From: a bacterium
GTDB taxonomy: Bacteria > Zhuqueibacterota > Zhuqueibacteria > Residuimicrobiales > Krinioviventaceae
Assembly (NCBI GenBank): GCA_963693055.1
Contig: OY843751.1
Location: 1,088,001 to 1,152,000 of the forward strand
Length of the DNA: 64,000 bases
Direction: 5' to 3'
In this document: positions 1-64,000 of the stretch, piece after piece
Numbering within the stretch: the first letter of the stretch is position 1
Layout: each line of letters begins with the position of its first letter
The notes under the pieces: generated by a model
Told to the model about the DNA's origin: nothing
Database searches by the model: none
What the model saw: only the letters and a program-made list of their open reading frames with translations
Made by a program: the position numbers and the translations under genes

Positions 1-1
1 G

Positions 2-463
2 TATGTAAATGTTCGTACAGATACAGACGAAAAGAGCTCCCGAATCTCTCCTACATCTTTTTACCCTTTGATTGCTAAAATTCCAGATGAAGCAAGAGCG
101 AAAAAGATGGTTGAAACCCACTTGCTTGATCCACAAAAATTTTGGGGTAATTGGATAGTTCCATCAATCTCAAAAACAGACCAGGCATATAAAGATAACA
201 ATTACTGGCGTGGAAGAATTGTGGCACCCGTTAATTTCTTTTTGTATCTGGGGCTGGATAATTATGATATGGCCCAGTTCAAGACTGAATTGGCTGAGAA
301 ATCACAAGCTTTACTGGTGAACGGATGGTCTGAAAACGGTTGTATATGTGAAAATTTTAATGCTGAGACCGGTATGGGTAACGATATAGAATACAATAAA
401 AATTTTAATCTGTGCAGTGGTTTGCTGGGGTTGATTTCACTCATGAATGCCGGACAATTTTAA
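2..463 (+). CDS. Glycoside hydrolase, GH63/MGH1/trehalase-like, C-terminal part (5'-truncated by the window edge)
   Basis: Frame is open from base 2 (YVNVRTD...SPTSFYPLIA). The YWRGRI.APVN and CENFNAETG motifs fit the six-hairpin GH63-like C-terminus. Confidence 0.65.
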   Translation, partial: YVNVRTDTDEKSSRISPTSFYPLIAKIPDEARAKKMVETHLLDPQKFWGNWIVPSISKTDQAYKDNNYWRGRIVAPVNFFLYLGLDNYDMAQFKTELAEKSQALLVNGWSENGCICENFNAETGMGNDIEYNKNFNLCSGLLGLISLMNAGQF

Positions 464-584
464 ATTATAATAACGGTATTTTTATTTTCACACCATAGAA
501 TTTCATGTAAACAAAGATTATAATTGATTCGTCTTATTATTGAGTAGTGTTCAATACATGACGAGGTTATGTGCAGGATATTGA

Positions 585-1145
585 ATGGCGGACAAGGATA
601 AGCGACTTGTAAAACAGGCACAAAATGGAGATCGGTCCGCCTTTGGATTGCTGGTCAAGCGGTATCGTATGCAGGTACTCTATCTTGCATTTGATATTGT
701 AGGCAATTACGATGATGCACAGGATGTAGCGCAGGAAACATTTATTCGAGCATTTACGCGGCTGCATCAATATGAAGATCGTGCCAAGTTTTCAACCTGG
801 TTGTATCGTATAACGGTTAACCTTGCGTTGGATACACATCGTAAAAAAAAGCGCAGTCGTCAAGACGCACTGGACACCCGGGTACGTGAAGTTGAAGCTC
901 TGAGTATACGTGAAGAGTTTGAAGGCGCTCACCCGGATGAACGTGTTGAACAGAATGAACTCAGAAAAGTTCTGGAGGATGGATTAGATAAATTAACAGA
1001 GAACCAAAGAACTGCAACTGTGTTAAAGTATTTTCATCAAAAAACATCCAAAGAAATTGCCGAGATTATGGGTTGCGCTGAAAGTACGGTTAGAATTCAC
1101 ATTTACAGAGCTTTGCAGAATTTAAAAAATACGATCAATTATTAA
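585..1145 (+). CDS. ECF (group 4) RNA polymerase sigma-70 factor
   Basis: Region 2 (DAQDVAQETFIRAF, KFSTWLYRITVN) and region 4 HTH (SKEIAEIMGCAESTVRIHIYRAL). Confidence 0.95.
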   Translation: MADKDKRLVKQAQNGDRSAFGLLVKRYRMQVLYLAFDIVGNYDDAQDVAQETFIRAFTRLHQYEDRAKFSTWLYRITVNLALDTHRKKKRSRQDALDTRVREVEALSIREEFEGAHPDERVEQNELRKVLEDGLDKLTENQRTATVLKYFHQKTSKEIAEIMGCAESTVRIHIYRALQNLKNTINY

Positions 1146-1165
1146 GATAATTAGAGAAGATTATC

Positions 1166-1957
1166 ATGAGCACAAAATGTAAATACAGTCACCTGCTGCC
1201 CTTGTTTCTTGATGGAGGCATGTCTAACAGCGAGCATGATGAATTTACATCTCATCTTGATGAATGTAAAGATTGCTCCATGAGTTTAAACGGTTTGACC
1301 AGTATTGAACAGATGCTTGACCAATATAATCGAGAAGAACCTTCAGTAGAAATTCTTTACGCATATCAAACACGTTTAACTAAACATTTTCCAATAACTA
1401 ACAGGTTTGTAGCTGCCTGGCGACGTACTTTATACAGTTGGAACTGGATTTTGGATTATCATCCCCGGGTGATGACTGTAGCGCGGGCTGCGGCTTTTGT
1501 TTTTATTGGTGTTTTAATTGGAAGATTTGTATTTTATACTCCGGTAAATGAGCCAGAGATGTTGGCGTCTAGCGCTGAGGTCATGGTTCTTGCCCCGGAT
1601 TCCAAAGATGTACATCTGGTGAATGAATTTTTTACACAATCTGAGATTTTGCTGCTTGCAATTAAACATACAGATGAGAATTCTACCGCGCAGCAAACCG
1701 GTGATTTGAAATTTGAAAAACAGCTTGCTCAGAATTTATTGTTCAAATCTCAACAGCTGCAGGAAAATATGATTGTGCTGCAAGATCAGGAATTGAAAGC
1801 CTTTTTGGAAAAGCTTGAATTGGTACTGCTGGAAATTTCAAACACTGAAGATTCTGAAATACGTTATATATTTAGCGAGTTGAAAAAGATTATAAACAAT
1901 ACCAAAATGGTAAACCAGTCTAAACAGATTCAAAAGAAAATTGAGAAATTGATCTGA
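1166..1957 (+). CDS. Zinc-finger (zf-HC2/ZAS) transmembrane anti-sigma factor
   Basis: HLDECKDC (HxxxCxxC), one TM helix (AAAFVFIGVLIG), directly after the ECF sigma gene. Confidence 0.85.
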   Translation: MSTKCKYSHLLPLFLDGGMSNSEHDEFTSHLDECKDCSMSLNGLTSIEQMLDQYNREEPSVEILYAYQTRLTKHFPITNRFVAAWRRTLYSWNWILDYHPRVMTVARAAAFVFIGVLIGRFVFYTPVNEPEMLASSAEVMVLAPDSKDVHLVNEFFTQSEILLLAIKHTDENSTAQQTGDLKFEKQLAQNLLFKSQQLQENMIVLQDQELKAFLEKLELVLLEISNTEDSEIRYIFSELKKIINNTKMVNQSKQIQKKIEKLI

Positions 1958-2000
1958 AATAAATATACAGGCTTGTTAATAAACAGTCTTTGAGGTCTTT

Positions 2001-3569
2001 ATGAGAATACAATCCGTTCGTTTCACCCTTGTTCTACTGGCCATGATTTTTATTTCTGAATTGTTTGGAAATACGGGGGATGCCGTGCAGGATTTGTACT
2101 TTAATGCCAAGACCCGAACCATGGAACAGAAATGGGAACAGGCTATACAGTTGTACAGCGAGATTATTAAGCAATATCCTGACAGCAGATATTTTGATGA
2201 ATCACGATTCTGGATTGGGTATTGTTATGAAAAAAAAGAAGGGGGCCTTGAAAATGCATTTATGGCGTTTAATGAATTGTTAAGTGCTAATAAAAGCAGC
2301 TCATGGGCCGATGACGCTCTTTTGCATCAGATCTATATTTCTGAAAAGTTGTTTCATTCAGAAAATCCGGAATATCGTAATTTTTTGATTGGTAAACTCT
2401 CAGATCCGCAAATCAATGTACGAAATCAGGCTGCCCTGGCGCTTGCCAGAAACGGGCACAAAAGCGCGCTGCCGGTATTAAAAGATATCCCCAAAGATGA
2501 AGATTCTTTTGAAGAAGCCCAGATTTTGATCAGAGAGATTGAGAAAAATGCAGGACAAGAATCCGGTGTTGCGGCAACAGTACGGGATGAGTTGGTTATT
2601 GATCAGAAAGCCCCGAATCCCAGTGTTACATTAAAGGCGGATGGCCACCGTATTGGTTACTTTGCCAAACAACGGTTTGCCCAGTATCAAAATTTGACCA
2701 AAAAAGAGGATGTCTGGTCTCAGGAAGAATTGATTGATTTTGGATTGTGGCATATACTACGAGCGGATATTTTTGATTATTACATCATGCTAGACAGCGT
2801 GGGCAAAGAGAAATTTATGCGTAAGCTCTGGCTTACTAACGATCCTACTCCCACAACAACATTAAATGAAGCCCAGCAGGAATTTTACCGAAGAATTAAA
2901 TATGCACGTGAGCATTATTCCTATTTTGATAATTTACCCGGGCATTATTATGCTCCCTGGGATGCAAGGGGAGAAGTATATATAAAGTATGGAACACCTC
3001 ATTCCATCAAAATTCGGGGTATGGAAGAATTGTGGTATTATCCTGAGCATAACCATCTTCAATTTATGGTGCGCCGCTATGTAACCAATATTTTTGGCCG
3101 CGCTATATTTACACGTTATGGAACGCGATGGGGCATGTGGGCTGATCCGCAAAAGATTGATCCTGAATCTTTTGAATTGATTTACAAGCCTGTGTTTGTT
3201 TATAAATTTGAAGGTCCATTCAAAGAATTGGAAGACTTGCAAACCACAGTCAAGATGGATGGCGGGTATCCTACTTTGCATTATACAATACCGGCAAAAT
3301 CATTTAAAATTCAAAAGGATGATTCAGGTTATTACATTGATTATATTGAAAGATATGCTATTTACAACAGTGAATACTTGCAGGTTAAAACAGAAGAAAC
3401 CCCCAAACGTCTTACGGGTAGTAAATATGAATTAAAAAATATGACCATAGAACAGGATGTTAAAATGGAACTGGGACCCGGAGATTATTTTATGGGTATT
3501 CGTCTTGAAGATAAAGCTGCAAAAAAACGAGCTGTAAGTAAAATGAATTTTAAAGTGAAAAATTTTTAG
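2001..3569 (+). CDS. Exported TPR/HEAT-repeat protein with GWxTD domain
   Basis: Signal peptide, BamD-like TPR (YPDSRYFDESRFWIGYCY), HEAT repeat (DPQINVRNQAALALA) and GWxTD-like block (DPTPTTTLNE...RRIKYA...PWDARGEVYIKYGTP). Confidence 0.75.
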   Translation: MRIQSVRFTLVLLAMIFISELFGNTGDAVQDLYFNAKTRTMEQKWEQAIQLYSEIIKQYPDSRYFDESRFWIGYCYEKKEGGLENAFMAFNELLSANKSSSWADDALLHQIYISEKLFHSENPEYRNFLIGKLSDPQINVRNQAALALARNGHKSALPVLKDIPKDEDSFEEAQILIREIEKNAGQESGVAATVRDELVIDQKAPNPSVTLKADGHRIGYFAKQRFAQYQNLTKKEDVWSQEELIDFGLWHILRADIFDYYIMLDSVGKEKFMRKLWLTNDPTPTTTLNEAQQEFYRRIKYAREHYSYFDNLPGHYYAPWDARGEVYIKYGTPHSIKIRGMEELWYYPEHNHLQFMVRRYVTNIFGRAIFTRYGTRWGMWADPQKIDPESFELIYKPVFVYKFEGPFKELEDLQTTVKMDGGYPTLHYTIPAKSFKIQKDDSGYYIDYIERYAIYNSEYLQVKTEETPKRLTGSKYELKNMTIEQDVKMELGPGDYFMGIRLEDKAAKKRAVSKMNFKVKNF

Positions 3570-3645
3570 GAACTTGTTTGTGTTTATCTAGTTAAAACAC
3601 CATAGCTGGAAACGCAGGTATGCGTTGACTTGCTCTCCTTCCCTG

Positions 3646-3674
3646 AGCCCCGGAAAAACCGGGGCTTTTTTTTT
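3646..3674 (+). terminator. Rho-independent terminator
   Basis: agccccgg-aaaaa-ccggggct followed by a T run, between convergent genes. Confidence 0.85.
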
Positions 3675-3677
3675 ATA

Positions 3678-4790
3678 TCAAGACATTTCTAAAAGTGTAT
3701 GATACAAGTGGTGAAGTAACAGGCGATTGTCCAGAGACGCATATGTTACCCTGCCACCCATTCTGTAAAAGGATTTTAAAAAGCGCAGGTAATAATCTGG
3801 AGAGCTTTTAGGAGGCTCACCCTGTGACCAGTCCCATACTGATGCTTGAAGATCGTTAATAATGATTTCATGGTTCTGAACAATTTTACCTTCACGCAAA
3901 AGCATGTTGTTTGCAAAAGATACAGCCTTTTCAAACACCTGTGGTGCCATAATAGCAGAACCAACTGATAAAAACACACCATTTGACAGGTTTTTTACAG
4001 AGTGTACAAAACTGCCATAATCCAGATGAGCTCCACGTCCCAGGGCTGCGCCATTGGCAAAGGGATTGTTATATATAATATCATACCCAATTCCAGGATG
4101 TACAGTAACAGGTACATTTAAACGATACGCGTTACCAAAAATTGAAAACGCTTTATTCGGATGCAATACCGACTCTTTTCCACCTGACATGTTGAATGTT
4201 TTTAATGTATTGTATAATTCTGCTTTTGCTGGCAGTAATTCATCGTTATTGTCAATGGCCTTGCGAATGTCTGCTTCCAGTTCTTCAATAGTGGGCAAAT
4301 CAAGGGTATCTTCCTGGATCAATTTGCCAAGAGATTGACCATAGCCCATATTTTGTATTGCACCAGCTTGAACCGCAAGACTGATGTACTTGCCAGTTTC
4401 TTCCCAGGTTCCAAAGGTACCGGTTTTAACATTTGCTCTTACATCTTCTTCAGTTCTGCCAAAATATGCGAGTTCCCAATCATGAATGCTGCCCGCGCCT
4501 TGTGTTGAAACGTGAGTAATCCATCCCTTTTCCATCAAACGTACAACAATATGTGAAGCACCATTTTTCACTAGATGGGCTCCATATGCCATCATAATAG
4601 ATGCATTATTCGCTTTGGCTGATAGTATTTTTTCAGCAATAGGCGTTACCAGTTCTTTAATCTCTTTATTGGGGGCCGGTGGTGTATCCGGATCAATAGT
4701 GATAGCTTTAAGTTCTGATTTACTTTTTCTTTCTTTAACAGAAAGTACATTAATTTCTCGAGGTCCGATTTTGTCGTATGGCATTTTCAT
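3678..4790 (-). CDS. Conserved hypothetical protein, possibly deoxyhypusine-synthase-like fold
   Basis: 370-aa ORF. GAHLVKNG, GAGSIHDWE and SVGSAIMAPQVFEKA resemble DHS-like NAD-binding proteins. Confidence 0.5.
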   Translation of the reverse strand: MKMPYDKIGPREINVLSVKERKSKSELKAITIDPDTPPAPNKEIKELVTPIAEKILSAKANNASIMMAYGAHLVKNGASHIVVRLMEKGWITHVSTQGAGSIHDWELAYFGRTEEDVRANVKTGTFGTWEETGKYISLAVQAGAIQNMGYGQSLGKLIQEDTLDLPTIEELEADIRKAIDNNDELLPAKAELYNTLKTFNMSGGKESVLHPNKAFSIFGNAYRLNVPVTVHPGIGYDIIYNNPFANGAALGRGAHLDYGSFVHSVKNLSNGVFLSVGSAIMAPQVFEKAVSFANNMLLREGKIVQNHEIIINDLQASVWDWSQGEPPKSSPDYYLRFLKSFYRMGGRVTYASLDNRLLLHHLYHTLLEMS

Positions 4791-4932
4791 TCCTTTTTTG
4801 ATTATATGTGACTAAAATACTAAAAAAAATAATAGAATCAAATATTGAATTTTGTATATTATTCTTGATGTTGTCATATATTTTTTTCATAATGTTAATT
4901 ATCTGTTGATTTAAATGTTTTGGAGGTTTTAA

Positions 4933-5235
4933 ATGATTAAGCATATAGTATTGTGGCGATTAAAAGACCAGGCAGAAGGTGCTGATAGTGCGGAAAATGC
5001 AAAAAAAATAGTTCAGGCTTTGAGTACATTGAAATCAAAAATAAGTGAAATTGTTGAACTTGAAGCGGGTATAAATTATAATGAAACCGCCGCGGCCTTT
5101 GATGTTGCATTGTATTCTGTTTTTAAAACCAAACAGGATTTGGAAATATATCAAAAGCACCCCGAGCATGTGAATGTTGCACAAATGGTAAGTAAGCGCG
5201 TTGCGGAACGTGCAGTAGTGGATTATGAAATATAA
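4933..5235 (+). CDS. Dabb family (stress-responsive A/B barrel) protein
   Basis: MIKHIVLWRLK...YQKHPEH...VVDYE signature; RBS ggagg. Confidence 0.9.
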   Translation: MIKHIVLWRLKDQAEGADSAENAKKIVQALSTLKSKISEIVELEAGINYNETAAAFDVALYSVFKTKQDLEIYQKHPEHVNVAQMVSKRVAERAVVDYEI

Positions 5236-5244
5236 AGGTTAAAC

Positions 5245-6030
5245 ATGTTTAAAATTTTTCAGGTAGATTCGTTTACAAATAAAGCATTTCAAGGGAATCC
5301 TGCGGGGGTTTGTTTGCTGGATAAACCTATGGATACCGATTGGATGCAAAACGTAGCAATGGAAATGAACTTGTCAGAAACTGCATTTCTGTTAAAGGAT
5401 ACCGACAGTTACCGGTTACGTTGGTTTACTCCTGCAATTGAGGTGGATTTGTGCGGCCATGCCACATTAGCAAGTGCGCATATATTGTTTCAGGAAGAAT
5501 TGGTTTTTCCTGACAGTGTGATTAATTTTCAAACCCGAAGTGGGTTGCTAAAAGTCGCTCAGCAAGATGGTTGGCTGGAGATGGACTTTCCTGTTGATCC
5601 GGAAAGGCCGGTTGAGGTCGCACCCATATTGCAACAGGGGATTGGAGGTCCATTACCTCAATATACCGGCAAGAGTAAACGGTTTTATCTGTTTAGATTC
5701 AAGAGTGAAAAAGATGTTTTTGATTTAAAACCCGATTTTAATATGCTTGCAGATATTCCTGACAGTGAAGTGATTGTTACGGCTGTTTCTGATAATCCTG
5801 AATTTGATTTTGTGTCGCGATTTTTTGCACCCGGTATTGGAATAAATGAAGATCCGGTTACGGGTTCTGCACATTGCACATTGGGGCCCTATTGGCAAAA
5901 AGAATTGGGTAAATCACAGTTGACTGCGTTTCAGGCATCTAAAAGAGGTGGTTTACTAAAGCTGGATGTAGGAACGAAAAGAATTAAAATTAAAGGTCAG
6001 GCAATAACTGTTATTCGGGGTACAATTTGA
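5245..6030 (+). CDS. PhzF family isomerase
   Basis: QVDSFT..FQGNPAGV, NLSETAF, EVDLCGHATLA, EDPVTGSAHC. Confidence 0.95.
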   Translation: MFKIFQVDSFTNKAFQGNPAGVCLLDKPMDTDWMQNVAMEMNLSETAFLLKDTDSYRLRWFTPAIEVDLCGHATLASAHILFQEELVFPDSVINFQTRSGLLKVAQQDGWLEMDFPVDPERPVEVAPILQQGIGGPLPQYTGKSKRFYLFRFKSEKDVFDLKPDFNMLADIPDSEVIVTAVSDNPEFDFVSRFFAPGIGINEDPVTGSAHCTLGPYWQKELGKSQLTAFQASKRGGLLKLDVGTKRIKIKGQAITVIRGTI

Positions 6031-6102
6031 TTTTTAAGCAAAGACTGTGTTTGGGGGGATTATATTATTTCTAGAGCAAGTTGTTTACACGCTTGAATGG
6101 TA

Positions 6103-9100
6103 TCAACTTTCAATCTGTGCTTTGAATGCGGAATCCAGCACATCTCTTATTGCTTTTGCTATGTTTGACATGGTTAGAGGTTTTAAAATAAATTCCCTTA
6201 TTCCAATCTGTTTTGCTTTTTCTTGTGTTACAGATTCACTATAACCTGTACACATGATGATGGGGATGTCTGGTCTGATATTGAGTAGTTTTTTGGATAA
6301 TTCTGTACCTGTTAAATGCGGCATCGTATGGTCTGTAATTACCAGATTGAACTCGTCCGGATTTTGTTGAAACAATTCTAGTGCTTTTTCACTTTCTGTA
6401 AATGTTGTTACTACATATCCCAAACTTTCAAGGATTTGTTGATATAAAAGAACAATTTCTACCTCATCATCTACAAACAGGATATGTTCATTTCCTTTGG
6501 GTATTTTATCTGAAATTTTATTGTTAAATTTTTCAGCTTTTTCTGTATGCTGAGGAAAATAGATTTCAAAAGTAGTACCTACCTGAGGTGTACTTTTTAC
6601 CTGAATATCTCCACCATGACTCAGTACAATACCGTGTACAGCAGATAACCCTAGCCCTGTACCTTCACCCACTTTTTTGGTAGTAAAAAATGGTTCAAAA
6701 ATACGTGTAATGATGGTTCCATCCATGCCTTTACCCGTATCAGAGACCCTTAAAGACACGTACGGGCGGTTGGCTTGTAAATGGCTAAATTTGGCTGCTT
6801 CATCCTTGTCGAATACTTTATTTGATAAATGTATGCCCAGTGTTCCGCCATTTTCACGCATTGCATGAAAGGCATTTGTACACAGGTTCATAATGACCTG
6901 ATGAATTTGAGTAGGATCAGCCAACAAATAACCTGTATCTTTTTCAATTTTTACATCAATTTCAATAGTGCTTGGTAATGATGATCTCAAGAGGCGTAAT
7001 GCTTCATTGACCAGATTTTTGATGCTTACAGTTTCAAGACCTTTTTGTTCCTGTCTACTAAATGTTAATATTTGTTGAACAAGATCTTTGGCCCGTTTAG
7101 ATGCCTTTAATATTTTTTCAAGGTTTGATTTTAATATATCATTGCTTGTAACAAGATCAATAGACATTTCCGCATACCCGATGATGGGTACAAGAATATT
7201 GTTAAAATCATGTGCAATGCCGCCAGCCAAAGTACCAATTGTTTCCATTTTTTGGGCATGTCTTAACTGGGCTTCCATAATTTTTCGTTTTTCTTCTGCT
7301 GTAACCAGATCTGTAATATCCAGAACCGCTCCAATGGACCCGCTGAATTCTCCTTCATCATTATACATGGGAGATGAGGACGTACGGAAATATTTTTTTT
7401 CTCCGGAAGGATGTAGATAATTGAGTTCATAGGTTGTGTTGAGACCTTTTTTCTTTTTCTTTGTTTCTTCCATAATGATTTTATGTGTGCTTGGAGGAAA
7501 TATCTCTAATAGACTTTTGGTCATCAACTCATCTACCGGGTGCCCCAGTAATTCTGCAAATGCATTGTTAAGATACAAGAAATTTTCATGTTCATCGACA
7601 ATGCCAATACCTTCCTGAACGCCATTTAATACATTATCAAGAAATATTTTTTGTTCACGTAATTCATGTTCTATACGTTTTCTTTCTTTAATTTCTGATT
7701 CAAGGTTGTTATTAAATGACATTAATTCTGCATTTCTTTCCTTGATAGAACGGGTTTGTAATATATACATCCCCATAATTATGGATACAACAAGTGTTGA
7801 AAACAGAATTCTGAACCACATGGTCATCCAGAATGGGGGGGACATGATAACCCAAATGCTGCTGCCTTTTTCGTTCCATATTCCATCATTGTTGGATGCT
7901 TTGACATGGAATGTATAGTGGCCGGGATTTAAATTGGTATAAGTGGCAAATCTTCTGTTTCCGGAATAGATCCAATCCTCATCTACTCCTGCCATTTTAT
8001 AGGCATATTGGTTTTTATCAGATGCAAAATAATTCAAAGCCGCAAATTCAAAAGAAATGATCTTGTCATGATAAGATAGTTGGATCGTGTCTGCTGAAGT
8101 TATAGTGTGATCCAGTACTTTTTTATTATTTCTAATTTCTTTATGATTGATAGATTCATTAAGAATTTGAAAATCTGTAAACACTACCGGGGGTATAAAA
8201 TCATTTTTTTTGATTTTGGAAGGCGAGAACCAAATCAAACCACCAATTGAACCAAAATACATATCCCCATTTTCATTTTTAAAATGAGCGCCGGTGTTGA
8301 ATTCGTCATTAATTAATCCTTCTGTGTGGGTATAATGTACCATATCGTAAGTAATTGGATTTAATTTGATTAATCCTTTGTTTGTGCTGATCCATAGATT
8401 GTTTAATTCATCCTGTTCAATTCCATGGATAGCTTCTGTTCCGGTTTGATTGTTTTCAAGAATAGTAATAAATGAATCATTATCCGAATTGTATTTTAAT
8501 AGCCCGCCACCCCAGGTACAAATCCATATATTGTTGGAATTGTCTTTAAACAGGGATAATATATACTCGTTTTGTAAACTGTTTTTATTATTAGGATCAT
8601 GCTTGTAATTTCGAAATGTATCATTTTTATAATTATACCTGCTGATACCTCCACCCAAAGTACCTATCCAGAGCTCTCCACTGTCGGCTTCTATTATGGC
8701 TCCTACACGATCATAAACCAAACTATTGGGATTTTGAGGATTGTGATAAAAATGAGTGAATTTTTGGGTCTTTCTGTTGAATTTGTTTAATCCCTTTTCT
8801 GTACCTATCCAAAAATTATGGTTTAAATCTTCATAGATTGAATACACGCGGTCATGTGATATGCTGTTTGGATTTGAATCCTTGTGCCGAAATGAACTAA
8901 ACGTTTCATTTTTAGGATTATATTTATTTAAACCACCGGCACCTGTTCCTATCCAAATTTGACCTTGTTTATCTTCAAACACCTTCATAACCTGATTGTC
9001 GCTAATGGAGCCAGGTTTTTCAGGGTCATATTGGTAGTGTACAGCCTGTCTGTTTATAGGTTCAATTTTATTCAAACCACCGGCGTCTGTACCGACCCAC

Positions 9101-10281
9101 AATGTTCCATTTTTTTGTTGATGAATGCTCCACACAACATTGTCACTCAAAGAGTTTGATGACCAGGGAGAAAATGACATGCTGTTAAAATAGTTTCGGT
9201 TAGCATCTAGTTTTACTACACCTGTTCCTGTAGTGCCTAACCACAAAATGCCTGAATCATCAAGATAAAAGCTGGAAATTCTATTATTGGGCAGAGATGT
9301 ATATCTGTAATCATTGATAAAATATTGTTCCGCTTGCATCGTTTGGGGATTAATTAAATATATATCTCCAGGTTCATTAATGACCCATAAAATCCCTTCT
9401 TGAGAAGCCGCAATACCCACAATGCTGTTGCTCAGGTTTTTATGTTTTTCTACAGTGGGTAATTGAAAATGTTTAGCTTTGCCATTAATGTTATCAATTA
9501 ATATCAAACCCTCATTGGTGCCTACCCACAGGTTGTGATTAGAGTCCAGGAAATAGGATTTTATTATGAATTGTTCTAATGAAGCATTTTTTCCAACCAT
9601 AATTTGGGCTTGTTGAAATTGATTCAAGTCAGAATTGTAAATATAAATTCCGTGATTTTCAACACTTGTCCATATTTCACCAGTCTCTTCTACTAGAATA
9701 CTTTCTATTGTAATATTTTTTTCCGGAATATTTAAAAAGCTTATTGATTCATATTTTTTAAAATGTGTGTTGAATCGATAGATTCCTTTATTGTTTGTTC
9801 CAACTATTAAATCACCATTGGGTGTTTCTTTAATACAAGTGATTTTAAATCCCTGGTTGGGTTTTACCGAAGAGTCGGGAGGGGGTAGATAATGTTCAAA
9901 CGCATCCATTTTAGGGAAATAACGGTTTAAACCATTTTCTGTACCAATCCACAATGTTCCGTCCTGGCTTTTAAGTAATATATTGATAGCTTGATGACTA
10001 AGAGAGTTTTTAGGATCTTTTTTGTCGGGACGGTAGATCTTGAAATTGTAACCATCATACCGGTTTAATCCATCTCGGGTTGCAAACCAAATAAATCCCA
10101 AATCATCCTGAACAATACTATAAATATCACTTTGTGATAATCCATCATTAATGGAAAGAATTTGTATAGATGATGCTGTTACATTGTTAATATTTAATGA
10201 TAATAATATCAATAAAGTAATAAACAATTTATGCAGGTTTTGAGTAGTAAAATAAACAGATTTTTGAAAATTTGTCCACAT
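6103..10281 (-). CDS. Hybrid sensor histidine kinase (periplasmic Reg_prop beta-propellers, Y_Y_Y, TM, PAS, HisKA, HATPase, REC)
   Basis: Repeated LWIGT..GL blades, YTNLNPGHYTFHVKASN, GGIAHDFNNIL, GTGLGL, and C-terminal receiver (FVDDE, ITDHTMP, KP). Confidence 0.95.
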   Translation of the reverse strand: MWTNFQKSVYFTTQNLHKLFITLLILLSLNINNVTASSIQILSINDGLSQSDIYSIVQDDLGFIWFATRDGLNRYDGYNFKIYRPDKKDPKNSLSHQAINILLKSQDGTLWIGTENGLNRYFPKMDAFEHYLPPPDSSVKPNQGFKITCIKETPNGDLIVGTNNKGIYRFNTHFKKYESISFLNIPEKNITIESILVEETGEIWTSVENHGIYIYNSDLNQFQQAQIMVGKNASLEQFIIKSYFLDSNHNLWVGTNEGLILIDNINGKAKHFQLPTVEKHKNLSNSIVGIAASQEGILWVINEPGDIYLINPQTMQAEQYFINDYRYTSLPNNRISSFYLDDSGILWLGTTGTGVVKLDANRNYFNSMSFSPWSSNSLSDNVVWSIHQQKNGTLWVGTDAGGLNKIEPINRQAVHYQYDPEKPGSISDNQVMKVFEDKQGQIWIGTGAGGLNKYNPKNETFSSFRHKDSNPNSISHDRVYSIYEDLNHNFWIGTEKGLNKFNRKTQKFTHFYHNPQNPNSLVYDRVGAIIEADSGELWIGTLGGGISRYNYKNDTFRNYKHDPNNKNSLQNEYILSLFKDNSNNIWICTWGGGLLKYNSDNDSFITILENNQTGTEAIHGIEQDELNNLWISTNKGLIKLNPITYDMVHYTHTEGLINDEFNTGAHFKNENGDMYFGSIGGLIWFSPSKIKKNDFIPPVVFTDFQILNESINHKEIRNNKKVLDHTITSADTIQLSYHDKIISFEFAALNYFASDKNQYAYKMAGVDEDWIYSGNRRFATYTNLNPGHYTFHVKASNNDGIWNEKGSSIWVIMSPPFWMTMWFRILFSTLVVSIIMGMYILQTRSIKERNAELMSFNNNLESEIKERKRIEHELREQKIFLDNVLNGVQEGIGIVDEHENFLYLNNAFAELLGHPVDELMTKSLLEIFPPSTHKIIMEETKKKKKGLNTTYELNYLHPSGEKKYFRTSSSPMYNDEGEFSGSIGAVLDITDLVTAEEKRKIMEAQLRHAQKMETIGTLAGGIAHDFNNILVPIIGYAEMSIDLVTSNDILKSNLEKILKASKRAKDLVQQILTFSRQEQKGLETVSIKNLVNEALRLLRSSLPSTIEIDVKIEKDTGYLLADPTQIHQVIMNLCTNAFHAMRENGGTLGIHLSNKVFDKDEAAKFSHLQANRPYVSLRVSDTGKGMDGTIITRIFEPFFTTKKVGEGTGLGLSAVHGIVLSHGGDIQVKSTPQVGTTFEIYFPQHTEKAEKFNNKISDKIPKGNEHILFVDDEVEIVLLYQQILESLGYVVTTFTESEKALELFQQNPDEFNLVITDHTMPHLTGTELSKKLLNIRPDIPIIMCTGYSESVTQEKAKQIGIREFILKPLTMSNIAKAIRDVLDSAFKAQIES

Positions 10282-10489
10282 ATTTGGTTTTCTTGAGATT
10301 GGATTTCAAGTTTTATTTTTCACAAACAGTTGTTTTTTATTTAAATATGTGTTCTGTTTGTGTTGTAAATATTTTTTCAGTTTTTAATTAGCAATTATTA
10401 TTCCATGAATTTACAAGTTTAATCTTGATATTTTGAGAATTGTTTGATACTTTTTTTTATAATTGGAACTATTTAAGAGTAGAGGTAAA

Positions 10490-11317
10490 GTGAAAAAAAT
10501 TGGATTAGCTTTAGGTGGTGGTGGTGCCAGAGGATTAGCACACATACCTATACTTGAAGCTCTGGATGAAATGAAAGTTAAACCTGTTGTAATATCCGGT
10601 ACAAGTATAGGAGCAATACTGGGTAGTTTTTATGCTTCCGGTTACAGTGGCAGAGAGATCCGTGATTTGACATTGAAAATTGGATTACGTGACATTAATA
10701 AAATGCTGGATCTCAATTTCTTTGGAGATGCGCTTTTTAAAGGCAAGGGAGTAGAAAACTTTTTTGCCAAATATTTAAAGCCCACAACTTTTGAAGAATT
10801 AAAAATACCCATGTATATTGTTGCTACCGACTTTTGGAACCGTTCAGAAGTTGTAATGAATAAAGGCTCGTTGGTTCCGGCAATCCGGGCGAGTATGTCT
10901 GTGCCGGGTGTTTTTGATCCTGTTTCACACGACAATAGTATTCTTGTAGATGGAGGTGCGGTAAATCCTTTGCCATATGATATAATACGTGAAAAGTGTG
11001 ACATATTAATTGCGATTGATGTCTCTGGCCGCCCATCTGAAAAGCACAAAAATAAACCTCCATCTATGATTGAAAGTATTTTGGGCACGTTTCAGATAAT
11101 GCAGGATTCTATTTTGGAAAATAAACGCAGAATTTCTGACATTGATCTATATGTAAAACCGGATATTGTAGATATTGGTATTTTAGAGTTTCATAAATAC
11201 AAACAAGTATTTCAAAGCGGTGATAATGAAGTTGAAAATTTCAAAGATAGGTTGCAAGATCTTTTAAAGGGTACGGTGCAAAGCTTTTTTGAACGTCTGA
11301 GAAACAGTATAGATTAA
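10490..11317 (+). CDS. Patatin-like phospholipase (RssA-like)
   Basis: GGGGARG, GTSIG and DGG motifs. GTG start at 10490 follows an agagg RBS. Confidence 0.92.
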   Translation: MKKIGLALGGGGARGLAHIPILEALDEMKVKPVVISGTSIGAILGSFYASGYSGREIRDLTLKIGLRDINKMLDLNFFGDALFKGKGVENFFAKYLKPTTFEELKIPMYIVATDFWNRSEVVMNKGSLVPAIRASMSVPGVFDPVSHDNSILVDGGAVNPLPYDIIREKCDILIAIDVSGRPSEKHKNKPPSMIESILGTFQIMQDSILENKRRISDIDLYVKPDIVDIGILEFHKYKQVFQSGDNEVENFKDRLQDLLKGTVQSFFERLRNSID

Positions 11318-11351
11318 TTGATGAAAAATGCCGGCAGAAGCAAATTTTCGA

Positions 11352-11732
11352 TTAATATTGTTTATGGACGAGCTTGAAGATATACCAGACTATTAGCGAA
11401 AAAATAAGGATCAATGATCCAAAGATCACTACATGCAGTGTTGCACCATACCCACCGGCATTCATACGCAAACCCATTTCAGTAATATCAGGCTTTTTTG
11501 CAATGGTTTCCGTAAGGTATTGTAAGCCTATAAAATGCCCTAAAATGCCTGTTACCAGGCTCATAACTCCCCAAAAAAGGATAGCGTCCACCCCCCGCAA
11601 TGGGTGACCGGTATTGTTTTTCTTGTGTTGATATAACCCAATAATCTGTTTTACAGTGAGGCCTATTATGATCAATAGAAATACAGCAAGGAAATACATA
11701 AATCCGCCCCCATCATTCAAATAATTTAACAT
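11352..11732 (-). CDS. Small membrane protein, 3 TM (MotA/ExbB-like N-terminus)
   Basis: aaggagg RBS, GGGFMYFL start, three hydrophobic segments. Confidence 0.7.
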   Translation of the reverse strand: MLNYLNDGGGFMYFLAVFLLIIIGLTVKQIIGLYQHKKNNTGHPLRGVDAILFWGVMSLVTGILGHFIGLQYLTETIAKKPDITEMGLRMNAGGYGATLHVVIFGSLILIFSLIVWYIFKLVHKQY

Positions 11733-11763
11733 ATTTACCTCCTTAATAATGCTCTGCCGGCAT

Positions 11764-12504
11764 TTACTCTATGAATAATGTATCAAATTCGTATTGCCTG
11801 ATTTTGTTTGTTTTTTGCAGCAAACAGAACCAGGCAGAACCACCAATCAATATACATGCTATTCCATAAACCAATAGCGGTGTTGTCTTTTGAAACAGTA
11901 AAATTAGTTTCTCATACCAAAGATTTGGATGTTCTGCGATTTTTAAAAGTGTGAAATACCACTCTAAATAATAAGCGCTTAATCCGGTCAAAAAGATGAG
12001 AACCGGGAAAAACAAAATCGATACAAGACCTTGAGATAATTTTTTGACCTGATGGTCTCGCTTCAAGTATAATTGTGATCCTTTAAAAAGGGTAAGCAGA
12101 ATCAATGGAACCGTGAGGGTGAATTGGATCTAGATTGCAGAGCTGGATGAGGAAAGGGTTGACATATTGAATAGCTTGTAAACAGTTAAAGAAATAAAAC
12201 ATAATAAAGATAATATAACTAGTCTTTCAAATATTGATAGACTATGCTTTGAAAATCTTTGCGCCAGTCTTGAATAAAATCCTTGATGAAGTGATATCAA
12301 CTCTTGTAATGCCTGATCTGATGGAAACCAATCCTCACGAATGGTTGTTATGGCATTTTCCTGAGAAACACCGTTTGAAATTAATTGATCATAATATGCT
12401 TCCATATCAGCAGCAATCTCCAGAATAATGCGAGATTGCTCAGGCTGCGGTAGATTAATTTTATTGTTCAATTCCATATATAGTGGGGACAATGCTTTGA
12501 TCAA
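11764..12504 (-). pseudogene. PadR-associated membrane protein split by one in-frame TAG (12130-12132)
   Basis: ORFs 12130-12504 and 11764-12105 share a frame, and the intervening codons read ...SAI*IQFTLTVPLILL. The N-terminus (RIILEIAADME) resembles the helical domain of PadR partner permeases. Confidence 0.6.
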
Positions 12505-12846
12505 TTATGCCTCCTTGAAAAATGATTGAAAAGAATTGATAAATTCATTCCATCCTTTTAATTGTGTTTCAATATGGGTTTTACCTTTGGTTGTGATTGC
12601 ATAATATTTTCGTTTACGTTTAGGACCTTCCTGCTGCCAGCTGCCTTTTATCAAGCCTTCTTTTTCCATCTTGTGTAAAATAGGATAGAGAGTGCCATGA
12701 TTAAAATGAAAATATGTTTTACTTTTTTCTTCAATCTCTAACGCAAGTTGATAACCATGCATTTTTTCTTTCAATAATGTTTGCAAGAGTAAAAGTTCAT
12801 TACAGCTTTTAGTCAGGTTTTGTATTTCAAAACGATTGTTTGACAA
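12505..12846 (-). CDS. PadR family transcriptional regulator
   Basis: MHGYQL, GTLYPILHKMEKEGLI, RKYYAITTKG. Probable TTG start at 12846 after aagga. Confidence 0.92.
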   Translation of the reverse strand: MSNNRFEIQNLTKSCNELLLLQTLLKEKMHGYQLALEIEEKSKTYFHFNHGTLYPILHKMEKEGLIKGSWQQEGPKRKRKYYAITTKGKTHIETQLKGWNEFINSFQSFFKEA

Positions 12847-13218
12847 TGTATAGATCCTTTTTGTATAGATGTTCGATATATATAGGTTCAATATATATAT
12901 AAGGAGAATACATGTCAAGAGATTTTTTCTATGGCAAAGAGTACACATTTTTAATAATTTGTCCCTTGCATACCACATGTAAATCGTAAAAATTTTTGGG
13001 CTATATAATTATTTTTACTTTTTTTGTTTTTTATAATTTGACGTACATTTTGGTTATTGTATTGTATTTTATAGGCTTAGGTTGGTTTTGTTGAGGTTCC
13101 GGGTCTGGCATTCTATGCCACAGATGGATTTTATTCATTTTTTATCTAAAAGAGGTAAGGTATTTGCTTAATAGCCTGTAATGATTAGTATATGAGTACC
13201 ATTATTACGGGTTTTTGG

Positions 13219-16200
13219 ATGAAAGTATATATTTATATTTTTTTTATGTTCATTTCTGTCACTGGATTATTTGCAAGAACCGTCTCGTTAGACAGTTATA
13301 ATACATCTGTTAGTACATTTGAGATATTAGAATTTACAATATCAGTTTCAGATCCTGTAACCGGAAATCCTTTTACTGAAGCGCAGGTATCAGCAGAAAT
13401 TCAAGCCCCAAACAAAATAATTTCCATTAATGGCTTTTGTGATGCGCAGGATGGTTCAGTTTTTCGCGTTAGATTTACGCCCATGCGAACAGGTAATCAT
13501 TCATTTACTATTACTTTTACTGACACCGCAGGTACAGAAACTTTTTCAGGCAGTTTTGATGCATATGATGGGGGAAACAATGGCTTTATTAAAGTTGATT
13601 CTCAAAATCCTACACGCTTTGCCTTTAGTAATGGCGGGCACCCTTATATAATTTCAAAAACAGCTTGGCTAATTGCAGGAATTCCCAAGACCAATTATAG
13701 ACAATTTATTGACAAGATGGTACCACGTGGTGAAAACTGTTTTCGATTTGGTTTGGAATTTGATTATTCTAATGATGATCCTTATGTGGATGTCTGGCCC
13801 TATGAGCAACCGCGAGAGGCACAGAATTTTACAGAATTTGATATAGATTACTGGCAAAACTTGGATGAGCTTTTAACCTATGCCGCGGAACGAAATATTT
13901 ATGCTGAACCGGTGCTCTTTACTTTGATGAAATTTAGTGATATGGCCGATTCAGATGTAATGTTTTATATTGACTATCTAATTGCACGTACTGCCAGTTA
14001 TCCCTCTGTCATTATGTATCAATTAGCAAATGAACGCATTAGCAGATATGATTTTCAAACCGTAATGGCTGATCGCATTCACAATAATGATCCATATGGA
14101 CACCTTGTGAGCACATCGCATGGTACAACGATGGATGCTGCATGGCCGGATGCTCCCTGGATGGACGTTGCAATCAACCATGCCTGCTATGATGATGAAC
14201 AATTGAGTGAACGCTATTACGCAATTGCAAATACAATTTCAGGTTACAATATGCCGGGTTGGTGCGATGAAACCGGTCGTGAAGATCGTCATGGAAACGA
14301 TGACGGGGTACATCGCCGCAAACAATATTGGACCTGGAACATGGGTGGTTCTTATTTTAACTATCACTCTTGGGAAGGTTGTGAGGGGATTATGGATATC
14401 TCTTATAACGGACCGGGGAGTCAATATTTGCAATACATGCGTTCGTTCTGGACTTCCACAGATTTTTGGAAACTGCGTCCCAATAACAATATTATTAAAA
14501 ATAATCCTGATGTACAATACGAATGGGCCGTTGCCTCTGACGATGAGGTGGTCGTGTATCTGGTGAATGAGGCAACGGGCCAATCTTCTTCTGAAGGAAC
14601 CATTGATATAGCTTTACCTGCCGGTTATACCTATGTGGCAGATTTTTATAATCCTTCCAATGGTGAAGGATTTACCCAGTATCGAAAATCCAGATTGGCC
14701 GGAGGTACAACCGTATCAATTGCTTATCCCTCTTTTACGAATGATTTGGTTCTTCATTGTTTTGTTAGTGACGATACACAGGCCCCTCAGCAATCTTCTG
14801 TTTCAATCTCTAATGTGTCTCAGAACCAGGCAACGATTAGTTGGAGTACCAATGAAAATACAGAAGCCAGAGTGGAATATGGATTAACAACGAATTATGG
14901 GCGTAAAACCTTTTGGGATATAGAGTTGAAAACATCTCATTCATTTACATTGAATAATTTAATGCCGGGTACTGAATATCACTGTCGTGTCATGTCTAGG
15001 GATATGACGGGTAATTCTTCTGTCAGCTCTGATTACACTTTTACTACACAGGGTTCAAGCGCACAGCCTGGAATATCTTCTTTCTCGCCAACCACGGGAA
15101 ATATGACAACCGAAGTAACAATTCAGGGTTCTCATTTAATGGGATCATACGCTAACCCCATGCGTATGATGCTGCTGGGACAGTCTGAAGTTAGGGGCGT
15201 CTCAGGTTCTACAGACAGCAGCGGATTTCGAAATGATCTCGTCAATCTTTTGTACAATAAAGGCATTGGTTTTCATTTTGCGGGTTCTCTGGCAGACGGT
15301 ACCGCGTTTGATGCCCTTCACGAAGGGCATGATACTAATGGCGTTGAAACGCTGGCCCAGAATGTGGGTAGCTATATATCGCAATGGTCACCGGATTACA
15401 TATTGATTTATGCGGGTGCTCTGGATCTTGATAACGGACAAACTCCGGATGCAGTGATTGCTGAACTGGAAATGTTGTTGGATGCAATATATGCCAGTGA
15501 TTCAAATATAATCATGCTGTTGGGAAATTTACTGCCCCATACAGATGCTTCGATTTCAGATGTACAGCAATTGAATGGATTTATTGAAACACTGATAGCC
15601 ACCAAAAAAGCATCCAATTACCGTGTATTTATGGCTGATTTTTATCAGGCTTTTACGGACAATGCAAATTGGGCATCTGAATTGATGCATGACAAGCGTC
15701 ATCCCAATGATACTGGTTATGGAGTAATGGCCCTTGCCTGGCAGAGTGCATTGCAGAATGCCTGGACAGCGTATACTGATATTGATATTTTTTTTGCAGG
15801 TACTGCTGTTACAGAATATTCCATCAAATCCGAACAAAAAGTATTAGCCAAGGTACCTGCCGGGGCTGCAAATGGTAAAATTGCTATTTCAACACCCTAT
15901 GGTTCGGTTGAAAGTAGTGCTAATTTTATAACTTCACAGGTTGAAGGTAACTTTACAGCGGATGTAACATCCGGATATGCTCCATTGATTGTACGTTTTA
16001 CCAATATGACTGAAGGTGAAATGAATAGTTTTGACTGGAATTTTGGAGATGGCAGCAAGCACTCTACGGAACAGAATCCTGGTCATGTCTTTACCAAAGC
16101 CGGTAATTATACTATTACATTAACCGTATCAGACGGTATAGTGCAAGATGCTGAAACCAAAACCGCATACATTAATGTACAGGAACGTTCAAATGTACCA

Positions 16201-19200
16201 TTGACACCCAAATGGGTTTATGAGCCTTGGGTTTGGGAAGATAATATAAATACCCAGGCAGGCCTCGAAGCGCTTGTACAGGGTTATCTTGATCGTGATA
16301 TCCCCGTAGGTGCAGTTAATATTGACAGTCCCTGGGAAACTGAATTTAATACATTTCAATTCAATACCGAAAGATATCCCGATGCGCAGGGAATGATTGA
16401 TGGTCTGCATGATAAGGGAATCAAAGTCATGGCGTGGATTACTCCCTTGACCAATCTGCATTCAAAAGATGAGCCCAATATCGGTAAAGCATCTAATTAT
16501 GATTATGCTCTTGAGAACGGCTATTTTATCAATGATGGACAAACATTCGAGTGGTGGAAAGGTTGGGGAAGCTTTATTGATTATACAAATCCTGATGCTC
16601 TTGAATGGTGGCATGCCCAAATGGACCAGGTACTTGATCTGGGGATTGATGGATGGAAGACCGATGCCGGTAACCGGGTTTTCCCGGAATCTACAAATGG
16701 ATATAATGGAAGAATAACCCAAAAAGAATACAGCTATCTTTATTATAAAGATTTTTATGAATACAGCTTGAAATCACGTGGGCAACATGCAATTATTTTT
16801 GCCAAACCTTATGATGAGAATCCCGCAGATTCAACATTTGTTCCCAAAGCCTATACTCCCGCAGCATTTGTTGGAGATCAGACCCATTTCTGGGGTGACA
16901 GTGGTTTGTTGAATGCGCTCAATAATGTTTTTGAAACAGCAAAGAATGGATTTGTAGCGATTGGATCAGACATTGGCGGATTTATGGGTGAAATGAATGT
17001 AACCAAAAATCTGCTTATCCGTTGGGCACAGTTTGGTGCTTTGTGTCCTATAATGGAAAATGGTGGTGGTGGAGAGCACCGTCCCTGGATGTTTGATCAG
17101 GAAACGGTTGATATATATCGCTATTATGCAAAATTGCACAGCCAGTTGGTACCCTATCTGTACTCTTATGGTGTATTAGCACATAATGGCGGCAAAGTTA
17201 TTATACGCCCAATGGATGGTGTTTGGCAATACATGTTGGGGCGTGATCTGTTTGTTTCTACCATTTATCAGGATGTGACTTTACGAGAGGTTACATTACC
17301 GGAAGGTACCCGGTGGGTAGATTTCTGGAATGATGATATAACCTATGACAGTGGCCAGACATTGAGCAACTATGATTGTCCTATAGACCAGTATCCGGTA
17401 TTTATACGGTCTGGTGGTATTGTACCCATGAATGTTAGTGATGATGAAACCGGCCATGGTTCGTCTGCTTCGGCGGGAAAGTTAACTGTACTGGTTTATC
17501 CTGATGGTACATCTTTTTTAACCTTTTATGATGAAAATCATACAACAGAATTTGAATGTGTGGAAACGGATGATGTGGTTTCTGTTAATGTTTCTTCTGC
17601 GGCAGATAATTATATATTCAGGATCAAGTATAAAACTACTCCATCTATAGTTACCTTGAACAGTTCAGGAATGCAAACGTATTCCGAATTCAGCGAGTTT
17701 GAGGCTGCTCAGACAGGATGGTATTATGATGAAGAAAAGCATTACGTTTGGATCAAAACCGGGGCCAAATCCGGTAGCTTTAACTTGTCCATAGCTCCGC
17801 AAACCACAGCCGCTTTCAGCGCTGATCCGCTTACTGGTGAAACCCCATTGGATGTACAGTTTACGGATGAATCTGTTCATGCGGTTTCATGGCAGTGGGA
17901 TTTTGGTGATGGTTCTGAGTTAACAACAGAACAAAATCCGGTACATACCTACACGGAACCGGGGAGTTATGATGTAATCCTGACCGTTACAGGAGCGTCT
18001 GGTTCCGATTCCATGGAAAAATTAAATTTTATCCAGGTTGGTTCCAGTGCCCACGCTTTTACCGATATAACGAGCAGTGCGGGTGTTCATGTTTCATCTG
18101 TATCCGGTAGTCATGGTGCTGGATTTGCGGACGCAAACAAGGATGGCCGGTATGATATTTTTGTTGCAAACAGCGGCGAAGATTACAATTACGACTTTAT
18201 GTATATAAACCAGGGCGGAGCATCCTTTCAGCAAAGTTCTACTTCCCGTGGTGTTGATGATGAAGGGCATACCTTTAAAATTGTAAATGCGGATTTTGAT
18301 AATGATGGTGACCTGGATGTTTTCTATGCAAATCAGCCTATTGGTAATAATTATGTTATTGGTGTAAACAAACTTTACCAGAATGACGGCAATGGGTATT
18401 ATACAGATATATCTGATGATGCCGGTATACCCCAGGAATATTCAAACAGCCAGGCTGCGTTGGCTGCTGATTTTAATGGCGACGGCTGGCTTGATCTTTA
18501 TGTAGCCAACTGGGATGCTGAAAACGCCATGTATTTGAATGATGGTACCGGAAAGATGATACGGGTGCACAATGGTTCGGATGGCGATGGCAGCGGTATT
18601 TATAAAGCTGTATCCGTATCTGCCGCAGATGTGGATAATGATAATGATGTAGACTTGTATGTCAGTCGCCATGAACAACCCAACTGGTTGTTTATTAATA
18701 ATGGTTCTGGTTATTTTTCTGAACGGGCAGCTTCAGCGGGTGTAGCTGTAAATGCGCGTTCCAAAGGGGCCAGTTTTGCGGATGTAGATAATGATGGAGA
18801 TATGGACCTGTTCCTGGCAAAGTATTCATTGTCCAGTGGTGGTTTGCCACCGGTTGGTATCTTTTTTAACAGGGGTAATGGAACATTTCATGATCGCAGC
18901 TCGGATTATGATATTCAAAGCAGCTTGTATTCCATACTCTTGATTGATGCTGACAATGATGCGGATGTGGACATGCTGGTGGTTAGAAATAATCAAAAAG
19001 AAGATAATGCTGTACCACAGATGTATTTAAATGATGGTTCCGGACAGTTTACATATCAATTGTTCGCCGGACTAGAAGTTCCTGCCAAAGACGCGCAAAG
19101 CGCTGCGTATGCTGACATTGACAACGATGGTGATGTGGATGTTTTTCTTACCTGCGAAGATGGCAGTAATTATTTGCTTCGTAACGACCTTGAATATGAT

Positions 19201-20964
19201 AACAATTACATTGATGTCCTTTGCAAAGGCGCCGGAGGTGATTTTGGTGGTTTTGGCACTCGGGTATATGTATATAAACCTGGCTATTTGGGCGACAATA
19301 ACAATTTGATAGGATACCAGCAAAGCACCAGTTCATCCGCTTATCTGGGGCAGAACCAGACAGCTCTGCATTTTGGTTTGAATGGTTACAATTCGTGTGA
19401 TGTACGAGTTATATTATCAGACGGAACACAACTGGACTATGCCGGCAAGAGTGCAAATCGGCAGATTATTGTTGGTGGCCCTGTTGAAAGCAATTCTGGT
19501 TCTGTAAATGCTCCCAACGTGCATACACCGCTGCCTTGTGGGCAGAATAATTTGCAATTGTCATGGGAGTCAGTCAATAGTGTGTCCGGTTATCACATCT
19601 ATCGTGATACTACACCCTTTTTCGAACCAGACTGCCAGAATGGATCAAACCGTCTTGCAGCCCTTGTGACTGATGAGGATCCTAATGCCTATGGTATTCA
19701 GTGGACCGATACTGATCCTGTTTTGGGTGATCATGAGGTTAATTATTATTATGTAATTACATCTATCAAAGATGGCCAGGAAAGTGAATGTTCAAAACAT
19801 ATTGGTGCATTTGATTACAAGCTTATAACCACTCCATCTACAGATTTTAATGAAATTGCCTTGTCCCTTTCAAAAGCGGATTTGGTAACCGCAGAAGATT
19901 TGATGGATGCCATTCCCGGATGTAATAGTGTTGCCAAATGGGAACCGAGCATTCAAGGATATATGCAGTATATTCCGGGATTGTCTTCAACAAATTTTGA
20001 TCTTGCAGAAGGGCATCCCTATTATGTGAATGTAACGGATTCTTCTGTTTACAGCCTTTCCGGAGAACTGGTGAATCCCAATTATCAATTGATTACAACG
20101 CCTTCTACGGATTTTAATGAGATCATGCTGCCTTTAGATAAGCATGAAATTACCAAAGCCTCTGAACTGATGCTGGATATTCCGGGATGTAACAGCGTTG
20201 CCAAGTGGGAGTCGAGCATTCAAGGTTATATACAATACATACCCGGGTTGTCATCAACAGATTTCCCTGTACGTGCAGGTTATCCATATTATATAAATAT
20301 TACTCAGGATATTAGCTGGCCAGAAGCCGGTTTAAGTAAATCTACTGCCGTGAAAAAAGATGTAATTACCGGCAACACTCCGGTCCATTCACCGCATGCG
20401 GTTTACGGTGAATTGGAATTACATGAAGAGATAATTGGGCTGCATTTTCGCGCCTACCTCCGGAACAGACCGGATGATTATATTAAAAGTAGCGGCAGTG
20501 GTTCTTTAATTACGAACACCGAGTGGTTTGTGCAATTGTCCACTATACCAGGTGGGTGGCTGGCAGGTGAAGAATTGGTTGTTGAATTTTATAATGAACA
20601 TGATGTGCTTGTTGGTACGGTTACAAAAGAATTGAGCTGGAATGCCGCTGATGATGCGGGTTTGGTCAGTCTTGAGAAAGTAGTTACCGAATACGAATTG
20701 CATCAGAATTATCCCAATCCTTTTAATCCGCAGACCACAATACAATTCGGGCTGCCAAAAGCATCGCATGTGGATCTGTATATTTCTGATGTTATGGGAA
20801 GAAGAGTAAGAACATTAATAAATGCAAACCGTGGGGCCGGGTATCATCGGGTTGTGTGGACGGGTGTTGACGATTCCGGCCTCACTGTTGCTTCTGGTAT
20901 TTATTTTTATTCGCTGCATTCGGGTGATCAAATTTTGAGAAAAAAATTGGTATTAGTAAAATAG
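13219..20964 (+). CDS. Giant multimodular secreted CAZyme: DUF5060/DUF4038-like glycosidase module, FN3, IPT/TIG, SGNH hydrolase, PKD, GH31, PKD, FG-GAP/CRTAC-like repeats, tandem repeat, FlgD/T9SS-type tail
   Basis: Signal peptide, GH31 motifs ([29 protein letters not shown]), SGNH (GQS...DKRHPN), PKD (WNFGDG, WDFGDG), many D.DNDGD.D blades and a QNYPNPFNP tail. Start could be 13192. Confidence 0.85.
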
Positions 20965-20991
20965 TATTATTGGAAAGAGTATTTTAACTGC

Positions 20992-21028
20992 AAGCGTCCT
21001 GAAAATTTGATTTTTTGGGACGTTTTTT
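20992..21028 (+). terminator. Probable Rho-independent terminator
   Basis: aagcgtcctgaaaa ... ttttgggacgttt stem followed by T-rich sequence. Confidence 0.6.
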
Positions 21029-21094
21029 GTTTGCAGTTTACAATAATCTTTTTATTTTAAGTTTCTGGGCCAAGATAAAAAATGGACAATTTTA

Positions 21095-23425
21095 ATGAAG
21101 CATTTTTTCAAGATAGTATCTCTTGTTATTGGAGTGGTATGTATACTTTTATTAATGGGCATTGCTACTTATTGGCTAAAGTACCAAAGCATTGTTAATA
21201 CTGTACACAATAATGAAACTGAAAATATAAAACCGGGAACTCTTGGTAAATGGGTAAATACATTTATCGGGACGGGTGGTTTTCCGGCATGGGTGTGTGG
21301 ATATAATTTCCCCGGAGCTACTGTGCCATTTGGCATGGTCCGTCTCAGTCCCGAAACCTCATCGTTTTATCGAAATACCAGAGGATTAAATACTTCGGGA
21401 TATTATTATGGTGATAACAAGATACTTGGTTTCAGCCATACACGGCTTGCAGGAACAGGAGCAACGGATGGCGGCCATTTCCTTATAACTCCGGTTACAT
21501 GGAAGCCTGAAGAGATTGATTATACCCGGGATTTTTATTATACCTTTTCACACGCTGACGAAACTGCTTTTCCCGGTTACTATCGTGTGGCTTTGGATAA
21601 TAATAATGTGATTGCCGAGTTGACTGCGACAGAGAGAACCGGCTTGCACCGATATACGTTTTTAGATCAGACCAGCAGGGGCATTCTTTTAAACATAACC
21701 AATACCATTGCAAAAAAACGGGCAGAGAATGGAACCGTAAATGTTGATACGGAGAGAAACGAGATTTCCGGTTCTGTCAGAACGTTTGGGTCCTTTGCCG
21801 GCAGGTATGGCGGTATCAAAGTCTATTTTGTTGCACAGTTTGACACGCCTGTAACACACTATGGAATTTGGGATGGCAAGATTTTTACTCCCGATCTTTC
21901 TATTGCCAATAGCGATACCTTGATTGTCTATGCGGGATTCGATGAAAATATCAAACAGGTGAACATCAAAGTTGGTATCTCACATGTTAGTATTGAAAAC
22001 GCGCGTTTGAATTTGGAAACAGAAGCAAACAGTCTTGATTTTGATGAGGCTTTGCAAAATGCTATTCAAAAATGGGAAGACAAACTTGATCTGATTGAAA
22101 TTGAAGGCGGCAGTGAGAAAGAACAGACGATTTTTTACAGCGCGCTGTATCGCTGTTTTCAGATGCCAACCATTTTTAATGATGTAAATGGCGAGTATTT
22201 CGGATTTGATAAACAGGTGCACCAGGTAACGAATTTTAACTATTATACGGATTTATCACTTTGGGATACGTTTAGGACTCTGCATCCCTTGTATATTTTA
22301 ATTACTAACGATTATCAACGGGATATGCTGGTATCACTGGTGAAAATGGCTGAACAGGGGGGAGCTTTACCCCGCTGGCCTTCAGGTAATGGCTATACCG
22401 GATCCATGCTGGGCTCACCCGCGGATATGGTTGTTGCGGAATCATATCTAAAAGGAATTAAGGATTTTGATGTAGTGCTTGCCTATGAAAAAATGAAGGC
22501 TGTTGCGCTTGCTCCGCGCCCCAAAGGGGCCTCTTATTCCGGCAGGAGAAGTATTGAAGGATATTTAAAATATGGTTTTTGTCCCGAAGATTTGGGCGAG
22601 CGTTCGGTCAGCCGTACGCTTGAATATGCCTGGGCGGATTATGCTATCAGCCAGTTGGCCGGCGCGTTGGGACACCAGGCTGATTCGGTTCTGTTTGCCG
22701 AACATTCCCGTTTCTATAAAAATCTGTGGAACCCCAAAACACAATATTTTCAATCCCGCTATAGTGATGGCAGCTTTGTGGAAAAGTTTAAACCTTTGCA
22801 ATTGACCTATACGGACTGGGATGAAGAGTATACCCGTGGTTATGTTGAAGGCAGTGCGTTGCAATGGCGCTGGGCAGTACCCTTTGATACGGAAGGATTA
22901 ATGTCTCTGTTTAAGAGCCGGGATTATTATATATCAGAGCTTGAACATTTTTTTGCAAAAGCGAATCCGAAACTGGCAACCTGGATACCCGATTCGTATT
23001 ACTGGCACGGTAATGAACCGGATATCCATGCGGCGTATTTGTTCAATGATGCCGGCAGACCGGACCTGACACAGAAATGGGTTCGATGGGTGCTGGATAA
23101 CAAGTATGATGTATCGTACACGGGAATTGACGGTAATGATGACGGTGCTACACTTTCGGCATGGTATATTTTTAGCTCGCTTGGAATGTATCCTATTGCG
23201 GGAACGGATATTTACCAGCTTGGGGCCCCACTATTCAAGCAAGCTAACCTAAAAATGGGTGATAATACCCTGACAATCATTGCGGACAATTATGCTCCGG
23301 ATAATATCTATGTCAAAGCCGTTTATTTGAATGACAAACCGTTAACACAGTATAAAATCAAACATGCGGATATAGCGAACGGAGGGACTTTGCGATTTGT
23401 GATGAGTGAGAAAACAAAAAATTGA
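21095..23425 (+). CDS. GH92 alpha-1,2-mannosidase family glycoside hydrolase
   Basis: PGATVPFGMVRLSP, GFSHTRLAGTG, SLWDTFRT, HGNEP, GNDDGATLSAWY. Confidence 0.95.
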   Translation: MKHFFKIVSLVIGVVCILLLMGIATYWLKYQSIVNTVHNNETENIKPGTLGKWVNTFIGTGGFPAWVCGYNFPGATVPFGMVRLSPETSSFYRNTRGLNTSGYYYGDNKILGFSHTRLAGTGATDGGHFLITPVTWKPEEIDYTRDFYYTFSHADETAFPGYYRVALDNNNVIAELTATERTGLHRYTFLDQTSRGILLNITNTIAKKRAENGTVNVDTERNEISGSVRTFGSFAGRYGGIKVYFVAQFDTPVTHYGIWDGKIFTPDLSIANSDTLIVYAGFDENIKQVNIKVGISHVSIENARLNLETEANSLDFDEALQNAIQKWEDKLDLIEIEGGSEKEQTIFYSALYRCFQMPTIFNDVNGEYFGFDKQVHQVTNFNYYTDLSLWDTFRTLHPLYILITNDYQRDMLVSLVKMAEQGGALPRWPSGNGYTGSMLGSPADMVVAESYLKGIKDFDVVLAYEKMKAVALAPRPKGASYSGRRSIEGYLKYGFCPEDLGERSVSRTLEYAWADYAISQLAGALGHQADSVLFAEHSRFYKNLWNPKTQYFQSRYSDGSFVEKFKPLQLTYTDWDEEYTRGYVEGSALQWRWAVPFDTEGLMSLFKSRDYYISELEHFFAKANPKLATWIPDSYYWHGNEPDIHAAYLFNDAGRPDLTQKWVRWVLDNKYDVSYTGIDGNDDGATLSAWYIFSSLGMYPIAGTDIYQLGAPLFKQANLKMGDNTLTIIADNYAPDNIYVKAVYLNDKPLTQYKIKHADIANGGTLRFVMSEKTKN

Positions 23426-23445
23426 TTCAGTCAGGCAATTCTATT

Positions 23446-24732
23446 TTAATTCTTGAAATATTGCACCATTCTTGCCAAGGGCAAGGCTTCATCTCCACGG
23501 GCTTTGAATTGTGTTGTTCCAAATTGGGACTGTTCAAACATGGCATTGATAATGATATTAATTGCTGTGTCAATATCTGCTGATTTAAGATTCATTTCAT
23601 TGGCCGTAACCAATACTGATAAGGCATTAATAGTGGAATATCCATTGTTATTTATCTCTGTTGCCAGGTTTTGCAAAGAGACAAAAAGGCCCTGTTTTAA
23701 TGGTTCATAAAATGGATGATCTTGAGGTAATACCTGATATAATGCCAGCATGCCCCTTGTCAGGATAACATGATAGCTTGTACAGGCATTGTGTGGATCG
23801 ACCCATCTTCCGTTTTCCATTAGACCCGGCAAGACACCCAGTTTGCAATTTTGTACAGAATGGTTGAGATAGATTGTATCCTGAGTTACTGCAAAATATT
23901 TTGCCAATAACCAGACTGAAAACGCGTTATAGTTCCAGTTTTTAACCAGATTTATATTAGTGCAATAATCCGCGGCTTTTTGAGCGGCAGCAAGATATTT
24001 TTTATCAAGCGTTATTTTATAGGCGTCTAACATTGCCACACCACAAACGCCTGTATCGAACAGGGTACCTCCGCTGCCATCATCCTGTATTACCCAATTG
24101 TTGGCAAATGCATTGGGATTACGTTCATAAAAACGTTCAAGAGTAGGACTGAAATTTTTATCTATGCCACGCAGATCAGGAAAAGGGAACATGCCGGAAT
24201 CCAATTGCTGACGGCATAAATAATCTGCACTTTCAACAAGCAAGGTCTTTAAATGTGCTTGATTACTGATTGGGTAATCAAGTATTTCTGAAAAGCCACA
24301 AATCAGGTAGCCGTTAAACCTCAGCATGGGTGACACCTGGGGCGGGTATTTTTCGGGTTTCCATTCACCATTTCCTTTGTACATGTGTTTTTTGATAAAG
24401 TTTATATAAAGATCATAATATTGAATAGCACTAGTAAACGTATGGATTTGTTTGTTGCTGGCCGGCATGTAATAACTGGGTTCTTTTTCCGGTTTTCCGG
24501 CCCATTCTCCCAATTCCGTTTTTAATTTTTGGACGAGTAAAAGGATTTGTTGTTCATTTTGCTTCTTGAGTGCTATGCTGAGCTCATTTGCTATGGGTTG
24601 TACCTGTTTCATAACCGTTTTGAGATCACAAGCAAAGTCAGTCTTGTTTTCAGTCTGATCATTACCGTTTGCCTGTAAAGTTGCTCCGCAAATTATGCAA
24701 AGCAGTACCCAAAAGATCTTTGTTTTCATCAT
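23446..24732 (-). CDS. Secreted hypothetical protein, probably an alpha/alpha toroid
   Basis: Signal peptide and helical repeats such as YLAAAQKAADY. Confidence 0.6.
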   Translation of the reverse strand: MMKTKIFWVLLCIICGATLQANGNDQTENKTDFACDLKTVMKQVQPIANELSIALKKQNEQQILLLVQKLKTELGEWAGKPEKEPSYYMPASNKQIHTFTSAIQYYDLYINFIKKHMYKGNGEWKPEKYPPQVSPMLRFNGYLICGFSEILDYPISNQAHLKTLLVESADYLCRQQLDSGMFPFPDLRGIDKNFSPTLERFYERNPNAFANNWVIQDDGSGGTLFDTGVCGVAMLDAYKITLDKKYLAAAQKAADYCTNINLVKNWNYNAFSVWLLAKYFAVTQDTIYLNHSVQNCKLGVLPGLMENGRWVDPHNACTSYHVILTRGMLALYQVLPQDHPFYEPLKQGLFVSLQNLATEINNNGYSTINALSVLVTANEMNLKSADIDTAINIIINAMFEQSQFGTTQFKARGDEALPLARMVQYFKN

Positions 24733-24749
24733 AATCCAGCTTGATTCGT

Positions 24750-27700
24750 TTAATTAAATGTTAATAACCTGACCGGTCCCAATAGACCTGATTCAAACAG
24801 GGGCGAATCTTTTTTATAGTATCGCTTTGTGGTAAAGGAATACCTGCCGCTGGTACGGGGCTCGCCATTCAACAGCCACTGCGGCCATTGCCCATCTTTG
24901 ATTCCGTCATCGGGGAGATATTCATCACCAATCAACCGGTTGGGCCAGAGATTGGCAATCTCGATCTTGAGGTGATTGTCTTTATCTTTGACCGAACCGG
25001 ATATATCCACTCGCCAGGGATGGGTCCAGGCAATGCCCAAATCCTGATCGTTCAGGCGAACTCGTGCCATATTGCAGACCTTGCCAAGCTCTAGAAACAA
25101 GCCATCCTCAATAACAAGATCGTTGGGTAAATCAAAGGTCTTGTTGTACACAGCGATCCCCGAATAGTATTTCACTCCTTTATTGGGATGTTTGGACCAG
25201 TCCGATAATTCATCAAATTGTATGGATTCCGGGCCGCCCCATTTGGGATCAAACTCTACCTGCCAGGGACCTGTAATTTTAGCAATATTTTGGAATTGTT
25301 TGAAATTGGAATTCCTTGATGTTTTCTCTACTTTTTTATCTTGATCAAAGACAATGAAATAACTGCCATGAGGCTCAAATTGCAACGGGATTGTAGTATG
25401 TTCTCTATCAATCGTATAATCTGTCAAAGTCCACGTTACCCCGGTGAGCGGGTCCCACAATTCAGGAGCACCTTTTGTTGCGCGGAAACGGCAATCGGTT
25501 TGTACAAGCGCGTCCTCACGATTGGATACAAAATAAATATCGAGATCTGATGTGTGACGATGCGTATAGCGGATAGGTCCGTCGTTTTCAAAATCAGGCG
25601 CAACCGCCAGTTCTTCCAGTATTGTGGCGGTGATCCCATATGCAGGGAACAGGGATGCATCCATGGGGTTGAGTGCACTGCCAGATATGATTTTGCCCTT
25701 GCCGTATTGTCGTTCAATCATTCCGTCGGGCAGATCAAATCCGCCCCACATAGCCTCTGCCAGTGAATGTACATTTTTATCACACTGGGGATAATCGGCC
25801 AGACTAGGGGATTTTAACGGCGGCGGACCGGCAATTACAGCGCCATCCCAAACCAGTCTTTCCAGTTTATGCAACAATTCTGGTGTCATGGTTTGAATAT
25901 TGGGTAACACCAGCAGCGCATAAGAGGCACCACCGGGGAAAACGATTCTGTGGTTTTTTACCTTTGCTTTTGCTATCAATTGCAGAGGAGAGCAGGCATC
26001 AAAATTATAGGCCTTGCGGTCCGGCAGGGTATCGCATCCTGCCAGTGCGGATTGGGGAGGTACAAATACATTCGGGGCGCCTTCGGGAGTGAGGTAAAGA
26101 ATATCCGCAACCGCATTGCCCTGGCGCAGTAAATGTGAACAACGTGAAATATATTTGTGATAGGCGGAAACCATGGGCCACCAGGTTTGTCCGCGGTCCC
26201 AGTGAACGCCATAGGGGCCCATGCACATTCCCGGACGATACTGTTCGCCAAGGGGTTTGTGAGCAAACGTGTGATACACAAACTTGTTAATGCCCATGCA
26301 GAGAGCCCAATCACCCTGATTTTTTAACACTCCGGGATACAGCTTCCAGGCTTCATCACCACCTGCGGTAAAGGCCTCTGCCGCAACCACCGGTAAACCG
26401 TTTATATGTGCAATAGATGAAGATTCGAAGCAGCTATAGGTTGTGTTAAAGCCATATCCCTTGCTCCAGAATTCACACATGGGCACATCTGCGTAATCAC
26501 CCATATCCAGATCAGCAGTGGGATTCATATCATACGGCTCAATGGACAGTCCCAGTCCGTAACGGTCTCCCAGGGTTTTAATATGATTGACATGGTTTTC
26601 AAGCACCAGCTCTTGCGAGGTCAAACGTACATCCCATAGAAAGCGTTCGGTCTTTTCGCGGCTGTTAACAATGTAGCCAAGATACGCGGGTAAATAGGGG
26701 ACAAGAGAATATCCGCGACGCTTGAGAAACTCGCTGCGGAACGTGTCGGACCAGTTTTGTGCACCCATTTCCCAACTGTCCATGTGCAGCATAGTAAGAC
26801 CCGCGTTTTGGGCAAGCGGAGCACAACGCTTCAACAGTTTGCCTACATATTGATCAAAATGTGCATTAAACGCGGTGGTATCAAACTTGTCGCATTCGAA
26901 TCCGAGTCCCGGGGCAGGAGCGGGACGCGTAACCGCACCGTTGTTACGCATACCAAAACGCAGAATTGTCATATCGCCGGCCAGATTTTTATCAAGGCTG
27001 CCATCGGGTTGCAGATATTGAGTCAGGTTTTCAAAATTGTTGGATATGATGATTGAATCCGTCGAGGGTTCATGATATTCTGGTTGTGTAGGCAGCCAGG
27101 GTTTGACATTGGGACGCGAACTGTATGGCGCGCGGTAATAGAGCGCTTTTTCATCACTGTCCTGCAAGCGGACTGATCCACTTGGGCTACGATACTCCAG
27201 TACAAGTACATCCTCGTAATAGTCGTTCCATTTTTCTTTCAAAGTGGGGGACAATGCGCTTTCGCCAAAATAAGGACGACGTGGTTCGGGCACAGGTAAA
27301 ATTAAATTGTCATGTGTTTCGCGGTTGTCAAGCTCGGTTACCGAAGCAACCAGATGGCGCATGGACTGTTCAGGTTTCACCCAGGGGCCACCGCTACCGC
27401 TCCATCCGGGGCCTACCCCCAGAGTGATCTCGATGCCCAGCCGTTCTGCTTCTCGCACCATGTGCACAAACAGATCCTGCCATTCCTCGCTGAGCATATC
27501 CACGGGTCCACGCGGAACACCCACGTTCACTTCGAGGAAAACCACATTGCCAATACCCGCGGCTTTCATGGATTCCAGATCGGCAGTCATTTCCTCCCGG
27601 TTAAAGTTACCATCCATAAAGTACCAGTACACGCCGGGTCGCGCGTTATCGGGGGGATTGGTGAATTCCTGTTTCAATTGAGCGGTAGTAACAGAATGTG

Positions 27701-27794
27701 AATGGTTGCATCCGGTTGTGGAGAGAATAAACAGGATTAAAAAGATACTGCAAAAAACAGATTTAACTATCAGCGTTGTGTTTTTCATGATCAT
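24750..27794 (-). CDS. GH106 alpha-L-rhamnosidase family glycoside hydrolase (lipoprotein-like)
   Basis: FTNPPDNARPGVYWYFMDGN, GWSGSGGPWV, HMDSWE, AAEAFT, SGLLGPVRL; TGC lipobox. Confidence 0.9.
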   Translation of the reverse strand: MIMKNTTLIVKSVFCSIFLILFILSTTGCNHSHSVTTAQLKQEFTNPPDNARPGVYWYFMDGNFNREEMTADLESMKAAGIGNVVFLEVNVGVPRGPVDMLSEEWQDLFVHMVREAERLGIEITLGVGPGWSGSGGPWVKPEQSMRHLVASVTELDNRETHDNLILPVPEPRRPYFGESALSPTLKEKWNDYYEDVLVLEYRSPSGSVRLQDSDEKALYYRAPYSSRPNVKPWLPTQPEYHEPSTDSIIISNNFENLTQYLQPDGSLDKNLAGDMTILRFGMRNNGAVTRPAPAPGLGFECDKFDTTAFNAHFDQYVGKLLKRCAPLAQNAGLTMLHMDSWEMGAQNWSDTFRSEFLKRRGYSLVPYLPAYLGYIVNSREKTERFLWDVRLTSQELVLENHVNHIKTLGDRYGLGLSIEPYDMNPTADLDMGDYADVPMCEFWSKGYGFNTTYSCFESSSIAHINGLPVVAAEAFTAGGDEAWKLYPGVLKNQGDWALCMGINKFVYHTFAHKPLGEQYRPGMCMGPYGVHWDRGQTWWPMVSAYHKYISRCSHLLRQGNAVADILYLTPEGAPNVFVPPQSALAGCDTLPDRKAYNFDACSPLQLIAKAKVKNHRIVFPGGASYALLVLPNIQTMTPELLHKLERLVWDGAVIAGPPPLKSPSLADYPQCDKNVHSLAEAMWGGFDLPDGMIERQYGKGKIISGSALNPMDASLFPAYGITATILEELAVAPDFENDGPIRYTHRHTSDLDIYFVSNREDALVQTDCRFRATKGAPELWDPLTGVTWTLTDYTIDREHTTIPLQFEPHGSYFIVFDQDKKVEKTSRNSNFKQFQNIAKITGPWQVEFDPKWGGPESIQFDELSDWSKHPNKGVKYYSGIAVYNKTFDLPNDLVIEDGLFLELGKVCNMARVRLNDQDLGIAWTHPWRVDISGSVKDKDNHLKIEIANLWPNRLIGDEYLPDDGIKDGQWPQWLLNGEPRTSGRYSFTTKRYYKKDSPLFESGLLGPVRLLTFN

Positions 27795-27845
27795 CCCTGG
27801 TTTTGATGTTTTTTGAATATAATAACAAAATCAACGCATTGCCAT

Positions 27846-27873
27846 AAAAAAAAGACCCCGATTGGCAGGATCT
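27846..27873 (-). terminator. Minus-strand intrinsic terminator-like hairpin
   Basis: On the minus strand agatcctg-ccaat-cggggtct followed by a T run; the G-U pairs form only on this strand. Confidence 0.55.
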
Positions 27874-28060
27874 CTTAATCGCAAAAGGAGCTAAAAGTCT
27901 CACACAGAGCTGTACCAATGGAACACTTTTAATACATGTGTTATGACAAACCCATATCAGGCTTTAATATTGCGTACCTGGAGGTTGGTTTGTGTTTTTA
28001 ACGACTATAATTTAATATTTTTAGTGTTTTCGTTTTTTTTTGCGAATTTAACGATTATAC

Positions 28061-28178
28061 TTGACAGTAATTATTTTTTTTTGTAATATCAAAAAGGGAA
28101 GCAAATTTTTTTATTATTTAAAGTAAAAATTCCAAATTTCGGGGCGACTCACGGGGACTCGGTGATGTACCGGGTGAG
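28061..28178 (+). promoter_or_regulatory. Repeated promoter+leader element, copy 1
   Basis: TTGACA(28061)-17-TAATAT(28084), then a conserved leader ending ggggcgactcacggggactcggtgatgtaccgggtgag. Confidence 0.8.
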
Positions 28179-28233
28179 AATCAGAATTAATATTATTCAG
28201 TTATTCATTTACAACTGTTATTGGAAGATTATT

Positions 28234-30378
28234 ATGATGAACAGATTAATAGTTGTCTTAATGCTTGGATTATCCTCTTTATTGTTTGCGCAAACCTGGA
28301 CTGTACAAAATCCATTACCAACTGAAGCTTATCTATATAATGTTTGTACTGTTACTGAACAGAACATTATTATAGGTGGGTTAGGCGGTACATTGTTAAA
28401 GAGTTATGACGCGGGAAATACCTGGATTACACAAAAAATCAAAGAACTTGAAAATATTCGTAAAATCTGTTTTACTGACAGTTTGAATGGTTGGCTGATT
28501 GACAGTTTTTATTTATATCAAACAACAGATGGAGGAGAGACGTGGAAGAACGTGAATATCAGTAATATGGTTAATATTGTTGATTTTACGGATTATTATT
28601 TAACAGATTTATTCTGCTTTCATAACAAATTTTACCTGTTTCTAAAACCACAAACAGCCGTTGTAGACGAATTGATTGGAATAACCAGTATTGTTCTCGA
28701 AAGTAGTGATTATGGAAAAACCTGGAAAAAACAGGAGCAGCAATTAAACGGCAAATTTTTATGCGCTCATTTCCTGAATGAAAGTACTGGTTATGTTTAT
28801 ACGGAAGTTACTGTAAGCCTGGGAGAATCATATAATCTTTGTTATCTCACACGTGATGGTGGTCTCTCCTGGAATAGTTTTCAATTTCCGGTCACGTATT
28901 TTACAACCAGTATCTACTTTATAAATTCAGGCACCGGTTTTGTAGGAAAGTATCGGTCCCCAAACGGTGGAAATACCTGGGAAAATGTATTTCCTGCTCT
29001 GGAAGAATCGGAAAGTATTAATGATATGTATTTTACAGATAATTTGAATGGTTGGGCAATTTCTGACTTTCGGATTTTTCAAACCCATGATGCCGGAGAA
29101 ACCTGGAAACCTATAGAAAAGGAAGACGCTGGCAAATTGGTAGATATTGTTTTTTCCCCCTCTCAAAACGGTTGGATTGTTGGCGGTGATGGTACGATAT
29201 TTCGAAAAATGAATACCAATGCAAACTGGGAATACTTGAGCAGAGGGCACAGGACAGCTTTGCGAGATGTTTTTTTTATAGATGAAAACACCGGTTGGTG
29301 TGTTGGCGACAAAGGATATATTTTACACACCCAAAATAGTGGGGACAACTGGGAAAAGCTCAATGTGCCTGTGGACAATATATTATTCAAAGTCATATTT
29401 TTAAATCATCTTGATGGCTGGGTAGCGGGAAATAATGTTTTGTTGAGAACAACTGACGGGGGGAAAAAATGGTCCGTTTTAATAAATAATAGTAAATGTA
29501 AATTTGTGGATATTGCTTTCTTTGATGATAATACTGGTTTGTTGATTGATTATTGGGGGAATATATACAGGACTATCAATGGGGGGGGAGAATGGGAGTT
29601 GTTAGCAGAGTCGCCTGTTTTTTTAACCAGTATTGAAATTGTGAATGAGCAGGAAGCCTGGATTGGCGGCTGGTTCGGATTAATGCACATGACTGAAAAA
29701 GGAGATGTTATAAATTGGTATGATGTTCCGGAATTAAATAAAGTATTGGATATCCAATTTGTTAATACAACAACAGGTTTTCTAATGACAGAATACGGTA
29801 CACTTTTTAAAACGATTAATGGGGGCTGGGACTGGATAGAAATGGCAAGGGGAAATGGCGTTGAAGATGATCCGATACAGGCTTTTCGAATGATCGATAA
29901 CACTAATGGTTGGATTTATTCAGACAAATTGGGTGGGGCGATAAAAAATATTTATACCAATAGTATAATGATTCAAACGGATATTGAACAATACAAGGTA
30001 CCTACGATCAGAGCTTTTTCTTTTGTTAATGAAAACCTGGGGTGGGCGGTTGGATTAAACTCAGCGATATTAAAATATTCAAATGCTAATGATACCCCTA
30101 TATTTCCGGGTTTAGAAAAAAGTAAACAGCATGTTCATGTTTTTCCCAATCCTTTCCGGGAACAACAATATATCATTTTTAAGCTAGGTCAACGGCAATT
30201 AGTAAAAATTGATATCTATAATTTATTGGGTGAAAAAATTGAATCAGTTCATAATGATTATTTAAATGAAGGAATACAGGTTTTACGCTGGTCAAACGAG
30301 TATGCTTCTGGTGTTTACTTTATAACCGTGAAATGTGACGAGTTTGTGGAAACATGTAAAAGTACTACTTTTCATTAA
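28234..30378 (+). CDS. YCF48/BNR-repeat beta-propeller secreted protein with T9SS-type C-terminal tail
   Basis: Signal peptide from 28234, many F.D...GW and T.DGG..W repeats, VFPNPF...ASGVYFI tail. Confidence 0.85.
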   Translation: MMNRLIVVLMLGLSSLLFAQTWTVQNPLPTEAYLYNVCTVTEQNIIIGGLGGTLLKSYDAGNTWITQKIKELENIRKICFTDSLNGWLIDSFYLYQTTDGGETWKNVNISNMVNIVDFTDYYLTDLFCFHNKFYLFLKPQTAVVDELIGITSIVLESSDYGKTWKKQEQQLNGKFLCAHFLNESTGYVYTEVTVSLGESYNLCYLTRDGGLSWNSFQFPVTYFTTSIYFINSGTGFVGKYRSPNGGNTWENVFPALEESESINDMYFTDNLNGWAISDFRIFQTHDAGETWKPIEKEDAGKLVDIVFSPSQNGWIVGGDGTIFRKMNTNANWEYLSRGHRTALRDVFFIDENTGWCVGDKGYILHTQNSGDNWEKLNVPVDNILFKVIFLNHLDGWVAGNNVLLRTTDGGKKWSVLINNSKCKFVDIAFFDDNTGLLIDYWGNIYRTINGGGEWELLAESPVFLTSIEIVNEQEAWIGGWFGLMHMTEKGDVINWYDVPELNKVLDIQFVNTTTGFLMTEYGTLFKTINGGWDWIEMARGNGVEDDPIQAFRMIDNTNGWIYSDKLGGAIKNIYTNSIMIQTDIEQYKVPTIRAFSFVNENLGWAVGLNSAILKYSNANDTPIFPGLEKSKQHVHVFPNPFREQQYIIFKLGQRQLVKIDIYNLLGEKIESVHNDYLNEGIQVLRWSNEYASGVYFITVKCDEFVETCKSTTFH

Positions 30379-30474
30379 AAGAAAGGAGGGGGAAATAATT
30401 ATTTATATCTTTCTAATTTAGTTCGTTAAACAGTTAACCGATGCAAAGGAGTAAAAAATGAAAAGATCATTTAC

Positions 30475-30574
30475 CTTGATCGCGATACATATTCATGTAT
30501 CGCGGAATATTGTATTGGGGAAGTTCATCCCATAAAAGATGATAAAGTATGTTAGTTTATTGAGGATTGCAGCA
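30475..30574 (+). repeat. 100-bp hairpin repeat, copy A
   Basis: cgcgatacat-attc-atgtatcgcg perfect 10-bp stem; colinear with 31945-32044. Confidence 0.8.
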
Positions 30575-30593
30575 TTGATCAATGTTTATGTAA

Positions 30594-31391
30594 AACTGGG
30601 ACTATTTCGGTGCCCGGTTTTATGATGCGAGTCTGGCAAGGTTTACCACTGTTGACCCGTTAGATGAATTCAGTTCTCCATATATTTATTGTGGCAATAA
30701 TCCCATTGCCTATACTGATCCAACAGGATTAGCAACATATACAGATAGTACAGGAAATGTCTTACATGTTGATAATAAGGGTAAAGGTGTATATAAGTAT
30801 AATGTTGGTAGCGATTATTCTGGTACATTTTTACAGGAATGTGGAACTTTAATGGGAGAAACAATGGAGTGGAATTCTTTTACCTTAAATGGCGATGGTA
30901 AAACTCCATTTGGTAAAATTGATTTTGGATCTACTGCTGCCTCTGATTGGATTTCAAAATCAACAAATGAATTAAAAGATTTTCGTAATACTTTTATAAG
31001 GAGTGACAATATTGTTGAAAGTTTTGCTATGGGAAGCATACAAGCAATGATACATTATATGCAAAACGGGGGAAATGGTGAATATTATGATTTTAAGAAT
31101 GGAACCAAGACATATCAATATAGTGGTTCTCAAATTCACCCAGGTATTTATGTGACCAGACGTGATGCTGGAAATTATATGGCGGGTGTAGCTGCCAGAA
31201 TTGGTTTAATGCCTGAAAAATGGTCACTACGTTTTGCAGGTGCTTTTAATGCCGCTGGAAATCCAACTTTAAATAAAGATGGAATCCAAAGAATAGTCAA
31301 GGAACTTACAAACCGATTTATGGATGGACCTCCTTATGGAGAAACTCCTTTATCGCATCAATTTCAAAAAAATGGATATAGAAATAAATAA
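30594..31391 (+). pseudogene. Orphan RHS C-terminal fragment with Ntox44-like toxin domain
   Basis: The frame upstream of the listed ORF reads WDYFGARFYDASLARFTTVDPL...PYIYCGNNPIAYTDPTG (end of an RHS core) with no start codon. The toxin region has YDFK...DAGNYMAG. Confidence 0.8.
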
Positions 31392-31428
31392 TGTATCATT
31401 CAAATTGAACATTTTTTATGGATATGAT

Positions 31429-31863
31429 ATGAAAATAAGTGTTTTATTCTTTATAAGCGTGTTTTTTTTAATTATTTTAAATTGTATTAATTTTGAGGAT
31501 GAAATTGATTTTATTCATATTGAATCCAAGATTAATAAAAATTTAACAATAGTTCGACATCATATCTATGGTAATGATACTGCTGGAGGCTATTACATTG
31601 TCAATGGATTTCGAGATGAAAACAAGGGTATTCCACAAAATAATTATGTAAAAATCAGCGAACATACATTACCTCTCTGGATTAATATGAATAATGATGA
31701 ACAAATAATTATTTTGTATAGTATGGGAGAAATATGTGAAAATAAACTGATTGATGACAAAATTATAATTAAACAAATTGATTCTTTAGATGATATAAAA
31801 GAAAAGTATGGTTATGATCCTGATAATTTTAAAGTTTATGACATTAACAAAATGGGTTATTGA
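31429..31863 (+). CDS. Putative immunity protein (exported/lipoprotein-like)
   Basis: Small AT-rich ORF right after the RHS toxin; MKISVLFFISVFFLIILNC leader. Confidence 0.55.
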   Translation: MKISVLFFISVFFLIILNCINFEDEIDFIHIESKINKNLTIVRHHIYGNDTAGGYYIVNGFRDENKGIPQNNYVKISEHTLPLWINMNNDEQIIILYSMGEICENKLIDDKIIIKQIDSLDDIKEKYGYDPDNFKVYDINKMGY

Positions 31864-31944
31864 ATTTTTTCTGTGGTCTATAGACATGATTTAAAAAGTA
31901 AGTGTTATTATATTGCCGGACAAGTATAATAAATCAACAAAGTG

Positions 31945-32044
31945 CTTGATCGCGATTCATATTCATGTATCGAGAGATATTGGATTGGGGACATTCGTCC
32001 CATTGCAGGTTATCATGTGTGTTGGGTTCTTTTGAGCTGTAGCA
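31945..32044 (+). repeat. 100-bp hairpin repeat, copy B
   Basis: cttgatcgcgattcatattcatgtatcgagagatattggattgggg..., ungapped alignment to copy A. Confidence 0.8.
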
Positions 32045-32210
32045 CAACCCTTTATATTTATTGGGAGCATGCAAAAAGACAGAACCTTGTAAATAGATAA
32101 TATTGGGGCAACATCTTAAATATTCCGTTAAATTACTTTTGGATTTGAAAATATAAATATTAATTTAAAAAAGTAATTATTTTAATAAATCGGGAAAAAG
32201 GAGGGTAGTA

Positions 32211-33059
32211 ATGAAACTGGGAATTCACGCGTATGCATGGTGCTCACAATGGACCAATGACGAACTGTATTTGATCGATAAAGTTAAAGAAATGGGACTG
32301 GATTTTATAGAGATCCCCTTGATGTGTCTGGATACTTTTGACGCAGATGCCATAAGGGACCGATTAATATCCGTTGGACTGGGTGCGGTAACCTCTACCG
32401 TGTTGCTGGGAGATACGGACATAACCAGCGAAGATCCGGAGATCCGCAAAAAAGGTGAAGCATATCTCAATGATTGTGTAAAAGCGACACATGCTATTGG
32501 CGCCACCAGTTTTTCCGGTGTCATATATTCACAGCATGTAAAATCGCTCAAGCAGCGCCCGGATGAACGGCACTGGCAGTATTCAGCAGACAGTTTGCGC
32601 GGTGTTGCGCAGCTTGCTCTGGATATGGGTGTGCAAATCGGATTAGAGCCGGTAAACCGTTATGAAACATTTCTGGTGAATACCTGCGAACAAGCCCTGC
32701 ATCTCAAGGAAATGATAGGGATCGAGAGTGTCAAAATCCATTTGGATACCTACCACATGAATGTTGAAGAAAAGAGTTTTTATACGGCTACAAAACTGGC
32801 GGGTGATGATCTGATCCATTATCATTTGTGTGAAAATGACCGGGGTATACCCGGTACCGGTCTTGTAGACTGGGACGGTATTTTTAAAGCGCTTTCTGAA
32901 ATGAATTATAAAGGGAACGCCGCTTTGGAGAGTTTTGTGGATTGTACCGATAATATGAACACCTGGGTCTGGCGTCAACTTGCACCCAATGGCGACACGC
33001 TTTTAAAAGAAGGCGTTGCTTTTATTCAGCAAAAGCAAAAAGAATATGGATTGGTATAA
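32211..33059 (+). CDS. Sugar phosphate isomerase/epimerase, D-tagatose/D-psicose 3-epimerase family
   Basis: GLEPVNRYET, HLDTYHMNVEE, HLCENDRGIPGTG; strong RBS. Confidence 0.9.
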   Translation: MKLGIHAYAWCSQWTNDELYLIDKVKEMGLDFIEIPLMCLDTFDADAIRDRLISVGLGAVTSTVLLGDTDITSEDPEIRKKGEAYLNDCVKATHAIGATSFSGVIYSQHVKSLKQRPDERHWQYSADSLRGVAQLALDMGVQIGLEPVNRYETFLVNTCEQALHLKEMIGIESVKIHLDTYHMNVEEKSFYTATKLAGDDLIHYHLCENDRGIPGTGLVDWDGIFKALSEMNYKGNAALESFVDCTDNMNTWVWRQLAPNGDTLLKEGVAFIQQKQKEYGLV

Positions 33060-33085
33060 GCCAGGGTGGTGATGTTGAATTTTAA

Positions 33086-33317
33086 GGTTACAAGGCAGAG
33101 CCTTGTAACCAGTAAGTGAGGGTGGAATCTTGTAGTCAGTAAGGGGGTTAGAGTCTTGTATTATGACAAATCGGACAGCTTCCCCCTTGAACCGTAACCG
33201 GAGCCTGAGTTTGATTGCATTCGCTAAAGGAGAATGCAATCGAGTATCGAAGGCCCGGTTTTAATCTTGTAATGATTTGATAGATTGGAAGAGGTTACAA
33301 GGCAGAGCCTTGTAACC
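33086..33317. repeat. REP-like cluster: two copies of ggttacaagg-cagag-ccttgtaacc (33086-33110, 33293-33317) around a further hairpin
   Basis: Perfect 10-bp stem with a 5-nt loop; internal gattgcattc/gaatgcaatc hairpin; lies between convergent genes. Confidence 0.8.
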
Positions 33318-33334
33318 AATAAAGAATTACATTA

Positions 33335-34213
33335 TTAATGCTGATGAAACGCGTCCGAGACGAATTTCAGTACCTGGGGCAGGGACTCTCGCCAATAGGT
33401 CCAGTTGTGGGCGCCGTCACGGATTCGGAACTCGTGCGGAATTTCCCGCTCACGCATGGTGATGTGGATGAGCGAATTGCCTTCATAGAGAAAATCGTCA
33501 TCGCCACAGTCAATATACCAGCGCACGGATTTTAAACTGTCCACCGGCATGTTGGCCATCATGTATACGGAACTGTATCGTCTGTAATAGCCCTTTAGTA
33601 TTGAATCGCTGTATTTATGGTCTTTAACCTGAGAATAGCGGTCCAAACGTTCTTTTAGATTTTCCACACTGGATGGTCCGGTTGCCGCGCTGAGCGGACA
33701 GGCAGATGAGAACAACTCGGGATGATGGAGCGCATAGGTGAACGTTCCATGCCCACCCATAGAGAGACCTGCAACGGCACGATAGCGTTTTTTTGCCTTG
33801 ATGCGCCAGTTTGCTTCTACATAGGGCATGAATTCCTGAAAAAAGAAATCTTCATAGCGCCATCCTCCCGAAAGGTCGTTGATATATCCGCGTCTGCCGG
33901 TATCGGCATCGGGCATGACAATGATCATGGGCGTTGCGGTACCGTCCTTGATAGCATTATCGGTAATGCGCAATACTTCGCCAAACTGGATCCATCCGGT
34001 CTGATCATCACCTGCGCCATGCAGCAAGTAGAGCACAGGATATGAGCGCTGTGAGGTTTCGTAATCCGGGGGGAGATAAATGGCAAACTTGCGCTCCATG
34101 TTCAGAATCATACTGTTCATGGTAAGGTCGTCAAACACCTGGCCGGTTTGGGCGGAGAGGGCCAGGGGGAGCAATATAAAGGTGATCAGAATACATAAAA
34201 GTTTTCTATTCAT
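33335..34213 (-). CDS. Secreted alpha/beta-hydrolase esterase (CE1-like)
   Basis: YPVLYLLHG, GLSMGG nucleophile elbow, GAHNWTYW. Confidence 0.92.
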   Translation of the reverse strand: MNRKLLCILITFILLPLALSAQTGQVFDDLTMNSMILNMERKFAIYLPPDYETSQRSYPVLYLLHGAGDDQTGWIQFGEVLRITDNAIKDGTATPMIIVMPDADTGRRGYINDLSGGWRYEDFFFQEFMPYVEANWRIKAKKRYRAVAGLSMGGHGTFTYALHHPELFSSACPLSAATGPSSVENLKERLDRYSQVKDHKYSDSILKGYYRRYSSVYMMANMPVDSLKSVRWYIDCGDDDFLYEGNSLIHITMREREIPHEFRIRDGAHNWTYWRESLPQVLKFVSDAFHQH

Positions 34214-34312
34214 AGCGCATTTCCTCTATTAATTTGAAATATGGGTATGAATTATTATAGTTTATAAAGAGGATAAAATCAATAAAAATTGTATGCATCT
34301 TGGGCGAGATAT

Positions 34313-34345
34313 AAAAAAACTCCCCGTGTGATTTTCACGAGGAGT
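34313..34345 (-). terminator. Rho-independent terminator
   Basis: actccccgtg/cacgaggagt stem with an A run on the + strand (T run on minus), just after the 34353 stop. Confidence 0.65.
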
Positions 34346-34352
34346 GTGGATT

Positions 34353-36416
34353 TTAAAAGTATTGTTTGTCGATGCGCTCTGTAAGGGCCAGCAAGCGGTC
34401 TGCTAATTTTACAGCTTGTTGGAATGTGAAATTTTCCTGATGCCAGTTGTCCCATAATGCCTGAAGTTCAGTAGCAAGTTTAACGTCTTGAATATTGCTA
34501 AACTTTTTCACAAATTGTTTGGTAGCTGTGGGCTTGTGGTTTACATAAATTTTTTGAGATTCAAGAGCGAGCTTGTTCAGCGTCATACCATTCCAGATGG
34601 TGATGAATGCCAGAATATCCGCGGCAGGTGATTTTTCCAGACCATAAAGTGTGTCCTTGAGTGATTTGATATAGGATGTTTCTCCATTTTTGTATTGGGA
34701 TTTAAGGGCTTTTAGTTCCTTGTGAAAATTCGGCCATTTAGCTTTTGCATCATTTGAAAGCATGTCTTTGAGTTTGTCTTTTTGCGGATACAGATCTTGC
34801 GTTATTTTTCCTTCCGCGTACGCTTTATCAATCAGGTACATAAACTCGTCCATGTGTACCAACTCTACTTTGTCTGCCGGAAACCGATCCATTGCTTCTT
34901 TGATTTTACTCATGCTTACCGAATGATTGCCAATACAGTTGATGAATAAAGGACGGTTGGGACAGGCGTCAATAAACTCTTTAAAGACCTTGTACACATC
35001 ATCCCCGCGGTGAATGCCTTCTCCAAAAAAGATGTCGGGTTTGCCTTTGCCTATGAAATGCTTCTCAAATGCGGATTCTCCCATTCCTCTCATAAAGCCC
35101 TGCACATCCGGCATGGTTTCGCACTGGGTTTCGTAAAATCCCGGTACCACGGCTTCCTGCCACCAATCCCGGTCATTCCAGTTTGCCATATGAACCTCGG
35201 TAATTCCGCATTTTTTCATATAATCGTTGGTCAGTTTTAGGAATTTTTTCGGATCGGGATGAAGATGCGGATACGTATAGGTAGCGCCGGAAGAGGCAGC
35301 AATAAAATAATCCATGGGCTCCAGATTTTCAAAATAATATTTTACCAGCGCCGGCATAAAATCGTATGCAAGCGGCATAAATCCCCAATTGTATTTTATT
35401 TTTCCGCGAGTGGGATCAGCCCAGTCTTTGACCACATGGTTCTCTACAAACCAGGCGGCGTCACCGTCGGTGGTCATGTATGCGATATAGACCTTGTTCT
35501 CTACCTTTAAATTCTTTTTATCAAGCGGACGCTGCTTAAAGTTATGATCAGGTACCGGCATGCTTGAATGTACCGACATGTTTGTGGTATTGAGATTACA
35601 CATGCCATATATACCATATTCCGATGACAGGGCAATGGCCTCATGTTCTTTGTCTCGCGCGCAATGCCACCCGATTACATAAGCTTCTTCTGGATATTCC
35701 TGGTATATTTTTTTTATCAGGTTATAGTCCGCCTTGTCCCGCTCAGAGGTAGACATGTCAAATGAGAAAATATTGTGGGCCATCACATAATCACGGTTGG
35801 TAAAGGTAGAGATGGGAAAATGCGGCACATGGATACACAGCTGGGCTACTACTTTTTTATTACACTTGGGTAAAAGTTCTTTTCTGGCCCATTCATAAGC
35901 GGTCAGATGGTCTGGCGCTTTGTCTGACATGTCTGCTTTTTGTTCTAGTCCGAACTCTTGTGCAAGAGCGAGTTGTTCACGGGTTACCGGCAGCAGGTTG
36001 TTCAATGCACCGTAGGTAGTTGCCAGGTTTAACGAATGAGGATGGGCATTGTCGTATAAAACCGTTCCCGAGATCTCTTGCGCAAACAGTTTGAACAAAT
36101 CTTTGATTGAATCTACTTTTTCATATCCAATGTTGTATTCATCCCGGTAATAGTCTAGCCAGAACTGGTCCTGTTTGTGATACACAATATAGACACGGGT
36201 ATTGTTTCTGTTGATTAATCCTTGAAAACAGGTGGTTAGATTTTTGGTTTGCCAGTCTGTTTTATAATCAAGCGAGAGTGCCCATAATTTTTCAGGCATT
36301 TTGCCATGCGGCATTATACGTTCATAACCAGGGGAACTGCTGCATTTTAGCCAGGGAGCGGCAGATAGAGCAGCACCTGATGCAGTCATGGTTCTGAGAA
36401 AAGTACGGCGTTTCAT
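34353..36416 (-). CDS. Tat-exported GxGYxYP-domain putative glycoside hydrolase
   Basis: MKRRTFL twin-arginine signal, ggagg RBS, FQGLINR, TDGDA and SGATYTYP motifs. Confidence 0.7.
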   Translation of the reverse strand: MKRRTFLRTMTASGAALSAAPWLKCSSSPGYERIMPHGKMPEKLWALSLDYKTDWQTKNLTTCFQGLINRNNTRVYIVYHKQDQFWLDYYRDEYNIGYEKVDSIKDLFKLFAQEISGTVLYDNAHPHSLNLATTYGALNNLLPVTREQLALAQEFGLEQKADMSDKAPDHLTAYEWARKELLPKCNKKVVAQLCIHVPHFPISTFTNRDYVMAHNIFSFDMSTSERDKADYNLIKKIYQEYPEEAYVIGWHCARDKEHEAIALSSEYGIYGMCNLNTTNMSVHSSMPVPDHNFKQRPLDKKNLKVENKVYIAYMTTDGDAAWFVENHVVKDWADPTRGKIKYNWGFMPLAYDFMPALVKYYFENLEPMDYFIAASSGATYTYPHLHPDPKKFLKLTNDYMKKCGITEVHMANWNDRDWWQEAVVPGFYETQCETMPDVQGFMRGMGESAFEKHFIGKGKPDIFFGEGIHRGDDVYKVFKEFIDACPNRPLFINCIGNHSVSMSKIKEAMDRFPADKVELVHMDEFMYLIDKAYAEGKITQDLYPQKDKLKDMLSNDAKAKWPNFHKELKALKSQYKNGETSYIKSLKDTLYGLEKSPAADILAFITIWNGMTLNKLALESQKIYVNHKPTATKQFVKKFSNIQDVKLATELQALWDNWHQENFTFQQAVKLADRLLALTERIDKQYF

Positions 36417-36648
36417 GCATCCTCCGGGATTGTGGATCGTCATTCGCTATTTTTTTTGTTAAAAAGATATAATTCAAGATAGTGTGTATTTTGGGAAAAA
36501 CAAGAATTATAATAATGTTCGCAAAAAGTTAACAATGTTTTACCTGCATTTTGCCTAACCTGATATTGTTTGTTTGGGAATATTTTAGTACTTTTAGACG
36601 GTCAAAGGATTCTTGTTTCTACTCGTTAATATATATAAAGGATCCGTT

Positions 36649-38283
36649 ATGAAAAAAATGTTGTATCTGTGCCTGTTGGTTTTTCTATCCTTTCAACCCA
36701 TTTTTGCGGCAAAGGGAGATTCACTCTGCTTTCACAAGATTGTTAGAGATAATAATGGTTTTCTGCTATCCTGGTATCAGCCGGAAACAGATGGCGCAGC
36801 GTTTACTCATGTAGCAAAGCTGGCAACAGATTTTATTAAAACAAAATGTCCGGTAGAACCTAAAACCGGCAAACCTTTATATTATCTGTTTTGTGAATTC
36901 CCACACCCCTCAACCGATGATAATTTTTTCTCTGGTACGGTTGCGCGTTATACGCTTCCCAATAATCCCGCTTGTGTGTTTGCAGGATTAACGCAGAGCC
37001 TTGCTGTGGACTATTATCCGTTTTACGGTGATGATTCTGTATTGCAAATTGTGCAGGATATACTGGACCATATGATTGAATACGGTACAACCCCGGTAGA
37101 CTGGAAGTGGGGCAGTTGCCCTTATGCCAGCAGTGATCCCGGTGAAACCGTATATGCCGGCGGCACCCAATGGCAGGATGAAGGCCGAGGCGACGGACCC
37201 GGTATTTTGGAACCGGACAAAATAGGTGAGATGGGTGTTGCGTATCTGCAGTTTTACCAGATGACTGAAAATAAAAAATATCTCGATGCGGCAGTTGCCT
37301 GCGCAAGCGCGCTGGCTAAAAATGTAATAAAAGGGGATATCCACAAATCGCCCTGGCCGTATCGCGTGAATGGTAAAACCGGTGAGGATGTGGAATCGTA
37401 TTGCTCAAATGTGCTGCCGCCAATCATGCTGTTTGATGATCTGGATCGGATCAAAGATTATATTGATGTATCCCCGGTACAGCTTGAAAATTTTCAAAAG
37501 GCAAGGGAGGTTGCCTGGAACTGGTTGTTCTCAAAATCCGGTCCCATGAAAACCTTTATCTGGAAAGGGTACTTTGAAGATTGTCCCATTGATGATGATA
37601 ATAGCAATCGTGTACAGGTAACCGCAATTGAAACCGCAAGATATCTGTTGCAGCACCCGGAATATGATCCTTTTTACAAAGAAAATGTATCCGCGCTGTT
37701 AAAATGGAGTGACAGTGTATTTGGTACTGATGGTTCCATGGGCTATAACGCGCAATGCGAGCAATTGATATGTTATCAACCAATGGGCAGCCACACCGCC
37801 AGATATGCATCCGTGTGCGCCATGTGGTATGCAAAAACCGGTATTGAAGCCTATAAAACCGAAGCGCTTGAGAATTTCAACTGGGCGACCTATTGCTGCG
37901 ACAATGATGGAATCGTCTCGGTGGGGCCGCGTTGGCTGGGCGCCTGGTTCTCGGATGGTTATGGTGATTATATAAAACACTTTTTTGACGGCATGCAGGC
38001 TGTTCCCGAATGGGCGCCGGCAGGAGAAAATCATCTGCTGGGTTCTTCAAGTCTGGTGCAGTCAATTAAATACGAGAATGCAGAGATCCAATACCGCACA
38101 TATTTGCCCAACTCGATAGAAACACTAAAGTTGAACAAGCAACCTCAAGCGGTTACTGTCGACGGCAAGCCGCTGGCTATGCTTACCGAACCGGGAAATG
38201 GCTGGACCTGGCAGCCTTGCGGAAATGATGGTGTTGTGCGTATCAAGCATTCAAACGGACGGGAGGTCCGTATCATGTTCTAG
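36649..38283 (+). CDS. Secreted hypothetical protein, six-hairpin glycosidase-like
   Basis: Signal peptide from 36649; EPDKIGE..AYL.FY..T..KKYLDAA helical repeats. Confidence 0.6.
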   Translation: MKKMLYLCLLVFLSFQPIFAAKGDSLCFHKIVRDNNGFLLSWYQPETDGAAFTHVAKLATDFIKTKCPVEPKTGKPLYYLFCEFPHPSTDDNFFSGTVARYTLPNNPACVFAGLTQSLAVDYYPFYGDDSVLQIVQDILDHMIEYGTTPVDWKWGSCPYASSDPGETVYAGGTQWQDEGRGDGPGILEPDKIGEMGVAYLQFYQMTENKKYLDAAVACASALAKNVIKGDIHKSPWPYRVNGKTGEDVESYCSNVLPPIMLFDDLDRIKDYIDVSPVQLENFQKAREVAWNWLFSKSGPMKTFIWKGYFEDCPIDDDNSNRVQVTAIETARYLLQHPEYDPFYKENVSALLKWSDSVFGTDGSMGYNAQCEQLICYQPMGSHTARYASVCAMWYAKTGIEAYKTEALENFNWATYCCDNDGIVSVGPRWLGAWFSDGYGDYIKHFFDGMQAVPEWAPAGENHLLGSSSLVQSIKYENAEIQYRTYLPNSIETLKLNKQPQAVTVDGKPLAMLTEPGNGWTWQPCGNDGVVRIKHSNGREVRIMF

Positions 38284-38301
38284 AAAAGCAGGAGGAGTGT
38301 T

Positions 38302-39183
38302 ATGAAATATCTGGCAACGTACTGTTTTTTGAGCATATTTATATTTTTCGGTTGTAACCAATATTCTGAAATACAAAAACCTTTTAATTATTTTAATCAG
38401 CAGCCGCCCGGCTTTCAGCCGGAGCGGTTTGCTCCCCATGTATTTAACCAATCCGGATACATGCTGCATGGGTACCCCACTTTTTCTCATGATGCGCAAG
38501 AGGTGTACTGGCCGGTTGTTCCACCGCGAATTTTCCATATAAAACAAAAAGATGCCGGTGTGTCTGCTCCACAGATAGCGTCATTTGCAGCAGGAAATAT
38601 GCAGGCACCGTTTTATGCACCCGATCCTGATAGAATCTACTTTCAATTGTCCCACAAAGCCGGATGCGGCTCGCTGGATATTTGCTGTGTCGAGAAAATG
38701 GACACCACATGGGGAGCGATAGCAACCCTGCCAATGCCGCCCAATTCACCCAAGCTTGAATCGCAGCCCTCTTTGAGTCATAACGGTAATCTCTATTTTA
38801 CTGGATTTTATGAAAAGGGTATGTTGAACCGCGGAATCTACAAGAGTCGATACAAGAACGACACGTTTATGGAACCCGAACTGTTGCCGGAGATGATCAA
38901 TACCCCAGCACTGGATTATACATCCTTTATTGCACCGGACGAATCGTTTCTGCTTTTTGCCTCTACCCGTGAGGGGGAAGGAGAAGAGGCGATCCGGTTG
39001 TTTGTCAGTTTCCATAACGCGGATGATACCTGGACTGAACCGGTCAACCTGAACAGAATGATGCAATTCGACCAGCCCAGCCGCTTTCCCTGTCTTACAC
39101 CTGATGGTATGTACATTATCTTTCAAAGCGACAGCGAGTATTACTGGGTCAGCGCAGAGATTTTAGAGCAGTGCAAGGTATAA
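38302..39183 (+). CDS. PD40/TolB-like beta-propeller lipoprotein
   Basis: FFGC lipobox; PTFSHD, FIAPDESFLLFASTR and PCLTPDGMYIIF blades. Confidence 0.8.
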   Translation: MKYLATYCFLSIFIFFGCNQYSEIQKPFNYFNQQPPGFQPERFAPHVFNQSGYMLHGYPTFSHDAQEVYWPVVPPRIFHIKQKDAGVSAPQIASFAAGNMQAPFYAPDPDRIYFQLSHKAGCGSLDICCVEKMDTTWGAIATLPMPPNSPKLESQPSLSHNGNLYFTGFYEKGMLNRGIYKSRYKNDTFMEPELLPEMINTPALDYTSFIAPDESFLLFASTREGEGEEAIRLFVSFHNADDTWTEPVNLNRMMQFDQPSRFPCLTPDGMYIIFQSDSEYYWVSAEILEQCKV

Positions 39184-39249
39184 ACTTTACTTGCCAATTT
39201 TACAAGTGTTGTATGGTATGCTAATAAATCAATTAAATAGGACAAAATA

Positions 39250-40833
39250 ATGAAAATTTCAAGACGATCGTTTTTAGCTTCATCTACAGCAGTGTTGGGT
39301 GTTATGGCTTTTCCGGTTTGCAAGTCCAATAATGCTTCACCTCGCAGTTACCAGGTTTGTTTGTCTGTGGATACCATTGAAAATAATCCTGAGCTCCTTG
39401 CAACCATTGCGGATGCCGGGTGTAAGGTTGTATTGATTGGCGCGTTTTTCTATGGTTATTGGCCGGTAAGTATAGAAAAACTGGTCAATGCCCGAAAGCG
39501 GGTGAATGCATTGGGCATGGAGGCCCTGATTATCAATATTCCACTGGGGCATCCCGGTGATTCGCTGGGCTCCAAAGACGGCGATTTCCCTTTAACGCCC
39601 CCTATGCATTGGAAGACCGCAGTGCATTTTGACGGGCATGAATATTCCGGTACCTCTTTGCACAAACCCGCTACGATTGAAAATGTGCAAGCCGTCAAAG
39701 AGTTAAAAGACGCTGGTTTTTCTACAATACTTTTGGATGATGATTTTCGTCTGGCTACAGGTCCGGGACAGATTGGCGGATGTTATTGTGATTTTCATCG
39801 TGACTGGTTTTTAAACAGTAATGGATATGCCGCAAGTCGTTGGAATGAATTGCTAAATGATGCACAGCAAAGACGGTTTACGCCTCTGCTGAGATCCTGG
39901 GTGGATTTTACAACATCTCAATTAACAAATTGTTTTCGCCAGCAGCAGCAAGTCATAGGAGAGCAGAACCTGGGTATCATGGTAATGTATCTCGGTTCTG
40001 AAAAAGCCGGAATTGCTCTGGATGAATATACGAATGTACCTTTCCGGGTGGGTGAGTTAATGTTTGATGATAAATCCTTTGGCCGTGTTAAAGGAAAAAC
40101 CGACGAGCTTTACAGCGCACTGTTTCATCGACGATTTGCGCAGCCGGAGCTCGCCTGGAGTGAGACCACAGCCTTTCCGCATGATAACCTCTCTGCAAAA
40201 AATGTAGCTGCAAAATTGACGGTTTCTACTATTGCGGATGTAAGGAATACCTGCTTTATGAGTGGAATGCAGCCTTATCCGATTTCATATTGGGAAACAT
40301 TAAAACCTGCAATGCAAACACAGTCTGAATTTCATTCTGTTTTGGCGGGGCACAAACCCCAGGGGCCGTTCAAACATTGGCGGGGATTGCCAGAACGATA
40401 TGTGGGAAAAGACAAGCCTTTCAGTCTGTGGCTGGCTGCCGGAATTCCGTTTGAGCTGTGTGACAATCTGCCACAGGATGGTTGGACCTGTTTGTCAAAA
40501 GCCGATGCTGTTTATCTTACGGATCAGGAACTCGGGAGCGGAACACGTTTCATTGCACAGCCTGCTGAGGGATTGCATTCTGAACTCGAGCAAATAAAAG
40601 AAGCATTGCCAGAGATGTTTGCGCTTAAAGCCCGGATTCTACCGCAATTAAAACAGACTCCATTTATTGTGCAGGATGTTCCGGCAGTATGCGCCTGGTA
40701 CCCCACAGCCAAAGCCGTGCTGGTGTGGAACCTGACCGAACAGCAGCAAAAGCTTACCGTACAAATGGATGGAAAGCAACACGAACTGTTATTGGGTCCA
40801 CTGGAATCCGGATTGGTTCGGGATTTGGGGTAA
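39250..40833 (+). CDS. Tat-exported hypothetical protein, possible TIM-barrel glycoside hydrolase
   Basis: SRRSFL twin-arginine signal; LLDDDFR...GCYCDFH motif. Confidence 0.55.
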   Translation: MKISRRSFLASSTAVLGVMAFPVCKSNNASPRSYQVCLSVDTIENNPELLATIADAGCKVVLIGAFFYGYWPVSIEKLVNARKRVNALGMEALIINIPLGHPGDSLGSKDGDFPLTPPMHWKTAVHFDGHEYSGTSLHKPATIENVQAVKELKDAGFSTILLDDDFRLATGPGQIGGCYCDFHRDWFLNSNGYAASRWNELLNDAQQRRFTPLLRSWVDFTTSQLTNCFRQQQQVIGEQNLGIMVMYLGSEKAGIALDEYTNVPFRVGELMFDDKSFGRVKGKTDELYSALFHRRFAQPELAWSETTAFPHDNLSAKNVAAKLTVSTIADVRNTCFMSGMQPYPISYWETLKPAMQTQSEFHSVLAGHKPQGPFKHWRGLPERYVGKDKPFSLWLAAGIPFELCDNLPQDGWTCLSKADAVYLTDQELGSGTRFIAQPAEGLHSELEQIKEALPEMFALKARILPQLKQTPFIVQDVPAVCAWYPTAKAVLVWNLTEQQQKLTVQMDGKQHELLLGPLESGLVRDLG

Positions 40834-40855
40834 AGATGATCTCGGTATATTGAAA

Positions 40856-40880
40856 GGTTACAAGGCAGAGCCTTGTAAAC
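40856..40880. repeat. REP-like palindrome (ggttacaagg family)
   Basis: ggttacaaggcagagccttgtaaac, one mismatch to the 33086 copy. Confidence 0.8.
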
Positions 40881-40953
40881 AGAACAGCAAGAACATTTTA
40901 CCATAATTTATACCTTGTTCTTCGATACCAGTATTGAAGGGGCTACGACCATG

Positions 40954-40986
40954 AATTGCCCGGCACTTTTAAGGAGCCGGGCAATT
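40954..40986. terminator. Stem-loop downstream of the 39250-40833 gene
   Basis: aattgcccggc ... gccgggcaatt 11-bp inverted repeat; U-tract is weak. Confidence 0.5.
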
Positions 40987-41097
40987 ATTCCAGATAAAAA
41001 AAAGTTAAATTCGAAAGTATGGTAAAAGTAAAAAGAGTAATTCATTTATTGCACATAGTAGATTGAGAAAAGTTTCTTACATGATTTCGGAATTCTA

Positions 41098-41215
41098 TTG
41101 ACAAATGATGTTAGTTTTTGTATTATCCAAAAGGGAAGCAAGTCTTTTTATTATTAAAAGTAAAAATTTCAATTTTCGTGGCGACTCACGGGGACTCGGT
41201 GATGTACCGGGTGAG
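41098..41215 (+). promoter_or_regulatory. Repeated promoter+leader element, copy 2
   Basis: TTGACA(41098)-17-TATTAT(41121) and the same leader as copy 1. Confidence 0.8.
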
Positions 41216-41343
41216 ACAATATTATTTTATTATTATAATGGTTAGAATACTTGAATCGTTCAGTATTTTTAGGATTAAAATTATTTTTGATGCTAATTGT
41301 ATAAAGTGTTCATATTGATTTTTTTGTTTTATACATCCTGCAA

Positions 41344-42501
41344 ATGAAAGGGTATAACATGTTAAATGTTGGGAAGAGAATCTTAAAATCAATTTTAATA
41401 TTTAATTTGATAATCCTTATTTCCCCGTTTAATTGTATTCGTGATAAATCTGAAATAACAAATTCTGTTGAAATTGAAACAGATTATTCTTTTTCTAAGC
41501 AAAATAGAGTTGCTATACATGCAAATCGCAAAAGTGTTTTTTATATTTACGATTATGTTGAAAATAAAGTTGTTAAGGAAATTGAAATTCCATTAACAGA
41601 AAATACAATAATTCACAACTGTTGTTTATCGACCGATAATAGATATTTGATATTTCCGGGTAATACAGATTATAAACTTTCACTGCATATTTTTGATCTG
41701 GAAAATCAAAACTTTTTACCAGAGATATTTACCGGATTATCTGCTATAGCAGCACCAAGAATATCAGCAGCGTATATAGATGATAAACCGGATTTGATTT
41801 ATTTTTTTACCCATTCTGATGGTATGCACAAAATCAATTTTCTTTCTAATACCTATGAATTTATGAATGATTTTGCGTATTATGGCCCTATAATGGGCGT
41901 CCATTTTTTTAAATCAATTGATAATTCTTTATTCCTATTGTTAAAAAGTTGGGGGGGAGATAATTCTTATAGTGAACTTGATGTATATAACGTGAATAGT
42001 GAACTAGGAGAGAAATTATATACCTTAAATACAAGTAATCAAGATAGTATTTATTTTTATAATATAGTACCGGATGAGAATAATGAATATGTTTTTTTGG
42101 CAATAATAAAAATTAAAAAACGGTTTGAAGAAAAATATTTTGGAAGTTATCATTTGCCAACCAAAAGATTAATTTTTTCAGATTTGGTATTTCCTAGTAA
42201 CTATAACAATTTTGCTACTCATCTAGCTTATCATTCAGACTTGAAAGAAGTATATCGTATTGGTGGTAGTAATATTTTATATATCATTGATGTTAACACA
42301 GAAAATTATACAATAAAACAAGAACTGGTTCTTGATGGAAAAATAGAAGGTGTTTCTCGTTTGTTGGTGCTGCATGATGAAAATCTTTTACTAATAAGTT
42401 GTCCCGATAGTAATTTATTATATACCGTGGATTTAATTACAAAAACAGTTACTAATAAAGTATATATTGAGCACCCATATACAATAAATAAATTGTATTA
42501 A
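41344..42501 (+). CDS. AT-rich exported beta-propeller protein (YncE-like, lipoprotein-like)
   Basis: Hydrophobic leader ending FNC; blades such as LYIIDVNT and LLYTVDLITKTV. Start may be 41359. Confidence 0.6.
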   Translation: MKGYNMLNVGKRILKSILIFNLIILISPFNCIRDKSEITNSVEIETDYSFSKQNRVAIHANRKSVFYIYDYVENKVVKEIEIPLTENTIIHNCCLSTDNRYLIFPGNTDYKLSLHIFDLENQNFLPEIFTGLSAIAAPRISAAYIDDKPDLIYFFTHSDGMHKINFLSNTYEFMNDFAYYGPIMGVHFFKSIDNSLFLLLKSWGGDNSYSELDVYNVNSELGEKLYTLNTSNQDSIYFYNIVPDENNEYVFLAIIKIKKRFEEKYFGSYHLPTKRLIFSDLVFPSNYNNFATHLAYHSDLKEVYRIGGSNILYIIDVNTENYTIKQELVLDGKIEGVSRLLVLHDENLLLISCPDSNLLYTVDLITKTVTNKVYIEHPYTINKLY

Positions 42502-42517
42502 CTTGGCAAGAAAGCAT

Positions 42518-42600
42518 TTGATCACAATGCTTTTTTATGTTTCGCGGGATATGGGATTGAGGACTTTGGGGAATAGGTTGCATGGTAGAGCCTTGTAATC
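42518..42600 (+). repeat. Degenerate hairpin repeat copy C fused to a degenerate REP (42576-42600)
   Basis: ttgatcacaatg...tcgcgggatatgggattgaggac aligns to copies A/B, then ggttgcatggtagagccttgtaatc. Confidence 0.6.
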
Positions 42601-42650
42601 AGTGGGGGGATAGTATATTGGAAATAGTTTTTCATGATTTTGGAATTCTA

Positions 42651-42768
42651 TTGACAAATGCTGTTAGTTTTTGTATTATCCAAAAGGGAATCAAATCTTT
42701 ATAGTACAAGAAGTAAAAATTTCAATTTTCGGGGCGACTCACGGGGACTCGGTGATGTACCGGGTGAG
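42651..42768 (+). promoter_or_regulatory. Repeated promoter+leader element, copy 3
   Basis: TTGACA(42651)-17-TATTAT(42674) and the same leader. Confidence 0.8.
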
Positions 42769-42910
42769 AAAGTTATTAAAAACTTGATTATTTTTATTAT
42801 TCATAGTTTTATTTTCGTATCACGACTCATTTATGTTGATGGTAAATCTGTAATTTGAGTTATAATGTTTTATATTGATCAACTGTAATAATTTTTTACT
42901 AGAGGAGTAT

Positions 42911-43948
42911 ATGCGAAAGAACCTTTACTTTGTATGTTTGTTCATGATTGCAATATCAATATTTTGCAAAAAGGCCCCCACTTCTGTTACAGAATTAAAA
43001 CCGGGCAGCCGGAATTATGTGTGGGAAGTAGATACGCTGAATATGCCGATGAATTATCTTGACTCGGTATGGGGCGCTTCACCCAATGATGTCTGGGCGA
43101 TTGGTGGTGTCGGTTCTTACCAGGACAGGCTCCAGCATTATGACGGCGTCAAATGGACGCCTTATACGAAAGAAGCCATAAATGTTGGCGGCTACACACT
43201 TTGGGGATTTAGCGCCAATAATATATGGCTGGGCGGCCAGGGAGGTTGGGGTGTTGGTGGAGCTGCAATCTGGCATTATGACGGGGTCAGGTGGACTCAG
43301 AACTATGTATATGATGTGGAAGGGTCTTATTTAATGGAAGTGAGGGACATCTGGGGAGCGAATCCGAAGGACATCTATGCGTGTGGTTTAATTGTTTTTG
43401 TTGACGGTAAGACTACGGATCTTCGCGGTTTTGTGCTACACTATGACGGCAAGCGCTGGCGTGAAGTTCTAAGGGCAGATTTTGATTCCGAGTTTCATGT
43501 CGTTCGAAAGGAACGGGAGTCTGTCTATGTTTTCTCTACCAAATATATAAGGAGTGGAGGGGGGCTCGAGTTCTATGAAATTAAAGATAACAAGCTAAGA
43601 CAAATGTATTCGGGGCCGCAGACCCAAGGTATACATCTGTGTGATATCCAGGGCAAAGTTTTTTTTATTATGGGCCACGATATTTGCAGGTATATTGATG
43701 GAGCTTTTGTAAAACAATACTCTATTAATTTAGATAATTTCGGTAATTATCTTTGGGGAAGGCATGAAAACGATCAATTCATCCGGATGACTGACGGGAT
43801 TGCACACTATAACGGTACAGATATCGAGTACATTTACTCATTCCCCCAATTAGAGATTAATATTGCAGATGCTGTCCTGCTCGAAAAGGACGTATTTTTC
43901 TGTGATTATAGGAATAATCTGGTAATCCACGGTAGGTTGAAAGAATAA
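42911..43948 (+). CDS. Lipoprotein with W-G-x4-D-V-W / HYDG..W beta-propeller repeats
   Basis: gaggag RBS, IFC lipobox, VWGASPNDVWAIG and HYDGVKW repeats. Confidence 0.75.
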   Translation: MRKNLYFVCLFMIAISIFCKKAPTSVTELKPGSRNYVWEVDTLNMPMNYLDSVWGASPNDVWAIGGVGSYQDRLQHYDGVKWTPYTKEAINVGGYTLWGFSANNIWLGGQGGWGVGGAAIWHYDGVRWTQNYVYDVEGSYLMEVRDIWGANPKDIYACGLIVFVDGKTTDLRGFVLHYDGKRWREVLRADFDSEFHVVRKERESVYVFSTKYIRSGGGLEFYEIKDNKLRQMYSGPQTQGIHLCDIQGKVFFIMGHDICRYIDGAFVKQYSINLDNFGNYLWGRHENDQFIRMTDGIAHYNGTDIEYIYSFPQLEINIADAVLLEKDVFFCDYRNNLVIHGRLKE

Positions 43949-43988
43949 AGGAGAATACCAGCTAAAGAAAAGCCCATCATTTTTTTTT

Positions 43989-44070
43989 AAGAGTGTTTGC
44001 CTGAATAGCAAGGATTTTTCAATGTTTGTCAATCCGGCGGACGCACAGGTCCGCCCTAACAGAAACGATT
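43989..44070 (+). repeat. 82-bp direct repeat copy 1 containing a ggcggac-gcacag-gtccgcc REP-like palindrome
   Basis: 77/82 identical to 53331-53412 by manual alignment. Confidence 0.85.
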
Positions 44071-44152
44071 TTGATTGCGATTTATATTTATGCATTGCGG
44101 GATATGGGGTAGGGGACTTGGGGAATAGGTTACAAGGTAGAGCCTTGTAACC
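44071..44152 (+). repeat. Hairpin repeat copy D fused to a REP (44128-44152)
   Basis: ttgattgcgatttatatttatgcattgcgggatatgggg aligns to copies A-C, then ggttacaaggtagagccttgtaacc. Confidence 0.7.
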
Positions 44153-44303
44153 AGTGGGTGCCTTGTTTGGGGCAAGATTGGGATGGACAAATCAAAGCCC
44201 ATATCAGGATTTGTAGAATGTTTTGACAGGGGTTTACAGTTTTTACGACTATAATTAAATATTTTTAGTTTTTCGTTTTTTTTTGCGAGTTTTGCGATTT
44301 TAC

Positions 44304-44402
44304 TTGACAGTGATTATTTCTTTTTGTATTATTCAAAAGAGAAGCAAATCTTTTATTATTAGAAGTAAAAATTTCAATTTTCGGGGCGACTCACGGGGAC
44401 TC
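44304..44402 (+). promoter_or_regulatory. Repeated promoter+leader element, copy 4 (3'-truncated)
   Basis: TTGACA(44304)-17-TATTAT(44327); the leader stops after ggggcgactcacggggactc. Confidence 0.75.
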
Positions 44403-44489
44403 TGATATTTTAAGTGAGTATATCAATTTATTCGGTTAATAAACCGTCATACTAGATCTACGTGATTTGAAATCAAGGGGTTTTTTATT

Positions 44490-45557
44490 ATGCAGATTAA
44501 GCAAAGTTTGATAATCATAGTATTACTAATTGTTAATTTGGTTTATTTCGATTGTATTCGTAATAAAGATACGATTGTTGGATGGCAGTACCAACCTGTG
44601 GGCTTTCGTACACAAATAGCCACTTTTGCTGAAACCTTTGCGGTTGTATGTGCAGATAGCTCATTTTTGATATGGGGTTACAATTATACCGGATTATTGG
44701 GGAATGGTTTGGTTGATGATAATTTTGAAGCAATTCCCCGCAAAATACCGGATTTGAATAACATTACAGCAGTGGATCTGCATTACGGTCATGCCCTTGC
44801 TGCTGATAGTGATGGAAATATTTGGTATTGGGGGCACAATTCTACTCGTTTTTATAGTGAATATATAACAGAGCCTGTTATTATCTCAAAATTAAAAAAT
44901 GTTGTACAAATTGATATTATAACTGATAATTTTAAACTGCTCTGTAATGATGGTTCTGTCTGGCAAATTAAATGGGATTATCACGAACCATCAAGATGGA
45001 TCAAAGCTGAGCGTATTAAAAGCTTAACAAATATTTGTCAGATTTCTGAAGGAATGGCCTTGTCCGGATTTGGAAAGGTTTTTGAGCTAGAGCCAACATT
45101 GTTGCCCAGTGCTAGAGATGTTGAAATTGCAAATACACTTGATGATATCAAACAAATTCAACAGGTTTATGGTCGTCATAGTCTGGTGTTAAAAAAAGAC
45201 GGAACGGTTTGGGCTTGGGGGAGGAACAGCTTGGGTGATCTGGGGGATGGAACGCAAATTGATAAACGCACTCCTATCCAGGTTCAGAGTTTGAGTGACA
45301 TTCAAAGTATTCATGCCAACTATAATTATAATTGTGCAATTAAACGAGACGGCAGCTTGTGGTATTGGGGCTATACCGGTAAAGAGAATGATGTTGCTAC
45401 GTTCATCACACCGCCAGTTCAGGTGCCGGCAATTTCAAATGTGGAATCAGTTGATCCAATGCCGGTTACATTTGTAAAGACCAGAGATAGAGCTTATTGG
45501 GCAATTGACATTACAGGCCAGCACGATTTAATCCCAAAGTTATTATTTCAGGATTAG
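44490..45557 (+). CDS. RCC1-repeat beta-propeller protein (lipoprotein-like)
   Basis: HSLVLKKDGTVWAWGRNSLGDLGDGT and related RCC1 blades; leader ending FDC. Confidence 0.85.
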   Translation: MQIKQSLIIIVLLIVNLVYFDCIRNKDTIVGWQYQPVGFRTQIATFAETFAVVCADSSFLIWGYNYTGLLGNGLVDDNFEAIPRKIPDLNNITAVDLHYGHALAADSDGNIWYWGHNSTRFYSEYITEPVIISKLKNVVQIDIITDNFKLLCNDGSVWQIKWDYHEPSRWIKAERIKSLTNICQISEGMALSGFGKVFELEPTLLPSARDVEIANTLDDIKQIQQVYGRHSLVLKKDGTVWAWGRNSLGDLGDGTQIDKRTPIQVQSLSDIQSIHANYNYNCAIKRDGSLWYWGYTGKENDVATFITPPVQVPAISNVESVDPMPVTFVKTRDRAYWAIDITGQHDLIPKLLFQD

Positions 45558-45613
45558 TATAATCATGAATGAAAAGATAATAACTATATTAATTTGTAAT
45601 TATAAACCCGTAG

Positions 45614-47018
45614 TGTTTCCGTATAAAGTTTAAGAATAAAATATTTTTAGTTTAGTGCATGGATTATTATCTTGTAAAAGAAAGGAGCAAAAAATCCATG
45701 CCAAAACAAAAGTATACATCAGAGTTCAAAGTACGCACAGTGTTAGAAGGTCTCAAGTCACCAGACGGGATTGCCGCCTATTGTCGCCAAAAAGGGATTA
45801 GTGAGGTTCAATTTTATGGTTGGCAGAGACAGATGATCGAGAATGCGGATTCGGTATTCCACAAGATGTCCAAAGCTCAGGAACGCAAGGTTTCGCAAAT
45901 GGAAGCAGATCTGAAACGCAAGGATGAAATCATAGCGGTGGTTACTGAAGAAGCGTTAGAGCTCAAAAAAAAACTGCGCAAATAAAGCGCTACCGCCATC
46001 TGGATATTGCAACGCGAATGGATCTGTTAGGGATGCTGGAGCGCTATGCCCAATACGGATGGAGTAAAGAATCAATATGCCGGAAATGGGGCATCAGCCT
46101 CAATTCATTTTACTCATTCAATCCGGCTCCAAAAGGAAAAGCAGGTTCGTTGAAAATCCAGATAAACAAGATCACTGACGAAGAAAAGACCAAAGTCATA
46201 TCTTATGCTCTTTCCCATACGGACCTGAACCATAGAGAAATGGCGTATCGCATGATTGACGAAAACATCGTTTTTATGAGTCCATCGAGCGTGTATCGCA
46301 TCCTTAGAGAAAACAATCTGTTAGTACGTCGCCAGCCGAGACCAAAGCGAGAATATTGGGATACTCATGCCAGATTGACAGGCCCCGATAAAGTCTGGCA
46401 AACCGATCTGATGGTGGTCCGGTATAAAAATCGGGATTATTATCTATTGTCTTACATGGATGTATTTTCACGATGTATTGTATATTACAAACTTTGCAGC
46501 AGCATGACAGGTGACACAGTTAAGGAGGCAACCCTGGAAGCATTTGCGGTAACAAATAAAAAGCCTGAGGTTATCCAATCAGATAATGGCAGTTGTTTTA
46601 TTAGCAGCGAGTACAAAAGATGTTTTGTAAACAGCCCAATGGAACACCGTTTTATACATCCACATTGTCCGAACGAAAATGCCGAGATCGAACGATATCA
46701 CCGGACATTGCGAGAGTTGATAGATCCGTATGATGCCAGAGATTTTAATCATCTGTGCGAACTTGTCAAAGAACAGATTGAATATTATAATCACAAACGC
46801 TATCATTCCGGGATAGGATTTGTACCGCCATGGCTGAAATATACTGGTAAGGCAGATTCACTGATCAAGTCCCGAAAACAAAAGATACAAATAGCCAAAC
46901 AGAAACGTATGAAACAAAACTGGACAAATTATCAAAGCGCAATTCAAACAATCAAACAAAAAGCAGCATAATGTACTAAACTAAAATTTTTCCATTTTTA
47001 AACATTATGTGTGAAACA
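45614..47018 (+). mobile_element. IS3-family insertion sequence
   Basis: TG...CA ends with ~47-bp imperfect inverted repeats (tgtttcc...tttagtttagtgcat / atgtactaaactaaaa...gaaaca); orfA/orfB. No target duplication is visible. Confidence 0.85.
45698..46971 (+). CDS. IS3-family transposase OrfAB via programmed -1 frameshift
   Basis: OrfA HTH at 45698-45985; A9 run at 45965-45973; the -1 frame stays open into the rve DDE domain (WQTDL, SDNGSCF, EIERYHRTL). Confidence 0.85.
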
Positions 47019-47095
47019 ATTAGATATTATTAATTGAAGAGATAAATTCTATAAATACGATAACAATCTAAGGTGTGGTATTATGAAAAAATTAT

Positions 47096-48535
47096 GAGTT
47101 ATATTCTAATGTTGTGGATGACTTGAAAAAATAAATAAAAAAGCGTATCCTATAGTTTTTAAGTATTTTTTTTCGACCAAGAAAAAAGATAAAACCAAAA
47201 AGGACACGCTATGAAAAAAGGTAATACAACAAAGTCAGAACTGCAAGCAGAAACCACAACATTCAATAAAAGTTTGGATGAAATTATTCGAAATGGAGCG
47301 CAACAAATATTGGCAGCAGCCATAGAAAACGAAGTTCAGGAATACCTTGATCGCTATAAAAATCACAGAGATGAACAAGGTCACCGCCTGGCCGTACGCA
47401 ATGGTTCCATGCCGGAGCGCACAATATTGTCCAGTTCAGGTCCAATAACGATCCGGCAGCCGCGAGTGGATGACAGGAAATTACGGCAGGAACATGGCGT
47501 AGAAGGCTTTACAAGTGAGATACTACCCAAATACCTGAGACGGACACCCAGCCTGAATAACCTGATACCTGCCCTTTATTTGAAGGGCATTTCGACACAG
47601 GACTTCCCGGCTGCATTGTCGGCTATACTTGGAGATAAAGTCAAAGGACTTTCAGCCAACACGGTTGTGCGCTTGAAAGAAGAATGGGAGTCAGAGTACA
47701 AGCAATGGGCCAGGCGTGATCTGTCCGGCAAACACTATGTATACATCTGGGCCGATGGTGTCTATTTCAATGTTCGATTGAAAGGCGTAAATCCTTGTAT
47801 TTTAGTGATTATTGGAGCGGACGAATATGGGCGAAAAGAGCTTTTGGCGGTCAAAGAAGGCTTTCGAGAAAGCGAATTGAGCTGGAAAGAACTGCTGTTG
47901 GAGTTAAAGGACCAGGGACTTGAGATGGGACCGAAACTGGCAATCGCAGACGGTGCCCTCGGTTTTTGGAAAGCTTTGCCACAAGTTTATCCCGAGTCTC
48001 GTGAACAGCGCTGCTGGGTCCACAAGACAGCCAACATATTGGATAAGCTACCGAAAAGTGCGCAGACAAATGCCAAATCGCTTATTCATGAAATGTATAT
48101 GGCTGAGACCAAAGAAAATGCGTTAATCGCTTATCATAGATTTATCAAAATTTATGAAGACAAGTATCCCAAAGTTGTTAATTGTCTGGTAAAAGATTAT
48201 GATCAACTTTTTACTTTTTATGATTTCCCGGATTCACATTGGCAGCATATCCGGACCACGAATCCCATTGAATCTACCTTTGCTACAGTGAGACTCAGGA
48301 CGCGGAGAACAAAGGGCTGCGGTTCAAGTCAGGCGACTTTGACTATGGTTTTTAAACTGGCTAAAGAAGCGGAAAAACGGTGGCGGCGTTTGAGAGGGTA
48401 CAAGTGGATACCATTTGTGATTAAAGGAGAAAAATTTGTGAATGGTGAACCGGAAAATCAGGAATTGTTTAAGTTGGCAGCTTAACTTTTATGAAATGGA
48501 TACGCTTTTTGATCCACAACTATTGACAATAACTC
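47096..48535 (+). mobile_element. IS256-family insertion sequence
   Basis: Inverted repeats gagttat...gttgtggat / atccacaac...ataactc; 9-bp target duplication aaaaattat (47087-47095, 48536-48544). Confidence 0.92.
47211..48485 (+). CDS. IS256-family (mutator-type) transposase
   Basis: YIWADGV, IADGALGFW, QRCWVHK, RTTNPIES. Confidence 0.95.
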   Translation: MKKGNTTKSELQAETTTFNKSLDEIIRNGAQQILAAAIENEVQEYLDRYKNHRDEQGHRLAVRNGSMPERTILSSSGPITIRQPRVDDRKLRQEHGVEGFTSEILPKYLRRTPSLNNLIPALYLKGISTQDFPAALSAILGDKVKGLSANTVVRLKEEWESEYKQWARRDLSGKHYVYIWADGVYFNVRLKGVNPCILVIIGADEYGRKELLAVKEGFRESELSWKELLLELKDQGLEMGPKLAIADGALGFWKALPQVYPESREQRCWVHKTANILDKLPKSAQTNAKSLIHEMYMAETKENALIAYHRFIKIYEDKYPKVVNCLVKDYDQLFTFYDFPDSHWQHIRTTNPIESTFATVRLRTRRTKGCGSSQATLTMVFKLAKEAEKRWRRLRGYKWIPFVIKGEKFVNGEPENQELFKLAA

Positions 48536-49291
48536 AAAAATTATTAGTGTGTTGTCTTTGTTGTTTATTTTGTGATAATGTTAATGATGTTTCAACAACA
48601 CCCAGTAATATTAAAGACTCGATATTATTATTAGAAATAAAAAGAGATATGACAGTTCGATGCCGAGACGAGTCATGTGTTGAACTCTTTATTGATTTTC
48701 CAATATATAAATATGATAATGAAAAAAATCAACTAACTTTTTTTATTTATACAGATACATTATTTATAGGAGATCATTTATGTGAATTATTAGTAATCCA
48801 AGAGTTGGAATTACAAGATACTTTTAGTGGAAAAACTGGTAATATGAAACCTATTTATAGCTATCCAGATTCTCTTGGTATTATCAATTTTGATAACTTT
48901 AATGATCAGAACATTGTAATTCAAGCAATTGAACCTGACGAAACAATTTTATTAAAATATGAACAAAAAGAGTTGAAAGTGGAGAAAAGCAAGAGTATCA
49001 ATTTTAATTTTACTGGAGATCATCAGGTTTTAGGAAGTGAGGTGTCAATTGATGATAAGATAAAAATAATAAATTATGGTTCAATTAATAAAGAAAATAT
49101 TCTATTTAATTAACAAGGAGTATTTTATTATGAATAAACAAATTAAACTAAAAATATTTTTTTTATTTTGTTTTTTTTCAAATACGATTTTCGCAACAAT
49201 TCTCGAAAAATATGACACTGAGAAGTTATCAAATAAGTCTGATTTGATAGTTGTTGGTTTAGTACAAAGTATTGACTATGAGTATGATGAA

Positions 49292-50722
49292 CAGGACACC
49301 CCCGAAAAATCACAAATCATATTACTGTAAGTAATAAAAAATAATGGAGATAGAAGCAAAAAAAGCTTGTAAAAATAAAAAAAGGTTGCCTCATTATAGT
49401 TGACAGACCATAATATAGGAGGCAACCCATGGACATCACAAAACGAGTCCAAGTAAAACTTAATCAAGTGACAGCGAAATATCAAGCAGAATTCAACCGA
49501 CCGGACTATAAATTTATCAGAGACATGCATTATGGGATATTATGCTCGGGACATGTACATTTAAATAAAATCGCATCAACCCTAAAGGAAGAGACGAGCC
49601 TAAAAAAGACAACAGAACGAATGTCAAACCATCTGGGCCGACCAGGATTTGACAGAGAATTAACCATTAGTCATCTGAAAATAAATAAGAGGAGATTTTC
49701 AGATTCCAGATATTTGATAGCAGATATGAGTGATATAATAAAGCCTTATGCGGAAAAGATGGAAGGGCTTGATCGTGTTTATGATGGCAGCACCAAAGAA
49801 CTGGGAAATGGATATTGGCAACTGAATATCATTGGAGTTGATAAAACCGGAACATCCATCATGCCGCTGGTGAGTACGCTTTGGGCGACGGATCAGGAAG
49901 AAGGCAAAGGTATTTCAGAGAACAAGAAAATCCTCGAATCCGTGGACACGATTCGAGAACATATTCATGGAGAACAGATAGTTGTTTATGATCGCGGAGG
50001 TGATCGTAGCAAACTGATGAACAAATGGATTAAGCAAAAACAACACTTTATAATACGGCAAACCGGGTACCGGGATATATTTGTTCAAGGAGTAAAGAAG
50101 AATTTAAAGAAATATGCCGAAAAAATCCGTCCCAGTACTGAAATTACCGTGCAGAAAAAACGCCGGAACAGGCTGATAAAGCGATGTTTTCAATGCGGTG
50201 CCCGTAAAGTATATCTGCCAAAGCAGTATGGGGATGGCCCAATGGATACCGGATTATGGCTGATTTCAGTCACTGAACCTGGCAAAGGCAAAAGCTGGTT
50301 TTTAAGCTTTATACCGGCAGAGACTGAACGTGAGGCCATAGAGATTACCATGGAAGGCTATGGTTACCGGTGGAAAATTGAAGAGGTACATCGTCAAATA
50401 AAAAATGATTATCATCTTGAAGACATTTGCCTTAAAAGGTATGTTGCGCTAAAAAATTTTAATGCCCTGTTTTGGAATGTCATGAGTTTTATCTATTGTC
50501 ATTTGGATAATATTTGTTTACATATTTTAGATCAATCTCAAGCTCCGTTGGTGTATAGAAGGAAATTAAACGAGTTTATTGGGTTTGTTTATTATAAACT
50601 GGCAAAGGCATTAAGGATCATTTTACCCAATATAAAGCTCAGAAAATTAAAGTGTAATAATCATGCCGGTGACAAAAACCAATTGTTTTTAGCCCTCGAA
50701 TAAAAAAATCGGGGGTACCCTG
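49292..50722 (+). mobile_element. IS4-superfamily insertion sequence
   Basis: Inverted repeats caggacacccccga / tcgggggtaccctg; 10-bp target duplication gtatgatgaa (49282-49291, 50723-50732). Confidence 0.9.
49429..50703 (+). CDS. DDE transposase (IS4-like, YREK motif)
   Basis: IADMSDI, YDRGGD, YGYRWKIEEVHRQIK. Confidence 0.88.
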   Translation: MDITKRVQVKLNQVTAKYQAEFNRPDYKFIRDMHYGILCSGHVHLNKIASTLKEETSLKKTTERMSNHLGRPGFDRELTISHLKINKRRFSDSRYLIADMSDIIKPYAEKMEGLDRVYDGSTKELGNGYWQLNIIGVDKTGTSIMPLVSTLWATDQEEGKGISENKKILESVDTIREHIHGEQIVVYDRGGDRSKLMNKWIKQKQHFIIRQTGYRDIFVQGVKKNLKKYAEKIRPSTEITVQKKRRNRLIKRCFQCGARKVYLPKQYGDGPMDTGLWLISVTEPGKGKSWFLSFIPAETEREAIEITMEGYGYRWKIEEVHRQIKNDYHLEDICLKRYVALKNFNALFWNVMSFIYCHLDNICLHILDQSQAPLVYRRKLNEFIGFVYYKLAKALRIILPNIKLRKLKCNNHAGDKNQLFLALE

Positions 50723-51063
50723 GTATGATGAACAGTTGAAAATGATTTTTACCATAGTTCATATTTATCCTGAAAAGTTAATTAAGGGGTTTTTACCTGA
50801 CGATTCAATCAAATTGTTAATTCCTGGAGGACGATATAATGAAAGGAATATTATTGTTGACGGGACACCTGATTTTAAATTAGGAGAAAAAGTGATAGTA
50901 TTTTTAGAACCAGAGATAAAAAAATCATTTAGAGTAACAGGTTGGTTTCAGGGGAAATTTATTATTGAAGATGGTAAAGTTAAAGAAAAAGATATCACTT
51001 TAGATCAGTTTGTTTCAGAAATTCTAAGTTATTTAAATAAATAGTATTTAGGGAGATGGTAGG

Positions 51064-53187
51064 ATGAAAAAATTTTTTTTATCAATAATTTTTTTAATTT
51101 TTATCGTTTCAATATGTTTCCCATATTCATACGATGAGGGAAATAGGTGGTTACATTCAAATATGCCAATTAAATATAAAATTAATACATCCAATGCACC
51201 TGCAGGAGCGATTGCTGTAATTGATGCAGCTTTTTCCACATGGGAAAGTGCTGCATCTTCTTGGATAGAATTTGAGAATGATGGAATTGGTAATTACACA
51301 TTTCAAGAAGATGGTGTTAATAGTTTGAGTTGGGGGTATGCATATGGTTCAATCGCTATGTCAGCAAGATATGATGAATATCCAATAATAGAAAAGGATA
51401 TTGTATTTAATAATATCTCTTATAATTGGAGTACAACAACACCACCACAAACTGGCTGTATGGATGTAGCAAATATTGCTACTCATGAGATAGGTCATTG
51501 GTTGCGTTTAATTGATTTATATGATAGTAGTGATAGTGATAAAACAATGTATGGTTATTCAGTTGTTGAAGAAACTAAGAAAAGATCTTTAACTTCTGAT
51601 GATATTAATGGAATCAGATATATATATATATAAATTAAAGTACCATATGATATTAGTACAATTGCAACAGCTATGACAAAAGCAAGAAATGGTCAAGAGA
51701 TTGTCATTGATTCCGGAATATTTAATGAGAATATTTCAATGAAATCCGGCGTAGATGTAATTGGTGCGGGGCGTGATGTAACAACCGTAACCGGACCGGT
51801 TTGGTACAGTAGTGATAGCAATACCATACTTCGAGACCTGTTTGTACAGGGACGTATTAATGTGACAGGTGGTGCAGTAAACCTGATTTACAAAGTTAAA
51901 AGCAGTCATCTCGATTATTATGGTGTTAATGCAATTGGTTCAAGTCCGTACATAGACCGGTTTTATTCCAATATTAGTCCCCATTATGGTTACGCGATAT
52001 ACGCGCACAACTCGTCTTATCCGGATGTGGTTAGCAGTTATATTACCAACAAGATATATGGTATTTTTGCTCAAAATTCTTCAGAAGCATATGTTGAAGA
52101 TACTTATTTTTGCAGCCAAACCGATTTGGATATTTTTGCAGATACGGGGTGTTATGTTGACGCGGAAGATGATGACAATATTTTCAGCGGCGACCCGGAT
52201 GATTACACCAGCGGTAATGTAGATTACCCATACAGTTGGGTGGAATGTGGTTTAATCAAAGCGGCCCCACGCGACATGATGGCGGAAACCTTTGCCCAGG
52301 GTGAGGTTGTGAATATCCGTAACGAGGCCGGTTTTAAAGCTTACAAGCAGGCAGCCGCTATTGTGAAAAATATCCGTAAAAACATGCTGAATGATTATAA
52401 AGCCAGGGGCGAATATAGCGCCAAGCAATACAACACAGAGTATGAATCCGCCATATCTATGTTTAAGGCGGTAGTGGATGATTATCCCGGGTCTGCATCG
52501 GCATTACTGGCCGCCGGACAGGTTTCTGATTGTTACAGAACAATAGGGCAGCCGGAATCGGCAGTAACATATTTGGGTTCTCTTGCTACTGATAAAGGTT
52601 ATAGCACCGTTCAGCCTGAAATTGAAAATATGCTCATTATTGCCAATCTTGATGCAGGTAAAACCCAAGAGGCATTGGCACTTGCGGACAAGGTGAGCAA
52701 TGTTGAAGGAAACGATCTGATAGCTTGTGAAGGGCTTTATCAGAAAGGAATAATCTATCGTCATTACTTGAACGATGAAGCCAAGGCAGCTGAGGCGTTT
52801 AGTGGTGTTGTTACGGATTATCCCGAATTTATGACGTCGCTTTCCGCGCAATTAGAGCTGGAAGATATGGGTAAAGAGGTGCCCAAACCTGAAAATATAG
52901 TACCGGAAGATATAACCTTTAGCGCGAGCAATTTCCCCAATCCATTTAATCCTGAAACAACCATTCAATACGCATTGCCGGAATCCGGTCATATCAAAGT
53001 ACAGATATTTGATATTCAGGGCCGTTTGGTAAGAACATTGGTCAATGCAACCATGAACGCGGGCGCGCACCAGGTGATCTGGAACAGCCGGGACCAGTAT
53101 GGTAATACCGTAGCGTCCGGCATGTATTTTTATCGTATGCAATACCAGGACCAGACCCTTACTCAAAAAATGGTACTTATGAGGTAA
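51064..53187 (+). pseudogene. Secreted matrixin (M10-like) metalloprotease - beta-helix - TPR - FlgD/T9SS-tail protein, split by one in-frame TAA (51631-51633)
   Basis: HEIGHWLRLID and Met-turn TMYG. Both ORFs share a frame, and the codons after the stop read IKVPYDISTIATAM (typical beta-helix domain start). C-terminal NFPNPFNP tail. Two separate genes remain possible. Confidence 0.65.
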
Positions 53188-53220
53188 GTTATGAAAAGCA
53201 GGCAAAATAGCTTGAAAATA

Positions 53221-53259
53221 AAAAAACCGGACAACCCTTTAGCGAGGAACGTTGCCCGG
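53221..53259 (-). terminator. Terminator of the minus-strand aldolase transcript
   Basis: ccgggcaac...gttgtccgg stem on the minus strand followed by a T run. Confidence 0.65.
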
Positions 53260-53291
53260 CACATCCAAAGGTAACAATGTTACCTAAAGCG

Positions 53292-53325
53292 AGGTCCGTT
53301 ACTTTTTCAGTAGCGGGCCTTTTTT
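53292..53325 (+). terminator. Terminator after the 53187 stop
   Basis: aggtccgttact/agtagcgggcct stem (G-U pairs on the + strand) followed by a T run. Confidence 0.75.
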
Positions 53326-53330
53326 AATAT

Positions 53331-53412
53331 AAGAATGTTTGGTTGAATAGCAAGGTTTTTTCAATATTTGTCAATCCGGCGGACGCACAGGTCCGCCCTA
53401 ACAGAAACGATT
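53331..53412 (+). repeat. 82-bp direct repeat copy 2
   Basis: The last 46 bp are identical to the 43989-44070 copy. Confidence 0.85.
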
Positions 53413-53416
53413 GAAA

Positions 53417-54703
53417 TTATTCCAGTTTAAAATGCTTGCGAATATCCTGCAGTTCATCTTCATTGATGGCGACCAGTCCGCCCAGGCTCTTGGCATCGAT
53501 GAGGGAGCGGGCGCTGAATTCTGCTACTTCCAACCGGTCAAAGGCTTCCAGCAGCGAGCTGCCAACAGTCAGAATGGCGTCATGCTCCAGCAAAATCACC
53601 GGGGTGCTCTTGTTGAGCATTTTTGAGATTTTACCTTCCTGTGTAAACTGGTCTCCAAAGGGGATCTTTGGAATGTCCCGCAGCAAAATATAACTCTCCG
53701 GAATGGAGCGCGTATCAAAGTTGTCGTCAGTAATGCTGAATGCCATGGCATTAGGCGCCTGGGCCGAGATGATGGCATTGATCTCGGGATGATCGCGATA
53801 GATGCGGTCGTGCAGCAGTACAGAGCGGCTGGGCAGTTTACCACGCTCGCGCTTGCGATCATTGATCAATACAATATCCTGAACGTCCAGCAAGCGTCTG
53901 TCAACACCGGTGGGAGTAATCACAAAGGTGTTCTGATGTACCCGTACCGAAACCACGCCTTCGGTGCTGTTCATGATCTGCTGATCATACGCGCGATGTA
54001 CAATTTCGCAGATATGGCGTCTATAGGCTTTTTCGCGATTACTGCGATTTTCCGGATCAAACTCTACCAGGTAATGCTTGGACTGGTGAAACAATGCAAG
54101 CTGATCGTCAGTGAGTTCTCGATATTGTCCTAAAATATTTGCGCGTATTGCCAGACGTGCGCAAAAATCAAGGGTCTCAAATCGGTGGAACGCTTCCATT
54201 ATGCTGCCGCCGCCGCAAACCACACCGTGGTTTTCCATAATAATAGAGTCGTTACCGTCTTTGAAAGACTGGGCAATCAGCTCTCCCAGCTTGTTGCTGC
54301 CGGGCAGGGCATAGGGGGCGTAACCAATGTTACCACAAATATCATCCGCTTGCGGCAGAATGCGGGTTGAGGGCTTTTGCCGGGCAATGCTGAATGACAC
54401 CAGCGCACTGGGGTGCGCGTGCACAATACCACGGATATCCGGACGGTTATCGTAAATCGCTTTGTGAAACGGAAACTCGGATGAGGGTTTGTGAATGCCC
54501 TTGATCTCACCGTCCGCTTTAACGCGCACAATATCGTCCCATTCCAGCTTGCCTTTATCAACACCGGCGGGAGTGATCCAAATATCTCCATTTTCATCCC
54601 GGATTGAGAGGTTGCCGCCAGAAGTTGTTGTCATTCCATATCTGTATACACGCTGCATAAACAAAGTCAGCAGTTCTTTGGGGTGGGTTATATCATAATA
54701 CAC
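53417..54703 (-). CDS. Class II aldolase/adducin family protein with two tandem domains
   Basis: TTSGGNLS, PSSEFPFH, HAHP, ENHG; the second domain is degenerate (PSRSVLLH, LEHD). Confidence 0.9.
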   Translation of the reverse strand: MYYDITHPKELLTLFMQRVYRYGMTTTSGGNLSIRDENGDIWITPAGVDKGKLEWDDIVRVKADGEIKGIHKPSSEFPFHKAIYDNRPDIRGIVHAHPSALVSFSIARQKPSTRILPQADDICGNIGYAPYALPGSNKLGELIAQSFKDGNDSIIMENHGVVCGGGSIMEAFHRFETLDFCARLAIRANILGQYRELTDDQLALFHQSKHYLVEFDPENRSNREKAYRRHICEIVHRAYDQQIMNSTEGVVSVRVHQNTFVITPTGVDRRLLDVQDIVLINDRKRERGKLPSRSVLLHDRIYRDHPEINAIISAQAPNAMAFSITDDNFDTRSIPESYILLRDIPKIPFGDQFTQEGKISKMLNKSTPVILLEHDAILTVGSSLLEAFDRLEVAEFSARSLIDAKSLGGLVAINEDELQDIRKHFKLE

Positions 54704-54839
54704 TGTGGTTCCTTTCCTTAAACGTTTTCGTAGAACTGTATAATGTACAATTTTTTCTGAAAAAATGCATGCTAATCTTTAATTGAACACACAGAATGGC
54801 AAAAATATTTTTATTTTTTTTGAAATAAATGAAACAGAT

Positions 54840-54857
54840 TTGAGAATTTTTTCACAA
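54840..54857. promoter_or_regulatory. Rex-like operator
   Basis: TTGAGAA-TTTT-TTCACAA, one mismatch to TTGTGAA-N4-TTCACAA. Confidence 0.5.
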
Positions 54858-54995
54858 AGTGTTTCATTTGAAACACTTTGTTCCTTGTGCGATAAGTTAC
54901 TGTTTTTAAAAGTTGTTCACAGGCTTGTTCCGTGTTTTTGAAACACGCTGTTTCATAGGGATTGTTTTGTTCGTTGTTTTTATTGAGGTTACGGT

Positions 54996-55011
54996 TGGTA
55001 CGCTGTTTGCA
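54996..55011 (+). promoter_or_regulatory. Sigma54 (-24/-12) promoter
   Basis: TGGTACG-CTGT-TTGCA with exact GG-N10-GC spacing, ~100 bp before the cytochrome start. Confidence 0.65.
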
Positions 55012-55112
55012 TTCGTGTTCCAAAAATCGGCAGATGCTGTTTAAAAGTTACAACATTATGAAAAACAGTAGATTACATGTCTGCTGTATTCACTAAAACT
55101 CTGGAGTTTAAA

Positions 55113-56417
55113 GTGAAACAACACATTACAGGATTTTTAATTTTACTGATGGGATTATTTGTACTGTTTTCCTGTACAAAAAAATATCCCGATCAGACCC
55201 AGATGGATCTGGCAATTGGTGGAGATGGGTGTACCAATTGTCATATGAATACCGATCTGTTAAAGGAGGTAGCTACCCCTCAGGAAGTTACCGAGGGTGA
55301 TGCGGGCGAAGGCTGAGGCGGGGAAGTGGCTCCGTTGGAGACATGGCAGATGGTTTCAATTAAAGAATCTTTTCTTAGTACCCCACATGGAAAACTGGGC
55401 TGTACAGCTTGTCACTTTGGTAACGCCAAAGCAAAGACAAAAGAAGAAGCCCACGTAAACGACTTTGTTGCAAGTCCCAGCATGCAGCCGGATGTGTATT
55501 GCGAAGGGTGTCATGCTGAAATTACCAATGATCATAATGGTAGTTTGCACAAAAATCTCGATGGATATTACAAACGTATTGAAAAGCGCCTGGGTTATGA
55601 TATTTCTGGTGATGAAATGATTGTTGGCGAATTCAACAAAGAATGCGGCAAGTGTCATGCAAGCTGCGGACAGTGTCACGTATCACGACCAGTATCCGTA
55701 AAAGGCGGCTTTCTGGACGGACATACCTTCCAGCGTGAACCGACCATGAAAGACAATTGCACAGCATGTCATGGTAGCCGAGTTGGCGCCGAATTCTTTG
55801 GTGAGAATGAAGGCATGAGAGCAGACGTTCACTGGATCCCCAATGTGAAACGCTGTGTATTCTGTCACGATGGTAACTCCATGCATAGTTCAACAGATGG
55901 TGCAACCCACCGTTATGAAGACCAGGATATGACACGTTGCGAAGACTGTCATATGGATGATAAGGAAGCTAACGAATATCATCTTACGCACTGGAAAGAT
56001 GATGGCGGCTTGTCATGCCAGGTATGTCACTCTCAGGAATACAAGAATTGTAACAGCTGCCATACCGGTGGCGCGGGAATTACCGGTAGTTCTTATATGG
56101 ATTTCAAAATTGCCAAGAACCCGATCAAAACCGACTTTCGGAATTATGATATTGTAACGGTTCGTCATATTCCAATTTCTCGTGATACCTATACAAGCTG
56201 GGGTATTGCAGACTTGCCGAATTACAATGTTGAACCCACCTGGAAGTATGCAACACCGCATAATATCCAGCGTTGGACAGCCCGTACAGATACAACCGGT
56301 ACAACAGCTTGTTATGAAAAATGTCATAATTCAGATTATTACTTGACGCTTGAAGACTTGTTTGAAGAAGAAGTTGATGCAAACAAGGATTATGTATTAA
56401 CACGAAATGAAAACTAG
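55113..56417 (+). CDS. Multiheme c-type cytochrome lipoprotein, probable selenoprotein (TGA 55314-55316 = Sec68)
   Basis: GTG start after ggag, LFSC lipobox. The two listed ORFs share a frame and read GEG-TGA-GGEVAPLE. 10 CxxCH plus one CX3CH; hairpin directly 3' of the TGA. Confidence 0.8.
55326..55344 (+). promoter_or_regulatory. Candidate bacterial SECIS hairpin
   Basis: GUG-G-CUCC-[GUU]-GGAG-A-CAU; the apical loop starts with G, 17 nt after the UGA. Confidence 0.6.
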
Positions 56418-56453
56418 AACAAATAACAAATAATACAAAATGGAGGAAACTCG

Positions 56454-57458
56454 ATGTTAAAGAGAACACTTTTATTGTTACTGGGTTTGTCACTGGTCTT
56501 GTTCATGTTTGGTTGCAGCGATGATGATGACAATCCTGCTGAAACCGAAACTGTAGATGAATTTAGTTTAATGACAGATGTTGGTGATGTATATTTTACA
56601 GATTATACCACAACCGGTGGCAATGCTGTGAATGTTTCTATCTCTGCTGTATTCCCGATTTTGGCTGATGGCGATGCTTCAAATGATCCATTGATCCTTG
56701 ATTATCGTTCAGCTGCCGACTATGCAACCGGTCACCTGACAGGTGCTATTAATGTATCATTGGGAAGTTTGATGGATAAAATAGATGATGGTACAATTAC
56801 TAAAGACAAAACCGTTTTGAACGTATGTTATACCGGTCAAACTGCAAGTTTTGCTACCAGCATCCTGAATCTGTTGGGTTATGAAGCTGAGAATCTGCTT
56901 TTTGGTATGTGTGGTGTTACTACAGATGCTTCTGTAAATGGTACTGACAAATGGAGCTCTCAGGTTGCATCTGATGAATTTGCAGCACAATTGGTTTCTA
57001 CTGTCTCTACTACTACAACTGAATATGATTTTCCATCAATTTCTACCAGCCAGACTACTGCTGAAGAAGTTATAATCGAACAATTCAAATCCGTAGGTGC
57101 AAGTGGTTGGACCATTTCTGCCGGAGATGTTTTTGCTAATCCTTCCGGTTATTTTGTAATCAACTACTGGCCACAGGCTGAATACGAAGCACCGGGTCAT
57201 ATTCCGGGTGCTTATTGTTTTCCACCCAAGTCTTCTTTGCAGAAAGCAGAGATGTTGAAACTGCTGCCTACTGACAAAACAATCGTTGTTTATTGCTATA
57301 CGGGTCAAACATCAGCTCAGGTAACTGCTTACCTGCGTATGCTGGGTTATGACGCAAAAAGCTTATTGTATGGTGTAAATGGTTTTGCTTATAATGCATT
57401 AGCCGGCCATAAATATTCTGCACCAGCTGACGATTATTCATCTATTATTGTTAAATAA
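56454..57458 (+). CDS. Tandem rhodanese-domain lipoprotein (sulfur/selenium transferase-like)
   Basis: ggagg RBS, FGC lipobox, GHLTGAIN and GHIPGAY, two CYTGQT active-site loops. Confidence 0.9.
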   Translation: MLKRTLLLLLGLSLVLFMFGCSDDDDNPAETETVDEFSLMTDVGDVYFTDYTTTGGNAVNVSISAVFPILADGDASNDPLILDYRSAADYATGHLTGAINVSLGSLMDKIDDGTITKDKTVLNVCYTGQTASFATSILNLLGYEAENLLFGMCGVTTDASVNGTDKWSSQVASDEFAAQLVSTVSTTTTEYDFPSISTSQTTAEEVIIEQFKSVGASGWTISAGDVFANPSGYFVINYWPQAEYEAPGHIPGAYCFPPKSSLQKAEMLKLLPTDKTIVVYCYTGQTSAQVTAYLRMLGYDAKSLLYGVNGFAYNALAGHKYSAPADDYSSIIVK

Positions 57459-57468
57459 ATTCTGCAAA

Positions 57469-57510
57469 AACCCGAGACTGTGAAATTTTTTACAGTCTCG
57501 GGTTGCTTTT
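57469..57510 (+). terminator. Intra-operon stem-loop/terminator
   Basis: cccgagactgtgaaa/tttacagtctcggg followed by ttgcttttt. Confidence 0.7.
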
Positions 57511-57579
57511 TAGACTTTTATATATTATCATTCAGTATAATCAAATATGCGCGGTTCCAAATATATCGCGGGAAAAATT

Positions 57580-58758
57580 ATGAAAAAAATCATTCCAATT
57601 CTGGTGCTGTTATCAAGTATGTGCCTGCAAGCACAGGGCCTGGTATTTCACGGAAAGGTCAGGAACTCTGTTTACAGTTACGAGAGTGATGAGCAGCATA
57701 ATCGGGCTTATCAGTATTTGCGTTTCAGCCTTGCAACCGCTGATAAAAAGTTCCGTATTAATTCATCTGTACGTGCGCTTACAGATTTTAACGAAACCAT
57801 AGACAGCGATCTTCGTTTCAAAGCTTATGCTTTGAACCTTGAAGCCAACGATCTTTTAGGCCGTGTGGATTTAAAGCTGGGACGCCAGTTCTTACATCCT
57901 GGAACTGTTTTAGGCGCTCTCGATGGTCTATCTGGCTCTGTCAAGATCAATAAAATGTTTTCTGTTGAAGGTTATGCCGGAACAGAATCACATTTTGATC
58001 GTATTTTCAAAGTCTATGAGCTGGATGACAGTTTTGTTGCCGGTGGTTTATTTAATGTTAAAAATCTGTACTCAACCAACCTGCAGCTTTTGTACCTGCA
58101 CAAATCCAATGTTGATACAACCTTGTTTCAGCTCACCGGTTTAAATGTTACCAATTATACTTTTGATAAAACGCATTTTAATGTTCAGGCGCATTATGAT
58201 ATGCAAAATGAACGCATGCACCGCTTGATGGCTTCTGTTCGCCAGGAGCTGTTGGGAAATATGGCGGTTAACCTCAGGTATAAAAGCCAGTATCCCCAGA
58301 TTTATACAAACTCGTTTTTTTCTATTTTTTCACCCAAGGCATACAAACAATATCATGCAGGGCTGAGTTACGAATTTTATAAAGATTATTATATCAGTAC
58401 GCAATACCAACTGGTCCAGTTTGATGACGGAAACGCAAACAAGGTATTTTTTACTATCAACGGTATGAATGCCAGTGCCGGTGTTTTATATGAAAGCGGA
58501 TACGCGGGTGATCAGTTGTCACTAATGTTTGATTATGCATATGAAGTGATTGAAAATCTCTATGCGTCAATCAATCTTGATTATTCGAAATACAGAACAG
58601 AAGAATTGTATGAATATGATAATCAATTGGCAAACGCGTTGCGCTTGAATTATCGCCTCAACAAGAACTGGATCATTGATTTGGAATATCAATGGTTGAA
58701 TAACAAATTCACAGAAAATGATTCCCGTTTTCTGAATCATATTACGTATAGATGGTAA
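57580..58758 (+). CDS. Putative outer-membrane beta-barrel (porin of a porin-cytochrome module)
   Basis: Signal peptide, alternating aromatic beta-strands, LKLGRQF motif, C-terminal ITYRW; lies between cytochrome genes. Confidence 0.7.
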   Translation: MKKIIPILVLLSSMCLQAQGLVFHGKVRNSVYSYESDEQHNRAYQYLRFSLATADKKFRINSSVRALTDFNETIDSDLRFKAYALNLEANDLLGRVDLKLGRQFLHPGTVLGALDGLSGSVKINKMFSVEGYAGTESHFDRIFKVYELDDSFVAGGLFNVKNLYSTNLQLLYLHKSNVDTTLFQLTGLNVTNYTFDKTHFNVQAHYDMQNERMHRLMASVRQELLGNMAVNLRYKSQYPQIYTNSFFSIFSPKAYKQYHAGLSYEFYKDYYISTQYQLVQFDDGNANKVFFTINGMNASAGVLYESGYAGDQLSLMFDYAYEVIENLYASINLDYSKYRTEELYEYDNQLANALRLNYRLNKNWIIDLEYQWLNNKFTENDSRFLNHITYRW

Positions 58759-58773
58759 TTGAAGGATTTTCCA

Positions 58774-59643
58774 ATGAAATATATAATTGGTATTTTAGCA
58801 TTATTTCTGTTGGTTTCTGTTTCTTTGGGACAGAATGTAGAACTGATCTTTTCACATCAGTTCCATGCTGTGGATGTTGAGGCCGAGTGTTCTGCTTGTC
58901 ACGTTGCGGCAGATACCAGTACAATGGCAATGCATAATCTGCTACCGGATATGGAAACCTGTTATACCTGTCATGATGAAGATACGGATTGTACTGTATG
59001 TCACAAAGATCCTGACAATGCGGTTCCGTATCCCCGTATTGAGCAATATATTGCCAAGTTCCCGCATGCGACACATGTGGAAAATGAGGTTGCATGCGAA
59101 ACATGCCATGCCGGTGTAGCCTCAAACAGTAATATTTTTGACAGTCATTTGCCTGATATGGGTGCGTGTATGAATTGTCATACCGAATTAGAGCAGCCTG
59201 ACTATTGTATTACCTGCCACGCAGAAACTGAAGATCTGATGCCAGCTGACCATAAATTGGATTGGACAAAATCCCACGGTTTTGCCGCACAAGCTGATCA
59301 GGAATGTTCAATTTGCCATACTGAGAACCAGTGTCTGGATTGTCATCAGGGAGATGATCTTGATCACAAAGTGCATCCGTTGAATTTTGTCAACAACCAT
59401 GCAATTTTTGCCAAAGGCAACAAGGACAACTGTTTGACCTGTCATGAAGAACTGCTCTCATGTGTCGACTGCCATCAACAGGAAATGGTAATGCCTGCAA
59501 ATCACTCCAGTGCAGGATGGTCCAACTTTACTACCGGTGGCCGCCACGCGCGTGAAGCCCTTCAGGATCTCGATTCCTGTGTTAGCTGTCATAATGACGC
59601 TGTGGGTAATCCGGTTTGTTTGACCTGTCACCAACAGAATTAA
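58774..59643 (+). CDS. Dodecaheme c-type cytochrome (c3/c7-like modules)
   Basis: Signal peptide, 12 CxxCH counted, FSHQFH and FPHATH distal-ligand motifs. Confidence 0.92.
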   Translation: MKYIIGILALFLLVSVSLGQNVELIFSHQFHAVDVEAECSACHVAADTSTMAMHNLLPDMETCYTCHDEDTDCTVCHKDPDNAVPYPRIEQYIAKFPHATHVENEVACETCHAGVASNSNIFDSHLPDMGACMNCHTELEQPDYCITCHAETEDLMPADHKLDWTKSHGFAAQADQECSICHTENQCLDCHQGDDLDHKVHPLNFVNNHAIFAKGNKDNCLTCHEELLSCVDCHQQEMVMPANHSSAGWSNFTTGGRHAREALQDLDSCVSCHNDAVGNPVCLTCHQQN

Positions 59644-59707
59644 GCTTTAGAAATAGTAAAGTTTAGCTGGCGGGGAAGAAGGGCCTCATCAGTTGATAAA
59701 ATATATT

Positions 59708-59744
59708 AAAAAAAGGCACTGTAAATTCTACAGTGCCTTTTTTT
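59708..59744. terminator. Bidirectional terminator
   Basis: A run-ggcactgta-aattc-tacagtgcc-T run between convergent genes. Confidence 0.9.
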
Positions 59745-59751
59745 AGGTATC

Positions 59752-60843
59752 TCACCTTACAATCATTAATTTTTTTACAACTTTTTTATTGTCGAGATTT
59801 ATCCGATAAAAGTATATTCCGGTATTGACTATTTGCCCCGTATGATCAAGTCCGTCCCAGGTTATTTTGTTTATGCCTTTATGGGGATTACCAATATTCA
59901 GGGTCCTTATTATTTGTCCCAGGGGATTAAATATCTCAATATTTACATTTTCTGCTTTTTCTAATTGAAAGTTGATTGTGGTATGCTGACAAAAGGGATT
60001 GGGATAGTTTTTTGCATCCAGGTTGTAAGAGTCTGGTGTGATTCTATTTGAAATTCCGGTCTCGTTCCTGCTGCCATCCCAACCGGCGATTCTGGCCAAA
60101 AGCCACCAGAACGCCCGGCCTTTGACCTCACAGCTTTCATTGGTGGTGTGGCCGTTTTCATCTCCGTTGTATTGCGGGTGCTCCATGGGGATACTATTTA
60201 TTATATTTTGTTCATCATTATACCAGCAATCAAGATCTGCAAAATCGAACAATATTTTATTATTGTCTATGCAATACTGCCGTATCTGGTTGTTTCTGTC
60301 GAGCCGATTTTGTTCCATTGACTGGGCATTACCGGTCATGTATACAAAGGTGATTTCCGGAAATTCGCTTTCCAGTTGAGACATATTATCCAGATAAATC
60401 TGGGTTTGGGCTGTTGAATAATAATCAAGTTGGGTACACCAGGCCCAGGCAGATATATTTACATCTTTTGCCTGTAATACGGAACGAGTAATGTTTAAGG
60501 CATTATTGCCTTCCCAATATAGATCGGGAGTGATATAGGTTTCGCAGTAACCAGTTAAAAATTGTCCATCCATAAGGCTGAGAAAAGTTTCGGTAACCGG
60601 CATATTACAATTGTCAGGATAAAAGGCAAATTGAGAATCAGAATTAGATAAACGCTCCAACCCTACATAAATTTGTTCCCCGTGGGAAGTATGGGCATAA
60701 TGCGCTTTGAGTTGTTCTTTTACTAAACTGATCCAGCTATCTGGTATTTGGTTAATATCAGTACAATTGTGATCAATAATAATACCTTGTGAAAAACCGG
60801 GCAATGCAATAATCAGGATAAAAAGAATAAAGAGTTTTTTCAT
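59752..60843 (-). CDS. Secreted protein with FlgD/T9SS-type C-terminal tail
   Basis: Signal peptide; HTSHGEQI domain of unknown function; NYPNPF...TGIYFY tail. Confidence 0.75.
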
Positions 60844-60879
60844 GGACCCCTCGTTATTATATAGATAATATCAATTCTT

Positions 60880-61539
60880 TCAAACTAGGTTCATCTGTTC
60901 AGCCGGGTATTGACGCAAAAGCTTGAACGCTTCATCGGCAGTAGTTGATTTGCAAAGCCACTTTTCCTCGTCCTCTGCAAGTAATATAACCGGCATGCGG
61001 GTATGGGGGATTTGCAGCAAGGTTTCATTGGCTTTAATTGTGATCAATGTACAAGAATAGATCTGTTCATTGCCCGGTAATGTGCAAATGTCCCATAACG
61101 CTGCAAATGAAAATATTTCCTGATCTATTAATTGAATATGCTTTTCACTTCTTTTTTGGTCCTTTGGGGCCAGCTTTTTGTCCGGCCATTCAAAGAATGA
61201 AGTTGCGGGAATAATGCATCTTTGTCCCTTTTTCCACGCGGATTTATAAGAAGCTTTTTCTGTGAGGGTCTCATAGCGGGCGTTAAAGGTACTGAATTTC
61301 TTTTCTTTTAAGGGTTTGTTCCACCATGATGGAATAATGTCCCAGCGAAAGAGGTTAATCTTACGGGTACCATTGTCTTCCAGAATAACAGGTACTTTAG
61401 ATTGGTTTTCACCTCGTGCGGGAAAGAAATCCTGAGTGCTAAAGAGTTTGTCTAGTTCTTCGGGAGGTATGTGTTCCAATCCATATTTTTCAACAAGGTT
61501 TTTGAGCCTCATATAGTTTATGGCGAAATGACCACACAT
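60880..61539 (-). CDS. SOS response-associated peptidase (SRAP/YedK family)
   Basis: MCG N-terminus, FNARYET, RCIIPATSFFEW, HTRMPVIL. Confidence 0.92.
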   Translation of the reverse strand: MCGHFAINYMRLKNLVEKYGLEHIPPEELDKLFSTQDFFPARGENQSKVPVILEDNGTRKINLFRWDIIPSWWNKPLKEKKFSTFNARYETLTEKASYKSAWKKGQRCIIPATSFFEWPDKKLAPKDQKRSEKHIQLIDQEIFSFAALWDICTLPGNEQIYSCTLITIKANETLLQIPHTRMPVILLAEDEEKWLCKSTTADEAFKLLRQYPAEQMNLV

Positions 61540-61742
61540 ATAAAAATCCTTTTATTAGTTTATCAAGCTGGATCTGTATAAATTTAACAATATGATTTAT
61601 AGATTTTTTCCCTGATTTATATTGCAAAAATAGGAAATAAAATTTAAATGTAACAGTGAATTCTTGATTATTGCAAATGTTTTTCATACTATAACAATTG
61701 TAATAAATTCATTAAATTTCACATAAATTACAGGAGTGATGT

Positions 61743-63095
61743 ATGGATGCGCTATATCTTTCTCGATTGCAGTTTGCGCTAACAATCGCGTTCCATTATC
61801 TGTTTCCTCCCATTTCTATCGGCCTGGGTTTATTGCTGGTATTTATGGAGGGGATGTATCTTAAAACCAAAAATCAGTTGTATCACCGGATGACCCGTTT
61901 TTGGGTTAAAGTTTTTGGCCTTGTGTTTGCTCTGGGTGTTGCATCTGGTATTGTGATGGAGTTCCAGTTTGGTACAAACTGGTCAACCTATTCACGCTTT
62001 GTGGGTGATGTCTTTGGCAGCGCACTTGCGGCTGAAGGTATTTTTGCTTTTTTCCTGGAATCCGGATTCCTGGCTGTTTTGTTGTTCGGGTGGAACAAGG
62101 TAAAACCCCGCACCCATTTCTTTTCAACTATTATGGTAGCGTTTGGTGCGCATTTTAGTGCCGTTTGGATTGTTGTTGCAAATTCTTGGCAGCAAACTCC
62201 GGCAGGTTATCATATTGTTGAAACAGCAAATGGTGCACGTGCAGAGATTGTAGACTTTTGGGCCATGCTTTTTAATCCCTCAACCGTTGACAGACTGAGT
62301 CATACCATTATGGGTGCGTGGCAGACTGGCGCCTTTTTTGTGATCAGCGTAAGTGCCTGGTATTTACTCAAAAATAAACATGTTGATTTTGCCAAGGCCG
62401 GACTTAGAATAGCACTAGTTTTTGCTGCCGCAGCATCTATGCTACAATTGGTTACCGGGCATTCCAGTGCAGTTACTGTATCTGAAACCCAACCTGCCAA
62501 GCTCGCGGCTATGGAGGCACATTTTGATGAAATGGCACCAGCGGATCTTTATCTTTTTGGTTGGGTGAATGCAGACCAGCAGCGTGTTAATTTGGGTGTA
62601 CGTATTCCGGGTATGCTTAGCTTTCTGGTTTACGGAGATTCGAATAAACCATTAAAGGGATTAAATGCATTCCCTGAGGATGAACGTCCACCTATAAATG
62701 TGGTTTTTCAGGCATACCATATTATGGTTGCTGTTGGTATGTTTCTCATTCTGATATCCTGGTTGGGGCTGGCACTATTGTGGAAAGATAAAGTCTATAA
62801 GGCCAGATGGTTATTGTGGGTATATGTCTTTTCAGTACTAGGGCCTCAAGTTGCAAATCAATTGGGATGGATTGCCGCCGAAGTTGGCAGGCAACCCTGG
62901 ATTGTTTATGGTCTGTTAAAAACCAAGGATGCTTATTCTCCGGTTGTGAGTGGTGGACAAGTTTTAACATCTATAATTCTATTCGGATTTATCTATCTGT
63001 TATTGTTTGCCTTGTTTGTCTATTTGCTGAATGAAAAAATTAAAAACGGACCGGAGCTTGAAGAAAAAACCATAGAGGAGGGACATTTGGCATGA
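61743..63095 (+). CDS. cydA: Cytochrome bd ubiquinol oxidase subunit I
   Basis: [41 protein letters not shown]. Confidence 0.97.
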
Positions 63096-64000
63096 GTTTA
63101 GTATTTGATTTAAATACAATTTGGTTCTTTCTGGTGGGTATTCTTTTAACCGGGTATGCAATTCTTGATGGATTTGACTTGGGAATTGGTGCATTGCACC
63201 TTTTTGCAGAAACCGATCATGACCGTAGAATTATGCTCAACTCTATTGGACCCATCTGGGATGGAAATGAAGTGTGGCTTGTGACTGGTGGCGGTGCATT
63301 GTTTGCCGCCTTTCCCGAAGTTTATGCTACTGCATTTTCTGGCTTTTATATGGCACTTATGTTATTGTTGTTCAGCCTCATTTTTCGGGCTGTTGCTATA
63401 GATTTCCGGAGCAAACAGTCGTCAAAGGTGTGGCGTAAAACCTGGGACATCAGTTTTACCATCAGTAGTATTGTTGCTTCGTTACTTATTGGTACTGCGC
63501 TTGGTAATGTAGCGTGGGGTGTGCCTTTGGATGCAAATCACGAGTATGCCGGATCATTCTGGACACTTTTGAACCCCTATTCTTTATTGGTAGGTGTTTT
63601 GGTTGTTGTGTTATTTATGATGCATGGTGCACTTTATGGTATCCTCAAAACTGAAGGCGACTTGCAGAAAAAATTGGGTAAATTGTTTAAAACCAATTTT
63701 ATCTTGTTTGGAATTGGTTATATTGTAGTAACCGTAGCCACATTATTATTTGCGGACAATATTACAGAACATTACAAATCTAGTCCGGTTTTGATGATAT
63801 TTCCAATTATTAATGTTTTATTGATTGTAAATGTTTGGTGGCAGCACCATAGGGGCAAAGAGCTTGCGGCGTTTTTATCGTCTTGTTTTACGATACTGCT
63901 GCTTATGTTGATTTTTGGATTGGGAATTTATCCGGATATGTTGTTTTCTAATCCTATAGCTGGTAATACACTGGATATTTACAATGCAGCATCTTCGCAA
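63092..64000 (+). CDS. cydB: Cytochrome bd ubiquinol oxidase subunit II (3'-truncated by the window edge)
   Basis: ATGA overlap with cydA; translates YAILDGFDLGIG and IGPIWDGNEVWLV. Absent from the ORF track because no stop is reached. Confidence 0.95.
   Translation, partial: MSLVFDLNTIWFFLVGILLTGYAILDGFDLGIGALHLFAETDHDRRIMLNSIGPIWDGNEVWLVTGGGALFAAFPEVYATAFSGFYMALMLLLFSLIFRAVAIDFRSKQSSKVWRKTWDISFTISSIVASLLIGTALGNVAWGVPLDANHEYAGSFWTLLNPYSLLVGVLVVVLFMMHGALYGILKTEGDLQKKLGKLFKTNFILFGIGYIVVTVATLLFADNITEHYKSSPVLMIFPIINVLLIVNVWWQHHRGKELAAFLSSCFTILLLMLIFGLGIYPDMLFSNPIAGNTLDIYNAASSQ

Follow-up and report, generated by a model that had tools for sequence, protein, structure and literature searches.

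A predicted selenocysteine-containing 11-heme cytochrome paired with a tandem rhodanese, probably an extracytoplasmic reductase of sulfur compounds that has not been catalogued

The window analyzed here, a 64,000-nucleotide stretch of bacterial DNA, contains two adjacent reading frames that raise a simple question: are they separate genes, or one cytochrome gene interrupted by a codon that is read as selenocysteine (Sec), and what would such a protein do? A plain ORF listing splits the cytochrome gene into frames at 55077-55316 and 55326-56417. Translation of positions 55113-56417 of the forward strand yielded 434 codons in one frame with a single internal TGA at 55314-55316, corresponding to residue 68. 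The preliminary description had proposed one selenoprotein gene hidden as two ORFs, and a single frame with one TGA was indeed found; the two apparent genes are almost certainly one gene in which the TGA is read as selenocysteine. The gene has the following features:

55113..56417, forward strand: gene for an 11-heme c-type cytochrome lipoprotein of 434 aa with predicted Sec68 (frame, motifs, Sec machinery)
55113..55175, forward strand: lipoprotein signal peptide with lipobox LFS-C21 (sequence, hydropathy)
55230..55244, forward strand: heme motif 1 (CTNCH), the sole one before the TGA, invariant in 60/60 covering rows
55314..55316, forward strand: in-frame TGA, predicted selenocysteine 68 in G-E-G-U-G-G, in a glycine-rich loop (homologue codons; loop pLDDT of 66)
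55326..55344, forward strand: bacterial SECIS-type hairpin with apical loop GTT at 55334-55336 (conservation, published geometry)
56310..56327, forward strand: eleventh heme motif, CX3CH (CYEKCH) at C400, with C400, C404, and H405 in 131/131 rows

The reading frame and its in-frame TGA

The start codon, GTG at 55113, is preceded by GGAG at a spacing of 6 nt. The 5′ part of the frame encodes a hydrophobic leader ending in LFSC, and the lipobox Cys was present in 27 of the 27 aligned rows reaching that position. A lipoprotein leader upstream and the lack of a signal peptide downstream had both been noted earlier, and hydropathy agreed: the leader reached an 11-residue peak of 3.16, while the first 60 residues of the 3′ ORF peaked at 0.64 and twin Arg was absent. 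The motif counts also matched the earlier ones, with one CxxCH (C40) before the TGA and nine CxxCH (C97, C130, C178, C185, C216, C248, C276, C302, and C313) plus the CX3CH after it. In many relatives the eleventh motif is CxxCH, and some carry 11 plain CxxCH. Cytochrome c assembly proteins are present in the genome, and the product is predicted to be an exported, membrane-anchored chain carrying 11 hemes.

Outside the heme motifs and the lipobox, the cytochrome has a single Cys-like residue, residue 68, and there is no second free Cys. Nine non-motif His residues were found in 128 to 131 of the roughly 131 rows, and His352 in 119, with Arg replacing it in 12; with 9 to 10 conserved spare His residues for 11 hemes, one or two hemes would therefore be left without a His sixth ligand. 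Arg159, Arg192, Arg223, and Arg351 are also conserved. An AlphaFold model of the mature chain, in which Sec was entered as Cys and hemes were absent, reached a pLDDT of 90.7 and a pTM of 0.87; the Sec loop, at 66, was its least certain internal part.

Is the TGA genuine, and can the host decode it? Over 55000-56600, contigs from runs X1 and X2, both of one sample that is possibly the source, showed 0 differences, and homologues with as little as 40% identity still have the TGA; together, these observations exclude a base-call error, against which the preliminary description had cautioned, for practical purposes. The host genome is one contig and 100% complete, and TGA terminates 605 of its 2970 long ORFs, which makes it a normal stop elsewhere in the genome. 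The Sec machinery named earlier as a check proved to be complete: tRNA-Sec is encoded, and a profile search of the genome returned SelA (578.6 bits), SelB (363.3), and SelD (377.4), all over curated cut-offs. The SelD frame contains an in-frame TGA of its own (Sec-type SelD). A further frame, YPGDFTFV-U at G000:C1:6394718 (reverse strand), passed the SECIS-type hairpin test; by its motif we take it to be peroxiredoxin-like, and it is likely a second selenoprotein besides SelD. Of the 33 genomes in which the TGA was inspected, 29 contained SelA, and the four that did not show it (G119, G128, G133, and G140) are 56 to 90% complete. SelA is common in the phylum as a whole (130/167 genomes, a tally that takes in two unpublished genomes without the cytochrome family).

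Homologues and the SECIS-type hairpin

Alternation of TGA with Cys at the site, another check proposed earlier, was evident among 119 homologous loci, a set that includes duplicates and the window: the codon was TGA in 99, Cys in 16, and Ile in 3, with 1 locus truncated. The 39 genome loci comprised 29 TGA and 10 Cys, and the 80 metagenome loci 70 TGA, 6 Cys, 3 Ile, and the truncated one. Trp, Arg, or Gly at this position had been named as signs against selenocysteine; Trp was never seen, while Arg and Gly did occur, in degenerate paralogs only. Upon dereplication of the 108 loci that could be parsed, clustering at 90% left 83 Sec, 8 Cys, and 2 Ile clusters.

The family occurs in 43 of the 167 genomes of its phylum, in 588 of 600 pattern-matched metagenome stretches (about 1200 are estimated), and in 12 of 301 sampled Bacteroidota genomes, all 12 of them stop-free. 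SelA exceeded its cut-off in 0 of 5 Cys-form Bacteroidota genomes, whose completeness is not known. On quick trees, with SH-aLRT support only, the Cys forms separated into a Bacteroidota clade and a pair of close relatives lying within the Sec forms. The latter two (L017 and L018) represent a recent Sec-to-Cys conversion with the SECIS hairpin retained and the rhodanese gene broken. Databases record the family mostly as its 3′ piece, named hypothetical: 116 of the 120 matches listed cover 72 to 84% of the query, and the others are three full-length sequences and the window's own piece. The named top homologues belong to candidate division KSB1, which makes the host a probable member of this phylum, and the sources of the family include KSB1, Calditrichaceae, Zixiibacteriota, Gemmatimonadota, and Deltaproteobacteria. 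At one metagenome locus (L084), the cytochrome at 6013-7203 reads CDG-U-GG at the site, a CxxU motif. Among three longer forms (P0122, P0124, and P0126), the fusion partners are further hemes plus a cytochrome b, a set of four rhodanese domains (possibly a read-through artefact), and a second multiheme unit.

Downstream of the TGA lies the hairpin GTGG-CTCC-GTT-GGAG-ACAT. Both the residue 68 setting (GEG-U-GGEV, within GDAGEG-U-GGEVAP) and the G-led apical loop 17 nt past the TGA were as previously described, and the hairpin is conserved among homologues. Published bacterial SECIS geometry has a loop of 3 to 9 nt with a G among its initial two nucleotides, 16 to 37 nt from the UGA, on a stem of at least 4 bp (PMC13188914, excerpts), which the focal hairpin, with its GTT loop at +17, matches. 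Folded alone, it reached −4.9 kcal/mol, weaker than the published threshold of −7.5 kcal/mol; the UGA plus 64 nt reached −15.2 with the hairpin formed, but this was no better than shuffles (z −0.54). Since the hairpin alone is weak, its weight comes from conservation. Across 27 TGA sequences, the named stem was 95.8% paired versus 32 to 62% when slid, a control biased toward this stem because it was picked from the tested sequences, and two of its pairs showed two-sided changes. RNAalifold instead favored a different consensus hairpin (columns 2-7/14-19), which had no such changes and was set aside. A fixed hairpin test was passed by 83 of 89 distinct TGA sequences (excluding L095 and L098, both true TGA), against a background of 38 among 988 further genomic TGAs with open flanks. 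Among Cys sequences it was passed by 2 of 15, namely the two recently converted relatives (Bacteroidota type, 0/13), and among Ile sequences by 1 of 2. The loop G was kept in 89/89 TGA sequences even though, as the third base of a codon that in most cases specifies Pro or Gln, it is silent.

These data allow the reading of the codon to be weighed. If the TGA were a true stop (separating two subunits or marking a pseudogene), a sequencing error, or a Trp codon, the preponderance of 3′ pieces in the databases and a GTG 9 nt after the TGA would be in keeping with it. It would leave the 3′ piece without an export signal, and it is at odds with the continuous Cys homologues, the absence of Trp from the site in all loci inspected, the normal use of TGA as a stop elsewhere in the genome, the silent-site constraint on the hairpin, and the identical contigs; we give it only the slimmest chance. 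Sec readthrough at codon 68, predicted from these lines of sequence evidence, is by our estimate close to certain.

A tandem rhodanese partner and neighboring genes

The genes that follow the cytochrome gene supply a clue to its role:

56454..57458, forward strand: tandem-rhodanese lipoprotein with two CYTGQT loops (C125 and C281) (PF00581, two stretches, E 1e-24)
57469..57504, forward strand: terminator-like stem of 16 bp following the rhodanese gene (by consensus match only)
57547..58758, forward strand: putative beta-barrel of the outer membrane (18 amphipathic segments, a signal peptide, and Trp at the C terminus)
58759..59643, forward strand: exported 12-heme cytochrome (12 CxxCH; Pfam c7/c3/MtrC-like matches)

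The rhodanese partner, which the preliminary description had missed, is the main functional clue. Both loop Cys residues were invariant in 64 rows. A full tandem rhodanese was adjacent or fused at 63 of 68 Sec loci (a single domain at 4 and none at 1, L084), and present at 11 of 12 Cys loci and at 0 of 6 loci without Sec and Cys (absent from 5, a remnant at 1); the 68 include duplicates, and 41 Sec, 4 Cys, and 2 residue-lost loci with short flanks were left out of the count. The rhodanese gene is deleted or frameshifted at the two own-phylum Cys loci, of which L018 is still counted among the 11. In L072, L095, L098, and L101, the tandem rhodanese is fused to the cytochrome. We predict that the tandem rhodanese is the sulfur-carrier partner of the cytochrome.

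Loss of the residue required 5 changes on the tree, at least 3 of which are forced by strong branches. Eight aligned paralogs without Sec or Cys kept all eleven heme motifs as well as His residues 92, 114, 146, 204, 240, 258, 290, 352, and 383, with His293 changed to Met in three of them. Their strong decay was confined to the loop at 50-78, and the site column held Ile, Leu, Arg, Gly, or a gap. Since these paralogs keep hemes and His residues and only the loop decays strongly, Sec68 would be catalytic rather than structural. Decay of the entire loop together with the absence of the rhodanese fits the loss of a catalytic residue, and, the hemes being kept, this joint loss indicates that the scaffold can do without the Sec loop, which is instead linked to the rhodanese. 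Five genome paralogs without the residue adjoin cytochrome and barrel-like genes, and residue-lost paralogs have possibly been converted to pure electron conduits.

Several related arrangements were also seen. The residue-lost paralogs L123 to L127, L050, and L056, with 11 heme motifs, lie among barrel-like and multiheme genes; L126 and L127 carry a deletion of the loop, and their cytochrome gene comes after succinate dehydrogenase-like genes. A second Sec subfamily (L128, L129, L102, and L119) has a single-domain rhodanese and forms the second copy in two genomes of family f17.

The barrel and 12-heme genes are conserved downstream in own-phylum loci. The product of 57547..58758, for which Pfam gave no match, is a putative outer-membrane barrel on sequence features, and the 12-heme cytochrome is its possible conduit partner. 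A gene for cytochrome bd oxidase follows 2 kb further along, and was found near the locus only in its own genus (L004), most loci being too short to tell. In relatives (L131 and L133 to L137), sigma-54-type regulator genes and a small TPR-like gene are often located upstream of the cluster. A promoter scan remained at chance level (17 versus 15.1). Elsewhere in the window, 45659-50703 contains three transposase-like genes, one of which (49429-50703) apparently interrupts a secreted-protein gene (49076-49330 and 50736-51044).

Three or more heme motifs occur in 20 frames of the genome, two of which are pentahemes weakly matching NF040886. One cytochrome with 49 CxxCH motifs is encoded at G000:C1:2005667-2009431 (reverse strand), and a true octaheme tetrathionate reductase (OTR) lies at 4804808 (570 bits). 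No DsrA match was obtained in the genome. Its one NrfD-family gene is near a pentaheme that resembles an alternative complex III subunit, so a polysulfide reductase membrane anchor is not evident in the genome.

Proposed mechanism and comparison with known systems

The cytochrome is probably a reductase of sulfur compounds, so far uncatalogued, that acts outside the cytoplasm. In the mechanism we propose, SelB would recognize the hairpin and insert Sec68, and the cytochrome chain would be exported and receive 11 hemes. The rhodanese Cys residues would take up sulfane sulfur, and Sec68, on its mobile Gly-rich loop, would attack the rhodanese-bound sulfur and carry it to the heme lacking a His sixth ligand, acting as the ligand of that heme or beside it. 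The heme chain would then supply electrons, and sulfide would be released. In its own phylum, the downstream barrel and 12-heme cytochrome would connect the enzyme to the outer membrane. Taken as a whole, this scheme, in which Sec cytochrome and tandem rhodanese form a periplasm-facing sulfane-sulfur reductase (of polysulfide or protein-bound persulfide), seems to us slightly better than an even bet. Precedent favors it, as MccSep is a Sec/heme polysulfide reductase encoded in a cluster with a rhodanese, a porin, and a 12-heme cytochrome.

Neither the substrate nor the direction of a reaction is fixed by gene linkage, and other readings have to be weighed. The enzyme might run oxidatively, with Sec68 acting like the heme-ligating Cys of TsdA or SoxA to oxidize sulfide or thiosulfate, load the rhodanese, and pass electrons out through the hemes. 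The His/Cys-ligated hemes of TsdA and SoxAX do oxidize thiosulfate (PMC13510729, excerpts), one heme here apparently lacks a His ligand, the barrel and 12-heme genes could export electrons, and a bd oxidase gene is close by; the detection of that oxidase gene near the locus only in its own genus, the absence of a DsrA match, and the fact that the sole characterized Sec multiheme enzyme is a reductase make this direction unlikely. A passive role for Sec68, solely as an axial ligand that lowers the potential of one heme in an electron-transfer or sulfide-sensing cytochrome, with the rhodanese merely co-regulated, we judge to be quite unlikely: it accommodates the His count, which leaves one or two hemes without His, and the persistence of residue-lost paralogs beside barrel and cytochrome genes as apparent conduits, yet it does not explain why residue and rhodanese were lost together at least three times and are fused in some loci.

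Selenite, tellurite, or a different chalcogen oxyanion might instead be what the module reduces or detoxifies, in which case the rhodanese would carry selenium; this appears more doubtful still. MccSep also reduces selenite, but it prefers polysulfide sevenfold (both PMC13510729, excerpts). The Geobacter ext cluster, with rhodanese and porin, has been implicated in selenite and tellurite reduction (PMC5877670, excerpts), and the four conserved Arg residues here could bind anions. Against this, Bacteroidota genomes in which no SelA was found still carry Cys forms together with an intact rhodanese, which points to sulfur chemistry.

Within the sulfane-sulfur reductase scheme, we tentatively suggest a more specific site, which we consider possible though doubtful: Sec might be an axial ligand of a c-type heme that swings off the iron to take sulfur from the rhodanese, giving molybdenum-free sulfur respiration in several uncultured phyla and a second, unrelated Sec multiheme family. 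Literature searches returned no report of such a selenolate-heme site in a natural enzyme. With the His ligand missing, direct selenium-iron ligation becomes a possibility open to testing, and the natural Cys forms make the chemistry testable without Sec machinery. If sulfane sulfur is reduced, a hidden marker of sulfur respiration would be gained for many uncultured anaerobes, in a family that is widespread yet usually recorded as a truncated hypothetical protein.

The cytochrome exceeded no NCBIfam cut-off, so that no family was assigned, and a single-sequence PDB search gave nothing (best E 0.1). Neither it nor 35 members matched the GSU2204 family (NF041027) or hypothetical protein DG (NF049953, GUxG motif); NF049953 was also unmatched in the genome, in a search without a positive control. 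A catalogue of 119 families contains, in its accessible excerpts, only ExtKL, GSU2204, and a Sec-bearing OTR member as cytochromes (PMC13188914), with which excerpts of PMC9312934 agree. The suggestion that the family might be uncatalogued thus held up, as it is not ExtKL and fits no entry found in those excerpts. The terms "cytochrome" and "heme" were not found in the main texts of BSepDB, deep-Sep, and SelCysML, and literature searches, with subscription journals outside their scope, yielded no description of the family.

Among solved structures, OTR (PDB 1sp3, TIGR04315), which reduces sulfur compounds, was the best match to the family profile (E 1.9e-7); heme motifs 6 to 9 align with OTR IV to VII, and motifs 3 to 5 more loosely with I to III. 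The OTR of the genome ranked first among its other multiheme proteins in hmmsearch, but unrelated ones scored as well in hhalign, so the resemblance is partly generic, and we did not adopt an OTR-based catalytic heme (motif 4). A hit to TIGR04315 was obtained for only 6 of the 35 members, the best at E 3.6e-4. Membership in OTR (cut-off of 375 bits, eight motifs) was rejected, given scores below the cut-off, 11 instead of 8 motifs, and the true OTR elsewhere in the genome. TsdA and SoxAX use Cys and far fewer hemes. They share with the present protein a chalcogen side chain at a heme as the catalytic site, here a predicted one (PMC13510729, excerpts), and gave no sequence match in Pfam, NCBIfam, or PDB searches. 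Polysulfide reductase (Psr) operons that include exported multi-rhodanese sulfur transferases likewise encode a lipoprotein rhodanese beside a periplasmic sulfur-reducing enzyme (PMC12142623, excerpts). Psr is a molybdoenzyme, whereas the predicted catalyst here is heme plus Sec.

To our knowledge, the sole characterized multiheme selenoenzyme is MccSep (2026). This polysulfide reductase, MccSep/ExtKL (GSU2937-2936) of Geobacter sulfurreducens, is a soluble periplasmic tetramer with five hemes, a heme-ligating Cys239, and Sec325 in a C-terminal Ig-like domain (DGUP) (PMC13510729, excerpts). Products of its cluster include a 12-heme cytochrome and proteins resembling a rhodanese and a porin (PMC5877670, excerpts). 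Both systems comprise an exported multiheme c-type cytochrome with one Sec that is annotated as two ORFs, a SECIS-like hairpin after the UGA, and Cys-type homologues (PMC13510729, excerpts), and their neighborhoods converge on rhodanese, porin or barrel, and 12-heme genes. ExtKL membership was nevertheless rejected: NF040886 (MccSep/ExtKL; cut-off of 250 bits) was unmatched in 35 members at E 0.1 and at the locus, and heme number and Sec position differ, the present protein being a lipoprotein with 11 hemes and Sec68 between hemes 1 and 2 (GEGUGG). Because MccSep uses a separate heme-ligating Cys and the present cytochrome has no second free Cys, the chemistry of the two cannot be the same. 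We judge the cytochrome to represent a real, apparently uncatalogued selenoprotein family that is separate from MccSep and has a different architecture.
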